Shown: positions 1-64,000 of the stretch, in pieces | Layout: each line of letters starts with the position of its first letter | Numbering within the stretch: position 1 is the first letter of the stretch | DNA from: a virus | Taxonomy: Duplodnaviria > Caudoviricetes | DNA: 64,000 nt | Direction: 5' to 3' (one strand) | Virus record (IMG/VR): IMGVR_UViG_3300033066_002088 | Location: 7,605 to 71,604 of that record | Made by a program: the position numbers and the translations under genes | The notes under the pieces: generated by a model | Database searches by the model: none | Seen by the model: the letters and a program-made list of their open reading frames with translations, nothing else | Told to the model about the DNA's origin: nothing

Positions 1-1
1 T

Positions 2-448
2 CGTTACGATGGAACGTCTACTGGGTTTTTCGACAACGATGTGTTTTTCCGTGGAGTAGTCGACCTCGGCATCCTTACAAAGAACAAAGATCTTTTTGTC
101 ATTGATCACAAATCCGGCAAAGCAAAAGACCCTAAGAAATACTATTGGAAGCAGCTCCATGCTTACTGCGTACTTGGTGCCGCCAACATCCCTGGAATTG
201 ACGGTGTAAGGCCGGGCATTCACTATCTTCAAGGCGATGAAGCACAAAGAATCCAGTGGCTGGACTACAAAAATATAAAGGACATCAGTGATAAGATGCT
301 TCCTTGGCTGCTTGAATATGTAGATGGATGTGCAGGAAACCTCGCGAGCTTTGAGGCGCGGCCAAGACAACCATGGCCGTGCTCTTGGTGCGGCTACAGG
401 GGTGGCTGTGAACCATTTCAGGAGATGACCCGTGCCCAAGAAGCGTGA
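2..448 (+). CDS. PD-(D/E)xK Cas4/RecB-like exonuclease, 5'-truncated by the window edge
   Basis: Frame is open from position 2. RGVVDL...VIDHKSGK nuclease motif, QLHAY, and C-terminal CSWCGYRGGC cysteine cluster typical of phage Cas4-like nucleases. Confidence 0.8.
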   Translation, partial: RYDGTSTGFFDNDVFFRGVVDLGILTKNKDLFVIDHKSGKAKDPKKYYWKQLHAYCVLGAANIPGIDGVRPGIHYLQGDEAQRIQWLDYKNIKDISDKMLPWLLEYVDGCAGNLASFEARPRQPWPCSWCGYRGGCEPFQEMTRAQEA

Positions 449-3400
449 TGCATCAGTAGCCATTAGCGCGGAGCGTCTGAAGAAGATCTGGTCAGAGGTT
501 TCCACCGAACAGTGGCTCAGGTTGATGTCGGACGCGCACCCTACGGCCGGTTTCCGCACTGAGGGCCCGCGAATCAAGGGCAAGTGCCCGTGGCATGCGG
601 ACAATAGTCCGTCGTTTGACGCAAACCCGAGCAAGGGAATTGCGAAGTGTCATGGCTGCGGCAAGACCTTTGTCAATCCGATAAAGTACGTAGCGACGCT
701 CTGTGGCATCAGTTATGCCGATGCCATGCTCAAACTCAAGAATGAGTTCGGGCTCAAAGGCCTGCTAACGGACGCTGTAGCGAAGAAATACCGTGAATTC
801 TACGCCCACAGGGATCAGGTCACTAAGCTTTCCAATGTCTTGCGGATGTTCCTCATTAAAGCGATGGGGCTTCAGATGCAGGGCCCAGAGATGCTGGCGG
901 AAGCCATGCCTTACGCGCCACAAGCCGTTGATTGGCTCCTGGCTCGCGGGCTAAAGCCGGCGTGGACAGAGTACCCGATCGGGTTGCTGCCGCCGCTGTT
1001 CTCACTGGAAGTAGCGTATGGCGACGATAAAGACGGGTATGACTTTGCCCGGAATTATCTGGCACGTGTTTATGAGATGGGGACCATTTGGATAGGCGCC
1101 ATTGCTCACTTCATGAACGACGAGCCCATGAACGTGGCCCGAATCAAGCTACGACGGCCAGAGCGCACGCGCGAGGGCTCAAAGCCCATCATCTGGGTCT
1201 CTGACCCGTACGAAAATGAAGTCAGCTTTCGCGGCTATTTTGGATTTGGCACCCCTACGTACTTGCCGTTCTTTGGAGACGACAAGCTAAAAGAAATTCA
1301 CGTCGTGGAGGGAGAGTACGACGCTCTTTCGATCATTGGAAATCAATGTGAATCTGGAAGTGTTGATTTTCTAGTCAATTCGCTAGGCGGCGGTGAAACG
1401 CAGGGCGCCGATGGGTATCTTCCCGTCGGAATTGAACGTGTCCGTATCATTCCGGATAGGGATGAAGGCGGCAAGAAGTTCGTTGAAAACACGATCAACC
1501 GGACAACGTCGGACAAGATCAGCTTTCTAGTATTTGAGTGGCCTAAGGACTATGACGCCAACGATTTCGGATCTGACGAACCTGTTAAAGATCCGGATGA
1601 GGCGATTAAGTGGGGCGGATACGAACGATTCCGTGACTTCGTTCTCGACCAGAGTAACTGGAAGCACGCTTGGGAGTGGTGCTATGACCGCGCCTCTGAA
1701 GAACTTGCTCGCATTTCTCCTGATGATATTCGGACTAGAACGCGAATTGCATCCGAATGGGGCCGCATCCTAAAGAACCAAAGCGAATGCAAGCGATTCG
1801 CCGACTCCATGGCGGCAGACTTCGGGCTCGACAGTGTCATTGTATTCAGGGAAGCCCTGGCGCAAAACGAGACGGAGGACGCGTACATCGAGCGTATCGG
1901 TACGATGATGGCCAGCCAGTTCCATTTCATCGGAAAGGAGCTGACTGACGGCCATCGATACGTTGTACATGTGCAGAGCAAAGCGACTGGTGAGCGCACG
2001 TCATACATTATGAATGAAGAGAAGTCCGCAGAATCCATGGTCGCTGGAATCTACGGAACGCTTCCAAACTATATCAAAGACCATATCGGAGACCCGGCGT
2101 TCATGGCGAACGAGGGGGATCCGAGCCTCATGTCTCACAAAGCACGAAATGACCGGTACCGGTATTACATCAACAGTGCGCTAAATGATCGAGCCAGGGG
2201 CCTAGTAAACCTAAAGGAATGTGAGAGGCGCGCACAGGGGTACCACGTCGTGTCTGACGACAAAGATGGGCCAAAGGCGTATCTAATCAACGGAAGAGAC
2301 GTGTTTAAGATGACCCATGACCGGGACGATGAAATGAAGGTGTCCTTGCTCGATGGGCCGAGTGACAGCAACCTTGTGTTCCTTACTGATCCGTCTGCCA
2401 AGTGGCTTCGGAGTGTGAGGCAGCCGGAAGACATTTCCAACGTAAAGGCGGATCTCCGTAACCTCTATAACCGCGTTGTGGACATGGTCAACGTTGGGTG
2501 GGCGTGGCGGCATCAAGCGGTAGACACGGAGTTTTTGGCTGCGTACATCATGTGCCTGCCCATCATGTCACTGTTTCCGCGGCAGACGTCTATCATGCTT
2601 ACGGCGGAGGCGTCGTCTGGTAAGTCTCGTTTCATCGCGGGGCTAGTTGGCGGGCACGCATTCCCGTCAATTAACATCGTAGCTGCCGCCTTGTCCATGG
2701 ATTCATACACTGCAGCGGGTGTACGCCAGATGATGGACTGGTCTAGCCGGCCTATTTGCCTTGACGAGTTTGAAGACAAGGGTTTCGGCGACAAGCGCTC
2801 TATGAGCGTGAGAGACATTCTCGAACTGTATCGAGGTGTCACCGGAATGGAGTGGATCAAGATCACCATTGGGTCCCCAGGAGGCCAGTACCGTACGTAT
2901 TGGATTCGTTCACCACTGATTGTTGCCGGCATCCGACCGCTACGCGACGAAGCTTCGCTGTCGCGTTTCATCATGTTTGAGATGATGCGAAACGTTTCAC
3001 GCCCTGACCCGATTGATCTTTTGATGGAGAAATTCGGTGACCAGGAGATTTCAAGGGTCCGCCACGAACTTGCGGTTGGGCTGTTTCAGCATGTCCCGGC
3101 TATCGGGCGTACTGTGCATCAGGTAGAAAAAGAATACGCGCTAGGGGTGGGGCTTCCGGCTAAGGTGCCATCTCGTTTTAAGGAGGCGCTGTACCCTGTG
3201 TTGTCCATCATGAAGTACATCGGACTTGACTATAAGCGATTCGCGTACGATTTCTGCGAGTCACGGCAATACCAGCTTAACCGCGTTTCATCTTCATCTG
3301 AGAATGAGCAGATTTTTGAGGCGGTGTTGAGTACTCCGTTCCAGGTCAAGGGCATTGACGCAAACAACGATCACATCACAATCCGCGGGCTCCTTGCTGA

Positions 3401-3812
3401 TGTTAGTAAGCTGGATGAAATCAATAAGTTGCGCTGCGGTGTCTACCTTGACGTAGCCAATCAGTGGCTGGTCGTACATTGGAATGAAGCTGTGCGAGGA
3501 ATCTTCGCTAATCAAGCGTCTTTCCGTGTGGGAGGTCACGCCCCTGGTTATTTCAAGCAGGTCTCAGAGCGCTCGCCCTACCACATTGCGTCTGACGTGG
3601 TGCAGGCTAATCGGGTTCTCGAGAAGTTGCGCTTCTGGATGGGCCCTGGCGTACGCAACGACCAATGCACGGTATTCAACGTACGTCACCTGATCGAGGA
3701 AGCTGCTCGTGCTTCGGAAGAAGATGATGGGAGTAAAAAGAAGGGGCCAAAGGAACTCGTAGACAGCGCGCCTATGAAGGCCATCGAAGGCGACGGGGAC
3801 ATGCAGGTTTAG
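432..3812 (+). CDS. Primase-helicase (CHC2 zinc finger + TOPRIM + C-terminal P-loop ATPase)
   Basis: KCPWHADNSPSF...KCHGCG zinc finger; VVEGEYDAL and IIPDRDEGG TOPRIM motifs; AEASSGKS Walker A and ICLDEFED Walker B. Confidence 0.85.
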   Translation: MPKKRDASVAISAERLKKIWSEVSTEQWLRLMSDAHPTAGFRTEGPRIKGKCPWHADNSPSFDANPSKGIAKCHGCGKTFVNPIKYVATLCGISYADAMLKLKNEFGLKGLLTDAVAKKYREFYAHRDQVTKLSNVLRMFLIKAMGLQMQGPEMLAEAMPYAPQAVDWLLARGLKPAWTEYPIGLLPPLFSLEVAYGDDKDGYDFARNYLARVYEMGTIWIGAIAHFMNDEPMNVARIKLRRPERTREGSKPIIWVSDPYENEVSFRGYFGFGTPTYLPFFGDDKLKEIHVVEGEYDALSIIGNQCESGSVDFLVNSLGGGETQGADGYLPVGIERVRIIPDRDEGGKKFVENTINRTTSDKISFLVFEWPKDYDANDFGSDEPVKDPDEAIKWGGYERFRDFVLDQSNWKHAWEWCYDRASEELARISPDDIRTRTRIASEWGRILKNQSECKRFADSMAADFGLDSVIVFREALAQNETEDAYIERIGTMMASQFHFIGKELTDGHRYVVHVQSKATGERTSYIMNEEKSAESMVAGIYGTLPNYIKDHIGDPAFMANEGDPSLMSHKARNDRYRYYINSALNDRARGLVNLKECERRAQGYHVVSDDKDGPKAYLINGRDVFKMTHDRDDEMKVSLLDGPSDSNLVFLTDPSAKWLRSVRQPEDISNVKADLRNLYNRVVDMVNVGWAWRHQAVDTEFLAAYIMCLPIMSLFPRQTSIMLTAEASSGKSRFIAGLVGGHAFPSINIVAAALSMDSYTAAGVRQMMDWSSRPICLDEFEDKGFGDKRSMSVRDILELYRGVTGMEWIKITIGSPGGQYRTYWIRSPLIVAGIRPLRDEASLSRFIMFEMMRNVSRPDPIDLLMEKFGDQEISRVRHELAVGLFQHVPAIGRTVHQVEKEYALGVGLPAKVPSRFKEALYPVLSIMKYIGLDYKRFAYDFCESRQYQLNRVSSSSENEQIFEAVLSTPFQVKGIDANNDHITIRGLLADVSKLDEINKLRCGVYLDVANQWLVVHWNEAVRGIFANQASFRVGGHAPGYFKQVSERSPYHIASDVVQANRVLEKLRFWMGPGVRNDQCTVFNVRHLIEEAARASEEDDGSKKKGPKELVDSAPMKAIEGDGDMQV

Positions 3813-3821
3813 GAGGCCCAA

Positions 3822-4004
3822 ATGAGTAGTACAGCACGAGTTCCGCCGTTTGATGGAGAATTCTATACCTTCGGATTTTCCAGGGAAGGTGGTCAGCTGC
3901 TTTCCGCGCTTTCGTGCGCTTTCTATGAGTTTGTTGCTCGTGAAGATGGAAGTGGGTCAATGCGCTTAGACAAGGAGTGCAATGCCACCAGTAAAGAAAA
4001 CTAA
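3822..4004 (+). CDS. Hypothetical protein (60 aa)
   Basis: AGGAGG SD upstream; fills the gap between primase and polymerase. Confidence 0.65.
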   Translation: MSSTARVPPFDGEFYTFGFSREGGQLLSALSCAFYEFVAREDGSGSMRLDKECNATSKEN

Positions 4005-7000
4005 ACTTCCGGTGATCTCATTCACCGAGGACCAGGTGCACCCCGATAACCAATCGCCGCGGGCGAAAGGGCCGGTTTGCGGCGGTTGCGCTCTGGAAAA
4101 AGAACCTAGGGTGTTTGGGACAGGCGCTGCCGCGCCTGTCGACATTATGCTGGTGTCCGAAGCCCCTTCTATGTTTTCCGCCAATAATCAGCGGCATTTC
4201 TCGGGGAAGGGCGGGCAAATTATTCGTAAGACGTGGCAGACGCTCGTAGAAGCAGACGCCGTGTCGAAAGATGGGTGGGGCTTTGGGCGCCTAAAGCGCT
4301 TTGAAACCTACGCCGTACAGTGCCAAGTAGGAGAGCAGGACACGATCGCTTCAAAGACGATCGACCGGTGCTCTGTGTATCTGCACAGTGCAATCAAAAA
4401 CAAGAAGCCAAAGATCATTTTGGCACTTGGCGCCACCGCACTTCGTGCGGTTGGCGTCAGGTTTAACAAGTTTGATGACGTCCGTGGGCGTGTAATGAAA
4501 GTCCCCCTCGCGGGGGATGATTATTGTCTGGTGCTTCCTACGTTCAGCACCAAGGCGATCCTTGCGCGTATGGGCCTTTTTAACCTCTTTCGAGCTGACA
4601 TGGTACGCGCAATGCGTATTGCCACCGGAAAGGATGAGGTATTCATAAACACGGATATCGCTACCGTTACGAAGAACTACAAGATTCCCAAGACGGTGGA
4701 AGAAGTCCGTGATGTCTGCCGTGAGATCGTTCAGTACGCCGATGCCGGCGGCGACCCACAAAACTGGACAATCGCAGTGGACACCGAGACCAACACCCTG
4801 CACCCCGAGAGAGAGCACGCGCGCGTCCTGTGCGTCTCATTCGCCTGGGGGGAGGGGAAGGCTACTGCGATCCCCCTTTGGCACAAGGACGCCAAATGGA
4901 AGGCGGAAGAGGTCTTACCTTACGTACGAGAGGTTCTCGAATCTTCTAAGCCCAAGGTCTTTCATAACGCGAAGTTCGATTTGAAGTTTTTGGAGCTGCG
5001 ACACGGCCTTCGAGTCAATAATTACGCGTGGTGCACACTCGCTGGAGAGCATCTACTTCGCGAAGATCAGCAAGGTGCGTATTCTCTTAAGGTACTTGCA
5101 CGTAGCTTTTTCCCGCAATTCTCTAATTATGCGGACCACATCCATGACGTTGCGTCAGCGCTTTCTGAGGCTGACGGGATGATCGAAGAAATCATTGATC
5201 ACCATACCGGCAAAGGAAAGAAGGGAAACCGTTACGGGAAACTTCCGCCGTTCGGAATGGAAGAGGTCCCTTCTAACGAAATGTCCGCGAAAGAACTGCG
5301 TGAGTATTACTTCGGCACGTCGGACGAGCGGAAAGCACGTCGAAAAGAAGACGTGAATTACGAGAAAGTTCCTATCGAAGATTTGCTCCTGTACGCGGCA
5401 ATCGATACGGATCTAACGCGACGGCTAATCAAGCACCAGTTTATGCGTATTCGACAAGAACGCTGCGACGCGGTGAAAACGCTTGGAAAGACCCATGCAG
5501 TGCCCGCTTCTAGAACCCTCGGAAAGATGGAATACGGGGGAATGCGGGTAGACGTACCTTATCTTGATACGCTAGAAAAAGACCTCGATGAGGTTATTGC
5601 GGCAAAAGATAAAGAGCTTCGTCAGTATTTCCACATGTTGCGGGATTCCAAGACGGGCCGAGATCTAATGCCGTCGGACTTCAACCCCAATTCTACACAA
5701 CACGTGGAACATATTTTGTACAGTTGGGGAGTGATTCAAGACTTCCAGGCGGCCGACGTTCTTAATCATTCTAACAGGAAGACGCGTTACATCAACGACA
5801 CTATCACCGGGACAACTAAGACCGGCCGCTGGAAGACGGACAAGAAGACCCTCAAGGCAATTGAAAAAGAATTCAATTGCAATTTCGCTACATCACTCCT
5901 GCATTATCGTGCGGCGCATAAAGCACGTAACGGCTTCCTGAAAGAAGTGCGTCGTCTATCGGCTTACGATGGAAGACTGCACACCAGTTTCCATCTTCAC
6001 GGTACTAAGACCGGACGCCTGTCATCTTCCGACTTGAATATGCAGAATATTCCGGCGGGTAAGCTGGCAGGACACAATATCAAAAAGCTATTCATTCCTG
6101 ATACAGATGACGAGCTGATTCTTAACTTGGATTATCGTGGGGCGGAGATCAGAATCTTCGCGGCTTATTCTCGCGACGAAAAACTGATTGAAGCGCTACT
6201 CCGGGGCCTTGACGCGCACTCCTTCTTCACCGAGAAGCTGTATGGCCATCCCTACGAAGAAGTTGAAGCGGCCAAAGACTACGACTTCAAGGGCGCGTAT
6301 GCCCGTGGCGTTCCCGCTGTCGTAATCAAGCGCATGGAAATGTTGAAGGCCGCACGTACAAACATCAAGCGTGTCGTATTTGGCGTTCTCTACGGTGCCC
6401 AGGCTAAAAAGATCGCGGAGACCGCGGGTAACATTACACCGGAAGAAGCACAGAAAGTCATCGACGACCTGTTCGCCATGTTTCCATCGATTCCAAGTTG
6501 GATCGAACAGACGAAAAATTTCATCTACCAGAACGGCTACGTAGAGACCTTTTTCAGTCGACGCAGGCGGTTCCCACTGCACCACGTAAATAAGTTCTTC
6601 AGGAGTCAAGGGGAGCGGCAGGGCGTCAATATGCTTATTCAGGCGACGTCAAATGACATCGTTCTTGGGCAGCTTGTCGAGCTGGATCAGCATATCCATG
6701 AAGTGGGTGGCCGGCTTTGCATCACGGTTCACGACTCGATTGTTGCGTCGATCCCTAAAAAGAATGTTCAACAACTTCCGGATTTCCTCAACTATTACTG
6801 CGTAAAGCGCGTATCGGAAAAATACCCGTGGCTTCCCGTTCCGTTTGCTTGTGATATTCAGGTCGGGCCTAGTTACGGAGAGACGGTGGACCTGGGGGAG
6901 TACTTGAAAACGCAGGCCGCAGAATCCAGACTCACCGAAGACGATACATTTGACCAGGAGGTGCTTGACGAACTCAGGGATGAAGATGCGGGGGAGGCCA

Positions 7001-7047
7001 CACATTTCGGAGGCGAACTAATTGAGATGCCAATGGGGGCAATTTGA
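3982..7047 (+). CDS. polA: Family A DNA polymerase with N-terminal family-4 UDG-like domain and 3'-5' exonuclease
   Basis: UDG-like CGGC...SEAPS...KPKIILALGATA; ExoI AVDTET, ExoII FHNAKFD, ExoIII YAAIDTD; TGRLSSSDLNMQNIP, motif A LDYRGAEIR, motif B RTNIKRVVFGVLYG (Phe at the 762-equivalent position), motif C TVHDSI. Confidence 0.95.
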   Translation: MPPVKKTKLPVISFTEDQVHPDNQSPRAKGPVCGGCALEKEPRVFGTGAAAPVDIMLVSEAPSMFSANNQRHFSGKGGQIIRKTWQTLVEADAVSKDGWGFGRLKRFETYAVQCQVGEQDTIASKTIDRCSVYLHSAIKNKKPKIILALGATALRAVGVRFNKFDDVRGRVMKVPLAGDDYCLVLPTFSTKAILARMGLFNLFRADMVRAMRIATGKDEVFINTDIATVTKNYKIPKTVEEVRDVCREIVQYADAGGDPQNWTIAVDTETNTLHPEREHARVLCVSFAWGEGKATAIPLWHKDAKWKAEEVLPYVREVLESSKPKVFHNAKFDLKFLELRHGLRVNNYAWCTLAGEHLLREDQQGAYSLKVLARSFFPQFSNYADHIHDVASALSEADGMIEEIIDHHTGKGKKGNRYGKLPPFGMEEVPSNEMSAKELREYYFGTSDERKARRKEDVNYEKVPIEDLLLYAAIDTDLTRRLIKHQFMRIRQERCDAVKTLGKTHAVPASRTLGKMEYGGMRVDVPYLDTLEKDLDEVIAAKDKELRQYFHMLRDSKTGRDLMPSDFNPNSTQHVEHILYSWGVIQDFQAADVLNHSNRKTRYINDTITGTTKTGRWKTDKKTLKAIEKEFNCNFATSLLHYRAAHKARNGFLKEVRRLSAYDGRLHTSFHLHGTKTGRLSSSDLNMQNIPAGKLAGHNIKKLFIPDTDDELILNLDYRGAEIRIFAAYSRDEKLIEALLRGLDAHSFFTEKLYGHPYEEVEAAKDYDFKGAYARGVPAVVIKRMEMLKAARTNIKRVVFGVLYGAQAKKIAETAGNITPEEAQKVIDDLFAMFPSIPSWIEQTKNFIYQNGYVETFFSRRRRFPLHHVNKFFRSQGERQGVNMLIQATSNDIVLGQLVELDQHIHEVGGRLCITVHDSIVASIPKKNVQQLPDFLNYYCVKRVSEKYPWLPVPFACDIQVGPSYGETVDLGEYLKTQAAESRLTEDDTFDQEVLDELRDEDAGEATHFGGELIEMPMGAI

Positions 7048-7367
7048 GGAGCCTTTCATACTACGATGAAGAAGCCATCATAAAGGGCTGGCTCTGGTCA
7101 AATCTACGGAATAAGCCAGGGGGTCGGCCCGCAGACTGGTACAGAATATACACAGAGGGCATGTATCGAGTTACTAAATGTCGCCTTTGTGGTGAAGCTA
7201 TCAGTCTCGCTGCTCCGTATTCAAAACACACGGCAAGGCAGACACTTAGGCGCTACGACCACCGGGCGGCGCATATCAAATCTATAGAAACATATACGTT
7301 TGGAGATATCGCGCCAGACGGAACAGACGTGACCAATTTCAACACTCGTCGAACACCCACTGTTTAG
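7044..7367 (+). CDS. Hypothetical protein with CxxC
   Basis: TTG start overlapping the polA stop; CRLC motif. Confidence 0.6.
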   Translation: MRSLSYYDEEAIIKGWLWSNLRNKPGGRPADWYRIYTEGMYRVTKCRLCGEAISLAAPYSKHTARQTLRRYDHRAAHIKSIETYTFGDIAPDGTDVTNFNTRRTPTV

Positions 7368-7373
7368 GAGGCT

Positions 7374-7760
7374 ATGATGAGCAAGAAGGCACATATTGTC
7401 GACGGTGAAGTTCAGTGGGACAGCGTCCTTCAACAGTCCAAGGTAGCGCTGTACCAGACACTTAAGGGGCCAATCATGGGCCTGCAGACCTCGGAAACAG
7501 AGAGGCATGTTTGCCTCTACGCGCCAGCAATGCTGGTGGCGCCGACGGCAGACAAGGTAGTCTTCATGCCGGTCATGTTTGTCGAGAACTTCATCCTGCT
7601 TTACAAAAATAGTTTGTTCGGGACTAATCCCGCGCCAGAAGTTGTCATCAAAGGCTACATGGATTATGTGAAGAGATTTGCAGAAGAGGCCTTTCAAATG
7701 AAGCCTCTGGAAATCGCCGCTGGCGTGGATGTTCCGACGGAAAGGAGCGATGAGAAGTAA
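7374..7760 (+). CDS. Hypothetical phage protein (possible Sm-like beta fold)
   Basis: AGGAGG SD; beta-rich pattern ending in a ...VIKGY helix. The fold is a guess. Confidence 0.6.
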   Translation: MMSKKAHIVDGEVQWDSVLQQSKVALYQTLKGPIMGLQTSETERHVCLYAPAMLVAPTADKVVFMPVMFVENFILLYKNSLFGTNPAPEVVIKGYMDYVKRFAEEAFQMKPLEIAAGVDVPTERSDEK

Positions 7761-7764
7761 TTTC

Positions 7765-7795
7765 TTGACAGCCCCCGGGGTGTTTATGGTAGAAG
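7765..7795 (+). promoter_or_regulatory. Putative promoter: TTGACA, 19-nt spacer, TG-G-TAGAAG
   Basis: TTGACA at 7765-7770 and ATGGTAGAAG at 7786-7795, a member of the recurrent TTGGTAnAAG family, upstream of the SD and ATG at 7816. Confidence 0.5.
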
Positions 7796-7815
7796 CAAAT
7801 GCAGGAGAACATCAT

Positions 7816-8685
7816 ATGCCTAGACCTGCGATCCCCGACCATAACCTATTCTTTTTCGACTGCGAAACAGGTGGACTAAAAGTCGGGGTCAATGAGATTT
7901 TAGAAGTGTCATGCATTGTTACAGATCCGTCGGCGCTTAGAGTACTGAAAAAGTACACGGCGAAAGTGCGGCCTGTCCATCCCGATAGGGTGGACCCAAA
8001 GGCGGCAGCGATCAATGGTTACACCCCTCAAGTTTGGGAGAAGGAAGCCATTCCGCTCGACGACGCAATGGTGAGCATGCTCTCGATGGCGAGGGACAGT
8101 ATCTTCGTTGCGCACAATGCCCCCTTTGATTGGGGGTTCTTTGAGCATGCGATGAGTGTACGGGGGCAGCGGTGGCCGGGTGACTACCACCGCGTCGACA
8201 CCTGTGCACTAGCGTGGCCGCTGCTGCGTGCTGGGAAGGTCCCTAGCGTCAAGCTGCAGACTCTCGTAGATTATTTTGGGATCGTAAATGAAGCGGCTCA
8301 CCGGGCAAGTGGTGATGTGGAAGCTTGTCGTCAGTTGTACGTCAAATTGATGGAAATGTTCATGCCAGCCGTCGACCCTTCCGCGGCTGTTGTGAAGTTT
8401 GACGCGGCTTCCACTTCCCCTGTAAAAACAACGGCGCCCTTTGACTGTCATAAAGAATGGCTGCCTTTGATCAAGCAGTTCAAGAACCCCGTTATTTGCC
8501 TGACGCGAGAAGATGAGTTCCGCCTTCTGGAATGGGCGTCACCGCTCATCATGGGAGGCACACTCTACGGCCAAGTTCTCCAAGAGGGCGTTCGCTGCAT
8601 GCCCAAGTTCCACGGAGCATGGATTCAGTGGGACGCAGAAAAATTCGAAGTGCGTGAGGCCACGAACCTAGGCGCAGGCATTTAA
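7816..8685 (+). CDS. DEDDh 3'-5' exonuclease (DnaQ/RNase T-like) with C-terminal extension
   Basis: FFDCETGG, VAHNAPFD, DTC, HRASGDV motifs. Start moved to ATG 7816, which follows an AGGAG SD. Confidence 0.9.
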   Translation: MPRPAIPDHNLFFFDCETGGLKVGVNEILEVSCIVTDPSALRVLKKYTAKVRPVHPDRVDPKAAAINGYTPQVWEKEAIPLDDAMVSMLSMARDSIFVAHNAPFDWGFFEHAMSVRGQRWPGDYHRVDTCALAWPLLRAGKVPSVKLQTLVDYFGIVNEAAHRASGDVEACRQLYVKLMEMFMPAVDPSAAVVKFDAASTSPVKTTAPFDCHKEWLPLIKQFKNPVICLTREDEFRLLEWASPLIMGGTLYGQVLQEGVRCMPKFHGAWIQWDAEKFEVREATNLGAGI

Positions 8686-8721
8686 GTTCCCGTGGGGTGG
8701 CTCGACGTGGATAGTCGAGAA

Positions 8722-8868
8722 ATGGGAATTCCTGAGGTGAAGCGCAACCCACTATATACTCAGGACGGCTCGCACCGCTGTAGACGGCCCGACACTAGGG
8801 ATAAATGGTGCGGTATGTGTGACGACTCGGAGAGACGAGTACTATGCGCGGCAGGCGCGGCCCATTAA
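8722..8868 (+). CDS. Possible 48-aa Cys-rich microprotein (below the ORF-track cutoff)
   Basis: MGIPEVKRNPLYTQDGSHRCRRPDTRDKWCGMCDDSERRVLCAAGAAH*; weak SD. The region also folds as RNA. Confidence 0.3.
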   Translation: MGIPEVKRNPLYTQDGSHRCRRPDTRDKWCGMCDDSERRVLCAAGAAH

Positions 8869-8883
8869 ACAGCGCAAGTTAGT

Positions 8884-8945
8884 CACGACGTGGCATGGTA
8901 GCCTTGCGGCTTTACCGCTCAGCTGGTGAAAGTCCAGTCGTCGTG
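8884..8945 (+). ncRNA. Miniature tRNA-like cloverleaf (non-canonical, no encoded CCA)
   Basis: 7-bp acceptor stem 8884-8890/8939-8945; 3-bp D arm with AUGGUA loop; 4-bp arm with CUUUA loop; 5-bp T arm 8922-8926/8934-8938 with 7-nt UGAAAGU loop directly abutting the acceptor strand. Confidence 0.55.
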
Positions 8946-8947
8946 CG

Positions 8948-9001
8948 GGGTGTGCGGCCCACCCTAAGCCCCTGGCGGGGCTTAAAGAAGGGGATTCCTT
9001 C
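8948..9001. terminator. Three tandem hairpins between convergent genes (probable termination/processing signal)
   Basis: GGGTG/CACCC (8948-8964), TAAGCCC/GGGCTTA (8965-8984), GAAGG/CCTTC (8987-9001); no long U tract. Confidence 0.5.
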
Positions 9002-9014
9002 AGGCCGCTATTCT

Positions 9015-10664
9015 TTAGTAGAAACGTAGGTCAGCGTTTAAGATGCGCCACGCAACCCAGCCAAATAGCTGTGCGTGTAGGCAATCGTCGGGCTGTGTCG
9101 GGGCATGACGCCAGACCTTGCGCCCCATGCTTGTCGTCTCTTCGTAAACGTTCAAAATGTCGTCGATGGCCGGCTTCATGGCGCCACGCGGCCCGTAGAT
9201 GACTTTCCTGTTTTTCACGAACATCGCGAAGTTGTCAATGAGCGTCGTTCTGTCGGAGAGATAAGACAGCGTCTGCGGGTCGTAATCGATTGGCTTTGAG
9301 CGACTCAAGTATCTGATCTGCTGACAACGATGGGCGCCAAGACGCTCTCTCAGCAATGCGTTAGCCATCTGGCCTTCGCCAGCGTCTCCAACAATCATCT
9401 GCACTCCCCAGCTCTTGCAGACCTCAACGATCTCTTCAATCCATCCGGTGCAGTGGCCGTTTGGAAAGATCTTGTAGTACAGCGTCTTTAGGCGCCCATC
9501 CGGCAATTCGCCCCATAAGTGAAGAACTGTCCGAGACTTGACCAACCCCTCGGTGCCCTTTACTTCCGCGCCTCCGCCTGACCAGTCTACACCCGCAACA
9601 ACCTTCTTAATGTTAGGGAGGTGTCCTGGCGACAGGCGGGACAGTTGAATAGTCTCGTCGCAAAGTTCCTCGAGGAGTTCTTTAGTCAAAAGCCGAGCGC
9701 CTGTAGACGTAGATACACCGATCACTTCGTTGAGAAACTGATTCTCTGAGTACTGATCCATCTTCCGCAGGAGATTCCCCCAGCGCTCGATGGCCTTGTC
9801 GTATTCCCGAGTTCCGGTGTTCCAGGCCGCGGGTACGTTCTCGGGCATGATCGGTTGACTAACATGGAACCCCTTGAGAGCGGGTCCCGTTCGGATGCCG
9901 GTCTCTAGGTCTTTTCCACCGTAACCATCGACCATATCAACCCATCGACCATTCCGTGGATTGAGGGGTTTCCTGCACCCGATACATTCGGGACCCATTT
10001 TTCCAAAGGCTTTCGTAGTGACGATAAACGTAGATTTACCGCAAGCGTCACACTTCATCACCCATTCGCTTTGACTAGACAAACTCCACAGATACTCGAT
10101 CGTATTTTCGCTAGTCTTAGGAGTGCCCGTGTACGACGAATATTGGTAATTCGAGTTTGACATACATTCCTCAATGACCGGAATGACTGCGTCATAGAGG
10201 ATGTCCTGCACTTCGTCGAAAAAGCAGTGATCAGCCGAGTAACCACGCGCGCGGTCAGGATCGTCGAGGGCGTACGTAAACGCCATTTCTGATCCATTTT
10301 GCATCATACGAAGAAGGACGTTGTCGATCGACTGCGGACCAACAAACCCTTCTCGTACTGCCGGAGAATACGCCAAGAACTTCGCGACTCGTGTATGTGA
10401 GAACTTACGCGTCTGCTCGGAAGTTGGCGTAATGTAGTAAACCTTGAAAAAGTCGGTTCCAACGCACTCTGCAATCATGAAAGCGGCGTTGGTAATAGAC
10501 TTACCCACTTGCCGTGCAGTTTTTAAGACAGTTTTGGGGTAAACGCCATCGTAAATGGCGCGGTGCATTGGGTAGTTTTCCAGGCTGAATGGCTTACCGT
10601 CCCAATGGAGCCAGCTTTCCGCTAGCCGGCTTCTAAATTCGTGGACCTCAGTCGTATCGCTCAT
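9015..10664 (-). CDS. terL: Terminase large subunit (GpA-like, with zinc-finger insertion)
   Basis: KTARQVGKS Walker A, FFDEVQD Walker B, YTGTPK coupling motif, CDAC...CIGC insert, GVDWSGG and PDDCLHA nuclease motifs. Confidence 0.93.
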   Translation of the reverse strand: MSDTTEVHEFRSRLAESWLHWDGKPFSLENYPMHRAIYDGVYPKTVLKTARQVGKSITNAAFMIAECVGTDFFKVYYITPTSEQTRKFSHTRVAKFLAYSPAVREGFVGPQSIDNVLLRMMQNGSEMAFTYALDDPDRARGYSADHCFFDEVQDILYDAVIPVIEECMSNSNYQYSSYTGTPKTSENTIEYLWSLSSQSEWVMKCDACGKSTFIVTTKAFGKMGPECIGCRKPLNPRNGRWVDMVDGYGGKDLETGIRTGPALKGFHVSQPIMPENVPAAWNTGTREYDKAIERWGNLLRKMDQYSENQFLNEVIGVSTSTGARLLTKELLEELCDETIQLSRLSPGHLPNIKKVVAGVDWSGGGAEVKGTEGLVKSRTVLHLWGELPDGRLKTLYYKIFPNGHCTGWIEEIVEVCKSWGVQMIVGDAGEGQMANALLRERLGAHRCQQIRYLSRSKPIDYDPQTLSYLSDRTTLIDNFAMFVKNRKVIYGPRGAMKPAIDDILNVYEETTSMGRKVWRHAPTQPDDCLHAQLFGWVAWRILNADLRFY

Positions 10665-10684
10665 GACACACAGGAGGAGAGAAC

Positions 10685-11950
10685 GTGACGAAAACCGTTG
10701 GAGAGAGCAGCACCGAAGAACAGACCTTCTACGAGAAGATGGACATCGGACTCGTCACGCCGGGGCAGTTCCAGGCGATGATCGACGACGCGGCCGATTC
10801 CCCCCGTGTGGTCTTGTGCGGCGTCGGCAAGCCGGGCGTGGGGAAGTCGCAGAGCGTGTACCAGTGCGGTAAGCGCCGGTCGGCGCCCGTCATCGTCCTG
10901 CACATCCCGCAGATGTCGATCGAAGATTTCCACATCCCTACCAATCCGTCGGATCCGGGGGACCGACGCTTCTACGATAAACGCATCCCGCGAAAGTTCC
11001 AAGTTCTTTTCGAGTACTTGGCGCAATTCAAAGACGGCTCGGTGCCCGTGGAGCGCCGCCCCATCATCCTCGTGGAGGAGCCGAACCGCGCCAGGGAAAA
11101 GAGCGTCACCACCGCGTGCTTCACGCTGTTCGAGGACCGCATCATCGGCGATCAGCGAATCCCCGATGAAGTCCAGATCGTCACCTTGATGAACCCCGGA
11201 GGTGGCGGCGCGTCGGTCAATTCCTTCGAGAAGGACACCGCCGCACGTCGTCGCCTTTCGTTCGTGGGAGTCACGTACTCCTACGGCGAGTTCATGGAGC
11301 ACGCCATCAAGAACGGGTTCCATGAGAAGGTCTCCGAGTTCCTGGAGGCCCAGCCCTCGATGGTCTACGACGACGACGCTGCATCGGCGGGCAAGGTGTT
11401 CGCTTGCCCGGCCTCGTGGGAAACGGTGTCAAGCATCTGCAAGCGCTACGACGCCGGCAAGACCCCCTTCTCCACCGCGCGAGCGGAGGCCATGATCGCG
11501 AGCAAGCTCGGGATGACGACGGCCAAGCGGTTCATCGACTTCGTCGAGAACAAGGTCTCGATCATCACGCCCAAGCAGATTCTCGAGCAGTACAAGGACA
11601 AGAGCCGCGTGCGCGCTCAGATCAAGAAGCAGATCGAGGACGGGCGTACGGACGCCCTCGCGGAAGAATGCAAGAACCTCGCGATCTACCTCTTCCGCGA
11701 CAAGCGGGCACCCAAGTCCTACGGGGACGAACTCGCCTTGTTCATGGCGGATCTCCCGGATGACGTGCTGGTCGCGTTCATCAGCCAGTATCTGGCCGGG
11801 GAGTCCAAGGCGTCCAACGAAAATCGAACGTACTTCACGAAGATGAACGAGGACCTGGCCGGCAACAAGATGTTCAACGACGCCATGCGCCGCCAGCAGG
11901 AGACCAAGCGCAAGATGCAGGAGGCCATGGCCAAGAAGAAGGAGGTGTAA
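10685..11950 (+). CDS. MoxR-type AAA+ ATPase
   Basis: GKPGVGKS Walker A, ILVEEPNRA Walker B, TLMNP sensor, ARRRL Arg finger; AGGAGG SD before the GTG. Confidence 0.9.
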   Translation: MTKTVGESSTEEQTFYEKMDIGLVTPGQFQAMIDDAADSPRVVLCGVGKPGVGKSQSVYQCGKRRSAPVIVLHIPQMSIEDFHIPTNPSDPGDRRFYDKRIPRKFQVLFEYLAQFKDGSVPVERRPIILVEEPNRAREKSVTTACFTLFEDRIIGDQRIPDEVQIVTLMNPGGGGASVNSFEKDTAARRRLSFVGVTYSYGEFMEHAIKNGFHEKVSEFLEAQPSMVYDDDAASAGKVFACPASWETVSSICKRYDAGKTPFSTARAEAMIASKLGMTTAKRFIDFVENKVSIITPKQILEQYKDKSRVRAQIKKQIEDGRTDALAEECKNLAIYLFRDKRAPKSYGDELALFMADLPDDVLVAFISQYLAGESKASNENRTYFTKMNEDLAGNKMFNDAMRRQQETKRKMQEAMAKKKEV

Positions 11951-12256
11951 CTGGAAGCTCGTAAACTACTGCCGGGTGATGTTGTTCAACTGAGCCCGGA
12001 GATCGGAAACAGCGCTTTCGGAGGATGTTTTATGATGGTGACGGATCCAAAGCCCTGGGGTGCCCAGGGCTTTGTCGCCATTCCCGTAGAGCGTGGGAAG
12101 GTACCCAGTGAAGCATATTACCGGGCGAAGTGGGAAGAGATGGAATTCATCGGCCGGGCGGAGTTCATGCCCCGGGACGTGAACGAAGCGCGCATGGAGG
12201 CTGAAGACGCGCAGTACCAAGGGGAAGTTGCAGACGGCAAGCAAGGAGCATTTTGA
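11951..12256 (+). CDS. Conserved-looking phage protein, probably starting at CTG 11951 rather than ATG 12032
   Basis: AAGGAGGT SD at 11939-11946. The in-frame extension LEARKLLPGDVVQLSPEIGNSAFGGCF reads continuously into MMVTDPKPWGAQGFV. Confidence 0.7.
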   Translation: MEARKLLPGDVVQLSPEIGNSAFGGCFMMVTDPKPWGAQGFVAIPVERGKVPSEAYYRAKWEEMEFIGRAEFMPRDVNEARMEAEDAQYQGEVADGKQGAF

Positions 12257-12426
12257 TGCCGTTCCGTAAACTCCCCAACAACGACAAGTGGCACCTGCAA
12301 AACGGCTGCAAGGACCGTGAGCACAACCCACCAGGGTTGATCGTGCTCGATGACGGCGTTCACGAATACACGTGCCCTGGTTGCGGGCACAAGCAGTACA
12401 TCGTCGTAAATAAACCTAGATTGTAG
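12256..12426 (+). CDS. Small zinc-ribbon protein (56 aa, not in the ORF track)
   Basis: TGATG overlap with the previous gene; AAGGAG SD; C...HNPP...HEYTCPGCGH pattern. Confidence 0.75.
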   Translation: MPFRKLPNNDKWHLQNGCKDREHNPPGLIVLDDGVHEYTCPGCGHKQYIVVNKPRL

Positions 12427-13102
12427 GGCCAGAAACGCGAACGATTTCTTCGGCGGCGCGGCGAATCATCGTGTCGACGTAGATCCGAATCGTAGCTAAC
12501 CGGGCAAGCTGTACGCCTTCGGCTGTCTCAGGGAACGGGTGCGTGGAAAGCGTGGATTTGTCCAGCGACTTCCACTCTTCCCGTACTCGTTCCCTGAGAC
12601 TCGCCGAGTCCTTTGTAAGCTTATCCAGAGCCTCCTGGCCGAACGCAAGTTCATCAGGGGCAACGACGATGCCCGTCCTGTATAGGACAACAGAAGCGTA
12701 AATCGCCGGCTCGTGGTCGAATTCAGTGCTCTCGAAACTTGCGCGGGTGCGGAGGCTCCTCGCTTCGCAAACCGCCCACGCCAGTTGCGAGGGCGTGGCT
12801 TCCTGCAGGATTCCTGGTTGGGGAAGGATCGACGAAAACGCTAGTGCCGTCTTTTCAAACACGACGGCGTCCCAGTAAAACGAGTGTACTGTCTCTAAAG
12901 TGAGAGCCGCAAGGAGCTTGACGCGATTGATTTCTGGTGGGTCGATGCCGTGCGTAGCTAAATCCATCCAAATGGATTCCGGCTCAACGCCGTGAAGATC
13001 ACCAATCAGTTTTTGAGCCGCGGCATGAACGCCAGAGGCGGTAGAGGTTCCATCGGAAATGATGGCTCTAGCTTCGGCTTCGGGCGTGGCTAGTTTTTGC
13101 AT
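12416..13102 (-). CDS. Probable virion/head-associated protein
   Basis: Late strand; translationally coupled (TAATG) to the upstream gene; near terL; begins MQKLA. Confidence 0.5.
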   Translation of the reverse strand: MQKLATPEAEARAIISDGTSTASGVHAAAQKLIGDLHGVEPESIWMDLATHGIDPPEINRVKLLAALTLETVHSFYWDAVVFEKTALAFSSILPQPGILQEATPSQLAWAVCEARSLRTRASFESTEFDHEPAIYASVVLYRTGIVVAPDELAFGQEALDKLTKDSASLRERVREEWKSLDKSTLSTHPFPETAEGVQLARLATIRIYVDTMIRRAAEEIVRVSGPTI

Positions 13103-14094
13103 TAGTGGAACTGACGGCCTAGAGCGCTCTTCATGTCCATCGGGAGCGTCTCTAGGATGGTGGCCAGTCGATAGGGGTCAACTCCGCCATGGCCGTCTGA
13201 CGCCTCGCGAACGAGGTCGTCTCCTAGCACGTCGCCGTAGAACGAAGATGGGCGCATCGCAAGCTGCGATGCAGTGACGTACCTTCCGCCCAGGTTGACC
13301 CCCGGCTCCGCTACTTTTTCCGTGTTGAAGACGGTCTGTAGCGGGTCGGGCAACCGTTTGTCATAGTGCTGCTCAAGGCCCCCTCGTTTGTCCAGTTCAT
13401 GGATAGCAGAGGCCATCTTAACCAGAGCACCTCGATCACGGATTTCAGGGGGCTGCGCACGAAGGCCGTCGGCCATCTGCTGAAATGCCTGCTTGACGAT
13501 AGGGTCTTTCGCCGCTTCTACGCGCGCGTCGAGCCACCGCCGCATTGTGTCTGTAGAAGAAACAGTGAAGCCCGCCAACTTGAGCGTCTGCGGACCAAGC
13601 TTGACGTTGAATTTAGCGGCTTTCTCAACGAGACGACCACACGCCTGAGCGCGGCTGGGAATGGAAAGACGGGTAAATCCGTCAATCAACTTCTGTTCCG
13701 CCACTCGGACGTCTTCGGCGCACTTGACCCGAAGGGCCTTCTTTTCAGGTAGCAGGTAGTCATCTGAATCATCGGCTGCAGCAACCTTTTGGCGCTGGAA
13801 CCATTCCTCGGGAATGCCATAAGCTTCGCAAGCTTCCTTGAGTGCCAGGTCAACTTCCACCGGAACCGCCGGTAAGGCGCTTCGGTAAACTCTTGACATA
13901 ATGGCATTTTCCCGCGTATGAATGGCGAAAGCACGTTTTTCTTGCCAAGCATATGCAGTATCGGGGAGTGCGTCACGCTCTTCGATTTGCACGTTTGCAT
14001 GCTTAATCGCTTCCTCAACTTCTCGGGGAAACCGGTCGAGCAGGGGAATTAGGGAAGCGAAGGCGGGATCTCTGTGCTGGTCAACGACGGTCAT
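13102..14094 (-). CDS. Probable head/internal protein with repeated K-x-A motifs
   Basis: Start moved to ATG 14094, 6 nt after TATAAT; KVAAA, KLAG, KQAF, KMASA, KVAE motifs. Confidence 0.55.
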   Translation of the reverse strand: MTVVDQHRDPAFASLIPLLDRFPREVEEAIKHANVQIEERDALPDTAYAWQEKRAFAIHTRENAIMSRVYRSALPAVPVEVDLALKEACEAYGIPEEWFQRQKVAAADDSDDYLLPEKKALRVKCAEDVRVAEQKLIDGFTRLSIPSRAQACGRLVEKAAKFNVKLGPQTLKLAGFTVSSTDTMRRWLDARVEAAKDPIVKQAFQQMADGLRAQPPEIRDRGALVKMASAIHELDKRGGLEQHYDKRLPDPLQTVFNTEKVAEPGVNLGGRYVTASQLAMRPSSFYGDVLGDDLVREASDGHGGVDPYRLATILETLPMDMKSALGRQFH

Positions 14095-14100
14095 GCCAGG

Positions 14101-14129
14101 ATTATAGGCAGGTATACCGCACAGATCAA
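14101..14129 (-). promoter_or_regulatory. sigma70-type leaderless promoter TTGATC-17-TATAAT
   Basis: Minus strand TTGATC (14129-14124), 17-nt spacer, TATAAT (14106-14101), then 6 nt to the ATG, no SD. Confidence 0.7.
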
Positions 14130-14158
14130 CGCCGGAATTGTCAAAGGAGAACAGTGGG

Positions 14159-14464
14159 ATGAGCGATCGCACCGCTGAATTCGACAGGACTAGACTAGCC
14201 TATGTAACCAGTGAAAACGCGTTCACTTTCGGCATTGTTCCCGTGGTCCCATTGGACATGGGTCTTTTCTTGGACCATTGGGGTGTTTTTGTGAAATGCG
14301 CCATATGCGGGGAGGTCGACCATGAAAATCGCGACGATCCCACAATGTTTCACACCGATTGGTGCCCACTGAAAGGGCAAAGAACCGCAGCTTTCGCGAG
14401 ATTCGACGTCGACGTTTGTGAATTGTTCATCGGCGAACTCCGAGCGGGGTTTCCCGGAACCTGA
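14159..14464 (+). CDS. Hypothetical protein with CxxC...HxxxC
   Basis: AAGGAG SD; CAICG...HTDWCP. Confidence 0.6.
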   Translation: MSDRTAEFDRTRLAYVTSENAFTFGIVPVVPLDMGLFLDHWGVFVKCAICGEVDHENRDDPTMFHTDWCPLKGQRTAAFARFDVDVCELFIGELRAGFPGT

Positions 14465-14474
14465 AAGGAGCGAA

Positions 14475-15836
14475 ATGGGCTACACGCTGAACGAGGCGAT
14501 TTACTATCTCATCCAAAAGCCCGGGGCGGGCAAGAGCTTCTGGGCCAGCGTATTGAACGGTTGTCATCGAGTCCCTTCCGAGAAGGTTCGGCTGATGGGC
14601 GTGGGAATCCACCGCGGCAAACTGGTCCTCTTCTACAACCCGCGCTTCATGTCAGAGGCCCCTCTCGCAGAAATTGTGGCCACGGTGGAGCACGAGGGAA
14701 TCCACGTCGTCATGGACCACATCCCGCGGTTCCTGGAATTCCTCTCGCACTTCAAAGAAAAAGAAGACAGGAAGCGGGCTATCCAGGCGTCCAACATCGC
14801 TCTGGATTTCGCCGATAATTGTCTCCTTCGAAAGAGCCCTGATTTCCGGCCGGTCGATGACGGGCACGTATTTCCTTGGCTCATGCCAGAGATGGACCCG
14901 TTCAAGCTCCCTGCTGACAAAGCTGCCGAGTGGTATTTGGCGGAATTGATGAAAGACGAGCACCAGGAGGGCGTCAAGAAGATCACGGGCAGTGACCACG
15001 GAATGTGGCTGTTGGTTGACGAACACGGCAACCTCCTGGACGCGGACGGAAACCCGCTCACTCCGGACGAAATCAAGAGCCTCGGCCACCGCGTTCGTAC
15101 GCAGCTCAAGCAACTCCTCAAAGAGGTCCGTGACGATTTCAAGAAGGGGCGCGGGCTGATTCCGGCGGGCGTTGACGAGTGGCTCGATGAATACCTTCGC
15201 CCGCCGATTGTGCCGTGGTGGCAGTACTTCCAACAGCTCATCACGAACGCACGGCTCACGAAGCCAAAGCGGAGTATCGAGCGGCCCAATCGCATGTTGA
15301 TGGCGATGGCGGAAGATGCACCGTTCGTTCTTCCGTCTATCGGACGGTCCTACGACCCGTCATTCAACATCATCTACATGGAAGACACTTCGGGCTCAAT
15401 GGGAATCGAAGAGCTGCAAATCACCCGCAGCGAACTCCACAACATCATGCGGACTGACGACGAAATTCGTGTCCGTCATCTCCAGGGGGACGCGGCAGTA
15501 CATTACGACAAGCTTCTCACGGGGACGGACGAGATCACCAAAAGCGTCATCGGCAGAGGCGGAACTTCCGCCGAAGCATATTTTCAGTACATTTGGAAAT
15601 ACGTCGATGATGCGGACCACCGACCAGACCTCGTCATCATTGCAACCGATGGTTACGTAGGCGGTGTCAGCGACCAAGCCCGGCTTCCACCGGAAATACC
15701 GGTAATCTGGCTCGTCACGCCGGATCGCTACGGTCATGGTGAAACCTCGGCCGCGGCGGGGCTTCGCAAGGAGGGGTATGGGGAGGTCCTCGTGGCGGAT
15801 CCGTCTCATCGACATCTCTACAACGGACAAGGGTAA
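14475..15836 (+). CDS. Metallopeptidase-like + vWA protein (DUF2201-like), partner of the MoxR ATPase
   Basis: EHEGIH HExxH motif; MIDAS DTSGS...GGT...TDG; AAGGAG SD before ATG 14475. Confidence 0.88.
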   Translation: MGYTLNEAIYYLIQKPGAGKSFWASVLNGCHRVPSEKVRLMGVGIHRGKLVLFYNPRFMSEAPLAEIVATVEHEGIHVVMDHIPRFLEFLSHFKEKEDRKRAIQASNIALDFADNCLLRKSPDFRPVDDGHVFPWLMPEMDPFKLPADKAAEWYLAELMKDEHQEGVKKITGSDHGMWLLVDEHGNLLDADGNPLTPDEIKSLGHRVRTQLKQLLKEVRDDFKKGRGLIPAGVDEWLDEYLRPPIVPWWQYFQQLITNARLTKPKRSIERPNRMLMAMAEDAPFVLPSIGRSYDPSFNIIYMEDTSGSMGIEELQITRSELHNIMRTDDEIRVRHLQGDAAVHYDKLLTGTDEITKSVIGRGGTSAEAYFQYIWKYVDDADHRPDLVIIATDGYVGGVSDQARLPPEIPVIWLVTPDRYGHGETSAAAGLRKEGYGEVLVADPSHRHLYNGQG

Positions 15837-15882
15837 AAGAACCTGTAACGCGTGATTTAAAAAAGGAAAAGGGAGACCACAG

Positions 15883-16044
15883 ATGAAGACGTGCGGATTC
15901 TGCTTCAAGGGGAAAATGGTACCACGCGGTAGCCTGGGCACTGCGGGGTACCTGCGTGCCAAGTGCAACAGCAAGTGGTGTGGCATGACTACCAAGTCGC
16001 AGGTGTCCCCGCCCCTGAGCCGGGCGCTGAAGGTGACGCCGTAG
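15883..16044 (+). CDS. Small zinc-ribbon protein (53 aa, not in the ORF track)
   Basis: GGGAG SD; MKTCGFC...KCNSKWCG. Confidence 0.65.
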   Translation: MKTCGFCFKGKMVPRGSLGTAGYLRAKCNSKWCGMTTKSQVSPPLSRALKVTP

Positions 16045-16529
16045 TGGCGTTCGGCGACGACGAAGAAGACCTGGTACCGGCCGGGACGGAAGTCAGCGCT
16101 GCGCGGGCGCTTCTCGCGCACTACAACACTGCCATGGCGTCACGTCTCGCGCGTTTCGTCATGGAGAAAGCCAGTGCCGAGAGCCAGGAGGCGGTCGCAG
16201 GTGCCGCCCTGGAGCTGGTGGAGAAAGCCGCTGAAAAAGTGCTGTGGGACGCCCTTCTGGGGATTGTCAGGACTGCTTCTGAGCGGTATGTCGCGACGGT
16301 GGAATTCAAGGCCATCGTCGACAAGCAGGTCGCTGAATTCGCCAACAAGTGGCTCTACCAAGCATTGGAAACCGTCGCAAATGAGGCGGTAAGAAAGTTC
16401 TCCCGCAGTGCGCACATGGAGAGCTTCATGGCGATGGTTCCGGGGCGTCTCATGGCTGCGATCGACAAGGCCGTCGAAGCGGAGGCTCAATTGGCGATGG
16501 CCACCGCCAAGGACAGGGGAAATACGTGA
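16044..16529 (+). CDS. Helical/coiled-coil hypothetical protein
   Basis: GTG start overlapping the previous TAG; Ala/Glu-rich helices; followed by a terminator. Confidence 0.65.
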   Translation: MAFGDDEEDLVPAGTEVSAARALLAHYNTAMASRLARFVMEKASAESQEAVAGAALELVEKAAEKVLWDALLGIVRTASERYVATVEFKAIVDKQVAEFANKWLYQALETVANEAVRKFSRSAHMESFMAMVPGRLMAAIDKAVEAEAQLAMATAKDRGNT

Positions 16530-16533
16530 AAAG

Positions 16534-16560
16534 AAAAGGGCCCCGTAAGGCCCTTTTTTT
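16534..16560. terminator. Bidirectional intrinsic terminator
   Basis: AAAAGGGCC-ccgtaa-GGCCCTTTTTTT between convergent genes. Confidence 0.85.
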
Positions 16561-18001
16561 AGCTTGCGGAGCAAACTGAGTTGTAATCGAAGTCAGGACA
16601 TACTGCGAGTACTGCCGCCAGCGTGGCTGCCTCGACCGCCAACGCGGATGAAACGGCATTGTTCGCGGTCGTGAGACCGGTCACTGCGTTATCGTAACTT
16701 GTGCGAGCGGCGACGACGTCAGAATTAACCGACGTTAGATAGTTGTTTATAGCCGTAGCGAAAGTGCCGTGATTAGACACTCCCTGTGCAACCGTACCAG
16801 AATTCGCGGTTGCCAGATCCATGGCAGACTGAAAAGTCGCCTCATCAGTAGCGAACGCGGTAATTTGTGAGCCCGCAAGAGTAAGAGCATTATTGAATGT
16901 AGTTTTGTCGCCGCCAGCTGCGCAACCAGCTGCGGCTAGAAACGTCACACCTGCGGACTTCAGTGTGCTGAATTCTGCAAGCAGTGCAATAGCGGCAGAC
17001 ATGAATGTCGAACTTGCGACATTCAGCGTATCCAGGTACGTTTTTGCGTTTGTAATCTCTGCCGTGCGCATCAACGCGCCGTCGAGCGATCCACTTACTG
17101 TATCTTGGTAGAACTTTTGAATTTGAGTGGCCAGCGCTTTTAGACTGGCCAAATTGTCTTCAGTATAAGTGACCAAGTCTTGCGCGGGGACCACGGCGGA
17201 CTGCGCCGCTCCTCGTGCTTTCTTAGCGGTCTTATAAGCGTTGATCAGCGCTTGCACGGCTTCTGGACTCAAGGAATTACTGAGTGGGATCAGAATGCTC
17301 AATGAGGACGCGACGAACTGATTCGTATACGTTTCCCAATCCGAAACCAAGGCGCCAACGCGATCTTGAATTACCTTTTGTGCAGCGACTGCTGTAGCCA
17401 AGTCCGTGAATCGATTCGTGGCAGTGCTGGAAAGATACTGAAAAGAACTGCTGCCCGGATTAGCAATAAGCGCGGCGTCCCGGCCTTGCGGTAGCGCCGT
17501 GAGATCTGCCAAATTAGCAACCCGCGCAAACACGTCGGACTTAGAATCGGTCCTGTCAACGACTTGAAGAACGAATACCGTAAGCGTAGGCAGCGTACCC
17601 AGGCCCGTCAGTGCACTTTCAATATCGAACGATTGAAGGGTTGGCCCTACATAGCGGACAGCCCGTGTCTGCGTGAGAATGGATCCGTTAGTTGCGGTGC
17701 CAGACAGCGTGACAGTTGTCGACGGGCCCGGGCCGTCATTTGAAATCGCGATACTTCCGGTTTGCGCCCCAGACGACGATGGTGAAAAGTACACATCCCA
17801 GGAAACTGATCCGCCGGGTCCGACAACTGTTGGAAATTCCATTCCTACGACCGTAAACTGACCAGTAACTACACCGGCGGTAAGGTGAAGATCGGCGTCT
17901 CCGGTATTTGTTAGGGTTAGCGTAACTGCCACAGATTGTGTGCCAGTACGTGCCGTTCCAAACGACAGGGCCCCTGCGCTAACTACTAGGTTTGCAGACA
18001 T
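16559..18001 (-). CDS. Virion accessory protein: N-terminal Ig-like (choice-of-anchor D/ASH-type) domain, middle domain, long coiled coil
   Basis: LSFG...TLTLTNTGDADL...FSPSSSGAQTGSIAISND...TVTLSGT Ig-like pattern; heptad-rich C-terminus. Confidence 0.7.
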   Translation of the reverse strand: MSANLVVSAGALSFGTARTGTQSVAVTLTLTNTGDADLHLTAGVVTGQFTVVGMEFPTVVGPGGSVSWDVYFSPSSSGAQTGSIAISNDGPGPSTTVTLSGTATNGSILTQTRAVRYVGPTLQSFDIESALTGLGTLPTLTVFVLQVVDRTDSKSDVFARVANLADLTALPQGRDAALIANPGSSSFQYLSSTATNRFTDLATAVAAQKVIQDRVGALVSDWETYTNQFVASSLSILIPLSNSLSPEAVQALINAYKTAKKARGAAQSAVVPAQDLVTYTEDNLASLKALATQIQKFYQDTVSGSLDGALMRTAEITNAKTYLDTLNVASSTFMSAAIALLAEFSTLKSAGVTFLAAAGCAAGGDKTTFNNALTLAGSQITAFATDEATFQSAMDLATANSGTVAQGVSNHGTFATAINNYLTSVNSDVVAARTSYDNAVTGLTTANNAVSSALAVEAATLAAVLAVCPDFDYNSVCSAS

Positions 18002-18004
18002 CCG

Positions 18005-18379
18005 TTATACTCCAGGGACGATGACTTTAGTCACGTCGCTAGTCAGGGTTCCACCGGAAGCTAGCCAATCATTCACAAGCTGTTGAACTCTAGTTTGTGC
18101 AGAAGACTTGGCAGCCGTGACGGCGTCTAAGGATTCAATAATTGTTGTGTATGCTGCTGCGCGATAAAAAGACAATCCTGCGTTTTGCGCAAGCGTTTTG
18201 TCGCCAGGCAAAAGTAGCATGTCCGAGAGCGTAGCGTAGCGGCTAAATCGATCCGTAGAGACGGTGAAAACGAACACCGCCGGATCGATGCCCGTTGCTT
18301 CAGGCACTGATTGAGCTAGAGCGATGCCGCCAGACGCCGGTTGAGTGGTTTGCCGAAGGTTAATGCGGATGGTTGCCAT
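18005..18379 (-). CDS. Small virion protein, paralogous to the middle domain of 16559-18001
   Basis: Shared VFV...F.R.A.L.D...LP...Q.RV..LV.DW pattern; start moved to ATG 18379. Confidence 0.65.
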   Translation of the reverse strand: MATIRINLRQTTQPASGGIALAQSVPEATGIDPAVFVFTVSTDRFSRYATLSDMLLLPGDKTLAQNAGLSFYRAAAYTTIIESLDAVTAAKSSAQTRVQQLVNDWLASGGTLTSDVTKVIVPGV

Positions 18380-18398
18380 GTGGCTTATTATAGCCGGC
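18380..18398. promoter_or_regulatory. Overlapping divergent -10 elements (bidirectional leaderless promoter)
   Basis: CAT-gtggctTATTATAgccggc-ATG: minus TATAAT lies 7 nt before ATG 18379, plus TATTAT lies 7 nt before ATG 18399. Confidence 0.6.
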
Positions 18399-18899
18399 AT
18401 GCGATTCGTAGGCATCGATCCATCACTTAACGCAACAGGCTTGTGTGTAGTGGGAGACGGCGCACCAATCCTACTTGAAACTCTAACACCTTTGCGGGGA
18501 GTTACCGGCCCCGAGCGTCTGGTCTGGATCCGCGATATGGTGGCCGATTGCTTGAATCATGGCGATTTTTTTGCCGCAATAGAGGGATATAACTACGGGG
18601 TAAATCTCCCGGGTTCTCGAGCATTAGCAGAACTAGGTGGCGTTCTGCGGGTAGCCCTTTTTGAGAAGGGTGTCAAATACGTAGAAGTTCCACCAACAAC
18701 CCTTAAAAAATTCGCCACGGGGAGTGGGCGTGCGGACAAAGCGGCCATGATCCGCGCTGCTGTAAGAATGCAAATTGAGCCTGCGGACGATAACCAAGCG
18801 GATGCCTTCCATCTTGCTTGTTTAGCACGAGCTTTCCGACGAGAAACCTCGCCAACAAATCGCGCACAAGCGGAAGTACTGAAGATTCTTGGCGAATAA
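18399..18899 (+). CDS. ruvC: RuvC-like Holliday junction resolvase
   Basis: VGIDPSLNATG, AAIEG, PTTLKKFATGSGRADK, DNQADA. Confidence 0.92.
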   Translation: MRFVGIDPSLNATGLCVVGDGAPILLETLTPLRGVTGPERLVWIRDMVADCLNHGDFFAAIEGYNYGVNLPGSRALAELGGVLRVALFEKGVKYVEVPPTTLKKFATGSGRADKAAMIRAAVRMQIEPADDNQADAFHLACLARAFRRETSPTNRAQAEVLKILGE

Positions 18900-18905
18900 A
18901 AAGGC

Positions 18906-18935
18906 TTGTCAAACAAACATCGACTAGTGTAGGCT
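18906..18935 (+). promoter_or_regulatory. sigma70-type promoter TTGTCA-18-TAGGCT
   Basis: Intergenic, upstream of the AAGGAG SD of the RNR gene. Confidence 0.6.
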
Positions 18936-18961
18936 TCTTCCTCCGATAAAGGAGAAAGACG

Positions 18962-21193
18962 ATGCAAACGCTCGAGTACGACGGTCGCCCCAGTGTTAGG
19001 AAGCGTGACGGGAAGACTGTTCAGCCTTTCGACGCGAGTAAGATCGAAAGAGCCATCCGCGGCGCTCTGGCCGATCTTGGCCAACAAGTCGATGACAGCA
19101 AACTTCGTTCGGTCATTAACCGAGTGGTCAACACCCTCCCCGAGGGGGAGGTTGAAGTTGAGACTATCCAAGATAGGGTAGAATTCGCACTTTCGCGCCA
19201 CGGCATGTTCGATGTAGCAAAGGCCTACATCATTTACAGGGATCGAAGGGCGCAGCTCCGTCAGGGGCGCGGCAAGCCGGATCCAAAGGCGGTAGCTGAA
19301 TACATTCACTACGCCAAGTACGCGCGCTACGTTCCGTCCCTGGGCCGCCGAGAACTTTACAGTGAGACGGTGACGCGAGTTGAGGCGATGCACCTCCGTC
19401 GTTTCGAACACATCGACGGGCTTCCCGCGCTCATCACGAAGGCATTTGACTTCGTGAGGGAGCGGCGCGTCCTGCCCTCTATGCGTTCGATGCAGTTTGG
19501 CGGCGCTGCCGTAGAGGCCAACAACAACCGCATCTATAACTGCAGCTTCTCGTTTATCGACCGCCCCCGCGTATTCGCTGAAGCGCTGTTCCTGCTCCTT
19601 TCCGGATGCGGCGTTGGGTTCTCTGTGCAGTTTGATCACGTTGAGCGGTTGCCTATGCTCAAGGCGATCGACCCGAAGAAGGTAATCCACCACACGATTG
19701 AAGACACCATCGAGGGGTGGTCTGACGCTATCGACGCACTCGTGATGAGCTACTACACCGGTACGGGGTACATCGAGTTCAATTACTCCAATATTCGTCC
19801 GGCAGGTGCGCCTCTTAAGACCTCGGGAGGCCGCGCTCCGGGGCACCTCAAGCTCAAGCAGTCCCTCGAGAAGCTCCGTGAGATTCTTGATGGTGCTGTA
19901 GGGCGTAAGCTCCGTCCCATCGAGTGCTACGACATGCTTTGCCACGAGGCAGACGCAGTGCTTTCCGGTGGAATCCGCCGTAGCGCCATGATCTGCATGT
20001 TCTCGCTGGAAGACAGCGAGATGATGAACGCGAAGGTTGGAAATTGGTTTAAGACTTCACCGTGGAGGGCTAACTCGAATAACTCTGTCATGCTTAAGCG
20101 TGATGAGGTCAAGAAGAAGCAGTTCGAGCGCATCTTCAAGATGACCAAGGAGTGGGGCGAGCCCGGCTTCTATTTTACGGCGGACTACGACTACGGCTCC
20201 AACCCGTGTGTAGAAATTGGACTTAATCCGGTTCTTGAGTGGGAGGGAGTAAAGTATACCGGCTGGGCGTTTTGCAACCTGTGTGAGATCAATGCAGCAG
20301 CATTCGAGACACCCGGTGATTTCCTTTCGGCAGCGGAACAGGCGGCAGTAATCGGGACGCTGCAATCGGCGTATACAAAGATGCCGTACTTGGGTTGGGT
20401 CAGCGAGAAGATCGCGGAGAGGGAGTCGCTGCTTGGTGTTGGTATTACTGGAATGCTCGACAAGCCTGCCATTGCTCTTGACCCAGCACTTCAGCGGCAG
20501 GCTGCGGCGCTCGTAGTTGAAACGAACAAGCGCACGGCCGCAATGATCGGAGTGAACCCAGCAGCCCGTACTACTTGCGTAAAGCCGAGCGGCACCACTT
20601 CAAAGGCGCTTGGTGGCGTTGCTAACGGTCACCACGCGCACCACCACAAGCGCTACATCCTCCGCATCACTGCGAACGAGCTGGAGACACATTTCCAGCA
20701 CTTTCGTAGCCTTAATCCCATTGCTTGTGTTAAGAAGCCCAACGGGGATTGGGTGATTGAGTTTCCGATCGAAGCGCCTGAGGGTGCGATCATCAAGGAC
20801 GACCTGACCTCCCTCAAGTTCCTCGAGATGGTGAAGAGTACGCAGGAAAATTGGGTTCTCCCCGGAACGGCTCGGCCGGATTCATCTCCTGGTCTTACGC
20901 ACAACGTCAGCAACACGGTAACAGTAGGCTCCGGAGAGTGGGAAGAGGTCTCAAAATATCTTTGGGCAAACCGTAATATGTTTACGGGCGTAAGTATGCT
21001 GCCTAGCACAGGGGACAAGGACTACGCATTTGCGCCCCAAGAAGCCGTGCGAACTGAGGCAGACGAGGCACGTTGGAATCAGTTGGTAGCTAGCTACAAG
21101 GTTGTAGACTACACTCAGATCTTTGAAGCGAGTGACGAAACAGACCTTGCCGGCGAGGCCGCATGTGCCGGAGGCGCTTGCTCGATCGGATAA
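18962..21193 (+). CDS. nrdJ: Class II (B12-dependent) ribonucleotide reductase with N-terminal ATP cone
   Basis: VRKRDG...FDASKI ATP cone; PSMRSM, YNCSF, GCGVGFSV, NPCVEI, CNLCEIN, TTCVKPSGT; C-terminal CAGGAC. Confidence 0.93.
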   Translation: MQTLEYDGRPSVRKRDGKTVQPFDASKIERAIRGALADLGQQVDDSKLRSVINRVVNTLPEGEVEVETIQDRVEFALSRHGMFDVAKAYIIYRDRRAQLRQGRGKPDPKAVAEYIHYAKYARYVPSLGRRELYSETVTRVEAMHLRRFEHIDGLPALITKAFDFVRERRVLPSMRSMQFGGAAVEANNNRIYNCSFSFIDRPRVFAEALFLLLSGCGVGFSVQFDHVERLPMLKAIDPKKVIHHTIEDTIEGWSDAIDALVMSYYTGTGYIEFNYSNIRPAGAPLKTSGGRAPGHLKLKQSLEKLREILDGAVGRKLRPIECYDMLCHEADAVLSGGIRRSAMICMFSLEDSEMMNAKVGNWFKTSPWRANSNNSVMLKRDEVKKKQFERIFKMTKEWGEPGFYFTADYDYGSNPCVEIGLNPVLEWEGVKYTGWAFCNLCEINAAAFETPGDFLSAAEQAAVIGTLQSAYTKMPYLGWVSEKIAERESLLGVGITGMLDKPAIALDPALQRQAAALVVETNKRTAAMIGVNPAARTTCVKPSGTTSKALGGVANGHHAHHHKRYILRITANELETHFQHFRSLNPIACVKKPNGDWVIEFPIEAPEGAIIKDDLTSLKFLEMVKSTQENWVLPGTARPDSSPGLTHNVSNTVTVGSGEWEEVSKYLWANRNMFTGVSMLPSTGDKDYAFAPQEAVRTEADEARWNQLVASYKVVDYTQIFEASDETDLAGEAACAGGACSIG

Positions 21194-21198
21194 ACAGC

Positions 21199-21591
21199 AT
21201 GGCCGGATCTACTAAAATACAGGACAGGACGATCCCGGCAAAAAATAAGGTCTATTCAGACTACCGCAGTAGATCAAGACGGCGTGGCATTCCTTTCTCG
21301 CTCACATTCGAGCAGTTTACAGCTCTTGCGGAACAAGAGTGCCATTACTGCCCTGACAGCCACACAAATACGGCAACAACCACAGCAGGTGCTTGCTGGC
21401 GTTACAATGGTTTGGACAGAAAGGACAACGACAAAGGCTATGAACCCGGAAACGTCGTTCCTTGTTGTTGGCCTTGCAACCTCCTGAAAGGTGAAATGCC
21501 GTACGATCAGTTTATGCGGCAAATTTCACGTATACACAAAAAACAAGAGCAGTTTCACCGGCATTACACGGTGGTGTTCTGCCTGTACTGA
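21199..21591 (+). CDS. HNH-type endonuclease
   Basis: CHYC...NGLDRKDNDKGYEPGNVVPCCWPCNLLKG. Confidence 0.85.
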   Translation: MAGSTKIQDRTIPAKNKVYSDYRSRSRRRGIPFSLTFEQFTALAEQECHYCPDSHTNTATTTAGACWRYNGLDRKDNDKGYEPGNVVPCCWPCNLLKGEMPYDQFMRQISRIHKKQEQFHRHYTVVFCLY

Positions 21592-21605
21592 CAAATAGGA
21601 GCCCA

Positions 21606-21812
21606 ATGACCTGTAGCAATTGCAATAAATTTTCCAGCGATCAAGACGGCCTTAAAGGTATTAAGAATAATGCGCCGGTTTTTTTTATTTGTGGCGACTG
21701 TCTTGAAAACACGCGCGTTGCAAAGATCGCAGTTCGGGCGGACGACGGGGGGCGTATGCACTACGAACAATTTATGACTGTTGAAGCCAGGACTACATTG
21801 TCAAAGCGATGA
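21606..21812 (+). CDS. Small zinc-binding hypothetical protein
   Basis: AGGAG SD; CSNC...CGDC. Confidence 0.65.
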   Translation: MTCSNCNKFSSDQDGLKGIKNNAPVFFICGDCLENTRVAKIAVRADDGGRMHYEQFMTVEARTTLSKR

Positions 21813-22093
21813 GCCGTATAGAGCGAGCGATCGGACTTTCACCTGTGTTGAAGAGGCTGGCGTTCCACTACCTTAGAAAGGGAGTGGGACGTCATCCTAT
21901 TTTTGGGCACCCGATCTACGATTCTGTAGTCGTCAAAGACCTTTATGACTGGAATTCGCCAAATGACGAATTACCGCCACAAGGCGGACTTGTTGTTGAA
22001 TTTCATCAAAAAGGTAAAAAGATCAGATTTGTCGAGTTTTCCATCGTACAAACAGGGGGTGGCGGAGAATCGATACTACGGGAAGTCCTTTAG
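21809..22093 (+). CDS. Hypothetical protein
   Basis: ATGA overlap with the previous gene. Confidence 0.6.
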   Translation: MSRIERAIGLSPVLKRLAFHYLRKGVGRHPIFGHPIYDSVVVKDLYDWNSPNDELPPQGGLVVEFHQKGKKIRFVEFSIVQTGGGGESILREVL

Positions 22094-22103
22094 ACGGGCA
22101 TCT

Positions 22104-22113
22104 TTGGTATAAG
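22104..22113 (+). promoter_or_regulatory. TTGGTATAAG motif (putative phage promoter)
   Basis: Exact member of the TTGGTAnAAG family, 27 nt upstream of the lipoprotein ATG. Confidence 0.65.
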
Positions 22114-22140
22114 GGAATGTTCACCAAAAGGAGAACGACC

Positions 22141-22764
22141 ATGTACCAAAGCATTACGGGCCTTCTTTTCGCGGGCGTCTTGGCTGCGGGGTGCACGTCC
22201 GACAACCCGCTGACGAGCCCCGCCGATGACCCCAGCATCCGGGCCGCGCAGGAGCAGACTCTCGACGCCGCCCGCGCCTACACGGACGGGCAGGTGGCGC
22301 AGCTCAAGCTGTACTTCCGCGGCGTCCCAGGCCCCGTTGGTCCCCAGGGACCGTCGGGCCCCGTCCTGCATCTCGTCGACAAGGCCACGGGTGAAGACCT
22401 GGGGGCGCTCAAGCAGGACGACATCGCTGACTCGGCGGCCTATGGTGGGGAAGTCGCCTGGACGCGTCCCCTCAACGTCCTGTTCTACGACGCGCCGGGC
22501 TGCCCGGCGGATCACGCGTTCGTGAATAACGGAGATGCGGTGGCGCTGGCCATCGGCGCGGTCGGGAGGATCACGCCCGGTGGCGATGTCTATCGACCGA
22601 GGGGTGAGCCGGTGGCAGTCGCGCCTCTGTCTACCTACAACAGCGGGAAGTGCGACATCGTGGGGAACCCGCAGGCGTTCGCGACGGACATGGTACCTAT
22701 GGCCGCATCCGGATTCCGGGCCGTCGCCCGCAAGGCCGGCGACCTCCAACGCGTCTTCAAGTAG
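22141..22764 (+). CDS. Lipoprotein with a short collagen-like segment
   Basis: AAGGAG SD; signal peptide ending in the lipobox LAAG-C; GVPGPVGPQGPSGP. Confidence 0.8.
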   Translation: MYQSITGLLFAGVLAAGCTSDNPLTSPADDPSIRAAQEQTLDAARAYTDGQVAQLKLYFRGVPGPVGPQGPSGPVLHLVDKATGEDLGALKQDDIADSAAYGGEVAWTRPLNVLFYDAPGCPADHAFVNNGDAVALAIGAVGRITPGGDVYRPRGEPVAVAPLSTYNSGKCDIVGNPQAFATDMVPMAASGFRAVARKAGDLQRVFK

Positions 22765-22782
22765 GCGGATACTTCGCCTGCG

Positions 22783-22812
22783 AAAAGACCCCGCCGTGGC
22801 GGGGTCTTTTTT
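22783..22812. terminator. Bidirectional intrinsic terminator
   Basis: AAAAGACCCCGC-cgtg-GCGGGGTCTTTTTT between the lipoprotein and tail fibre genes. Confidence 0.9.
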
Positions 22813-22840
22813 AATTGGGGGACTTATTTATTTTTTTAGC

Positions 22841-24973
22841 TTACTGACGGGCAAACACCGCGAAGGAATACGACCAATCCCGCGATGCCGCGTCAAACAA
22901 GGCGTTGCCGCTAGCGGTAAGACTCAATAGCGTTGTAATGGAGAAATTAGTCGTCGTCGTGGTGACCGTCGCCGGTAGGAGGGCAACTGGTAGCCGACTT
23001 GCAGCGTCGTTACCCGACCATGTCAAAATGGTGATAATCACAGAGTAGTTGGCGGTCGACATCGGAGCCGCATCAGGAAACGTGATGACAAGTCCGTTAG
23101 ACGTGACGCTCTTTACGTTGAACCCGTCTGAGAGAACCGGGACACCGGCAGTTACCGTGACGCGACCCCATGACTTAGGCGTATTAACTTTAGTTAGGGT
23201 GTTAACTCTAGCGGTGGTCGCGGAAGCATTTCCGTTTTTGATAGCTAGGTCAGACGAGATGTCTAGCTCACCTAGAATCATAACGTTGCCGCTGAACTGC
23301 TGATCGACGGCGAAGATATTATTGTTCGCCAGACTTGCCTTCTTGTTGTCGAGGTCGACTAGTTGCCCTTGAACGGTAGTCGAAGTGCGCTCACCGCCGG
23401 TTGTTGCACCGACCTTGATTCCGCCTCCGCTACCCCCCAACGCTGTGACCAATGCTTCGAACTTTCCTTTCACGCTGGGGGTCGACGGCGTCAAAACCAG
23501 CGCGTCCGCGAAAGTGGCAGTCGTTGCTGCGGCGCCGACACGCGTCTCACCAGTAGTAGCACCAACATCGCCCACAAGTTTCTCAAACTTCGACTTCACG
23601 TGAGCGGAAGCTGGCGTCAACGTACCGCCATCGGCGTAAGTAGCCGTACTTGCAGCGGCACCAACGCGCGCCTCACCTGAGGTACCGGCTAGACTCGTAA
23701 CAATGTTGTCAACCTTATCCTTCAGGCCTGAACCGGCCGAAGAAGCTGAACTGTCCGCCCAATTTGGGCCCGCCGTTGCGCCGATTTTTGCAGCCCCCGC
23801 CGTACCCGCCAAATCCGTTACAATCTTGTCGAGTTGCGCCTCGACAGTTGTCGCCGGGTTAGTGGTGCCATCTGCCCAAGCGGCGCCACCCGCGTAAGTG
23901 ATTGAAACGGCCGGAACGTTTCCGTCAAACGGAACGCTGGACGCACCGTCATTCAAAACCTTACCGCCGATAAAGATTAGACGACTGTTTACGCGCTTGC
24001 AAATAGGTACCGCGTTAGCAAGTCTCTCTGGGTACTCTCGAGAATTAAAGAGAGCGCCTGTCGGAACAATGGCCTTGTTGGTGTAAGCGCCTGGCGGTGT
24101 TCCGTATTCAATCAGGGATTCACGCCGACCGCCTCCCGCGCCATCAATTAGGGCATCGTACCAAATGCAAAGAGTATCACCTTCAGTTAGGTTATTGGTC
24201 GGAGCGCCCGCGCGCTCATTCAGGGCAAACCACGCGGAGACTGCCGCCGCATTAATAATGTGCGCTTCGGCGTCCCAGTTTCCAGCTAGAAATTCTCTAG
24301 AAGAGAACAGGCCGATATTTGCATCGGACAAATCCCCCATAACAATTCCGCCAGTGGCGGACATGGTTACGATGCCTGTTCCGTCTAGCGCATCGTTAAT
24401 ATCTTGCCAAGTCGACGTCCCAATTTGAACAGTTAAAACGATATCGAAGTCCCCGCTTACGACAGCAGATGTTCCTGTGCCCGCGACAATTTGAAGGGAG
24501 ATGCGGTCTCCCCCTTGGTAGTTGTGCCGCTTGCTGGTCAACGTTAAGCCGTCACTCGGAGCCCCCGTGCTAGGGATAAAAAGGGTGCCGAGGGTTGACT
24601 GTACCGGGGGATTCCCCGCTGATGGAGAAGGATTTCCTGGAGTTAAGAACGGGAGCACGAACAAATAAGCGCTCCCGCCTCCGATCGTGAAAACGCCTGT
24701 TGAAGCATTCCAAGATACGAGACCGGGCCCACACACAACCATCTCACGGTCGGCATCCACGACATACTTCAGGCCATCCGCTGCCGCTCTAATAACTTCA
24801 GTGCGACGACGGAGGTTTTCCTCTTGACGATTAAGTGGTTGCGTTGCGTCGTCGGCACGTAGCGCTTCACCATTGCTGAATGGTTGAATCGCATCATTGT
24901 TATCGTAACCAGTGTCGCCACCCTGTTGGTAGTCAACGTAAGGCTTGGTCTGTCCGACCTGTGGAATCGCCAT
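22841..24973 (-). CDS. Tail fibre / receptor-binding protein
   Basis: Last gene of the baseplate operon; N-terminal attachment region (QPLNRQEENLRRRTE); Gly/Ala/Thr repeats; beta-rich C-terminal domain. Confidence 0.7.
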   Translation of the reverse strand: MAIPQVGQTKPYVDYQQGGDTGYDNNDAIQPFSNGEALRADDATQPLNRQEENLRRRTEVIRAAADGLKYVVDADREMVVCGPGLVSWNASTGVFTIGGGSAYLFVLPFLTPGNPSPSAGNPPVQSTLGTLFIPSTGAPSDGLTLTSKRHNYQGGDRISLQIVAGTGTSAVVSGDFDIVLTVQIGTSTWQDINDALDGTGIVTMSATGGIVMGDLSDANIGLFSSREFLAGNWDAEAHIINAAAVSAWFALNERAGAPTNNLTEGDTLCIWYDALIDGAGGGRRESLIEYGTPPGAYTNKAIVPTGALFNSREYPERLANAVPICKRVNSRLIFIGGKVLNDGASSVPFDGNVPAVSITYAGGAAWADGTTNPATTVEAQLDKIVTDLAGTAGAAKIGATAGPNWADSSASSAGSGLKDKVDNIVTSLAGTSGEARVGAAASTATYADGGTLTPASAHVKSKFEKLVGDVGATTGETRVGAAATTATFADALVLTPSTPSVKGKFEALVTALGGSGGGIKVGATTGGERTSTTVQGQLVDLDNKKASLANNNIFAVDQQFSGNVMILGELDISSDLAIKNGNASATTARVNTLTKVNTPKSWGRVTVTAGVPVLSDGFNVKSVTSNGLVITFPDAAPMSTANYSVIITILTWSGNDAASRLPVALLPATVTTTTTNFSITTLLSLTASGNALFDAASRDWSYSFAVFARQ

Positions 24974-24982
24974 TTGATGTCC

Positions 24983-25555
24983 TTAAGCGGTGAACGCGAT
25001 TCGCCAGGTGTATTCCAGCACGATCGCGTTTGTCTTGGTGATAGGAGGATGTGTTTGACGTGCAAATAGCCGAGGAGCGTTTACGGTGGAACCGGGAGAG
25101 TCTAGAGTACCAACACCATCGCCTTTAGTAAACAAACCGGCTTCAGCCAATGCACTGGGGGCGCCGTTTCCGTCTCCGGCTTGGAGCGTAACGACGAACA
25201 CCATCTCGCCCGGCATGACGATGCCTTTTCCGGCGTCACCAATAACCGCACCTACCCACGGTGCACCGAGATTCTGATCACTTCTGACAGCGGCTGCCGT
25301 AGACGTGCCCATACGCATCGTATAAATTTGATCATTGCTGACATCCGCAACGGGAACATGAGTTCCGTAATCCCCAGACCGCTGCATGAGCAACGAGCAA
25401 ATTACATCTGCGGCCAGAAACGTAATCTTATTCCGAATCTCGATTCGGCGAAGCTCCTCCAAAGAATCTGCGGAAAACACGCGGATACTAATATCGCCAC
25501 GCATGGCAATCTTGTCGTTAATGGGGAGGGCGCGCTTATTGGACGTGATCAGCAT
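24983..25555 (-). CDS. Baseplate/fibre-attachment protein
   Basis: IRNKIT...MRMGT...LAEAGLF...LFARQTHPPITKTNAIVLEYTWRIAF pattern typical of myophage fibre-proximal proteins. Confidence 0.7.
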   Translation of the reverse strand: MLITSNKRALPINDKIAMRGDISIRVFSADSLEELRRIEIRNKITFLAADVICSLLMQRSGDYGTHVPVADVSNDQIYTMRMGTSTAAAVRSDQNLGAPWVGAVIGDAGKGIVMPGEMVFVVTLQAGDGNGAPSALAEAGLFTKGDGVGTLDSPGSTVNAPRLFARQTHPPITKTNAIVLEYTWRIAFTA

Positions 25556-25570
25556 GGAAGAAGGGTACCT

Positions 25571-28042
25571 CTAGCTTACCTTGATGGTCAAGGAACGCTC
25601 AACGCCGGAAAGATCGTCCGCAGCCTCAGGTCCCGGGCCGCCGTAATCAGCTCGAACCAAGGCAGCGTCAATTTCGCCAGCTTGTGCCGGACGATCTCCG
25701 TCGGCGGCGGATAGGGCGGCAAAAGAAAAATTACGGATGCTGACCAAAACAGCGGTGATTGTAACAGTATTTGAGTCCCATGCCGTCAACCGAGTAACAG
25801 TATTTGCGGCGTAATCCACGGAATAGTCTGCGCCTTCGACGAGAGCATTGCCGCCCACACTACCGTCTAGATACGCTCGAACGATCCGGCGACGTTCAGG
25901 GGCTACTACGGCAGTGATGGTGAATGGTAGTCCAATGGCCGTGAAATTGACGACGGTACCTGTTTCGACTACGTAACGAGAGAAATCACCTGCCAACCAG
26001 CCGTTCACACCAGCAACATAATATGAATCCTGCCACAGAACATCGTTCTCCTGGATCGTCAGGGCAGGGGAAAGAAACAACCCCAGCTGGCTGGGAGTTG
26101 GGGTCGCGAGCGGCGCGTCTACCGGATCGGTATAGATTTCCGGCAGTGACGGGTCGACACCGGCGGCCTGGGACTGAAACCATTCGTCGCTACCATCGTG
26201 AAAAGTACCTTGGTCGTCAAAGGCTGTTGCGGGTTGAACATACGCATACGTATGAGCGGGCCGTGCATCGATAATCAAACGCCTCAACTCGTCGGCGTCT
26301 TTCACGAACGCGCCGGGAAGCGAGAAGACAGCGGTGTCAAATTTCACATAGAAGATGTGTCGCTTAAGAAAGCGGTCCATGATCGTGAAACCAACCCTGT
26401 GGCGGTATACCGTATGCCCCGGGGGCGGTTGAAACCCTTCATCGTCGGCTCCTGCGTACAAGCCGGGGTCTCCCGCTTTGGGGTCATCTTCCGCGCCGGC
26501 AACATTCGCAACCATCGCGCTAGCAGCAATGCGTCGGCTAGGCTCTGGGATGGGCGACCCATTCAAACCGGGTGAAAACAATTCTGGCGGGAGAAGAATG
26601 TTGTGCCACCAATTCGGATCTTGGATGTAATCCGTGACTGTCACGGCGGTGGTTAGGGTATCAAAGGCACCTAACACCATTACTCCAAAGTTAGCTGGGT
26701 TTTGTACATCACTGCGCAGCGGCACTGTTGTTGGATAATCGTACGTCGCAGCGCGCCCGGCGCGCGACGTAATAACACGGTTAGTTGTTGGATGATCCGC
26801 GGTAGGGGCTTCGAATCCCTTAAGAATTTCGCCGTCATCCCGCACTACGGGGAGGCCAAGCACCACGTTCATGGCGCTCTCGATGCGCTCTAGAACCGGG
26901 CCTAGGATGTACAGCTGGAAAATTCCACGCAAGAACGCGCGATACCCCTCACTGGAGGGAGAAGACGATCCAATCATCGCCCCAAAATTATTTGAAAGAA
27001 GGAGCTTATCTACCAGCACGTCGGGTGCCCACATAGTCATTTCTGCCGCTAGGGCAGCCACGTCAGGGCGAATAACGCCGTTATTAGATTTACGTGGGTC
27101 TGGCCCAATCAGGGGCCATACAGGCTGGAGCCACTGGTAGTCGATTTTGTTGATCGACGTGACGGTCCACGCCGTCAACTTCATTAGAGTACCTGCTTCA
27201 TAATCAATCGTATAGTCGGTACCTTCAACGACGTCCGCCCCGTCAGATTGGCGCTTAGCGTAAACCAGGACACTTCCATTTACTACGCGTCCGTGCACAA
27301 GGGTCGCTGTCGACCCTACGAAAACCATTTGCTCGAGCGTGATCTGGTAACTTGCGGGCCGCCGTAGAATTACGTACTTAACTCCGGTGGCAGGCGGCGG
27401 AAGTGGTGTATCTGCCGAGACATAAAGCCCTTCTTTGCGAACCAATACAATTACGTGATCGCTGATTTTGCTGTGTTGTCCCGCTGTACTGACATAGACA
27501 AGACGAATGACGTCGCCCTTTTTTACAGGGGTAACGCCAACCCACGTGGGTACAAGAGAGTCAGTGAAACGGCCCCCAACTGATACTTGAGCTACCCGAC
27601 GGGCATACCCATCTAGCGGGGTCCCTGTCCCATTCGGGTTTGTAGGATCTGTACGAAACGCGATGTTTCCATTGGAAACGTCAAAATCATTGCTCAATTG
27701 CAGGGAGGCGGTTGGCTCGAAAACCTTGTTGTTCAACAATGTTAGCGCCACAACGCCTTTTGGCAGCACCGCCACCCAGCGGTCATCTGCCGGAGATGCT
27801 CCTGCAACGAATTTGACCTGATCTTCCCGCAGGGGAAACAATTTCCAGTATTGTCGAATATTAACGGGACAATCAGCGAGAGACAATGACAAGACATTGG
27901 CCAACATGTCTACGTACGCTTGTCCCATGAGAAAGGCCGCACCCTGATACATGGCCGAAAGCTGGTCTGCGTCAGAGAAGAAACGCTGCCAAAAATCGGA
28001 TAGCCCGATCAGTAGATTGCTCTCGTAGCTGATGGCGCTCAT
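25571..28042 (-). CDS. Baseplate wedge protein (gp7/P2-I-like)
   Basis: Directly downstream of the baseplate-J gene; LSDFW...; LIIDARPAHTY motif. Confidence 0.65.
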   Translation of the reverse strand: MSAISYESNLLIGLSDFWQRFFSDADQLSAMYQGAAFLMGQAYVDMLANVLSLSLADCPVNIRQYWKLFPLREDQVKFVAGASPADDRWVAVLPKGVVALTLLNNKVFEPTASLQLSNDFDVSNGNIAFRTDPTNPNGTGTPLDGYARRVAQVSVGGRFTDSLVPTWVGVTPVKKGDVIRLVYVSTAGQHSKISDHVIVLVRKEGLYVSADTPLPPPATGVKYVILRRPASYQITLEQMVFVGSTATLVHGRVVNGSVLVYAKRQSDGADVVEGTDYTIDYEAGTLMKLTAWTVTSINKIDYQWLQPVWPLIGPDPRKSNNGVIRPDVAALAAEMTMWAPDVLVDKLLLSNNFGAMIGSSSPSSEGYRAFLRGIFQLYILGPVLERIESAMNVVLGLPVVRDDGEILKGFEAPTADHPTTNRVITSRAGRAATYDYPTTVPLRSDVQNPANFGVMVLGAFDTLTTAVTVTDYIQDPNWWHNILLPPELFSPGLNGSPIPEPSRRIAASAMVANVAGAEDDPKAGDPGLYAGADDEGFQPPPGHTVYRHRVGFTIMDRFLKRHIFYVKFDTAVFSLPGAFVKDADELRRLIIDARPAHTYAYVQPATAFDDQGTFHDGSDEWFQSQAAGVDPSLPEIYTDPVDAPLATPTPSQLGLFLSPALTIQENDVLWQDSYYVAGVNGWLAGDFSRYVVETGTVVNFTAIGLPFTITAVVAPERRRIVRAYLDGSVGGNALVEGADYSVDYAANTVTRLTAWDSNTVTITAVLVSIRNFSFAALSAADGDRPAQAGEIDAALVRADYGGPGPEAADDLSGVERSLTIKVS

Positions 28043-30291
28043 AGAATGGACAAATTGATGTCTTCGAGCTTAGCGACGTACCTAATGGTTCTATTGGATA
28101 CACCGAGCGCCGCCAAATTGAGCGTAGGTCCGCTGATTTGGGTCATTTGATCCGGGCTTAGAGCGTCTGAATTATTGCTGTTGTCGTAGACCAGTACGTC
28201 TCCGGTGGGCGCGGACAGCACGGTATTCACTTGCATAGTAGGGAAAACAAAACTGTCAATTTCTGGATACGAACTGCGCAAGAAAGTTAGAATCCCACTG
28301 ATAGTTGCGGGGCTGTCCACTGTATCGAAACCGTTAACGTAGTCTACAAGACTCTGCGCAATTACAACAGGGTCCGTGAATGTTGATGCGTTTCGTACGA
28401 GGCGGTAAGTGACGGAAAACCTAACCCGCATGGGGTAGTGACCTTTGACCAATTGGCTTGCCGCAACAGTGCGTTCTTTTGTATCTCTTACAAATGAGTC
28501 AATAGCTTGGAACGTGGCTAGGCCTAGATAACGCACGCGAAGAGTTCGGCCGTCCCACGCCTTGGGCTCTGTACTGTTGACCAGTACTTCTGCCCATTGC
28601 AACGCTGTCTGCGCTTGATCGGGATTATTTACAATCAACTGATATTGAAGTGGGTCCCCGACTGGTGCAGAAGGAGGTGCGTTAATGCGGTTTGGGAAAT
28701 GGACCAAACCATCCCCTGGGTCAACATACGCCGAGTCCGTGAGGGGGCTCGGGTCTGTAATGGCTACGTCAAGGATGTCCATCAGCGGCTCCCCGGGCAG
28801 GGTAGTCCGTCCTTCCCGCTGAACAGTCCTTGACGCGCGCCCCTTGATGATCGGCTGGCCGCCAGGCAGGGCTAGCACGTCGTTGAAACTCGGGCCGATC
28901 CGTCCAAGGGTCCAGGACAGGTACGTTGGAGTGGTTTCATCGGTTGCGTAGGGAAAGGGGAATCTCTCGCTTACGAACAATGAGAAACCGTCAGAAGAGA
29001 CAGACCTCACGGAGAATTCCAGGGGAATTGCCGGGAATCCCGATACAATTCTGAGAATATCACCGGGTTGAACAGTGCTCATAGAAACGCGGTTCCTGGA
29101 CAACAATGGAACGAAAGGCGTTACGGCCAGACGCGTAACAGTTGCAGTTGAATCCATGATCTTGACGGATGCGTTTGCCGTTGTTTCGAACGCACCGGGA
29201 ATTGCTTCGGCCACAAACGCTACGCCAAGAGCACCAAGGCCTGTTACAGTGTAAACGCCATTTCTAGAAGACGAGGCAGCGTCAGCGCTGATCGTGAGCA
29301 AGTCACCAGCTACCACACCAAGCGCGTTAAGATTTTGCCCTGTAAGGACAATTTGACGAGTCTCGTCGTAAAAAACACTCGAGATCCCATCAGGGCGTAA
29401 AAAAGGACCGCCGACTACACCACTAGTTGTCTTTTCTACAGTGTCTAGCAATACAAAAATATCGACGGCGCCGCCGACGTGAATCGCAAGATGACTTGCG
29501 ATGTCAATACGATCACGGACCATCTCTGGGTCACCGTATCTTATTACGAGCACCTGTTTAATCGAGTCACTGAAATTGTCACCCAATACGGCTTGAATAG
29601 ATCGGCTGTTGATTAGGTTGCGCACGGATACGGCTGTTGGCGCGCGTGCCAGAACCTGTTGTGTAGTCTCCGGCGGATTTCCCCCGCTGAACTTAGATTG
29701 AGCCTCGACTCTTGTCACGTAGGGACTAAACGGATCGAAACCGGAGAATAGCCCGGGGTCAATGTTGCCCGCGTTACCGACGGTTGTGCAGATAAGAGGG
29801 ATCCTGAAAAGCCAGTCGGTGACTAGGCCAGTCGCGTCAATGACTGGTAACAAATCTACGGCGGGGATGAAATACGTGTCAGTGGCGTCGACGTTAAAGG
29901 TTGTTCCGGTGTTATAAACGAAACGTTGTGTCGGTTGGATAAAAATATCTACTTGCTGCGATGCATGCCCAATAGCGACGCCACGTGCCTTGGTTCCACT
30001 GTTTGGTGTAATGAAAAAATTCGATAACAGAGCAGTTACGGCGTCGAGGAGGCTTGCGGGCTCTGCGTCCACGAACGTTCCTTCGATCGTGTTCAAAGAC
30101 TGCCGCGCACGGATGAGATCGTTTTCGTGCGTAAGGTATGCAAAGATGGCCGCGAGCGCGCCGATAGTTAGGTCGCGAAGCGCCGTCCCTTTGCTGAAGT
30201 CCCCAAGGGGAATCTGATCCGCTAAGAATTGTTCAAGGAACGCCGCTGCGTCCGTAGCGTCTTGCGGATTAATCTGGATAGTCGTTGCCAT
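28039..30291 (-). CDS. Baseplate J-like wedge protein (gp6-like)
   Basis: DFSKGTALRDL...; C...GNAGNI...; FSGGNPPET...RAPTAVS...; GGAVDIFV. Confidence 0.85.
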   Translation of the reverse strand: MATTIQINPQDATDAAAFLEQFLADQIPLGDFSKGTALRDLTIGALAAIFAYLTHENDLIRARQSLNTIEGTFVDAEPASLLDAVTALLSNFFITPNSGTKARGVAIGHASQQVDIFIQPTQRFVYNTGTTFNVDATDTYFIPAVDLLPVIDATGLVTDWLFRIPLICTTVGNAGNIDPGLFSGFDPFSPYVTRVEAQSKFSGGNPPETTQQVLARAPTAVSVRNLINSRSIQAVLGDNFSDSIKQVLVIRYGDPEMVRDRIDIASHLAIHVGGAVDIFVLLDTVEKTTSGVVGGPFLRPDGISSVFYDETRQIVLTGQNLNALGVVAGDLLTISADAASSSRNGVYTVTGLGALGVAFVAEAIPGAFETTANASVKIMDSTATVTRLAVTPFVPLLSRNRVSMSTVQPGDILRIVSGFPAIPLEFSVRSVSSDGFSLFVSERFPFPYATDETTPTYLSWTLGRIGPSFNDVLALPGGQPIIKGRASRTVQREGRTTLPGEPLMDILDVAITDPSPLTDSAYVDPGDGLVHFPNRINAPPSAPVGDPLQYQLIVNNPDQAQTALQWAEVLVNSTEPKAWDGRTLRVRYLGLATFQAIDSFVRDTKERTVAASQLVKGHYPMRVRFSVTYRLVRNASTFTDPVVIAQSLVDYVNGFDTVDSPATISGILTFLRSSYPEIDSFVFPTMQVNTVLSAPTGDVLVYDNSNNSDALSPDQMTQISGPTLNLAALGVSNRTIRYVAKLEDINLSIL

Positions 30292-30314
30292 GATGTATGA
30301 GAAGGATACAGGCT

Positions 30315-30584
30315 TTAGTTCGCAGTGTCCTGGAACTCTAGCAAAACCGAATCCCGCGACGGAGGTGCTTTCCGCGCCTTCTTAAATCCGTCGACAATGG
30401 TCTCCCATCCCTTCTCTGAAAGGAAATCAGAGATTTCTGTCATGTTTTTATGCTCATCGCATAGCTGCAGATCTAGCGCGGCGCTGGCGCCTTTCCACGC
30501 GTCTCCAGGCGGAACAGGGCGAAGAACGAGGATGGGGGTCCACCTACCATGTTCTGCACAACCGGTGATTACACATTGAGTCAT
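30315..30584 (-). CDS. Small Cys/His protein inside the baseplate operon
   Basis: C...C...LCDEH; ATGA coupling. Confidence 0.6.
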   Translation of the reverse strand: MTQCVITGCAEHGRWTPILVLRPVPPGDAWKGASAALDLQLCDEHKNMTEISDFLSEKGWETIVDGFKKARKAPPSRDSVLLEFQDTAN

Positions 30585-31030
30585 GTCGGCACCTTGAGGA
30601 CAGGGAGGAGAAATTTAGCGGCTTGCCCGGCTACGTTTTGGATCAAAATCTGCGCCGCGAAACCCGGGGCGCTATCGAGCGTAACATAACCTGTAATTGT
30701 CGCCGCGGAAAGCCGCTCATCGTTGGGCGTCCCGACACCCTGCTGAAACGACCGGATGTCTTTGACAGTCTTCTCCACGCACAGCGTTAAAACGTCTTGC
30801 GCGTCCACAGGTGATACATTTGACCCCAGCAAAGAGGTCAATACAGTTCCATCGTTTGGGTCGATGGGGTTAGAGCCCAGTGGCGTCAGCATGTGCTTCG
30901 TAAAAAGATTAACAAGCTTCTGTAAGCCACGAACGCCCAACGTTCTCTTCTGACCGAAGCCCATGAAACGGTTTGTACCGTCTTCCAACTCTTGCTGCGT
31001 TACGATTTGAAAATGCATATCGAATGGCAT
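30581..31030 (-). CDS. Baseplate wedge gp25-like protein
   Basis: GLQKLVNLF...TPLGSNPIDPNDGT...DERL pattern; position upstream of baseplate J. Confidence 0.75.
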   Translation of the reverse strand: MPFDMHFQIVTQQELEDGTNRFMGFGQKRTLGVRGLQKLVNLFTKHMLTPLGSNPIDPNDGTVLTSLLGSNVSPVDAQDVLTLCVEKTVKDIRSFQQGVGTPNDERLSAATITGYVTLDSAPGFAAQILIQNVAGQAAKFLLPVLKVPT

Positions 31031-31031
31031 G

Positions 31032-32135
31032 TCAAACAGCCTTCCCGTCGTTCCACAGCCCTGTAGTGAAATCGAACGTCATGGGTGATGAGATGGCCGC
31101 GGGGGCTTGTTGAAACGCAGCCACAACACGCATTAGACTTGCTGCCTTAACAGCCGCAGCACTCGCCTGCGTTTGTGAGTGGCTGCCCCATAATTGCTTA
31201 ATGTCAGACGGCTGTAAATTTTCAACGCCATGCGCCCGTGAGAACCCTTGTAAATAAGAGATACCTTGCCCCGCCGCTAACGCAACCCCAGCGGGAACCT
31301 TCGTTCCTATAGATGTAGACAATAGCGATGAGACTGGATCGACAGTGGCAGATGGGTTCTGCCTGCCGGGCACATAGAACGCGACAAACTGTTGCGGCAG
31401 TACGATCTGGCCCCCGGCTCTTACTTGAAAGTGTAGGTGCGCACCACTTGTAATGCCGGAATTACCGCCTGTGCGGCCAACGTATCCGATCAAATCACCT
31501 TCGTTAACGCGACTCCCGATTTTAAGGGAAGCGGGCACCTTCGACAGGTGCATGAATTCACTCTTGTAGCCAAAAAAATCGCCGTTATGCGTAAGCTGTA
31601 CATAAAGACCCCCGTGCCCCAGTTCCGCCAAATTTACGATGGAACCATGAGCGTCTTTTACATTACCTCCGGAATCAGCTTCTGGAGCTTCCATCGAGAT
31701 ACGGGATTTATTTCGGCGCTGGCACCCGATGAATGTAACGATTCCGTCCGCGGTTGCGAAAACGTCTTCACCGACGTCCGCCTTAAAATCCAATCCCATG
31801 TGTCTACGGTTTGAATCGACATTGTTTCCGTAGCCGACAGAACGCGCTTCCCCCGGGAGGCTCGTTACAAGTCGATTTCCCCGTCCATCTGTATAAGGCC
31901 CTGATTTCTTCAGGGGAGCCCCCATTTGACGCTTAAGAGGGGTAGGTGCTACCGGATTCGAGCGGGTACCATCACTGTTGATGGCGGCAGGATCTGCCGC
32001 GTTGACGTCCGCCAGTGCTTTGTTGTTGTAGTAGCTCCAAAGACGCGTAGCGGCTGAAGAAACCTCGGTTACAGGGTTCGCTGCAGCTGCGCCTGGAAGA
32101 GAATCAGATGATGTTTGTACAGGGTTCGTGGACAT
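31032..32135 (-). CDS. M23 family peptidase (virion-associated peptidoglycan hydrolase)
   Basis: RHMGLD (HxxxD), FMHLS, GAHLHF (HxH). Confidence 0.9.
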   Translation of the reverse strand: MSTNPVQTSSDSLPGAAAANPVTEVSSAATRLWSYYNNKALADVNAADPAAINSDGTRSNPVAPTPLKRQMGAPLKKSGPYTDGRGNRLVTSLPGEARSVGYGNNVDSNRRHMGLDFKADVGEDVFATADGIVTFIGCQRRNKSRISMEAPEADSGGNVKDAHGSIVNLAELGHGGLYVQLTHNGDFFGYKSEFMHLSKVPASLKIGSRVNEGDLIGYVGRTGGNSGITSGAHLHFQVRAGGQIVLPQQFVAFYVPGRQNPSATVDPVSSLLSTSIGTKVPAGVALAAGQGISYLQGFSRAHGVENLQPSDIKQLWGSHSQTQASAAAVKAASLMRVVAAFQQAPAAISSPMTFDFTTGLWNDGKAV

Positions 32136-32139
32136 TCAT

Positions 32140-32346
32140 TCACGACGTCTTACCGAGTTTCAAGGTAATCGTATAAGAGCCGTCCGCGCAGGAAGTTCCG
32201 TCTTCGTGCCGCTCAACGCCCTTTGATTGGGTAATGTGGATCGGCTGGTCGTTCCGGAGCGCCTCTTCAAAACGATGTACCAAACTGACCAGCATCACGC
32301 GCATCAGGTCCTTATCGTCCTCGGATAACTTTTCTCCATGAGACAT
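32140..32346 (-). CDS. Hypothetical protein (68 aa)
   Basis: TAATG coupling to the sigma-like gene. Confidence 0.6.
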   Translation of the reverse strand: MSHGEKLSEDDKDLMRVMLVSLVHRFEEALRNDQPIHITQSKGVERHEDGTSCADGSYTITLKLGKTS

Positions 32347-33299
32347 TATGAATGACCTTTCATGATGTCTTCAATTCTATTAATCAAGAGGCGCTTCTGG
32401 TAAGAATACTGCCCTTGCGTTAGGTTGAGACGCGTCATGATGTCTTGATTAGACAACTCATGCGCCCCTGCAAATCCCGTCAGATGCTCAAAGATCTGCT
32501 TCTGCACAGGAGGAAGATCGTGGTGAATAAAGTGCACCATGTTGTCTGATTCTTCGTGTTGAAATGGCAGACCAGAAACACCGCCTCCGCCACCGTCTTC
32601 ATCGCGTGCGCCGCCCGTCTCGAGGAGTTCTTGGTGTCGAATATCTTTTTGAAACTGCTCAAGGCGTTTCGTAGACCAAGCTAATTCGTCGGCCAGCTCA
32701 TCTGACGTGGGCTGACGTCCCAACGTATCTGATAAATGTGCGTTGGCGACGTTATAGGTGTGGAACTGAAGCATCTTGTTCTCAGGCAATCTAGCCAAGT
32801 TTTGATGCGCGTAAGACAAACGACTGATCTTCTTTACCCAATCTGTAACATATGACCCTAGCGCAGCCCCCGCAGTGGGGCTGTAACGTTCAAACGCGGT
32901 AAGTGCGTATTTTTTAGCCTCCGCCTCAAGAACTGGACGCGCGAGAGTCCCGGCCCATTTGTTAACCTCTTTCTGAATTACAGGGTTGAATTGCTGGTAA
33001 AGCGCACTGAGGTCTGCGTCGGAACGACTTTGTTTCCAACGTTCCCAGAGTGCAATATCCTTCTCTTTACGTGTTGGCCCAATGAAAGATGGTTGTTCAG
33101 ATAAATCCGGAATGGCGTGGGGCATTAAAGATGGCAAGGCAGCGACCTCTGGTGCTAGATCACCAAGGGGCCCCATGCTTTCCACCGGAATACTGTTTGG
33201 TGGTGAATTTTTACGACGAGAGTCAGCCGCCGACGGCAGGGATAGAGGTCTTGCCTGTGCGATCTTGCTAAGGCGGCGAAGGGCTTGCGAGAGTTCCAT
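32346..33299 (-). CDS. sigma70-family RNA polymerase sigma factor-like protein
   Basis: Region 2 (LYQQFNPVI...ALTAFERYSP...LGSYVTDWV), ARLP, region 3 (LGRQPTSDELADEL), region 4 HTH (LSNQDIMTRLNLT). Confidence 0.8.
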   Translation of the reverse strand: MELSQALRRLSKIAQARPLSLPSAADSRRKNSPPNSIPVESMGPLGDLAPEVAALPSLMPHAIPDLSEQPSFIGPTRKEKDIALWERWKQSRSDADLSALYQQFNPVIQKEVNKWAGTLARPVLEAEAKKYALTAFERYSPTAGAALGSYVTDWVKKISRLSYAHQNLARLPENKMLQFHTYNVANAHLSDTLGRQPTSDELADELAWSTKRLEQFQKDIRHQELLETGGARDEDGGGGGVSGLPFQHEESDNMVHFIHHDLPPVQKQIFEHLTGFAGAHELSNQDIMTRLNLTQGQYSYQKRLLINRIEDIMKGHS

Positions 33300-33302
33300 T
33301 TT

Positions 33303-35978
33303 TTAACCTCGTGGGACCTTCGAAATATACACGTTATTTCGATAGGCGAGCAGTGCTTCGTCCCAATTCTTCCTGGTTTGCGCAAAGCCTGCGGGTAAAC
33401 CTACCGGCGCTGCTACGCCTCCGTTACCACCCGCTTGGCTTAGAACGGGAGGCAAACCATCAACACCCGACGGTTCCTTCTCGTCAGTCAGGGGGACCAT
33501 GGTGCGGATTCGTTCGTAGTATAGCGCGCCAACGCTCTGCGTGGTCCCAAAAGCGGGGACGGCGCCTTCACCGGTTGACTGATAGAAAACAAGATAATCG
33601 TCGAGAGAGCAGATAGGGCGCCAATTGAACTTCATTGCAGCGTCATAATACGTAAACATGTCTTCAAACGCCGGAAGTGGCGCTAGTTCTCTTGCGGGAT
33701 CAATGTTGTGCACTACGGCCTTGGCCGGCACCTTTGATGCGTCTAATTGCTGTTTAAGGACTGCTTGATCGGTTTTGTAGGCCGCGAGACGAGTATTATT
33801 GGCGTCCATTTGAGCCTGTTGAAGTGCAACTTGTGCTCGTAAATCGATCAACTTAGCGTCGTCCCAGGCGGTGCGCCCTGTGGTCGGGATTGCAGCAATC
33901 TGCGTGTTTAGAGATGACACTTCAGCCATTGGCACCGTATTGGCGTCTTGCAAGGCTGCGATATCAACCGTGTACTTGTTGTACGACGCCAAGGCAGTGT
34001 TGTACGTATCGACCTGGGTATCATTGACGCCATCAACAACGATTGGCTCCACGTAGTCAGTTTTAGTCATGTACCCGACAGCAAGACGCCAGTCGAAGCC
34101 CGCCACTTTATCCGCAAGCTCTTCTGAGCGGCCGTAGAGCAAGGCCCTGTAAAAATCGTCAGCGGACTTGAAGTGTTGAATAACGTCCCTTACCGCTTTA
34201 ATCGGCTCCCGCGGAGCCGCTGCAGAGCTAAGCTGCCCTTTGTCGAAAAGCTGCGCCATGAGCGCCAACATTTCTTGCGCGGTTCGTGCGTAAGAATACG
34301 TAACGTTGGTACGAATGCCTCGGCTTGAGAGGTCATGGCGGACATTCATAACGTAACAGAACAAATCCATCCTACTGGCGCGGTTATCAAAAATAACCGC
34401 AGGGAAACCTGGGAGAATGAAGGGGTTGAATTTTAGAACAACGGCGCCAGCCCTTCGCGAGTAACGCTCCCTGTAAAACTCATATTCCGCGTATAGCTGA
34501 TATACCGACGGCGTCGGGGAGTCTACCCCCTGAAGTGGATTTGTTGAGCCGGGAGACGCGTCGGTGCCTGTGGTATCATTCGCTGCGGGCTTCCCCGATT
34601 GTTCAATTTGCTTTAAAATGAAGAACCAATTAGGCAGGGGCCGTCGGTCAAGAACAGGTCCTTTGAAAAATTCCTCAGGCCACAGTAGGAAATTCTTTCC
34701 ATTGTTCTTGGCGCCAGTGAGTCGAGCTTTGTTAAGAATGTCCGCTTCTGGCGGATAGGCGGTGGCAAGCGCATTCATTACAGCGTCCGCCAATACGCCG
34801 TTAGGCTTCAACAGCCGATTAACTACTTCGTCGTTGAAATACAGTCTCGTTGGTTGCGTTGCGTAATTCTCATCGTAATTCCACATCTCAATCTGAGATG
34901 GGAACATGACATTACATGCAGGAGCAACCCCAAACAAGAATTGAGGTTTCGCAAAGTAATTCAACAAACGATTTGGCTTGAGAGGGTCTGGGGGCGCAGC
35001 AGACGCGACAGATCCTGACAAGTCTGAATTACTTTGTCCGTCTGCGGGATTGGCACCGGGGACGACAGTTCGAGACTTAAACGATGTTGGAAGCACCGCC
35101 CCCGTTTTCAAGTCAACCGTGACTAGCGGAGCGGTGGGGATCATTGCGATCTCCATAAACATCGTTTGATAGACAAGCTGCAGCATCTCCCAGATAGAGC
35201 CCGAATTCTGGATCTGCCGAATGAGGCTTTGAGTGAGTACGTCGAGCGCGGCTGTCTGCTGCATTGCCTCTAGGGCAGGGAAGATCGTATTGGCGCCAGT
35301 GCCTTCATCGAATACTGGGGTTGCAACGAACCTGTTTACAAAATTAGTGAGCCGCGCCCATCTCGTAAAGAAATTCGCAGCCGGAACCGAACGCTGTTCG
35401 TCGGGTACGGTAGGACTCGCCCCGCACATGTTCTTGACGAGGTTAAACATGAACTCAAACGGGTGGGTGATTTGATCAGTCCCCGTGAGACCCTGCTTAA
35501 ACAACGAGAAGGGCCACACTAGTTCACTGTGAACTGGCGCAAGATCAGTGACGCCTTGCGTGATATCAACGCCGTGCGCCGCCATATCGTCCGTATTCAT
35601 GAGAAAATGAACGAACAGCTGCGTAAAGATTGCAATCTGATTAACGGCGGAAAATGTTACTGAACGGCCAGACGGCGTAACTTGATATCCCCAGCCAACG
35701 ATCTCCCCTTCAAACAAAAGGCGAAACTTTGCAACGTCTCCGGTTGATTCCCGAAGAAAATCGTCGCAAAACCACACGGAAATCTGGATTCGATCCTCGG
35801 CACCGACGCGCTGAAGTACCGGGTCTGGCGCCATTGTAATAGAGGCTTCCGGAATCTGCCAAACGCCGTAAGAGACTGATACGGCCTCTACGGGTACTTC
35901 AATGCCGTTCATGTAGACCAGGAAGTGGCCCACATGGTCGCGATTTCCAGAAGAAAAAAGTGGAGTAGATTGGGGCAT
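33303..35978 (-). CDS. Baseplate hub protein (gp27/late control D-like)
   Basis: VYMNGIEVPV..VSVSYG, LLFEGEIVG, PACNVMFP, FNPFILPGFP; start moved to ATG 35978, just after the upstream TGA. Confidence 0.75.
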   Translation of the reverse strand: MPQSTPLFSSGNRDHVGHFLVYMNGIEVPVEAVSVSYGVWQIPEASITMAPDPVLQRVGAEDRIQISVWFCDDFLRESTGDVAKFRLLFEGEIVGWGYQVTPSGRSVTFSAVNQIAIFTQLFVHFLMNTDDMAAHGVDITQGVTDLAPVHSELVWPFSLFKQGLTGTDQITHPFEFMFNLVKNMCGASPTVPDEQRSVPAANFFTRWARLTNFVNRFVATPVFDEGTGANTIFPALEAMQQTAALDVLTQSLIRQIQNSGSIWEMLQLVYQTMFMEIAMIPTAPLVTVDLKTGAVLPTSFKSRTVVPGANPADGQSNSDLSGSVASAAPPDPLKPNRLLNYFAKPQFLFGVAPACNVMFPSQIEMWNYDENYATQPTRLYFNDEVVNRLLKPNGVLADAVMNALATAYPPEADILNKARLTGAKNNGKNFLLWPEEFFKGPVLDRRPLPNWFFILKQIEQSGKPAANDTTGTDASPGSTNPLQGVDSPTPSVYQLYAEYEFYRERYSRRAGAVVLKFNPFILPGFPAVIFDNRASRMDLFCYVMNVRHDLSSRGIRTNVTYSYARTAQEMLALMAQLFDKGQLSSAAAPREPIKAVRDVIQHFKSADDFYRALLYGRSEELADKVAGFDWRLAVGYMTKTDYVEPIVVDGVNDTQVDTYNTALASYNKYTVDIAALQDANTVPMAEVSSLNTQIAAIPTTGRTAWDDAKLIDLRAQVALQQAQMDANNTRLAAYKTDQAVLKQQLDASKVPAKAVVHNIDPARELAPLPAFEDMFTYYDAAMKFNWRPICSLDDYLVFYQSTGEGAVPAFGTTQSVGALYYERIRTMVPLTDEKEPSGVDGLPPVLSQAGGNGGVAAPVGLPAGFAQTRKNWDEALLAYRNNVYISKVPRG

Positions 35979-35979
35979 T

Positions 35980-36765
35980 TCACGCTGCCAGCGCAGCCAC
36001 CGCCGTGAGGACGATGGCCGCGGCGGCGGCAACGCGATTAATTGGTTGAACGGCGCCTGTTTGCTCTTTTAAGAGCGTAACATACTCAATAGGCAATGTG
36101 GTGATGAGCTGTAGCTCGTCTAGTGCGGGGCTAAGCAAATACTTCTTTGAGTCCAATAGGCCGTCGATCTTCTGGTACGACCTCTTGTCGCAAATCTTTA
36201 CGCCAAGCACTGCGTTTGATGGGCTATAGAACAGCTTAGGGACGACAACAATTTCGGTGGAAAAGGCCGTCTGAATCAGTGCGCGACAGGCGGTGCCGGG
36301 TAGGCCAGCGGTTGTAGTAAGGGCCTGCATCAACGCCAAACGAAGGTCATCTAGGTTTTTGTAGTCAGAAATGGTAGCGGCCAACGCCGTTTCCATCGCA
36401 GTCGTGCCAGAGCCGTCCCAGCACGTTCTAGTGTCGGTGCTGCCCTCTTGCCCGACAACAACCGTATACGTCTCAGTAGGAGGGCACGGCTCACAGGGAG
36501 GGCACTGCCCCGTACCTGGTGCAGGTACGATCACAGCGCGTCCAGGTGCTTCTCGGCCTTCAAGAACGACTGGAGGCGTGGTTGTACGGGCGATGCCAGC
36601 ACTCCCACGCCCCTCTGTAATCACGGGAGAGGAGAAAACCTTGGCAGATATCGCAGAGCTTTTTCCAAGAATAGCAGAAGGGACGGTGGGGCCGGCAGTG
36701 CTTCCTCCGGCCCCACCTTTACCCTCAGACGGGAGTACTCCGTTTAGGATTTGCCCGTTCGGCAT
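35980..36765 (-). CDS. Probable virion protein
   Basis: Inside the tail operon; Gly/Pro/Thr-rich linker and CPPCEPCPP. Confidence 0.55.
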   Translation of the reverse strand: MPNGQILNGVLPSEGKGGAGGSTAGPTVPSAILGKSSAISAKVFSSPVITEGRGSAGIARTTTPPVVLEGREAPGRAVIVPAPGTGQCPPCEPCPPTETYTVVVGQEGSTDTRTCWDGSGTTAMETALAATISDYKNLDDLRLALMQALTTTAGLPGTACRALIQTAFSTEIVVVPKLFYSPSNAVLGVKICDKRSYQKIDGLLDSKKYLLSPALDELQLITTLPIEYVTLLKEQTGAVQPINRVAAAAAIVLTAVAALAA

Positions 36766-36768
36766 TCA

Positions 36769-38376
36769 TCACACTAGAGGGACGGTTCCGTCCGGCTTCC
36801 AAGGGAACATTAGGTCATCGAATACGACGCGAACATCGCTGTTCGCCGTAATCGTAACCAACGCGCCATTACGGTGCTGACGTGTCGCCCAATTTACGAG
36901 GCTGCTCCACCCTTTAATAGCGGCGGGGGGTGCGTACACATTCCGTCCGTAAATGAGGGGCAACGGGCGCTCCTTGCCGTTGTGCGGATCAGTGCCGCCA
37001 CCACGGGGCGCTACCAATGACCTTAGAAGACCTGTAACAGTAAACCCTGCCATCTTGTTGATGCCCAATGTACTGTACAGACTCAAGGGGTCTGCGCTTG
37101 GGTTGGCCTTAATCGTGCTGAGCCGGTTGCTAAACGCAGTCGCAACTGCGTCTACAATCGGAGTCGAATACGCGCCCTTGGCAAATTGACCCGCGGTCAA
37201 CCCAACCTTCTCTGTAGCACTTGCACCGCCGGGAGTCTCGATCTTGAGAATACCGTTCGGGCCCATGAATTGGGTACTAATAACGGTGAAAGAAAGACAA
37301 CCCTGGGCCGTGACATCAACGGCCAACATTCCATCGGCCGCTACGCGGATTTTCTGGGCCACGGCTGCAATAGTATCTCCCGCCGCCAAAGTCACGGTGA
37401 TTGTTTCGGTCTGATTTTGCCCGTTTGTCAGCGACAATTGCAAACCATCACCATTCTGCAATGCGCTTACGTTGGGAGCGCCTCCCACCAATGCGGGAAA
37501 AGTGCCCTCAGCTTGGCCAAAAGAAACCGCCTCAATCCCAATCAAATCCAAAAAATTCCGCATAAACAACGGAGAGTTAATCAGAGCACAGGCGGGCATC
37601 CCACCGAATGACGCACCGGTGAGATTCGCGCGAACCCACCCCATCGGACCGCACTTGACGCTCGGATCTCCGAAGAAATTGTCAATCGTTGTCATCGGAA
37701 TTACAGAGAACGGCCCAAGATCTCGCTGCGGGTCAATGCCAAACTCGGCCAACATCGCGCCAGAATAAAAACTAGACGAATCCGAAGGAGACTGTGGATT
37801 CAACCTAGACCCGTATTTGAAACACATCATGACAGGGTCTTGGTCTTCTGAGGCGTACGTATTAGAGAGAAGTTGCTCGTAATATCCGCCGCCAACCGAG
37901 CGGCTGGTACCGGGCTCTACGGCCATAAACCAAAACTGATTGGCGTCAGTTACTGCATGGAAGTAATACGTCCCAGTGCTGGCTGTAAAGAGCGCCTGTG
38001 CGTCGGGATTACCACTGCCGTTGGCGCCAGACTTTCCGAAACACATGGCCTCGTCTGTCGCCGTAGGCCGAGTACCGTTTCCGCCTCCGGTAAAGCCCGC
38101 GGCGCGGCTGTAATAAATCGACCAACTTCCGTCGTCGGAACCCGAACCACCTTTGTAAAAACAAAACGACCGACTGCCGCTGTCGGTAACGACCGCCCAA
38201 GCGTTTGGCCGGTTCATGCTCGAACCGGATGCGACGGCAGCTCCGTCGTTTCGATTAGACGATGTAAGGGTCCACGCCGTATGCGAAGAACCGGATGTAA
38301 GACTTGTGATGAGCATGTAAATAGCGTCACCACTGCTCGCGGGGAACTGATTGATCTTGCTGTAGTCAAGCGCCAT
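36769..38376 (-). CDS. Probable virion protein with an inserted flagellin-IN-like domain
   Basis: AGGAG SD; Gly/Ser-rich; ITVTLAAGDTIAAVAQKI...VGLTAG insert. Confidence 0.6.
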   Translation of the reverse strand: MALDYSKINQFPASSGDAIYMLITSLTSGSSHTAWTLTSSNRNDGAAVASGSSMNRPNAWAVVTDSGSRSFCFYKGGSGSDDGSWSIYYSRAAGFTGGGNGTRPTATDEAMCFGKSGANGSGNPDAQALFTASTGTYYFHAVTDANQFWFMAVEPGTSRSVGGGYYEQLLSNTYASEDQDPVMMCFKYGSRLNPQSPSDSSSFYSGAMLAEFGIDPQRDLGPFSVIPMTTIDNFFGDPSVKCGPMGWVRANLTGASFGGMPACALINSPLFMRNFLDLIGIEAVSFGQAEGTFPALVGGAPNVSALQNGDGLQLSLTNGQNQTETITVTLAAGDTIAAVAQKIRVAADGMLAVDVTAQGCLSFTVISTQFMGPNGILKIETPGGASATEKVGLTAGQFAKGAYSTPIVDAVATAFSNRLSTIKANPSADPLSLYSTLGINKMAGFTVTGLLRSLVAPRGGGTDPHNGKERPLPLIYGRNVYAPPAAIKGWSSLVNWATRQHRNGALVTITANSDVRVVFDDLMFPWKPDGTVPLV

Positions 38377-38421
38377 GTTCGGGTCTCCTGGTTTTCGGCG
38401 GAAAGTCTAACAGAACCTTCG

Positions 38422-39372
38422 CTATCCTGCGAAGTTTCGCACCTGTGGTGCGGGCTGCCCCTCTGAAATGCTTGCGCTAGGTGTACCGTAAACGTTTCCG
38501 AGCAAGGGATTTGGTGTTGCTGCCGCAGTTTGTGCACCGCTGACGAGGGGTTCGTCGGCGCCTTCGTCTGGTCCGATAATCGGGTCGCCTGTCAGCTGTG
38601 TGGGCACAGTTACACTCGTTCTTACACGGCTATCCTGTGTAGCACCAGGATTCCCCAATGCGACGCCAGCGCTAAAAGATGTGTCAACTTTTACATCGAT
38701 AAAGGCGGGCTTCTTGATGATCTGGTATTCCTTGACCAACAGTTGCAATGAAAAAGGCACTGCGGTCTCGTTTTCCGCGTTAAGAGCTTGCGACATACTT
38801 AGAACACTGCCAGATACAATGACAGAGTCATATCGCAGCCGGAGCAAGGCTCCACGACGCGCACACTGGGTACCACGCAATAGCTCCTGATACGCGACTG
38901 CCATCCCGATACGTTGGTCGTCTTGAACCGTATTAAGCAGGTACCCGCTGTAAGTAAATACGGGCGGCGCCTGCCCGAAGAAGAAAGCAACGTAGTTATC
39001 GGAAATGACTTCTGAGATCTGAACCTTCTCAGATAGTTGCTCGTTTACCTGTCCAAGAAGGAAATCAATAAAACCGGTGCCACCCTGGTTGCTTGTAGTC
39101 TTTCCGGTGAGAACGTTAGCCAACGCCCGAACCGTTGGATCAGGGGGAAGGGAATCTAAGTAAGCCTGTACCGCCGTGTCATTTGCTCCCGACAAAGACA
39201 AGAACATCCGTGCCAGCGTTTCCTTGTACTCAGCGTCTCGATTACCGGAATCAAGAGCGTACTTCGGGGTCATCGTGGGATGGAGCCCGAACACGCCTTG
39301 CTGGCGCGGAGTAGACCCCCCAGATTGATTCGCTGAATATAGCTTACTATACACTTGGCTCAATGACGGCAT
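38422..39372 (-). CDS. Tail tube initiator/baseplate tube protein
   Basis: Second gene after the tape measure; FFFGQAPPVFTYSGYLLN...VSGSV pattern. Confidence 0.7.
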   Translation of the reverse strand: MPSLSQVYSKLYSANQSGGSTPRQQGVFGLHPTMTPKYALDSGNRDAEYKETLARMFLSLSGANDTAVQAYLDSLPPDPTVRALANVLTGKTTSNQGGTGFIDFLLGQVNEQLSEKVQISEVISDNYVAFFFGQAPPVFTYSGYLLNTVQDDQRIGMAVAYQELLRGTQCARRGALLRLRYDSVIVSGSVLSMSQALNAENETAVPFSLQLLVKEYQIIKKPAFIDVKVDTSFSAGVALGNPGATQDSRVRTSVTVPTQLTGDPIIGPDEGADEPLVSGAQTAAATPNPLLGNVYGTPSASISEGQPAPQVRNFAG

Positions 39373-39570
39373 TTAAACCCCCTGATCATCCCTGCGGGTT
39401 ACAGCGAAACCGTCGGATTCGTTAACCAACAGGTACGCCCTTCTGTAGAGCGTTGGAACCGTGAGGTTCGATGCCAAGCCTCGAAGAAAATTTGCAACAA
39501 TGTTTTCGTTGGCCAGCAGCACAAAATCTACGGCCGATGGGGGCAATACCTGTACTGGAGGTGTCGCCAT
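39373..39570 (-). CDS. Small tail protein (65 aa)
   Basis: TAATG coupling to the tape measure gene. Confidence 0.55.
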   Translation of the reverse strand: MATPPVQVLPPSAVDFVLLANENIVANFLRGLASNLTVPTLYRRAYLLVNESDGFAVTRRDDQGV

Positions 39571-42500
39571 TATTGATCCTTAGGCATGTTTAGGCCGTCT
39601 AGAGTATCAAGCTCAACCGTTTTAGACCAGCGGTTAACTGTCTTCGCGAAAACCGCCACGCTGTCTGCGAAGACCTTCTTAACGGCCTTATCTTCGGCGT
39701 CAGAGCCGGCCTTTCCGAATACGCCTACGTCTTTCTGGATAGAGTCAAGTGACGCAATGTCTTCATCAAGCTTGTCCATGCCTTCTTCACCTGCGCCACC
39801 GTAAGATGTTTCAGTGCCTGATTTAGGCCCCATACCTACGATAGCGTTTACTGCGGCGTTAAGCGCCTTTTCTCGCCCAGCAGAATCGCCGCCCTTTCTA
39901 GCTTTCTTGAAAGCCTCGACCGCCGTACGCAATCCTGCAGGCGCCCCGGTAAGATCGTCCTCATCGGCGAGCTTTTCAACTACATCCCGAAGGCCTTCAG
40001 GCGAAATATTGCCTTCCATTCCCTTGAGGCTAGAAAAGCGGTCAGACAGTTTCTTGACGCCCTCAGACGCCGCGATGAGCCCCTTGTTGGCCAGTAACTT
40101 GCCTTGCGCGTCTCTAAATCCTTCCGTGAGGTCTCCCTTTGACTTCGAGGCTCCCGCCAACATGTTTTTCGTACGATCATCTGCGTGCTCGAGAATCTTA
40201 GCCGCGTCCCGTTCAACATTTGCGAGACTCTTAGGATCTTCTTTGGCCAGTTTCGCTCGAAGCTCATCAAGACGCTTTTCAGCAGACTTATCGCCCTTAC
40301 GAGACGCTTCAATCAGCGCCGCCATGGCAACCGCCCTAGGGTCACTTTTATCCACAATGCCTTTGACAGCCTCAAATGCCTTTTGGTCTGCAGACCCTTC
40401 AAAGTAACCGGCCAAACTGCCCGCAGCGCCGCCAACTACAGCGCCAACACCACCACCAACAGCAAACCCTCCGAGTGCTCCAACCGCGCCAAGAGTAAGA
40501 GCCGATTCCAGCCCACCGCCGTGCGCCGGCCTAACACCCAATCCGCCAAAAGACGCATCAAGATTGGCGCGAGACTGTTGCAGATTGAAAGTGCTGCCTA
40601 CCGCGCCCATGCGCGATGCGACGTCGGTTGTCGTTCCTAAGCGTTCCTTTGTCTTCTTATCCCCGAACATTTGGAGCTGTCGCATAACACCGGTGGCGAG
40701 CTGCTGCTCCATGCCGGGAGGCAGGCTTCCACCATTCTCTGCCCTTGCGTGTGCAAGAATCTCTTCCATCGTGATTGCCTGTGAATTGCCGGTAAGGTTG
40801 TCCTTGCGACTAGAGTCGGCCATGATCCGGCGAGCAACCTTGCCCACAAGTACAGCGGCCCCGCTGTCCTTCTTTTGAAGGTCACTGTAAAGGGCCCCCA
40901 TATCTGCTCCTCCGGCACGTGAAATCGCCATTGCAGCACTCGACACACTGGACAGCAGCGCGCGGTTTGCCGCCACATCTCCACCTGCGCCCGTGATCCG
41001 TGGCATAATGGCACCCCCTGCCTGGAGGGCAAGATTCCTTTCTACGTTCTCCCCGGAGAGGCGGCCAAAGCCATATTGGCCCCACAAGTAATTTGATGTA
41101 CTGCCGTCTGCGGTGCGTGGTGACATGGAACTGCGGTTTCTCGGGTCACGCATTGCGGCAAGAGTTCGCCTCTCATCGTCCCCGCCCCGGATCAGCTCGT
41201 AATCACTAAATCGAGTCACTCGACCGCCTGCGCCCATAATTGAACGATCTTCAACACGTTGATCGTACCATTCCGTCATATCCCGCACAGGTTGTGTCAT
41301 CGCGTCTGACGCGTAAGAAAACGCGCTGCTAATGCCTTGCCCTGCTTGTGTAAATACGCCAGGTGTGCGGTAGCGTGCGCGACCAGTTCTCCCGCGTTCA
41401 ATAACGCCGCGCCTCTGGGCTTCAAGCTGTTGCCGCATCTGGTCGTAAAAGGCAGGATTTGAGAACGTCTCCTCTAGGGTACGGGCGACTTGTTCGTCGC
41501 CACCTGTCATCACCTTAAGGGCGCCACCGAACGTTAGCCCCGTCTTGTCACGCATAGCTAACGCTTGGCGCGCGACATTCATTTGCATTTCCATCGGAGA
41601 CAATTGCCCAGCTACTCGATCGATCAATTCTTGTTTACGGGTTGACAACTGTGAAATAATGTCTTTACCCTCTTCAGCATTGCGCCCATGCAAGCGTCTA
41701 GCGGCTTCACCTGCTACATCATTGATGTCTGCCCTCTGCATCTTACGGAACTGATTTACATCAACTCCTAGCCTACCATTCTCGTAGATTAGGGACGACG
41801 CCAAGTAAAGGTCGCGATTCTGTGCACCGAGAGACGCATTCATCAACGTCTGAGCGACACCTTGCTTTCCGCCTGCACGAGCAAGCTGCAAGTCATCGAA
41901 AGACCCCGCGCCGTAGGCTACGTTAGCAACGCCGCCAGCAGTAACCCCTGCCATATAACCCGTACGTCCCGCCATGCCAATGGACTGGGCGGTCATGGCG
42001 CCGGGCATTCCAAACGCGTCGCCTGCTCCTTGAAAACTCACGCCAGCCATCCGTGCGAACATCGACTGATTGGCGACAGCCCCCATCTGCCCCGCAGTCC
42101 CCTGGAAACCTAACCGTCGCATGTTTCCAAGTTCCCCCATCGCATTTTTGACGTCGGGGTCACCAGTAATCTGCACCACTGCTTTTACGGCTTTAGCCAC
42201 GTTCTTCATGGAACGCGCAATTTCGTCGGCGTTTTGGCCAAGATTGATCAGGTTTTGATCTGCGGCTAGCTCTGTGAGCCGCTGCATATCCGCCGCGTTG
42301 TAACCAGTCTGTCGTCCGAAATCACTGTCCCGTGCCGTTTCACGGATAGCCGTGGCGGTGCGCAGCGCGTGCGCCCTGGAAACACCCCTGCCTGACATTG
42401 TGTTGAAGTTAGCGCCGCCGGTTACACCGGCGCGAACCGAAGCCATCTGAAGACTACCAGCATTCTGTAGATCCTGCACAACCGGGCCGATAGTCATATC

Positions 42501-43226
42501 GCCCAACGTCCCGCCAATCTTCTCGCCGAGCCAACTACCGGCGAGGCCCCCCGCGAGAGTTCCGAGGGGCCCAAATGCGCTGCCCGCGACACCGCCGAGC
42601 CACGCGCCAACGCCTATACCCGTGGCACCACGGACTGCGGCATGGGCGCCCGATAGGATTGCCGCAGATCCTTGATTCTGATAGTGCTGCATTACACTGT
42701 ATGAACGGTCTGCGGGAGTTTGGAATCTGGGGCCTTGGTAAGACGCCGCAATCGGGTTGAAGATCGACGGCATTGACGACATAAACGGCGGGGCACCGCC
42801 TTGAATCTGAGGGCGGTATCCTCCGTACACCGATGGTGTGTTGTAAATGGGTGAAGGAATACTCATCCCGCCTCCACCAAGAGCATTTGCGACATACGGG
42901 TTGAATTGTTGTTGATTGATCTGCCCTAAAGTCCGAGCCCAAGTAGCATCGCCTCCGACTCCAAATGAGGGAGGGGCCGAGGGAGGGGGCTGATAGCGCA
43001 TCTGCTGTGCCATGCCAAGCGTGTACTGCGTCGCGGCCTGGTGCTGCTGTGCCGCTTGCGCGGATACATCGCCGGGGTGGCGAATAGGTGGTGGCGGTGG
43101 CGGAGTGTTGAGGCCGACACCCATCGGCATCTGCCCTGTTTGTGGGGGAAGAAGCCCTAACTGCATCTGCATGGTATTAAAACCCTGCAGCATTTCCCTG
43201 ATGGTTTCACCGCCTGTAGCTGGCAT
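39570..43226 (-). CDS. Tape measure protein
   Basis: 1218 aa, Ala/Gly/Gln-rich helices, two Gly-rich hydrophobic segments; downstream of the frameshifted chaperone pair. Confidence 0.85.
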   Translation of the reverse strand: MPATGGETIREMLQGFNTMQMQLGLLPPQTGQMPMGVGLNTPPPPPPIRHPGDVSAQAAQQHQAATQYTLGMAQQMRYQPPPSAPPSFGVGGDATWARTLGQINQQQFNPYVANALGGGGMSIPSPIYNTPSVYGGYRPQIQGGAPPFMSSMPSIFNPIAASYQGPRFQTPADRSYSVMQHYQNQGSAAILSGAHAAVRGATGIGVGAWLGGVAGSAFGPLGTLAGGLAGSWLGEKIGGTLGDMTIGPVVQDLQNAGSLQMASVRAGVTGGANFNTMSGRGVSRAHALRTATAIRETARDSDFGRQTGYNAADMQRLTELAADQNLINLGQNADEIARSMKNVAKAVKAVVQITGDPDVKNAMGELGNMRRLGFQGTAGQMGAVANQSMFARMAGVSFQGAGDAFGMPGAMTAQSIGMAGRTGYMAGVTAGGVANVAYGAGSFDDLQLARAGGKQGVAQTLMNASLGAQNRDLYLASSLIYENGRLGVDVNQFRKMQRADINDVAGEAARRLHGRNAEEGKDIISQLSTRKQELIDRVAGQLSPMEMQMNVARQALAMRDKTGLTFGGALKVMTGGDEQVARTLEETFSNPAFYDQMRQQLEAQRRGVIERGRTGRARYRTPGVFTQAGQGISSAFSYASDAMTQPVRDMTEWYDQRVEDRSIMGAGGRVTRFSDYELIRGGDDERRTLAAMRDPRNRSSMSPRTADGSTSNYLWGQYGFGRLSGENVERNLALQAGGAIMPRITGAGGDVAANRALLSSVSSAAMAISRAGGADMGALYSDLQKKDSGAAVLVGKVARRIMADSSRKDNLTGNSQAITMEEILAHARAENGGSLPPGMEQQLATGVMRQLQMFGDKKTKERLGTTTDVASRMGAVGSTFNLQQSRANLDASFGGLGVRPAHGGGLESALTLGAVGALGGFAVGGGVGAVVGGAAGSLAGYFEGSADQKAFEAVKGIVDKSDPRAVAMAALIEASRKGDKSAEKRLDELRAKLAKEDPKSLANVERDAAKILEHADDRTKNMLAGASKSKGDLTEGFRDAQGKLLANKGLIAASEGVKKLSDRFSSLKGMEGNISPEGLRDVVEKLADEDDLTGAPAGLRTAVEAFKKARKGGDSAGREKALNAAVNAIVGMGPKSGTETSYGGAGEEGMDKLDEDIASLDSIQKDVGVFGKAGSDAEDKAVKKVFADSVAVFAKTVNRWSKTVELDTLDGLNMPKDQ

Positions 43227-43242
43227 AGGGCAAGTCTACATG

Positions 43243-43252
43243 TTGGTAAAAG
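43243..43252 (+). promoter_or_regulatory. TTGGTAAAAG motif, back-to-back with the leaderless TMP -10 (minus-strand TAGACT, 6 nt before ATG 43226)
   Basis: Both elements lie in the 55-nt divergent gap 43227-43281. Confidence 0.6.
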
Positions 43253-43281
43253 GCTTTGCACATAAAAGGGGGAGGATACTA

Positions 43282-43869
43282 ATGGTAGTCAGCCAGGAAA
43301 TGGAAGACAGAATCAAAGCAACCGTCGGGCATATCACGACCGGCAAAACGGTGTGCCCCTTCGCTCGGAAATCCACGTTCATCCCGAAGGTGTTCACAGG
43401 AGAGGTTGTAGAGCTGGGAGAAGCCCTCCGCACATTTCTTCGAGAAAGGAACAACCTCCCCGCGCTTCTCCTCGTGGCGAGAAGCGCGATGCCGACCCAT
43501 GCTTCCGCGAAGGAATGGGCATTCGTCGCCTTCTCCGCCTGCTGGCGGATGCTCATGCGCTGGCAAGGGCTGACGGAGGCAGCGATCTGCGCGGAAGAGC
43601 CCGTGTTCCGGGCGGGGCTTCTCGATCCAGCGTATCCATTTCGCCCGCTTCTTACGTACGCGGGGAAGCTCATCCATTGCATCGGGATGGGGCCTCAGTA
43701 CCGTGCGGAACACCCGCGCTACCTGCCGGTGACGGGCCTGGTCCTGACGTGGGGGCCAGACGTCGACGCGGCGCGCGCAACGCCAATGGGTGCGAAAGCG
43801 CGAGAGCAGGCGTTCGCCGCGATGGGGCGGTCATACGACGCCGATGAATTGTGGATGCCGGAAGAGTGA
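43282..43869 (+). CDS. YqcI/YcgG-like (CPF motif) protein inserted antisense in the tail operon
   Basis: GGAGG SD before ATG 43282; TVCPFA; CIGMGPQY...HPRYLP...LVLT. Confidence 0.55.
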   Translation: MVVSQEMEDRIKATVGHITTGKTVCPFARKSTFIPKVFTGEVVELGEALRTFLRERNNLPALLLVARSAMPTHASAKEWAFVAFSACWRMLMRWQGLTEAAICAEEPVFRAGLLDPAYPFRPLLTYAGKLIHCIGMGPQYRAEHPRYLPVTGLVLTWGPDVDAARATPMGAKAREQAFAAMGRSYDADELWMPEE

Positions 43870-43926
43870 CGGTCTTTGGGGGCCCAGGCGTGTCCAGCGG
43901 CACGTCGTAGCTCATGAACGCCCGGA

Positions 43927-44385
43927 CTACGGTCTGCGGGCAGTCGGAGAAGTGCCGCCCGATGTGAGCGGCGCCTGGGCCCCCTTTTTTGTTCCGATGG
44001 AAAGCCCGTACTGCTTCTCGTAGTATTCGCCGAAAGCCTCTAGGCGACGAATTGAACGAAGATCCTGCGCACGCTTGTTAGCGATTCGTTTCTGAGCATC
44101 TCGCAACGCCTTAAGCTTAGCACGCAGCCGTTCTTCGTCGTAAGTCTCCTGAAACACCTCTCGAGCGTATTCCCGGATAATGGGCCCAAATACTTTATCG
44201 GGATCCAAGTTCATAACAGTGCCAAACATGCGGCCAATGGCCTGCAGATAAGAAAGCTTCTCAGTTCTTTCGCGAAATACCATCTCCCGTTGGACGCGGT
44301 CCTCTATGGACCCGGGTGGATGAAGCGGCACACCACGGGAGAAAAGGACCGCCCGCGCGTTACCCGCGGGAGATCCTAAAAATTT
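43927..44385 (-). CDS. Tail assembly chaperone C-terminal (GT) part, reached by -1 frameshift
   Basis: The -1 frame is open from the slippery site through LGSPAGNARAVLFSRGVPLHPPGSIEDRVQ to the stop at 43927. Confidence 0.75.
   Translation of the reverse strand, partial: KFLGSPAGNARAVLFSRGVPLHPPGSIEDRVQREMVFRERTEKLSYLQAIGRMFGTVMNLDPDKVFGPIIREYAREVFQETYDEERLRAKLKALRDAQKRIANKRAQDLRSIRRLEAFGEYYEKQYGLSIGTKKGAQAPLTSGGTSPTARRP
44352..44385 (-). promoter_or_regulatory. Programmed -1 ribosomal frameshift signal
   Basis: A-AAU-UUU heptamer (44385-44379) immediately before TAG; 8 nt later a CCCGCG/CGCGGG stem (44370-44352). Confidence 0.8.
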
Positions 44386-44981
44386 TCTACAGCGCCTTCC
44401 TGCAAGCAGGCTTGGAGAGTTTTGTCGAACTTATCAAGCTTCTCATAAAGAATACGGACTACCTGGTCCCCCAGGGACTCTACATAGCGTAGACGAACAT
44501 CAAATAGCTCTTCGATACGTTCCTTGCTGCTCTTCCTGTCGGGGAACTCAAAAGACTGATTTCCCAGGGACGAGATAGATGAAGCAAGACAGTACCGGTA
44601 GACAATTTCGTCGTAGTGAGCGGGGTACACCGGACGTAGCGCCTCTAATGCGGACTGCAGGCGCACCGTATCACCGTAGGTGCGTGACCGGAGACGCGCC
44701 TTGATGCGGGGGCTGATCTGGAAATCCTGTTCGTAGTACCCCTTCAGGAGCATCGAGTCGACGATCTCTGCAGCCTTTTCCTTAGAAACTCCGGATTCGC
44801 GGAGGAGCTTCGTATACCGTTCAAGAGGTGCAAGATCCCTCTCAGCAGCATCAGCTTGCTCTTTTACACGAGTTTCGGCGGCGTCAAGCCGTTTAACGGT
44901 TTCTCCTGGACTGTCTTTAGATGCAACAATGTTAGGAGTTTCCGATGGAACATCAAATTCACCGATCTTGGGGCGAGACAT
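44376..44981 (-). CDS. Tail assembly chaperone (G)
   Basis: GGAGG SD; upstream of TMP; ends in the slippery heptamer. Confidence 0.8.
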   Translation of the reverse strand: MSRPKIGEFDVPSETPNIVASKDSPGETVKRLDAAETRVKEQADAAERDLAPLERYTKLLRESGVSKEKAAEIVDSMLLKGYYEQDFQISPRIKARLRSRTYGDTVRLQSALEALRPVYPAHYDEIVYRYCLASSISSLGNQSFEFPDRKSSKERIEELFDVRLRYVESLGDQVVRILYEKLDKFDKTLQACLQEGAVENF

Positions 44982-45001
44982 TTAAGGCGTTCCTCCAGTT
45001 C

Positions 45002-45011
45002 TTGGTAGAAG
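45002..45011 (+). promoter_or_regulatory. TTGGTAGAAG motif
   Basis: In the divergent gap, 40 nt upstream of ATG 45052. Confidence 0.6.
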
Positions 45012-45051
45012 CATGTGTACCCGATAAACACTGTACAGTCCAGGAGGGCGT

Positions 45052-45396
45052 ATGAAAATTTGGTTAGACGACGAAAGGCCGGCGCCCGAAGGGTGGACGC
45101 ACACCAATTGGCCTAATGAGGTTATGTGGTTCATTGAGAACCACGAAGTGGACGTGATCAGCCTCGATCACGATCTCGGCGATGACAAAAGAGGCACCGG
45201 ATATGACGTGTTGCTATGGCTCGAAGAAGCCGTAGCAGTCCACGGCGTGAGACCTCCCCTTATTTTGGTTCACACAGCCAACCCATCGGCGCGGTTGAAG
45301 ATGGAAGCGGCTAAGAAGAAGATTGAAGAACTGTGGGAGGTATCTCCTTGTAATGACCAAGGTCCCAATCATGGGATGTTTATTAGATTGACATGA
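45052..45396 (+). CDS. Stand-alone cyclic-phosphate-processing receiver domain protein
   Basis: KIWLDDERPAP.GW...ISLDHDLGD...TGYDVLLWLEE...HTANP. Confidence 0.8.
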   Translation: MKIWLDDERPAPEGWTHTNWPNEVMWFIENHEVDVISLDHDLGDDKRGTGYDVLLWLEEAVAVHGVRPPLILVHTANPSARLKMEAAKKKIEELWEVSPCNDQGPNHGMFIRLT

Positions 45397-45416
45397 CGGG
45401 CTATGCCCTGTAGATC
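45388..45416 (+). promoter_or_regulatory. sigma70-type promoter TTGACA-17-TAGATC
   Basis: Exact 17-nt spacer, just upstream of the GGAG SD of dinG. Confidence 0.7.
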
Positions 45417-45425
45417 TGGAGACCA

Positions 45426-47570
45426 ATGAGCGAAGAAGTACATAGCAACGTTATCCCGGCGTCCCGCTTGAAATCGCGAGTAGCCGAGCTTCTATCGAAG
45501 CCATCTTTGGGCCTCGTGGCCGAAGTGCGTCCGTCGCAACTAAAAATGAGCGCTGGCGTGGAAGACGTAATCACTAATGGGGGGCTTTACGCGGTAGAGG
45601 CACCGGTCGGAAGTGGTAAGACCTACGCCTATCTTTTGCCGGCGCTGCTGGCCGGTCGACGCGTACTGGTAGTAACCCCAAAGAAATCCCTGCAAGACCA
45701 GATCGTTGGCAAGGACCTTCCCGCCCTGCAAAAGGCGATTGGACACACTATTCCAGTAGTTCTACTGAAGGGAAAAGGAAATTATACCTGTCAGCTAGTT
45801 GTGGCAAACAAACAACTAACAAACACTGCGCAAGGCGCCGCGGAGTATGCGGAGTTTATTCTCAATAGTCGATACGGTGACCGAGGAGACTGGCAGGGAC
45901 AGGTACCGATGTGGTGGGGTAAGGCCAGCGCGGAGAATTGCGTAGGGAATTCCTGTCCGTATGCAAAATCATGTGGCTACATGCGTCTTAAACAGGAACT
46001 TAGCTCAGCGCAGGTAGTTGTCGGAAATCACCACCTCCTTGGATTTGATCTTGTTTGGGGCGCTGGGAAGATTGTTGGAGGGGAATACGATGTACTAATT
46101 GTTGATGAAGCACACAAGCTCGCTGACGGGCTCCGAGCAGCGTTCACGCAGACGCTGACAGATGCAAGTGCGGAAGAGTTGGCCCGCAAACTCCGTGACG
46201 AGGTAGACCTCTTTGAGGTTCGGGGGCTGCACAACCTTACGGCGGCTTGGGCGGAGATGTTTGATTCACTGCGCAGCACTCCCGCGTGCACTCCGATGTG
46301 TAATCGGTACGGCATGCGCGGTTGTTTCCACTGGAAGCAACCACATGAGCGGGCCGCTCCGGTGTTCTCTGCGCACACGGTGCATGCGGTGATGGGGTCT
46401 ATTGATGAGATTAAAAGCAGCATAACGGCTTTCCTTAAGACGATTCGCGTGGACAGCAACGGGGCACCAGCAGAGTTGCCGCAAGACATGCAGTACCCGG
46501 TGCTACTGCTGGAGCGGGCCGCTACGCAACTGGACGATTGGAAGGCCATGCTCTTGTTTGTACAGGGAGAAATCCCCCCACCTTCCGCGGGAAAAGATGA
46601 GGACGGTGAAGACTGCGAGCCGATGAGCGAAGAAGACGCAGCTGCTCGTGCTGCTAGAATAATGGAAAACACGCTGATCCACTGCCAAGTAGCCCTCAAC
46701 GGAAAGGTTCAACTACAGGCAGTTCCAGTAACTTTGGCGCCGCTTACTGGACAAAAGCTAGGCGCCATCAAGTCGGTTGTACTGGCTAGCGCGACTCTGG
46801 CCGTCGACGGGGAGTTTGACAATATTCGTACGCAATTCGGAGTCACGCCGACGAAGACGGACATTCTTCCGGCGGTCTTCGACTACAACAAACAAGCCGT
46901 ACTTTACGCGCCTAAAGACCTGGTCCCTGTGTCTCGGCCTCCGAAATACAAAGAAGATGACATCGAGGCGATGCGCCCATACAAGGAATACATCAATCAA
47001 CTTGTAGAGCGCTGTGCGTGGTTGATCAATACTTCAAAGGGCGGAGCGTTTATCCTTTGTACTGCAAAAGAAGATATGAAGTTGCTAGACGCCGGAATTC
47101 GGCAACGTTGCCGCTTTCCTATCTTCACTCAGGAAAGAGACGGGGACCCGCAGGCTGTACTTCAAGCGTTTCTTAAAGCGAAGAACGCGGTCCTCATTGG
47201 CCTAAAGTCCTTTTGGGAAGGTGTCGACGTCCAGGGTGGAGCCTTGCGCCTCGTCATTATCCCTAAGCTGCCGTTCCCCGCCGCGAAAGATCCTTTGATG
47301 GAAGCCCGACGACGTGCAGCAGGGAACGGTAACGCGAGGGAAGGATGGCCATTCGTCGATTACCCCGACATGCTCATGGACCTTCGCCAGGGCAGCGGAC
47401 GTTTGATCCGATCTTCCAAGGATCGAGGCATGGTAGCGATCCTTGATGGGCGTCTTTGGACAAAAGGCTATGGGCAACGTGTACTTAAAGCGCTACCATA
47501 TCGGCAAATAACATCTAAAGCAGAAAATGTAACTTGGTACTTAGGGCAAATGGCAAAGGACTACGGATAA
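45426..47570 (+). CDS. dinG: DinG/YoaA-family Fe-S helicase
   Basis: EAPVGSGKT, LQDQ, KGKGNYTC, CVGNSCPYAKSC, VDEAH, SATL, SFWEGVDV, QGSGRLIR. Confidence 0.93.
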   Translation: MSEEVHSNVIPASRLKSRVAELLSKPSLGLVAEVRPSQLKMSAGVEDVITNGGLYAVEAPVGSGKTYAYLLPALLAGRRVLVVTPKKSLQDQIVGKDLPALQKAIGHTIPVVLLKGKGNYTCQLVVANKQLTNTAQGAAEYAEFILNSRYGDRGDWQGQVPMWWGKASAENCVGNSCPYAKSCGYMRLKQELSSAQVVVGNHHLLGFDLVWGAGKIVGGEYDVLIVDEAHKLADGLRAAFTQTLTDASAEELARKLRDEVDLFEVRGLHNLTAAWAEMFDSLRSTPACTPMCNRYGMRGCFHWKQPHERAAPVFSAHTVHAVMGSIDEIKSSITAFLKTIRVDSNGAPAELPQDMQYPVLLLERAATQLDDWKAMLLFVQGEIPPPSAGKDEDGEDCEPMSEEDAAARAARIMENTLIHCQVALNGKVQLQAVPVTLAPLTGQKLGAIKSVVLASATLAVDGEFDNIRTQFGVTPTKTDILPAVFDYNKQAVLYAPKDLVPVSRPPKYKEDDIEAMRPYKEYINQLVERCAWLINTSKGGAFILCTAKEDMKLLDAGIRQRCRFPIFTQERDGDPQAVLQAFLKAKNAVLIGLKSFWEGVDVQGGALRLVIIPKLPFPAAKDPLMEARRRAAGNGNAREGWPFVDYPDMLMDLRQGSGRLIRSSKDRGMVAILDGRLWTKGYGQRVLKALPYRQITSKAENVTWYLGQMAKDYG

Positions 47571-47574
47571 AACC

Positions 47575-47844
47575 ATGGTGGACAAGAACGATCCCTACTG
47601 GCAGTTCCGTGAAATCTTGAAGTCAGTGCGACAGCTCCGTGGTCTGAAACACGGAGATATCGCTAAAATGATCAAGATCTCACGCCCACAATACACCGCG
47701 ATTGAAGGAGGAAGGAGCATGATCTCTTTCCAACACATCCACAATCTAGCGGTAGCTCTTGGGGTAAAAATCATCATCGGGGACGATGGCGGTCCTCGAA
47801 TGGTCAGGAAATACCGTGAACGTGCGACGACCCGGGCGACCTGA
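47575..47844 (+). CDS. XRE-family helix-turn-helix regulator
   Basis: LKSVRQLRGLKHGDIAKMIKISRPQYTAIEGG. Confidence 0.85.
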   Translation: MVDKNDPYWQFREILKSVRQLRGLKHGDIAKMIKISRPQYTAIEGGRSMISFQHIHNLAVALGVKIIIGDDGGPRMVRKYRERATTRAT

Positions 47845-47989
47845 GGGTACACGGGTCACTAGCTGTAAATGCGGAAGAAGGGTTGTGGGCCCTTCAGGAG
47901 GGATCGTTCTATGTCCAGGCTGCGAGAAAAAAGTGAAAATCCCGAAAGAGGGGGAAGTAAGCCCTCAAAAAAAACGGATATTCCTCTAA
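47786..47989 (+). CDS. Small zinc-ribbon protein (start uncertain)
   Basis: CKCG...CPGC. Confidence 0.55.
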   Translation: MAVLEWSGNTVNVRRPGRPEGTRVTSCKCGRRVVGPSGGIVLCPGCEKKVKIPKEGEVSPQKKRIFL

Positions 47990-48129
47990 TTGAGAGGGTC
48001 TCGAAACACCTGTTTATCGCTAAACAAAGCGCCGCTGGAAAACCAATTTACGAATTCATTCCGTCCATTGAAGGCTTCACATTCGGCATTGAACTGTCTA
48101 ATGGCTGTGTTTTTAATGACATGGACTAA
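47989..48129 (+). CDS. Hypothetical protein; start unresolved (ATT start or frameshift fusion)
   Basis: Protein-like IERVSKHLFIAK...FGIELSNGCVF; no ATG/GTG/TTG near the upstream stop. Confidence 0.35.
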   Translation: MERVSKHLFIAKQSAAGKPIYEFIPSIEGFTFGIELSNGCVFNDMD

Positions 48130-48149
48130 CAATCCACCTGGAGCTAATC

Positions 48150-48341
48150 ATGGCAATGAACGGCAATGACTTGGGCGACGCGATCACGACGGCAATCAAG
48201 ACGCTCGCTAAAGCCGAGCAACAAGACGTGGAAGCCGTGATGCGCGTGATCGGCACTGCGCTTGTAACTTACATCCAGCAAAACGCCGCTGTGTCGGGAA
48301 CCGTTAGCGGAGGATCCATCACAAGTGGACAGGTGACTTAA
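48150..48341 (+). CDS. Small protein resembling spike/baseplate-associated proteins
   Basis: MAMNGNDLGDAI...A...YIQQNA.V...G.VT pattern; GGAG SD. Confidence 0.55.
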   Translation: MAMNGNDLGDAITTAIKTLAKAEQQDVEAVMRVIGTALVTYIQQNAAVSGTVSGGSITSGQVT

Positions 48342-49081
48342 TGCCTTACCAAATCATCGTCGGCGTAGATGAAACGGGTCGCGGCGCGATTGCCGGACCC
48401 CTTGTCATCGGCGCTACGGCATTTCCACGGGAAATGAAACCAATTAAAGCGACGTATGTCGGTGTTAAGGGCGAGACACTGGTACGTGTAAACGACTCTA
48501 AGAAGGTCACTAGCGCCGCACAACGTGAAGCGCTCGATCGCGCCATTCGAAGTAAAGCACTGGCTTACACCGTAGTGGAGAAGAGCGCGCGGGAAATCGA
48601 TACGATGACCATGCGCATGGCGTACCCCGAGGCACTCAAACTCGCGGTTTCTCGTGTCTTGGAGCAGCTATTAAATAGCCATTACTACACATTTGGAATG
48701 TACGACCAGGTAGGTAATAATCGGTCTGGACTTGCAAAAAGAATAGCCACGACAGACGTCCTCTGGTCCCGCACGCTGGTACTGTTCGACGGAGACATCG
48801 AGATTCCAAGAGGGCTTCCGTGCCCCGCGATCGCGCGGCCAAAGGCCGATGAGATGTATTGGCAAGTTAGCGCCGCGTCTATTCTCGCTAAGGTGCACCG
48901 CGATAGTCGGATGTTGGAACTTGCACGTAAGCATCCTCACTACGATTTCGACGAGAACAACGGCTATCCAACAAGAGACCACAAGGCCATCATCCGTCGG
49001 CTCGGGGAATCTCCCGCACACCGCCGGACCTATGCGCCCGTGCGGGATCTTCGGCCTCCAACCGTAGGCGTCGAGGACTGA
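48341..49081 (+). CDS. rnhB: Ribonuclease HII
   Basis: VGVDETGRGAIAGPLV, DSKK, KAD...VSAASILAKV.RD, GYPT..H. Confidence 0.95.
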   Translation: MPYQIIVGVDETGRGAIAGPLVIGATAFPREMKPIKATYVGVKGETLVRVNDSKKVTSAAQREALDRAIRSKALAYTVVEKSAREIDTMTMRMAYPEALKLAVSRVLEQLLNSHYYTFGMYDQVGNNRSGLAKRIATTDVLWSRTLVLFDGDIEIPRGLPCPAIARPKADEMYWQVSAASILAKVHRDSRMLELARKHPHYDFDENNGYPTRDHKAIIRRLGESPAHRRTYAPVRDLRPPTVGVED

Positions 49082-49083
49082 CC

Positions 49084-49266
49084 ATGTCGTTCAGCCATTA
49101 CATCAAAGAAGGCCTCGAATCGTACACGTTTGGAACAATCACGGCGTATGGCACACTTCTTTGGGGACGTGTAGACGACTACGGAACTTTTCTTCCCAAA
49201 TACATAGAGCCGTCTTTTGTAATGGCGCCTGCGTACCAATTTTTTAGGAAAGATAGGCGGACCTAA
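49084..49266 (+). CDS. Hypothetical protein
   Basis: Tightly packed in the operon. Confidence 0.55.
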   Translation: MSFSHYIKEGLESYTFGTITAYGTLLWGRVDDYGTFLPKYIEPSFVMAPAYQFFRKDRRT

Positions 49267-49267
49267 C

Positions 49268-49468
49268 ATGGCCTTTGAGCAAGAGCGAATAATGAAATAC
49301 GAACAGTTCACGTTTGGTGAGATGGATGAGCACGGGAGACTATACAGAATACTACCGGGGTTCTACAAAATCGCATCAGAGAGGTTCTTTCGTACGGATC
49401 TCGAACTGATGGCGTATCAGAGGTCAATCACTAAATTGATCGAATCAAGCACAATGAAGGAAATGTGA
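49268..49468 (+). CDS. Hypothetical protein
   Basis: Tightly packed in the operon. Confidence 0.55.
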   Translation: MAFEQERIMKYEQFTFGEMDEHGRLYRILPGFYKIASERFFRTDLELMAYQRSITKLIESSTMKEM

Positions 49469-49469
49469 G

Positions 49470-49688
49470 ATGGCACAACGCCAAAGAGTTGGTACCCACA
49501 TGTGCGCACGCTGCCGGCGCGTGTTCAACCCGGGGGACCGTGTAACGACCCTGTATATTGTGGAGAAGGTTGGCAAGGGAAACTCAAACAACCCGATGGA
49601 GCTGGGGGCGTGGCTGAGCTCTGATTTTGAGCTGGCGCACTTCGATTGTAACGACGCGAGCCTGAGTCGCGGGACTGTAATCGGGTAA
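49470..49688 (+). CDS. Small zinc-finger protein
   Basis: CARC...HFDC; AAGGA SD. Confidence 0.65.
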   Translation: MAQRQRVGTHMCARCRRVFNPGDRVTTLYIVEKVGKGNSNNPMELGAWLSSDFELAHFDCNDASLSRGTVIG

Positions 49689-49692
49689 ACAG

Positions 49693-49887
49693 ATGGCTGA
49701 AAAATTGCTTATGAGTGCGTGGCTAAAAAGTCTTCCCCCGTTGTACGATCGGTCAGAGGCCTGCTCTAATTTCATTTTAGAAATGATGCAGGCGCCGGGC
49801 ATATTCGCTACAAATGAGGACCTTTTAAAAGCAGGCTATACTTCATACACCTTTGGACATGTGAGTCCTAAAGGATGGCTCTTGTGA
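49693..49887 (+). CDS. Hypothetical protein
   Basis: Tightly packed in the operon. Confidence 0.5.
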   Translation: MAEKLLMSAWLKSLPPLYDRSEACSNFILEMMQAPGIFATNEDLLKAGYTSYTFGHVSPKGWLL

Positions 49888-50354
49888 AAGGCATCAAAGA
49901 CCCTTGGCGGACAGAAGTAGAGCCAGCACCGCCGAAGACAATCCCCGTTCGTAGAGACGCAAAAATCAATCTATCAGAGATTGACCTTGATGAAGATCTT
50001 AGGGTACCTGGGGTCTACGAATTCGAGTGTGCTTCGGGAACAATTGAGGTAAAAGACGTTCGAGTATCTACTCCAAGTGCTGCCCTTGACCTTTTGGTGT
50101 CGTGCTGCTCGGTTTTGTGGTCGAAAGAAAATCCGCTACCAGAAGGCATTGTGATTTGGCAAGGAAATGTCGCTCGAAAGCCTACCGGCGTATTGATTAG
50201 CGCGTCGCCAGATTACACCCATAAGTGCGGCATTGATTTCCACGGCATGAAGTACGATGAAGGCATCCTGCGGTTGATTCGGTGGATCAACGCCGCGAAG
50301 AGAACGCGGGCAAGTATCTTAAAACAGTTCGGCGTTTCAACGCGCCAGAGGTAA
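49875..50354 (+). CDS. Hypothetical protein
   Basis: AAAGG SD; 159 aa. Confidence 0.6.
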   Translation: MALVKGIKDPWRTEVEPAPPKTIPVRRDAKINLSEIDLDEDLRVPGVYEFECASGTIEVKDVRVSTPSAALDLLVSCCSVLWSKENPLPEGIVIWQGNVARKPTGVLISASPDYTHKCGIDFHGMKYDEGILRLIRWINAAKRTRASILKQFGVSTRQR

Positions 50355-50356
50355 CA

Positions 50357-50599
50357 ATGGGCCCTAACGATAAGCCATGTAATATGTGCCGCAACTATGA
50401 CCCGATCACAACGGGTGCCGGTAAAGAAAGCCGCCGGGGTTGGTGCGCAGCCTTGTCAGTGTACCCGTTCAAAGAGCAACCCGGCCAGATTTTCCCAGCG
50501 GGCGTGAAAAGAGCGGTTCAAGGTCAACTCGCCTCACCAGTAATCAAAATCGGAGCCGCTGTGGAGCGCGGATGCCCCAGTTTTTCCCCGAAAAAGTAG
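50357..50599 (+). CDS. Cys-rich small protein
   Basis: GAGGT SD before ATG 50357; CNMC...WC...GC. Confidence 0.6.
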   Translation: MGPNDKPCNMCRNYDPITTGAGKESRRGWCAALSVYPFKEQPGQIFPAGVKRAVQGQLASPVIKIGAAVERGCPSFSPKK

Positions 50600-50666
50600 A
50601 GTGGTACACCTTCGGCCTTATGAGCGATCGCCGTGGCCGAATAACCATAATTCACGAAAGGATGTC

Positions 50667-51263
50667 ATGGCCATCAACTGTGCCGACTGCGGTACACCGC
50701 GCGCCTACATCGGCGTATCAACCCCCGCCAGATGGCTCTGTCCCTGTGAGCAGCCGGGAAGAAAGTGCTCTGAATGTGGAGGGCCAGCGGCGATCTGCGA
50801 ATTTCAACAGTCCGTGAAAAAAGGTGAGCCTAGTTTGCCGCGGGGCACGGGGAATGACGTTGTGTCTTTTTTCTGTGACGCGTGTCCTCCTGCCGGATTT
50901 ACACTGGAAAGGCCAAAAAAGGCGTCGTCGAAATCAGTCGTGCGTAGGGAGGCAGTTCAAGCGTTAGCTGCCCCCGCGTCAGATCGGCCTGTTAGCCGGT
51001 GGCGACTTGCCCCTACGTATGACCCCGAATCAAAGTTGCATGTGGAGTGTTTTCATTGCGGGCATAAACACCTCTTGAAGGACCGCATCCCTACCCCAAA
51101 CATCAGCAAAAACATGTCTTGGTGCCCAAACGGCGCCTGTGAGTCATTCAACATCAAGGGGTATAACGAGCCTATTGACGCTAACCCAAATTGGAAACCG
51201 CCCGCGCCTGTAAAGCCGCAACCTCGTTTCGTAGGGACTAAGGAAAAAAAGAATGGCAAGTGA
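50667..51263 (+). CDS. Multi-zinc-ribbon protein
   Basis: AAGGA SD before ATG 50667; five Cys pairs (CADC, CSEC, CDAC, CFHC, CPNGAC). Confidence 0.65.
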   Translation: MAINCADCGTPRAYIGVSTPARWLCPCEQPGRKCSECGGPAAICEFQQSVKKGEPSLPRGTGNDVVSFFCDACPPAGFTLERPKKASSKSVVRREAVQALAAPASDRPVSRWRLAPTYDPESKLHVECFHCGHKHLLKDRIPTPNISKNMSWCPNGACESFNIKGYNEPIDANPNWKPPAPVKPQPRFVGTKEKKNGK

Positions 51264-51870
51264 AATGAACCCGGAAGACTGGCTGGGTCCCGAAGCAAAA
51301 AAGACGCCGGGGCAGGCACAAAATCAGGAAAAAGCGCAGGCGCGTTGGGCGGTCCAAGCACAAGAAGACCGCCTAAATGAGGCGGCTGAAATGTCTGAAG
51401 AGGTACTGGACTGGATTAACAACCAGTCGGCTGAACAGACCTTGGACGCGGAGCAAAGGATTTTCGCCGTAGCGCTGGCCACTGTGAATTTGCGAAGGGC
51501 TTTCCCGAAACGTCTGGGAGGGTTAGTCGCATTTGATCGAGTCGCAGACGTCGCCTGGGAGTATTTTCTGCACCGTGTGACGCCGATCAGTGGCTACACC
51601 TCGCGCATGAAAGATGCCCCAGTAACCCTAACTACCGACGCTGAAGACCATCGTACGCGTGCTGCGGCCGGGCTAACTGACGGCATCATTCAATTCCTAA
51701 ACGACATCGCGCTGGGACGAAGCCTGGACCCCGAACAGCGGGTGTTTGGCATTGCGCTGATGGCAATCAACATGCGGCACCACTTCCCGCCGGAAATGGG
51801 TGGCAATGAGTTTTTTGATAACGTGGGAAAACGTGCGGCGGAATACTACAAGGCTAACGGCGGTTCGTAG
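51253..51870 (+). CDS. Protein with an internally duplicated helical domain
   Basis: Two ~63-aa copies: LDAEQRIFAVALATVNLRRAFP and LDPEQRVFGIALMAINMRHHFP. Confidence 0.7.
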   Translation: MASEMNPEDWLGPEAKKTPGQAQNQEKAQARWAVQAQEDRLNEAAEMSEEVLDWINNQSAEQTLDAEQRIFAVALATVNLRRAFPKRLGGLVAFDRVADVAWEYFLHRVTPISGYTSRMKDAPVTLTTDAEDHRTRAAAGLTDGIIQFLNDIALGRSLDPEQRVFGIALMAINMRHHFPPEMGGNEFFDNVGKRAAEYYKANGGS

Positions 51871-52174
51871 AGCCTACAAATTGCTGCGGCTAAGGAAAGA
51901 CGGAACCCTTGGCCCCCTCTTCATAAACCGGCGACAAAGAATCCCGATCGGGGAGTGGCTTGTTGCCGAGGAACACCCCACAGAAGGCTACGCATTTCGC
52001 CCGGGCTGGCACGCGACTGAACAGCCTGTCGCACCCCACCTAAGTACGAAGGGTCGCGTCTGGTGCGTTGTAGAGCTTACAGGCGTTAAAGAAGCACCCC
52101 GCCCTGCGGCTCAAGGGGGTAAATGGCTTATCGCAAAGCGAATGCGAGTCATCCAACAGGGGGTCTTTCATTGA
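51833..52174 (+). CDS. Conserved-looking phage protein (start uncertain)
   Basis: AYKL...KDGTLGPLFIN...RPGWH...PHLSTKGRVW. Confidence 0.65.
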   Translation: MRRNTTRLTAVRRAYKLLRLRKDGTLGPLFINRRQRIPIGEWLVAEEHPTEGYAFRPGWHATEQPVAPHLSTKGRVWCVVELTGVKEAPRPAAQGGKWLIAKRMRVIQQGVFH

Positions 52175-52436
52175 AAAGCTGAATGAAGGCGTTGCATACC
52201 ATTTCAAAGGAAACCTGCGAACGGCGCTAGACGCCACTCCATACACGTTCGGGTATTACACCGGCCGCGGTGATGACATCAATCCGAATTTCTTGTACAC
52301 GTACGTAGAGGCGACGAGATTTCGTACACTTTTCCCGAACAAGGTCTGGCGTGCGACTTGTTTTGGAATTTCCGGTCTCGGTCCTACCTTGTACGACGCA
52401 GTAAAGGAGGCTATCGGGCGCTTCGCTTTCAAGTAA
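52170..52436 (+). CDS. 88-aa hypothetical protein with probable ATT start (not in the ORF track)
   Basis: Open frame IEKLNEGVAYHF...IGRFAFK* exactly fills the gap; GGGGG SD-like run ends 6 nt before the ATT, which overlaps the upstream TGA. Confidence 0.55.
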   Translation: MEKLNEGVAYHFKGNLRTALDATPYTFGYYTGRGDDINPNFLYTYVEATRFRTLFPNKVWRATCFGISGLGPTLYDAVKEAIGRFAFK

Positions 52437-52465
52437 AACTTCCACGAAAAAACAGGGGATTTCTC

Positions 52466-52762
52466 ATGTCCGAAGAGATCAAGACCACGCACTCGATTCC
52501 CATATTGCGTCTTTTGGGCGAGGCATACAGCTTCGGCGTTGTACTCCCCATGGGGCGTGTCGCTAGGCCCGACGAGCAGGAATGGGAGATGGAAATTGTG
52601 GGAAGGAGAGCAACGCGCTGCCACGATAAAAAGGAAAAGTGGATGGCGTGGATCGCAATAGAGGCGCGTGGCTGGCGGTCGCCGAACTACGGGGAGACCT
52701 TTGAAGAGGCCGCAAAAACGGCCCTGCGGAATTCCCCGTACCACTGGAAAAAATGGTTATGA
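52466..52762 (+). CDS. Hypothetical protein
   Basis: AGGGG SD before ATG 52466. Confidence 0.6.
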   Translation: MSEEIKTTHSIPILRLLGEAYSFGVVLPMGRVARPDEQEWEMEIVGRRATRCHDKKEKWMAWIAIEARGWRSPNYGETFEEAAKTALRNSPYHWKKWL

Positions 52763-53130
52763 CCCAAACCCTGCCGCCGAGGCGTCAGATATTGTGGGGT
52801 AGTCCGGTAAAGCCACTCATTGGAAGTACCTTAGACGAGGCGGACACGTCGCCTCTGTGGCGCGTACTCGAGTGGGACTGCCACACGTTTGGCCTGATCA
52901 ACGACGTCGGACAGATCGCGAATGGTGCGGTACTGGAGGCTCTTTTTGACACCTGTACGGTGAAAAAGCACAGCTTTCGAAACCACTGGAACGGTAAAAA
53001 CGAAATCTGGTGGACCGCAGCGTTTCGCGACCTTCACGTAGAGGGGTGTCAAAGGGGCGACGCCATAGAGGCGTTGCGCAAGTCGATGAAATCGGTTGGA
53101 ACGGTCACCGGTCGCTCATACTGTCGGTGA
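52753..53130 (+). CDS. Hypothetical protein
   Basis: Overlaps the previous stop; 125 aa. Confidence 0.55.
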   Translation: MVMTQTLPPRRQILWGSPVKPLIGSTLDEADTSPLWRVLEWDCHTFGLINDVGQIANGAVLEALFDTCTVKKHSFRNHWNGKNEIWWTAAFRDLHVEGCQRGDAIEALRKSMKSVGTVTGRSYCR

Positions 53131-53144
53131 ATGAACATTTCTGC

Positions 53145-53179
53145 TTGACAGCAATTCAAGCTGCAAGTAGGTTTGCAGC
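53145..53179 (+). promoter_or_regulatory. sigma70-type promoter TTGACA-17-TAGGTT with a palindrome around the -10
   Basis: TTGACA 53145-53150; TAGGTT 53168-53173; GCTGCAA-n6-TTGCAGC at 53160-53179. Confidence 0.75.
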
Positions 53180-53228
53180 ATAAACGCTCCAGATACGGAG
53201 CTAAAGACCTGAAAAAGGAGCAGCAAGA

Positions 53229-53444
53229 ATGCCCGGACTTCGTCCCATGAATGTTGAAAAGCGTGAACAGGCCCTCAAGAGCATTGCCACCCGTGCCGGC
53301 AAGCTGAAGATGGCTGCGGACAAGATCCTCGCGGATCTCGGGAAGCCGCATGTCGACAACAAGGCTTCGGCCAAGACGGCGACCTCGGCAGGCAAGAAGA
53401 TCGTGAAGGGCCTCGAGGCCGCCGCGAGCGCCTTCCCGGTGTAA
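53229..53444 (+). CDS. Small Lys/Ala-rich basic protein
   Basis: AAGGAG SD, own promoter, visibly C/G-ending codons. Confidence 0.7.
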   Translation: MPGLRPMNVEKREQALKSIATRAGKLKMAADKILADLGKPHVDNKASAKTATSAGKKIVKGLEAAASAFPV

Positions 53445-53446
53445 AG

Positions 53447-53833
53447 GTGTTTGAGCCGGTCAGCGGCGTCGAATACAAATTCGACAAGGCAAACAGTCAG
53501 TCGCTGATCGGCACCTTCGACCTCGAAAAAGCTGCGGCGACTCCTCGCTTGAGGGGAGTCGCCGCAGCTTTTTTCATTCCAAAACCGGGGGGTCTGCGGG
53601 ATCTAGTCCGAGATCTACTCCATAACCCACACATCCGCAGCATTATTTTTGTTCCGGGCCTGGGTAATGGGGTTGATGAAATTGTAGATTTCTGGACGAG
53701 AAAAACCGAACTTCGTGGCCTGTTGCCGGAATACGCAGAGGTCATTAGGGCCAGTGTCGCCTTGTACGATGGTGAATACCATCAAACAGGCGTGCTGCCC
53801 CCTTATCTGAAAGGAAGAGTTAAATGGCCGTGA
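53447..53833 (+). CDS. Degenerate MtrA-like domain protein
   Basis: GGLRDLVRDLLHNPHIRSIIF resembles the GI..LIRNLLANP.IR.L motif of MtrA-like domains. Confidence 0.45.
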   Translation: MFEPVSGVEYKFDKANSQSLIGTFDLEKAAATPRLRGVAAAFFIPKPGGLRDLVRDLLHNPHIRSIIFVPGLGNGVDEIVDFWTRKTELRGLLPEYAEVIRASVALYDGEYHQTGVLPPYLKGRVKWP

Positions 53834-54084
53834 CGCACGATGACAAGATTTCTGGGGCAACCGACGAAGGCTATGAACGCTTCTATGCCGCGGCAATAGA
53901 GGCGTTCTTGGCAGCGGCGAAGCGCCGTCTAACCCAAGAAATGCAGTCACGAAGTTTCCCTCGACTGCGCGCAGGAATTACGCTCGACTTGAAGTATGTT
54001 GGATTGTTCCAGGAAGACGTTATCCAACGAATCGCGGATCGCGCGGGCGTTGAACTGCCAATCGTCCAGCTTCTAGACTCGTGA
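53824..54084 (+). CDS. Hypothetical protein
   Basis: Operon packing. Confidence 0.55.
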   Translation: MAVTHDDKISGATDEGYERFYAAAIEAFLAAAKRRLTQEMQSRSFPRLRAGITLDLKYVGLFQEDVIQRIADRAGVELPIVQLLDS

Positions 54085-54088
54085 CCAA

Positions 54089-54358
54089 GTGCAAGTCAAC
54101 AGTCCTTGGCTATCCACCATGTCGGAATTCCTCTCCTACGTAAATTTCAATCCGTCAGGTTTCGAAATGTTTACGTTTGGGGTCTGGGACCCGGAGTACG
54201 GTAGCCATTCTATTGTGGCGTGGTCAAAGGCGCTTAACATGGTGCGAGGGCGATGTAACTGCGGAAAGGTATGGGAAAAAACAATGTTTGAGCTTTGGGC
54301 GTATGACGAGGACTCTCTCAACAAAAGCATTAAGTCGTTTTTAACGTCACATGGTTAA
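54089..54358 (+). CDS. Hypothetical protein
   Basis: Operon packing; CNC motif. Confidence 0.5.
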   Translation: MQVNSPWLSTMSEFLSYVNFNPSGFEMFTFGVWDPEYGSHSIVAWSKALNMVRGRCNCGKVWEKTMFELWAYDEDSLNKSIKSFLTSHG

Positions 54359-54363
54359 TTCCC

Positions 54364-54783
54364 GTGTATGACAATCAACAATACGCATTGATTTTGCACG
54401 AGGAAAAGGTGCGCCCTGACGTATACACGTTTGGAATATCTCCCCTCCATCCAAGGGTGGGCATCGCGGCAAACATCGCCTTAGCCGTGACGACCACTGT
54501 GCAACGACTGTCCGGAGTGTACGGTGGAAACATTTCAGGTTCGGCGACAAAGCGAGTAATTGTTGGGCGAGTATTTCTACATCAGGTAACCATGGATCAA
54601 TACCTGGGCGGGCGGGACTCGATCACCGGCCAAGAGGTTTTTGCGATACTCTCACCTGAAGAAGGGATCGTAGTTTCAAACATACATCTCCAGCGGTACG
54701 CAATGAGCTGGCTTATTGCGGCGGGATCTGATAAATCCCCGGTATTGGTACTTGAAAACGTAGAATTCGGAGGAGAACTGTGA
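54364..54783 (+). CDS. Hypothetical protein
   Basis: Operon packing. Confidence 0.55.
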   Translation: MYDNQQYALILHEEKVRPDVYTFGISPLHPRVGIAANIALAVTTTVQRLSGVYGGNISGSATKRVIVGRVFLHQVTMDQYLGGRDSITGQEVFAILSPEEGIVVSNIHLQRYAMSWLIAAGSDKSPVLVLENVEFGGEL

Positions 54784-55517
54784 CACGACTCGCGGTAATT
54801 GGGCTGCTCGGAAATGCGCGTTCAGGTAAAGACACCGCCGGTACCATAATGGCCGAAGCGCGCAAAGGAGTGACACTTGCTTTTGTCTACAAACTGAAGC
54901 AAGTCTGTTCTGAGCTGTTTGACGTTCCATTGAACTACTTCTATGACGAAAGACTCAAGGCCGAAGGTATTCCAGATTTACCGTGCATGACGTGTCCGCG
55001 CTGTGGGTCGCTGCAAGTGAACACGGATCCGATGGATAATAAAAAGAAAGACGTTGCACAATGTCGTCTTTGCTTCGCCATCGGTGAGACGCGCGTATTC
55101 CAAAAGAATTGGACACCGCGAATGATCCTTCAGCACGTAGGAACGGAAGGGTTCCGAGCTGTAGACCCCAAGATCTGGACGCGCCACACGCTCGCAAAAG
55201 CGGCGCAACTACTACAGGGTGATAAGAAGAAGGGCCGCTCAGGCGGAACTATACCTCGTTTCGCAGTGATTACTGACGTGAGGCTTAAAAACGAAGTTGA
55301 TGCCATTCAAGCAGCAGGCGGTGAAGTATGGCGAATCGTACGTCCCGGCTTTGACGGAACGAGCATTGGCGGCGTCTCCAGGCACTCGACGGAAGTCGAG
55401 CAACAAGACATTCCTGACAGCTATGTACAAGCCACCATCGTAAATGACGGTACCATTGACGCATTGAAAGCGAAATTGATGGGGCCGCTTGATCGGTTTT
55501 TACGGAGAGATGAATAG
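54780..55517 (+). CDS. Deoxynucleoside monophosphate kinase with zinc-ribbon insert
   Basis: IGLLGNARSGKDT, TPRMILQHVGTEGFR, ITDVRLKNE, HSTE; CPRC...CRLC insert. Confidence 0.9.
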   Translation: MTRLAVIGLLGNARSGKDTAGTIMAEARKGVTLAFVYKLKQVCSELFDVPLNYFYDERLKAEGIPDLPCMTCPRCGSLQVNTDPMDNKKKDVAQCRLCFAIGETRVFQKNWTPRMILQHVGTEGFRAVDPKIWTRHTLAKAAQLLQGDKKKGRSGGTIPRFAVITDVRLKNEVDAIQAAGGEVWRIVRPGFDGTSIGGVSRHSTEVEQQDIPDSYVQATIVNDGTIDALKAKLMGPLDRFLRRDE

Positions 55518-55541
55518 CCTGGTATAAAGCGTTATCTACCA

Positions 55542-55551
55542 TTGGTATAAG
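55542..55551 (+). promoter_or_regulatory. TTGGTATAAG motif (partial second copy TGGTATAAAG at 55520)
   Basis: Intergenic, directly upstream of the structured leader at 55560. Confidence 0.65.
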
Positions 55552-55559
55552 AAGAAGAT

Positions 55560-55630
55560 ACACCCGACCGTCGTCATGCCTGTCCTCGTGGGGAGGTTGG
55601 CCACTTGACACCGTTGGGTGTTTCTTTTTT
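55560..55630 (+). ncRNA. Small structured RNA or attenuator leader ending in a U tract
   Basis: 9-bp closing stem 55560-55568/55613-55621, inner GTCA/TGAC and CCTC/GAGG stems, followed by TTTCTTTTTT. Confidence 0.5.
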
Positions 55631-55642
55631 GTGGAGGAGCCA

Positions 55643-56962
55643 ATGGCCCAAATCGAGATCGGGTTGTCCCTGGACTATGTCCCAGATTGGGGGATTTGGG
55701 AAGGCGTTCGCGAGTACGTTCAAAACGCTAAGGACGCTGAAGAGTTCGACGATCACCCTATGATGATCGAGTACGTTGAGCGTACGGAAACCCTTCGGAT
55801 AGTTACGGCGGGCGTGGTACTCCCTAGAAAAGTACTGATGATCGGAAAATCCGGAAAAAGGGATGGAAGAAATCAACGGGGTAAGCACGGGGAAGGTTTC
55901 GACACTGGCGCACTTGCCTTGATCCGTGCCGGTTTGCGCGTCACCATCTACAATGGGGACGAAGTATGGACGCCGGCCATCGAACCTTCTGAAAAGTACG
56001 GCGGCGAACCTACGCTTACATTCCAAATCGAAGACCTTCGGCCCGCGGTAGAGGACTTGATGGTTGAGATAACGGGGCTCGACCAGGATGTTTGGTTCGC
56101 CATGCGGAAACGTTTTCTTTTTCTTACGCCGCCCGCCCCTGAAGACGTCCACCGTTTCGCTCACGGCGCCATATTGCTCCATGATGATTACCGCGCCCTG
56201 GTGTTCGCCAAAGGCGTATACGTTGCAAAAGTTCAAGGCCTCGAAATGGGGTATGACCTCTACGACGTCGAGCTTGATCGCGATCGCAGGGTAGTTGATG
56301 CCTGGGATCTTCAGTGGAGGTTAGGCCAATTTTGGACGGCAGCAATCCGTGACAATCCGGAACTCCATGCAGGACCGGCGTATCGGATGTTGCGAAACGA
56401 TGCTCTCGAGATGCGCGGACTCAGGTACCACGCAGACGCTCGGGTCGCGAAAGCTCTTCGCGGAGAATTGGAACGAGAGCACGGGACCAACGCCGTGCCT
56501 GTTCTTGACGAAGCAATGGCACAAGACATAGAAGGGCTCGGCGTGCGCCCCATCGTCGTAGGTCCGACCGTACTCGATATCCTTGAAAAGACAGGAGAGA
56601 CGGCGGCGGTCCTGAAAGAGCGCCTGCGCGCCACGCCAAAAGAGGTCTATCGACTCGAAGACCTCGACGATCGAGAGGTAGAGGCCCTTCACAAATGGGT
56701 TTACGCCCTCGTTACCCCAGACGAAGTTGTTGTAGTTGACTTCCACGCGCAAGAGACCGTGGCGCTCGCCCTGCCGGACGGAAAGATCGCTATTTCGCGT
56801 ATCGCACTGTTCACAGCAGAGCAGGAGCCTGAGCCGGCTAACAAGATCGCCGTAGTACACGCCGTTGCGGTGCAGGAGGCGACCAAGGCGCGGTTAAGAG
56901 CCGACATGATTCTGGCAACCTTACTCGTCGCGACCAATGATGCCGGTATCAAACTTCCGTAA
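55643..56962 (+). CDS. GHKL (HATPase_c-like) ATPase domain protein
   Basis: GGAGGAG SD; VREYVQNAKDA (N box); IGKSGK...GKHGEGF (G boxes). Confidence 0.75.
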   Translation: MAQIEIGLSLDYVPDWGIWEGVREYVQNAKDAEEFDDHPMMIEYVERTETLRIVTAGVVLPRKVLMIGKSGKRDGRNQRGKHGEGFDTGALALIRAGLRVTIYNGDEVWTPAIEPSEKYGGEPTLTFQIEDLRPAVEDLMVEITGLDQDVWFAMRKRFLFLTPPAPEDVHRFAHGAILLHDDYRALVFAKGVYVAKVQGLEMGYDLYDVELDRDRRVVDAWDLQWRLGQFWTAAIRDNPELHAGPAYRMLRNDALEMRGLRYHADARVAKALRGELEREHGTNAVPVLDEAMAQDIEGLGVRPIVVGPTVLDILEKTGETAAVLKERLRATPKEVYRLEDLDDREVEALHKWVYALVTPDEVVVVDFHAQETVALALPDGKIAISRIALFTAEQEPEPANKIAVVHAVAVQEATKARLRADMILATLLVATNDAGIKLP

Positions 56963-57437
56963 ACCATCAAAAAACCAAAGTGTAGAAGCCGATAGCTGCC
57001 GCGTCTGCGCGAGTGAGTGGGACTTATATTTCGTCGGAGGGGCAGGCGCAATTTGCAAAGAGTGTTTGACTTGTCCGCATGGGTACAGATCGTTCTTGCG
57101 CGACAATTACACTTACTGCGCAGACTGCGCTAAACAAGTGTTCACAGAACGGTGGACATTCGGAGAAGAAATATTCGCCCTGGAGGAGTACGTATACTTC
57201 GGGCTTTTCTGCGGGGTCTTCGACGACTTAACAGTCTTCAGCTACGAAGAAGCTGACATCTACGAGATAGTACTATCCCGGGCAATCGGCAAATACGGGA
57301 CAGACCTTACTTGGCAAAGTGAAAAAGATTGGGCCACCGCGCTTCAGCAACTTGGCGCAACTTGCGCGCGAATCGCTGCATCTCCAGGTCTGCCGCTTCA
57401 TCATCTCTTTCCTGAAAAAATTTCACGAGGGCCATAG
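56937..57437 (+). CDS. Cys-rich hypothetical protein
   Basis: CRVC, CKEC, CADC; the 3' end overlaps thyX. Confidence 0.5.
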   Translation: MMPVSNFRKPSKNQSVEADSCRVCASEWDLYFVGGAGAICKECLTCPHGYRSFLRDNYTYCADCAKQVFTERWTFGEEIFALEEYVYFGLFCGVFDDLTVFSYEEADIYEIVLSRAIGKYGTDLTWQSEKDWATALQQLGATCARIAASPGLPLHHLFPEKISRGP

Positions 57438-58164
57438 GGTTAGTTGTCCAAATGAATGATGTAGCGCATGACTGCAGCAGTAGTCCGGACGCTGCTTCGT
57501 AAATGCGCTTCCGGTCTAAGCCCTTAGGCGGCTGACCGTGTGCCGTTTGAAAGCGCCCAATCTCGTTGTAAATAAATGACTTGTAATCTGCGTAATTGAG
57601 TTCAGCTTGAACCGCAAATGACGCCAGTTGTTCAGGCTTGTCCAGCACATAAGGAGGAGCTACGTATGCACCGTAATGGTGGGTGAATCGCGTAGACTCT
57701 TGACTGGGGGAGCCTTCTTCGGTTCGATCTGATCCGACGTAGTTTCTAATCAATTCATGACTTACTCGACGAGAGATGTTCGCAAAGAAAAACGTCATCT
57801 TCGCGTGATACGCCGTAGATCGATGAGGTACTCGACCTTTCCACATTGAGTCGAGATACTCCCGATTAGAGCGTCTTGCGCCCGCGTCGGCAAAGGAATC
57901 GTAGCATTTGCGCCCTGCTAGTTCACAAAGCAGCTCGTTGTCAGTAACTACTCGAAGGCCTAGTGAAGGGTTTTCGGTGGAAATTATCTCAAGCCCGTCA
58001 TGTGGTACGAGGTCGATCGGGGTACTAAACCCGTCGCTGGGAACACAGTTTGGCCTAAACTGTGCAACCCATTCAGCCATCTTCATAACCCCGGAGTGGT
58101 TTAGTTTCATCTCCGCCAAGACTTCAACTACGGGCTCTGCTGTGATAATCGCAACATCGGACAT
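57307..58164 (-). CDS. thyX: Flavin-dependent thymidylate synthase (divergent motif)
   Basis: ELAGRKCYDS, H.S..H, SRRVSHELIR...SQESTRF, FFQER...ADLEMQ..A; AAGGAGG SD. Confidence 0.85.
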   Translation of the reverse strand: MSDVAIITAEPVVEVLAEMKLNHSGVMKMAEWVAQFRPNCVPSDGFSTPIDLVPHDGLEIISTENPSLGLRVVTDNELLCELAGRKCYDSFADAGARRSNREYLDSMWKGRVPHRSTAYHAKMTFFFANISRRVSHELIRNYVGSDRTEEGSPSQESTRFTHHYGAYVAPPYVLDKPEQLASFAVQAELNYADYKSFIYNEIGRFQTAHGQPPKGLDRKRIYEAASGLLLQSCATSFIWTTNPMALVKFFQERDDEAADLEMQRFARKLRQVAEARWPNLFHFAK

Positions 58165-58188
58165 AAGACCCTCCTTGTTTATCCGGCA

Positions 58189-58218
58189 AACCTACACCAA
58201 CACGCTGAAACGAGTCAA
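58189..58218 (-). promoter_or_regulatory. sigma70-type promoter TTGACT-18-TAGGTT for thyX
   Basis: Minus strand TTGACT (58218-58213) and TAGGTT (58194-58189). Confidence 0.65.
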
Positions 58219-58236
58219 GCCAAAAGGAGGCCATAA

Positions 58237-58923
58237 ATGGCGATCGACGAGGAACTTGACGCGGCCTTGCTCAAGTCTGCCATGGACGGCGAAGAGCAAG
58301 ACGTGATCGACATTGTCGCCAAAGCGTCTCGAATCACTCGAGCACAAGCTGCCAGGGCTATACAAGCCGTGACAGTTTTCGAATCGATAGGCGCACGATT
58401 AAAAGAACGCCACGCGACCACCTACGAACGCCACGCGTATGAGACCAGGGAAGAAGACGACGGGCGGGGCTGGGAACGCTGGCAACGTGTAAGGGCAGAC
58501 CCGATAGAAAAGGTTTTCGAAGTATTTTCTGACGTGAGCGATGACCTTAAAAAAGAGATGTCTCAGTACATCGCTTACCGGATGAGAGAAAACCTAGTCA
58601 GATGGGGAATAAGGACCGGAGCTAAGATCATGTTCAATATAAAAGACCAGGTTCCCGAAGCGAACGCCATGCGGATCTGCGAGGCGTGCGACAGGCGCTT
58701 GGCGTGCGTCGCGGAGGACTTGTCTACTCCGGAGAGGTGTCTCGGATACGATAGGTCAGAGGTAATCGGACCGGGAGAGACACATCCACGACAGCACCCG
58801 TATTACCTGTTTAAATCCTGGGACTTCTTGGTACCAGTGCGCATGGTTTCTGGTGTTGTTAGTGTCGACCCAAAGGGCCGGTATGGGTCGTGGACATTCC
58901 CACTGTCCGCCGTCATGTTTTAA
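58237..58923 (+). CDS. Hypothetical protein
   Basis: AAGGAGG SD; CEAC...C. Confidence 0.7.
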   Translation: MAIDEELDAALLKSAMDGEEQDVIDIVAKASRITRAQAARAIQAVTVFESIGARLKERHATTYERHAYETREEDDGRGWERWQRVRADPIEKVFEVFSDVSDDLKKEMSQYIAYRMRENLVRWGIRTGAKIMFNIKDQVPEANAMRICEACDRRLACVAEDLSTPERCLGYDRSEVIGPGETHPRQHPYYLFKSWDFLVPVRMVSGVVSVDPKGRYGSWTFPLSAVMF

Positions 58924-58932
58924 GGAGATCAA

Positions 58933-59424
58933 ATGAGCGAAGTTCCGAACGGAATCCCACAACCGAAAAAGACCTGGTATCCCGCTGATTACGTAAAGGC
59001 GGATACGGAGGCCATCAAAGCGAGCGCAGTCGACTGCGACACGTGCCCGGTATCGATGCTCTGCCAGGCCTCTACTGGCTCTTCCGGCTTCGTCTGCACC
59101 GAGTGCCATTCTACCTCGGTATTCACCGACGACAACGACCGGCAGCACGCCTACGTCATTGACTGCGAGAAGCACACGTTCCCTATCGACGAACAAAAGA
59201 AGATCGTCTGCCAACTGTGCGATGGTCGCACCTTCAAGCACGAGTTCCACTGGGTATTTCCGTGGTCATGGATCCTGCCGACAGTCCATGCAAAGGTTGG
59301 CGTCGAAGAGCGGCAGCGCGTAATGCGTGAGGGCTACGAACGCTGGAAGTCGGAGTTGACGGACGAAGCGCAAAAGAAAATGACGGCCAAGCGACGCACG
59401 GAAGTCAACCCTTTCATCAAGTGA
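58933..59424 (+). CDS. Cys-rich zinc-binding protein
   Basis: AAGGAG SD; CDTC...C, CTEC, CEKH, CQLC. Confidence 0.7.
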   Translation: MSEVPNGIPQPKKTWYPADYVKADTEAIKASAVDCDTCPVSMLCQASTGSSGFVCTECHSTSVFTDDNDRQHAYVIDCEKHTFPIDEQKKIVCQLCDGRTFKHEFHWVFPWSWILPTVHAKVGVEERQRVMREGYERWKSELTDEAQKKMTAKRRTEVNPFIK

Positions 59425-59448
59425 ATAAACCGGAATATTGGTAACCAC

Positions 59449-59458
59449 TTGGTAAAAG
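59449..59458 (+). promoter_or_regulatory. TTGGTAAAAG motif
   Basis: Intergenic, 40 nt upstream of ATG 59499. Confidence 0.65.
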
Positions 59459-59498
59459 GACGTGCTCGCCCACGCCACGGGTTGAGTTCGGGGGCCTC

Positions 59499-60113
59499 AT
59501 GAAACAAAGCAAGAAGGCGCGGCCGATTGCGCCCAAGGATGGGCTGGGAATCAAGGCCGTGCTCGCCGGAGGTTCTGCAAGCATGGGCAGATCCTTGTCC
59601 CAGAAGCTGCGCGACCTCCGTGGTATAGAGGTCACGCAGCATAGGGAGATGGACAAGCCGCGCGTGATGGGGCGACCACTGCCGCCAGGGACGGACCTCG
59701 TAATCGTACTTCTCAACGCCGTGGGAGGGCGGCGGGACGAAGCCGTGATCGAGCGAGCGGAAGCGGCGAAGATCCCGTGGATCGGCGTGCAGAGTAAATG
59801 GGGGAACATCTCCCATACGCTCTGGTACCGATTCGGAATCACTGCCACCAACGCGACGGGCGCTAAAACCGAAGAGCCCGCCGCACCGACGACGCCGGAG
59901 CCGCCGACGGCGCCGATCAATCGGGTGATCACGGCCAAGAAGGAGACCGCGATCCTCCTTCACCTCGCGGCCATCCGTAGGCTCCTGCCGAAGGACGCAG
60001 CCATGACCGCAACAGTGACCGACACCCGTGTGGACTACGAGCTGCTCTCGAGTCCTGGCGTGGTAGAGGTGACGGGCGCGATCATCGAAAATGATTTGAC
60101 CCCCGAGCGCTGA
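59499..60113 (+). CDS. DUF2325-like Rossmann-fold protein with Pro/Thr linker
   Basis: AVLAGG...DLVIVLLNAV...AEAAKIPWI pattern. Confidence 0.6.
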   Translation: MKQSKKARPIAPKDGLGIKAVLAGGSASMGRSLSQKLRDLRGIEVTQHREMDKPRVMGRPLPPGTDLVIVLLNAVGGRRDEAVIERAEAAKIPWIGVQSKWGNISHTLWYRFGITATNATGAKTEEPAAPTTPEPPTAPINRVITAKKETAILLHLAAIRRLLPKDAAMTATVTDTRVDYELLSSPGVVEVTGAIIENDLTPER

Positions 60114-60128
60114 TCGACAGCTCGGGAG

Positions 60129-60303
60129 TCCGCAGAGCACCTACCGACATTCGTGGCCGTCGGGCGCTGCCGTGGTGGCCCCAGGCTTCCCGTCAGACTG
60201 CAATGACAGCCTGGTCACGCAGAGCAGGGTGCGGAGAAGTGGGTGACAGTCGACAAAGGCTCCTTCGGGAGCCCCGCTACAACGCCATGTCACCCCTTCT
60301 TTT
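60129..60303 (+). ncRNA. Structured intergenic RNA candidate
   Basis: TCCGCA/TGCGGA closing stem (60129-60134/60230-60235), CCGAC/GTCGG, CCAGGCT/AGCCTGG, GGGTGACA/TGTCACCC enclosing GGCTCC-UUCG-GGAGCC, then TTCTTTT. Confidence 0.5.
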
Positions 60304-60337
60304 GGTCTTAATACTCTCAATTAACAAAGAGGAGACA

Positions 60338-60667
60338 ATGACGCTCAATGAGTTGATGCAATACGTAGACACCGCATATCCCGGAAAAGTAATCGAACAC
60401 TACTGGGACTTCAAAAAGCAAAAGCCACGGGGTGACGTCAATAGGCAGGAAGACCACGTGGCCAGATTCTTGGTGCAAGAAATCTACGAGACATACGACT
60501 GTAATCTAAGTGATAAAGAGAACATTGCTAAAGTGCTGAGGCTGCTTTCAAAAGCTGAACAGCAGCTACTTAAAGTGCGTCAACTGCTGCACGAAACGAT
60601 GCTCAATTTGCCTAAGGCGCATCGCAAGCCAAAGAAAGTGATTCCGTTCCCAAAAAGCTCCGATTAA
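60338..60667 (+). CDS. Hypothetical protein
   Basis: GAGGAG SD before ATG 60338. Confidence 0.65.
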   Translation: MTLNELMQYVDTAYPGKVIEHYWDFKKQKPRGDVNRQEDHVARFLVQEIYETYDCNLSDKENIAKVLRLLSKAEQQLLKVRQLLHETMLNLPKAHRKPKKVIPFPKSSD

Positions 60668-60679
60668 ACCTAACAACGA

Positions 60680-60689
60680 TTGGTAAAAG
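60680..60689 (+). promoter_or_regulatory. TTGGTAAAAG motif
   Basis: Intergenic, 22 nt upstream of ATG 60712. Confidence 0.65.
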
Positions 60690-60711
60690 AAGTTAACCAC
60701 GGAGGATCAAC

Positions 60712-61653
60712 ATGTCCCTGACCGTCAACATGCCGAAGCTGTCTGACCTGAAAGCCCGTGCCGAAGAGATGCACATGACGCCCCGTCAGTACGCGGTCTT
60801 GAACAGCATGTTCAAGTTCTGCGGACAGGGGGGGAAGGCCATGACCATGCATGATATCCATGCGGACCTCGGTGAGGAGGGGGAGGAGTTCATCACCAAG
60901 GCGCTGGTCAAGCTCCGGCAAGCGGGATTCATCGTCCGCTGCCGGAAGAGCAACGAGGCGTACCGCGGCGAACGCCGGCTGCACGTGCTGTCATGCGACC
61001 CCTCGATCGTCAACCAGCCCGATCTGTACCTCGAAGAGGACATCAGCTACGTGCAAGCCCTCTTCACGAGGGCTGCCTCTTCGGAGAAGGTGAAGGAGAA
61101 GGACAAGACGAAGGCGAAGGCAAAGACGAAGGCGAAGGTGAAGGCGGAGGCTGAGCCGAAGGTGAAGGCGGAGGCTGAGCCGAAGGTGAAGGCGGAGGCT
61201 GCCCCCGAGGAGACCCCGGCGCCGAAGTCGAACGAGGCGCCGAAGGACAAGGCGCCCGATCCCCTCGCAGACTTCCTCGCCACGCTGGAAGACGACCACC
61301 CGTACTTCAAGTTCGTCGAGCGGCTGGGCGCAGTACCTGACTTCATCAATTCGGACATCTCGGGGTCCCGCGATGCCGCGGCAACGTCGGCTGCATCGGT
61401 CGCTCACACCCTGGGCGACATCGTCGCGGAGTACATCGACGATGCCCTCGTCGAGGCCCTTTTGCCGCTCCTCGCCGAGATCACCGAGCGGAGCCCCGGG
61501 CAGGCAGTCCTCAGCGCGCTGGCGCACCACGCCAAGAAGCCGAAGGTCTCGGTGAGCATCATGCCGATGCTGGGTGGGATGCAGGGCGGGGGCGTTCCCC
61601 CGTCGCTGGATGCCATCTTCGCGGAGATGCGCCGGAGGACCAAGACGGGGTAG
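60712..61653 (+). CDS. Winged-HTH (MarR-like) protein with Lys/Ala/Glu/Pro low-complexity linker
   Basis: MTPRQYAVL...MHDIHADL...ITKALVKLRQAGFIVR; GGAGG SD. Confidence 0.7.
   Translation: MSLTVNMPKLSDLKARAEEMHMTPRQYAVLNSMFKFCGQGGKAMTMHDIHADLGEEGEEFITKALVKLRQAGFIVRCRKSNEAYRGERRLHVLSCDPSIVNQPDLYLEEDISYVQALFTRAASSEKVKEKDKTKAKAKTKAKVKAEAEPKVKAEAEPKVKAEAAPEETPAPKSNEAPKDKAPDPLADFLATLEDDHPYFKFVERLGAVPDFINSDISGSRDAAATSAASVAHTLGDIVAEYIDDALVEALLPLLAEITERSPGQAVLSALAHHAKKPKVSVSIMPMLGGMQGGGVPPSLDAIFAEMRRRTKTG
61134..61203 (+). repeat. 24-bp coding tandem repeat, about 3 copies (KVKAEAEP)
   Basis: GAAGGTGAAGGCGGAGGCTGAGCC at 61134 and 61158, near-copy at 61182. Confidence 0.95.
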
Positions 61654-61735
61654 TTCGTCGAGAAGCGTTCCAACGTGTGAGAGATGCGGGCAATGGTGCC
61701 CGCATCTTTTTTAAGCGCTAAACCAAGGAGTAATC

Positions 61736-62056
61736 GTGCCACATATAAGTGAACTGTATCAGAACCAAAGAGCGGCGGCCGAAGCACGTTACGGAAAACA
61801 AAACATATACGGCATGCGGTTCCATTACCTGTACGGATGGCTCCCGGTAATGAGCAATCTACCTGATTTCGGGCCAGGAACCCCACCGTGGGAATCACTT
61901 AGCGACGTCACGGATCGCCTCTCTCTCGAACCATCGCTGCTAGGTCAGCTGCTAGACGAGAGGCGTGTTGCTTTGTGTATATCTGTGAAAACCGAAGAGT
62001 TCTTTATCAGATTTACGGGAGGAGCGTTAGATGACGCTAGTCATTCAAGCATATGA
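61736..62056 (+). CDS. Hypothetical protein
   Basis: AAGGAG SD before the GTG. Confidence 0.6.
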   Translation: MPHISELYQNQRAAAEARYGKQNIYGMRFHYLYGWLPVMSNLPDFGPGTPPWESLSDVTDRLSLEPSLLGQLLDERRVALCISVKTEEFFIRFTGGALDDASHSSI

Positions 62057-62648
62057 CTGCCCGCTCGATGCGGGAGAGCGCATGCTGGACCATGTATTGA
62101 ATGAATTACGGACCGAGTGGAAATATCACATCGTAGCCGTCTGCTCAGCAGGGGACTACACGTTCGGGCGTACGATCTTGCAACGAGAGCGCAATACTAT
62201 TAAATACGGTCACACGTACGGGAGTCGCAAAGCCCCACCCCCCTACGACCCAAAGAACCCGAATAATTTTTACCAATGGTACTCAGAAGAGAGGCTTGGG
62301 CGTGCGGGCCTATTCAAAAACAGATATCCAAATAGCGCTGAACTGCGCCTAACTGAAATAAAACACCTGAGCCGCGGGCGTTTCGTGGATAAATACCCCG
62401 TCCACGAGAGTCGAACGCCGACTTTCAAATGGGCAATAGCCCTGGATTGGGACGCGCTCATAACGTTCTACGACACTCTAAACAAGATCCTCGACCGACT
62501 GCCGTTTCCAACGATGGCGTGGAATTGGATTCCACGTAAATTAGTCATTCGACTCGAGAACAAAGCACGAAAGCGGTTTGACTACCATTTCGACCCAGAC
62601 GGCAAGGTCATACTAAATCTGGGGACGCCTGATCAATTCGAGGAGTGA
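62031..62648 (+). CDS. Hypothetical protein
   Basis: GGAGGAG SD. Confidence 0.65.
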   Translation: MTLVIQAYDCPLDAGERMLDHVLNELRTEWKYHIVAVCSAGDYTFGRTILQRERNTIKYGHTYGSRKAPPPYDPKNPNNFYQWYSEERLGRAGLFKNRYPNSAELRLTEIKHLSRGRFVDKYPVHESRTPTFKWAIALDWDALITFYDTLNKILDRLPFPTMAWNWIPRKLVIRLENKARKRFDYHFDPDGKVILNLGTPDQFEE

Positions 62649-62827
62649 AAATGTACAATCGGAGTGCTGAAAGTTTCTTCGATGGAATAGCAGAACAGCA
62701 GGCGTGGGATGCGTCATCTCAGATCCAAGTGCTACTGGATTACATAGCCGATCAAAAAGATCTGGAAAAATTCGAGGCCTATCTTCTTAGCCGCGCTGCC
62801 GAAGAGAACGGGGAACCAATCGAATGA
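62645..62827 (+). CDS. Small acidic protein
   Basis: GAGGAG SD/GTGA overlap. Confidence 0.65.
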   Translation: MKMYNRSAESFFDGIAEQQAWDASSQIQVLLDYIADQKDLEKFEAYLLSRAAEENGEPIE

Positions 62828-63270
62828 CGCGAGAACAATTGGCAGTTGAAGTGTATGACTACGTCTTCAACATGACAGAGTCATTTTCAGAACAAAAAAT
62901 CGGGGAAGACCTGGCCTACCTTCTGGGTGCCATTCTGACGAACAGCTCGTGCGAGTGGCCCGCTGATCGACCAATTGTGCGCCTCCTGAGGAAAAAGTAC
63001 TCAAACAAGGGAGACGCGATCTGGGGCCATATACACGAAGAATCCGTTCCGATGGAACGTAAACTCTTGCGAATTCCTGTGGATTTCTACATTCAAACTG
63101 AAGAGGGCGAAAGCCCTATTGAGGTTGCCGAGAGCCTTGCAAAAGCGCCGATTTTAAACGCTCTCTGTGATCACATCGTCGACGGGACGAGTAGCGCCGT
63201 ACACCACGGAATCCTGGCCGTGAGGGTACGCGATAACGACTGGGAAGAAGTTGTTTCGATCGATGGGTAA
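62824..63270 (+). CDS. Hypothetical protein
   Basis: ATGA overlap. Confidence 0.6.
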   Translation: MTREQLAVEVYDYVFNMTESFSEQKIGEDLAYLLGAILTNSSCEWPADRPIVRLLRKKYSNKGDAIWGHIHEESVPMERKLLRIPVDFYIQTEEGESPIEVAESLAKAPILNALCDHIVDGTSSAVHHGILAVRVRDNDWEEVVSIDG

Positions 63271-63787
63271 TCGCTCATTCGCTCGAATCGTCATCGGAGG
63301 CTTGGTGCCAAAACCTCTTCTTAAAGGATTGATCAAAGCAATCGACGAGGAGGGGTTATCTTTGGAATGGTTGGGAAGCGAGTACAACGAAGAAAGTCTA
63401 GAAAACCTTGTAGAGGCGATAAACAATGATGTTCGCGGGCATCTAGATTTGTCAAATGAAGAAGTTTCCGGTGGAATGTTTTACGCTCTAGAAGCCTATT
63501 GCTACAGAAATGAAATCGCGTTCGACCGTTGGTCCGATGGGTGTGGCTGTGAGTGGGGGTCGTCTGTTCGGCACTACCGACCAAACAGTGTCGACGCAGA
63601 ATATCAAACCGACAATGACGGCGCAAAAATGCTGCGCTATCACGTTCCTCGTCTTGTCAGGGACCTTCTGATCGAAGCGGTACACCAGAAATCGCCTGAG
63701 ATAGTAAAGCAAGCGTTGCAACTTCTTGATAAGGAAGTAGGTCCGGAAATAACAGACCTGCCACCCCTTGAGATAACAGATCACTAA
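63263..63787 (+). CDS. Conserved-looking phage protein
   Basis: MGNRSFARIVIGG...IAFDRWSDG...YRP. Confidence 0.65.
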   Translation: MGNRSFARIVIGGLVPKPLLKGLIKAIDEEGLSLEWLGSEYNEESLENLVEAINNDVRGHLDLSNEEVSGGMFYALEAYCYRNEIAFDRWSDGCGCEWGSSVRHYRPNSVDAEYQTDNDGAKMLRYHVPRLVRDLLIEAVHQKSPEIVKQALQLLDKEVGPEITDLPPLEITDH

Positions 63788-63794
63788 GGAGACT

Positions 63795-64000
63795 ATGTCC
63801 CTTCATCACCACGACGCCAGGGAATACAACGAGGCGAAGACCGAGGCCGCTGCCAATTTCCGGTCAAAACTCGAGCAAGAGATTCTGGAAGGTCAAGGAA
63901 GCGCCATGGCCGTTATCCGGCGTTTGCAAGACGAAGTGCCCATTGATCGGGTCGTAAATACGCGCTCAGTTGAATTCACCAAATACAAAGGCGCAAATGA
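63795..64000 (+). CDS. Hypothetical protein, 3'-truncated by the window edge
   Basis: AAGGAG SD, ATG 63795, open to the end of the window. Confidence 0.65.
   Translation, partial: MSLHHHDAREYNEAKTEAAANFRSKLEQEILEGQGSAMAVIRRLQDEVPIDRVVNTRSVEFTKYKGAN

Follow-up and report, generated by a model that had tools for sequence, protein, structure and literature searches.

A tRNA-like element, probably degenerate and of putative function, in a phage tRNA-gene slot

RNase P and RNase Z, like the CCA-adding enzyme, gauge their substrates by the stack formed by acceptor stem and T arm, and a U at position -1 is the usual RNase P context. tRNA-like processing signals have been documented in organelles and in eukaryotic nuclei, and to our knowledge no phage case is known. 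Here we analyse a 62-nt miniature cloverleaf, similar in size to mascRNA, that lies in a 64-kb stretch of DNA (hereafter the window) from an uncultured phage, taken from the 71.6-kb record IMGVR_UViG_3300033066_002088 (CheckV completeness 38%). Plant-mitochondrial t-elements (Forner et al. 2007, PMC1920247) and, at the 3′ end of MALAT1, mascRNA are non-decoding cloverleaves downstream of an mRNA or a longer RNA, as the element would be. In its predicted fold the acceptor/T-arm stack is intact too and could be used by RNase P and RNase Z to form transcript ends; the element differs from them in belonging to a bacterial virus, in lying 198 nt past a stop codon, in being unconserved and in having no Rfam match at E <= 10. 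The tRNA-shaped 'enigmatic introns' found in phage tRNAs (Devoto et al. 2019, PMC6784885) likewise combine a mini cloverleaf with a large uncultured phage of a tRNA-bearing lineage, but the element is not nested in a tRNA. The tRNA-like domains of tmRNA and of bacterial YrlA Y RNAs (PMC4201824) resemble the element in pairing a preserved mimic of the acceptor/T-arm half with diminished D and anticodon arms; unlike these, the element has no extra RNA body, draws no tmRNA call and matches nothing in Rfam. The first-pass annotation had been reminded of mascRNA/menRNA and YrlA, a likeness that holds for shape but does not extend to a match with any curated family. Phage tRNA pseudogenes and remnants resemble the element in tRNA-gene position and strand, in the cloverleaf, in most of the universal nucleotides and in the failure of detectors to find them. 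They differ from it in two respects: the stems of the element are all paired, with shortening limited to the loops and the bottom half, and no significant sequence link connects the element to any parental tRNA. Perfect stems with shortened loops are not what random decay predicts.

The element lies in a 329-nt gap between two convergent genes (Table 1), which had been called a DEDDh exonuclease gene and a terminase gene in the first-pass annotation, calls with which Pfam agrees in both cases. For the plus strand of 8884-8945, RNAfold gives the cloverleaf as both the minimum free energy (MFE) and the centroid structure (-24.2 kcal/mol), with all 19 base pairs unbroken. The earlier arm-by-arm description is borne out in every detail by the sequence and by these folds, and re-reading the sequence likewise finds TpsiC, a 7-nt anticodon loop and an encoded CCA to be missing from the 62 nt; the trailer reads CGGG, and the base directly 5′ of the cloverleaf is a U. 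The fold survives in sequence contexts of up to ~215 nt. When the full 329-nt spacer is folded, however, 8821-8830 takes the 3′ acceptor strand (pairing with 8934-8942) and the cloverleaf loses by 3.8 kcal/mol (unconstrained optimum -129.3 versus -125.5 kcal/mol with the cloverleaf forced). A larger structured RNA upstream of the cloverleaf was considered and rejected, since 8686-8883 is no more structured than its shuffles (z = 0.07).

Table 1. Features of the exonuclease/terL junction in the window, and tRNA genes at the same junction in related loci
Feature	Position or locus	Strand	Details
DEDDh (RNase_T family) exonuclease gene	7729-8685	+	318 aa; Pfam RNase_T, 7e-19
Large terminase subunit gene terL (gpA-type ATPase)	9015-10664	-	Pfam GpA_ATPase and Terminase_6N
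Spacer from exonuclease stop codon to cloverleaf	8686-8883	+	198 nt; includes 8821-8830, able to compete with 8884-8890 for the 3′ acceptor strand
Miniature cloverleaf	8884-8945	+	62 nt; MFE and centroid fold
Acceptor stem	8884-8890 / 8939-8945	+	7 Watson-Crick pairs, no mismatch
U8	8891	+	single U
D arm	8892-8903	+	3 bp, loop AUGGUA
UU linker	8904-8905	+	
Anticodon-like arm	8906-8918	+	4 bp, 5-nt loop CUUUA
Canonical tRNA D-arm 10-mer GCTCAGCTGG	8917-8926	+	spans end of anticodon-like arm, variable region and 5′ T stem
Variable region UCA	8919-8921	+	3 nt
T arm	8922-8938	+	5 bp including one G-U, 7-nt loop UGAAAGU, abuts acceptor 3′ strand
Second T-arm-like hairpin GGGTG / loop TGCGGCC / CACCC	8948-8964	+	5 bp, 7-nt loop; read from sequence and fold
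Perfect 7-bp GC-rich hairpin with tetraloop	8966-8983	no strand assigned	fold; U tract absent on both strands
tRNA-Gln(UUG) and tRNA-Ala(UGC) in gap	L009, L010, L011, L014, L019	exonuclease strand	genuine tRNA genes
tRNA-Gln in gap	L013	exonuclease strand	
tRNA-Val(UAC) in gap	L018	exonuclease strand	

Upstream of the cloverleaf we find neither a sigma-70-like promoter nor a TTGGTAWAAG motif, and the element is therefore probably co-transcribed with the exonuclease operon. The motif itself occurs 12 times in the window at <=1 mismatch, against 4.8 copies expected (none of 100 shuffles reaches 12); its five exact copies are all on the plus strand, at 22104, 43243, 55542, 59449 and 60680, none near the cloverleaf, and on sequence grounds it could be a promoter-type motif of the phage. 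The exonuclease encoded upstream has residues ~30-215 conserved in relatives by tblastn, and the relatives' protein is ~190 aa long. The window's frame overruns their end point by ~100 codons; its C-terminal 102 aa (8377-8682) match themselves alone among 1.84 billion representative proteins, and are a new C-terminal tail or else the product of reading on into DNA inserted there.

The first-pass annotation had guessed that tRNA finders would miss the element, and they do: ARAGORN at default settings reports 0 tRNA genes and no tmRNA in the whole window, and for the Rfam tRNA model RF00005 (threshold 29 bits) neither the local region nor the complete viral record has a match at E <= 10. Relaxed ARAGORN runs call the element only under the mitochondrial model with -ps80, where it is one of 10 spurious calls made within 500 nt; the hairpin at 8948-8964 serves as the T arm in low-threshold calls. 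A cmscan of 8400-9300 against Rfam at E <= 10 returns only chance-level matches to unrelated families, of which the best, group II intron D1-D4-4 through the GGUGAAAGUCC hairpin, was set aside with E = 0.86. We also rejected a tRNA-shaped intron nested in the anticodon loop of a tRNA, for which ARAGORN, allowed introns of 0-120 nt and run on 900 deletion variants as well, yielded one poor call, a tRNA-Trp that reuses the mini acceptor as anticodon stem and has three acceptor mismatches and a 2-bp D stem. Of the parts of a tRNA, the element has the canonical 7-bp acceptor, on which a 5-bp T stem stacks; its T loop has the standard 7 nt but is not a canonical U54-U55-C56-R57-A58, in which 55/56 could pair with D-loop G18-G19. 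Where a tRNA has a 5-bp anticodon stem and a 7-nt loop containing U33, a 3-nt anticodon and R37, the element has a 4-bp stem and CUUUA; its 5-nt loop and the lack of U55 and C56 leave it unable to decode.

We compared the junction across 80 related IMG/VR loci from uncultured ~185-kb phages, a comparison that covered the closest terL homologues (P0002-P0020, 64-68% identity) where their contigs are also in IMG/VR. The terL product of the window has 605 homologues at E <= 1e-30, the closest being 68% identical, and reaches at most 30.5% identity with those of cultured GenBank phages. The gene order PolA, small ORF and exonuclease, followed by convergent terL, is kept in ~30 IMG/VR loci, and the gap between exonuclease and terL in relatives ranges from -10 (a 10-nt overlap) to ~1000 nt. 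Genuine tRNA genes lie in this gap in seven loci, on the exonuclease strand, which corresponds to the plus strand of the window (Table 1). The exonuclease closest to that of the window is that of the L009 group (63.7% identity). There the tRNAs begin 7 nt after the stop codon of the exonuclease gene and extend as far as that of terL, and they must therefore be excised from the tail of the early transcript. Related genomes encode only 2-6 tRNAs each, at two or three sites, and the prior for a chance cloverleaf in a 329-nt slot on this strand is ~0.001 (0.40 x 329 / 128,000). The synteny of exonuclease and terL with tRNA genes, as read from these loci, is evidence independent of the observation made in the first-pass annotation.

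Judged from the gene content of these loci, the exonuclease/terL junction is a spot of plasticity that holds tRNAs, small Cys-rich ORFs, an HNH-like ORF or nothing. An HNH-like ORF of 147 aa adjoins the tRNA-Gln in L013 (4691-5090, minus strand); L015 (4600-4790, minus) and L016 (4591-4781, minus) have in common a ~60-aa CxxC...CxxC ORF; and Cys-rich ORFs occupy the junction in L005 (4615-5612, minus). We note that a sizeable minority of the terL homologues overall are 890-950 aa long instead of ~540 (P0006, P0021, P0044, P0055, P0057, P0071, P0075, P0081, P0084, P0086-P0088 and P0092), and several of these carry PF14528 or PF14890, which suggests that they are probably intein-bearing terminases. 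In a further locus (L001; IMGVR_UViG_3300010413_000020), a ~1.15-kb non-coding stretch between terL and PolA contains, just downstream of terL (5830-6630), a hairpin array of ~9 tandem units at 60-95 nt spacing. In each unit a short conserved hairpin of 5 bp (AGGCA-CUGC-UGUCU) precedes a long one of ~15-30 pairs whose sequence varies per unit. The stretch has no Rfam match and no tRNA, and its predicted folds resemble a string of small structured RNAs. The repeat motif of this array is absent from the window.

The rival that survives best is that the element is a chance fold of a GC-rich spacer between convergent genes, and that its tRNA nucleotides and its place in a tRNA slot are coincidental. 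By its shape alone the cloverleaf is not significant. A relaxed descriptor, which like the tRNA-invariant score used below was drawn up once the element had been seen, asks for three hairpins of generous sizes enclosed by a perfect 7-bp stem, the last of them abutting that stem. It has two matches in the window, 8884-8945 and 62041-62104, and simulated windows of the same dinucleotide make-up contain 0.40 relaxed cloverleaves each, with at least one in 31% of simulations. Such a rate of 0.4 per 64 kb is a warning that cloverleaf shape alone proves nothing. The second match, on the plus strand, also has a perfect 7-bp closing stem and is an example of a chance cloverleaf: its tRNA-invariant score is 3/14, and it overlaps a 205-codon open frame (62031-62648, plus) and so is probably inside a gene. 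Chance would also account for a fold whose z is only -2.04 (9 of 200 shuffles reach equal stability), for the loss of the cloverleaf from the MFE of the whole spacer, for an element conserved nowhere and for the failure of the tRNA models.

Against this stand the nucleotides of the element and its site. We scored 14 universal tRNA features, namely U8, G10, A14, D-loop GG, A21, U33, a 7-nt anticodon loop, G53-C61, U54, U55, C56, R57, A58 and a 7-nt T loop. The element has 11 of the 14 (U8, G10, A14, G18-G19, A21, U33, G53-C61, U54, R57, A58 and the 7-nt T loop); its positions 55 and 56 are G and A instead of U and C. By comparison, 927 simulated chance cloverleaves have a mean score of ~4 and a maximum of 9, and relaxed cloverleaves in real DNA other than tRNAs score 0-7 when related phage loci (0.61 Mb) are scanned together with the window and 1-7 when unrelated contigs (1.0 Mb) are, whereas the ARAGORN-confirmed tRNAs in those same two scans score 11-14. 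Binomial extrapolation puts a score of 11/14 at ~1e-4 per chance cloverleaf. The element also sits in a spacer of just 329 nt, on the same strand as the relatives' tRNA genes, and contains the tRNA D-arm 10-mer GCTCAGCTGG, which elsewhere in 1.62 Mb of loci occurs in true tRNAs only (the L009-type tRNA-Ala and one L093 tRNA). On account of the invariant score and the synteny, we regard chance as unlikely, and the same two lines of evidence, nucleotides above chance and a same-strand tRNA slot in relatives, uphold the original description of the element as tRNA-like.

In the element the 10-mer is misplaced for a simple deletion derivative of a tRNA. Taken together with the second T-arm-like hairpin, this suggests that the stretch may be the wreckage of more than one tRNA, and the element may be a scramble of two tRNA remnants. 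When the element is aligned locally to tRNA-Gln, tRNA-Ala and tRNA-Val of relatives, the scores have p = 0.05-0.26 relative to shuffles, short of significance.

Searches for homologues of the element were negative throughout. The spacer has no blastn match in the phage collection or in the 80 related loci, and a covariance model built from the single cloverleaf (R1) finds only itself in the 80 related loci (606 kb) and has no match in five whole related records. We also used two search patterns in which the loops were fixed and all stems were free to vary; their only matches are chance ones that do not fit R1. The loop-only pattern has one match in IMG/VR, 25 in metagenomes and 14 in the contigs of 185,000 prokaryotic genomes, all chance; a looser pattern of D loop plus T arm has 81 chance matches in IMG/VR and none that fits R1. 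The element is thus, by sequence comparison, unique to one uncultured phage among the sequences searched, and with no homologue found neither covariation nor selection can be demonstrated for it. Conservation of the stems in relatives, the check on which the first-pass annotation had proposed that its reading might fall, gave an unfavourable answer, the element being absent from every relative compared. Separately, we note that the large tRNA clusters of two unrelated viral contigs (L138, 1347-1626; L134, 365-644) leave a gap of ~280 nt between tRNA-Phe and tRNA-Lys. This gap opens with a CCGG-UGAAAGU-CCGG hairpin whose loop is identical to the T loop of the window's element, has nothing above chance in Rfam, and from its fold may represent an undescribed structured RNA within the cluster.

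We conclude that the slot in which relatives carry tRNA genes holds, in this phage, a tRNA-like element that is probably degenerate and is no new class of RNA, and that its function is only putative. The reading we prefer, to which we give a probability of about 0.5, is that it is a tRNA-derived relic whose intact acceptor/T-arm stack is perhaps still cut by RNase P and RNase Z, and which would at most mark the end of the early-operon transcript. That the element derives from a tRNA at all we consider likely. The ancestor would have been a phage tRNA gene, its descendant now lying where the PolA-exonuclease operon ends, within the variable junction with terL; the bottom half (D arm, anticodon arm and variable loop, with the linkers) would have shrunk by ~11 nt, U55 and C56 would have been lost from the T loop, and the 7+5-bp acceptor/T-arm stack would have been kept intact. 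Given this 12-bp stack, processing of the early transcript probably still cuts the element out, and it may at most act as a 'punctuation' signal that sets the 3′ end of the exonuclease mRNA, like the tRNAs of relatives in the same slot. A pseudogene heading for deletion is an equally possible fate; granted a tRNA origin, we would divide our expectation roughly in half between an element that is still processed and forms an end and one that is an inert relic.

Several features bear on this division. The tRNAs of relatives punctuate the early transcript from this slot, and a descendant that retains only the top half could keep that role; moreover, 19 unbroken pairs and a canonical 12-bp stack leave room for residual function. 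The idea of an RNase P/RNase Z processing tag, put forward in the first-pass annotation, is plausible given the intact stack, the U at -1 and the lack of a separate promoter, and the U at -1 together with a trailer without CCA would fit a substrate of the two enzymes. The uniqueness of the element, its position 198 nt past the stop codon in unstructured orphan sequence, its misplaced tRNA motifs and the competing pairing all count against a processing role. It is conceivable, though we think it unlikely, that the element is a selectively kept mini tRNA mimic, cut by host RNase P and RNase Z to form the 3′ end of the early PolA-exonuclease mRNA; it would then yield a ~62-nt RNA, possibly CCA-tagged, and its ancestor would have been a tRNA that in this slot both decoded and formed the transcript end.

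A further possibility is that the element was selected as a tRNA mimic acting in trans: it would be excised and work alone, for example as a decoy for host defences that target tRNAs, as a small RNA bearing a CCA tag or an amino acid, or by assisting a phage enzyme as its cofactor. Its four stems are unbroken though the loops are heavily trimmed, and its top half keeps the canonical 7/5 size together with U54, A58 and G53-C61, which speaks for such a mimic. We give the idea little credence, however: the element is a singleton without a homologue, so nothing shows selection; a 5-nt loop cannot imitate an anticodon loop; no synthetase identity set is recognised (no G3-U70, no G-1); and the 71.6-kb record, which represents 38% of the genome, encodes no CCA-adding enzyme and no RtcB. 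Two of the functions suggested at the outset fall within this class. A decoy for anticodon nucleases is unlikely, the loop being unlike any real anticodon loop, and a role as partner or substrate of the adjacent exonuclease is not supported, since ~30 relatives conserve the exonuclease gene without the element.

It could also be the minus strand that functions, with the mirror structure and the hairpin at 8966-8983 stabilising the 3′ end of the late terL mRNA or forming a barrier to transcription, including convergent transcription, and with the tRNA likeness irrelevant. The minus strand is in fact the more stable relative to its shuffles (-24.9 kcal/mol, z = -3.48; 0 of 200 shuffles as stable), and on this strand the element begins 69 nt past the terL stop codon. 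A terminator scan of the exonuclease/terL gap finds no canonical intrinsic terminator, so some other end-forming structure would be needed; the hairpin at 8966-8983 may, from its fold, be a transcript-end structure between the convergent genes. Nevertheless, the tRNA marks are confined to the plus strand, the minus strand of 8884-8945 does not fit the relaxed tRNA descriptor, relatives with overlapping stop codons do without such a structure, and the structure is not conserved, which leaves this reading a slim chance. That the spacer is protein-coding and the fold incidental is scarcely credible: open frames of 44 codons (8895-9029) and 58 codons (8692-8868) exist, and small Cys-rich ORFs occur in the junction of relatives, but neither frame has a homologue among 5.8 billion protein clusters, from which their own sequences are absent too.

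Lastly, we consider what a tRNA-derived relic at this junction would mean. The element is limited to one uncultured phage, and its practical value is limited accordingly. If it were a selected mimic after all, it would be a phage counterpart of the plant-mitochondrial t-elements or of mascRNA. If it is a relic only, it offers a small, clean case of how tRNA genes come and go at a hot-spot of plasticity, here among ~185-kb uncultured phages of one clade. If its top half has been kept by processing, it would illustrate a route by which a phage tRNA can lose decoding while keeping a role in 3′-end 'punctuation'.
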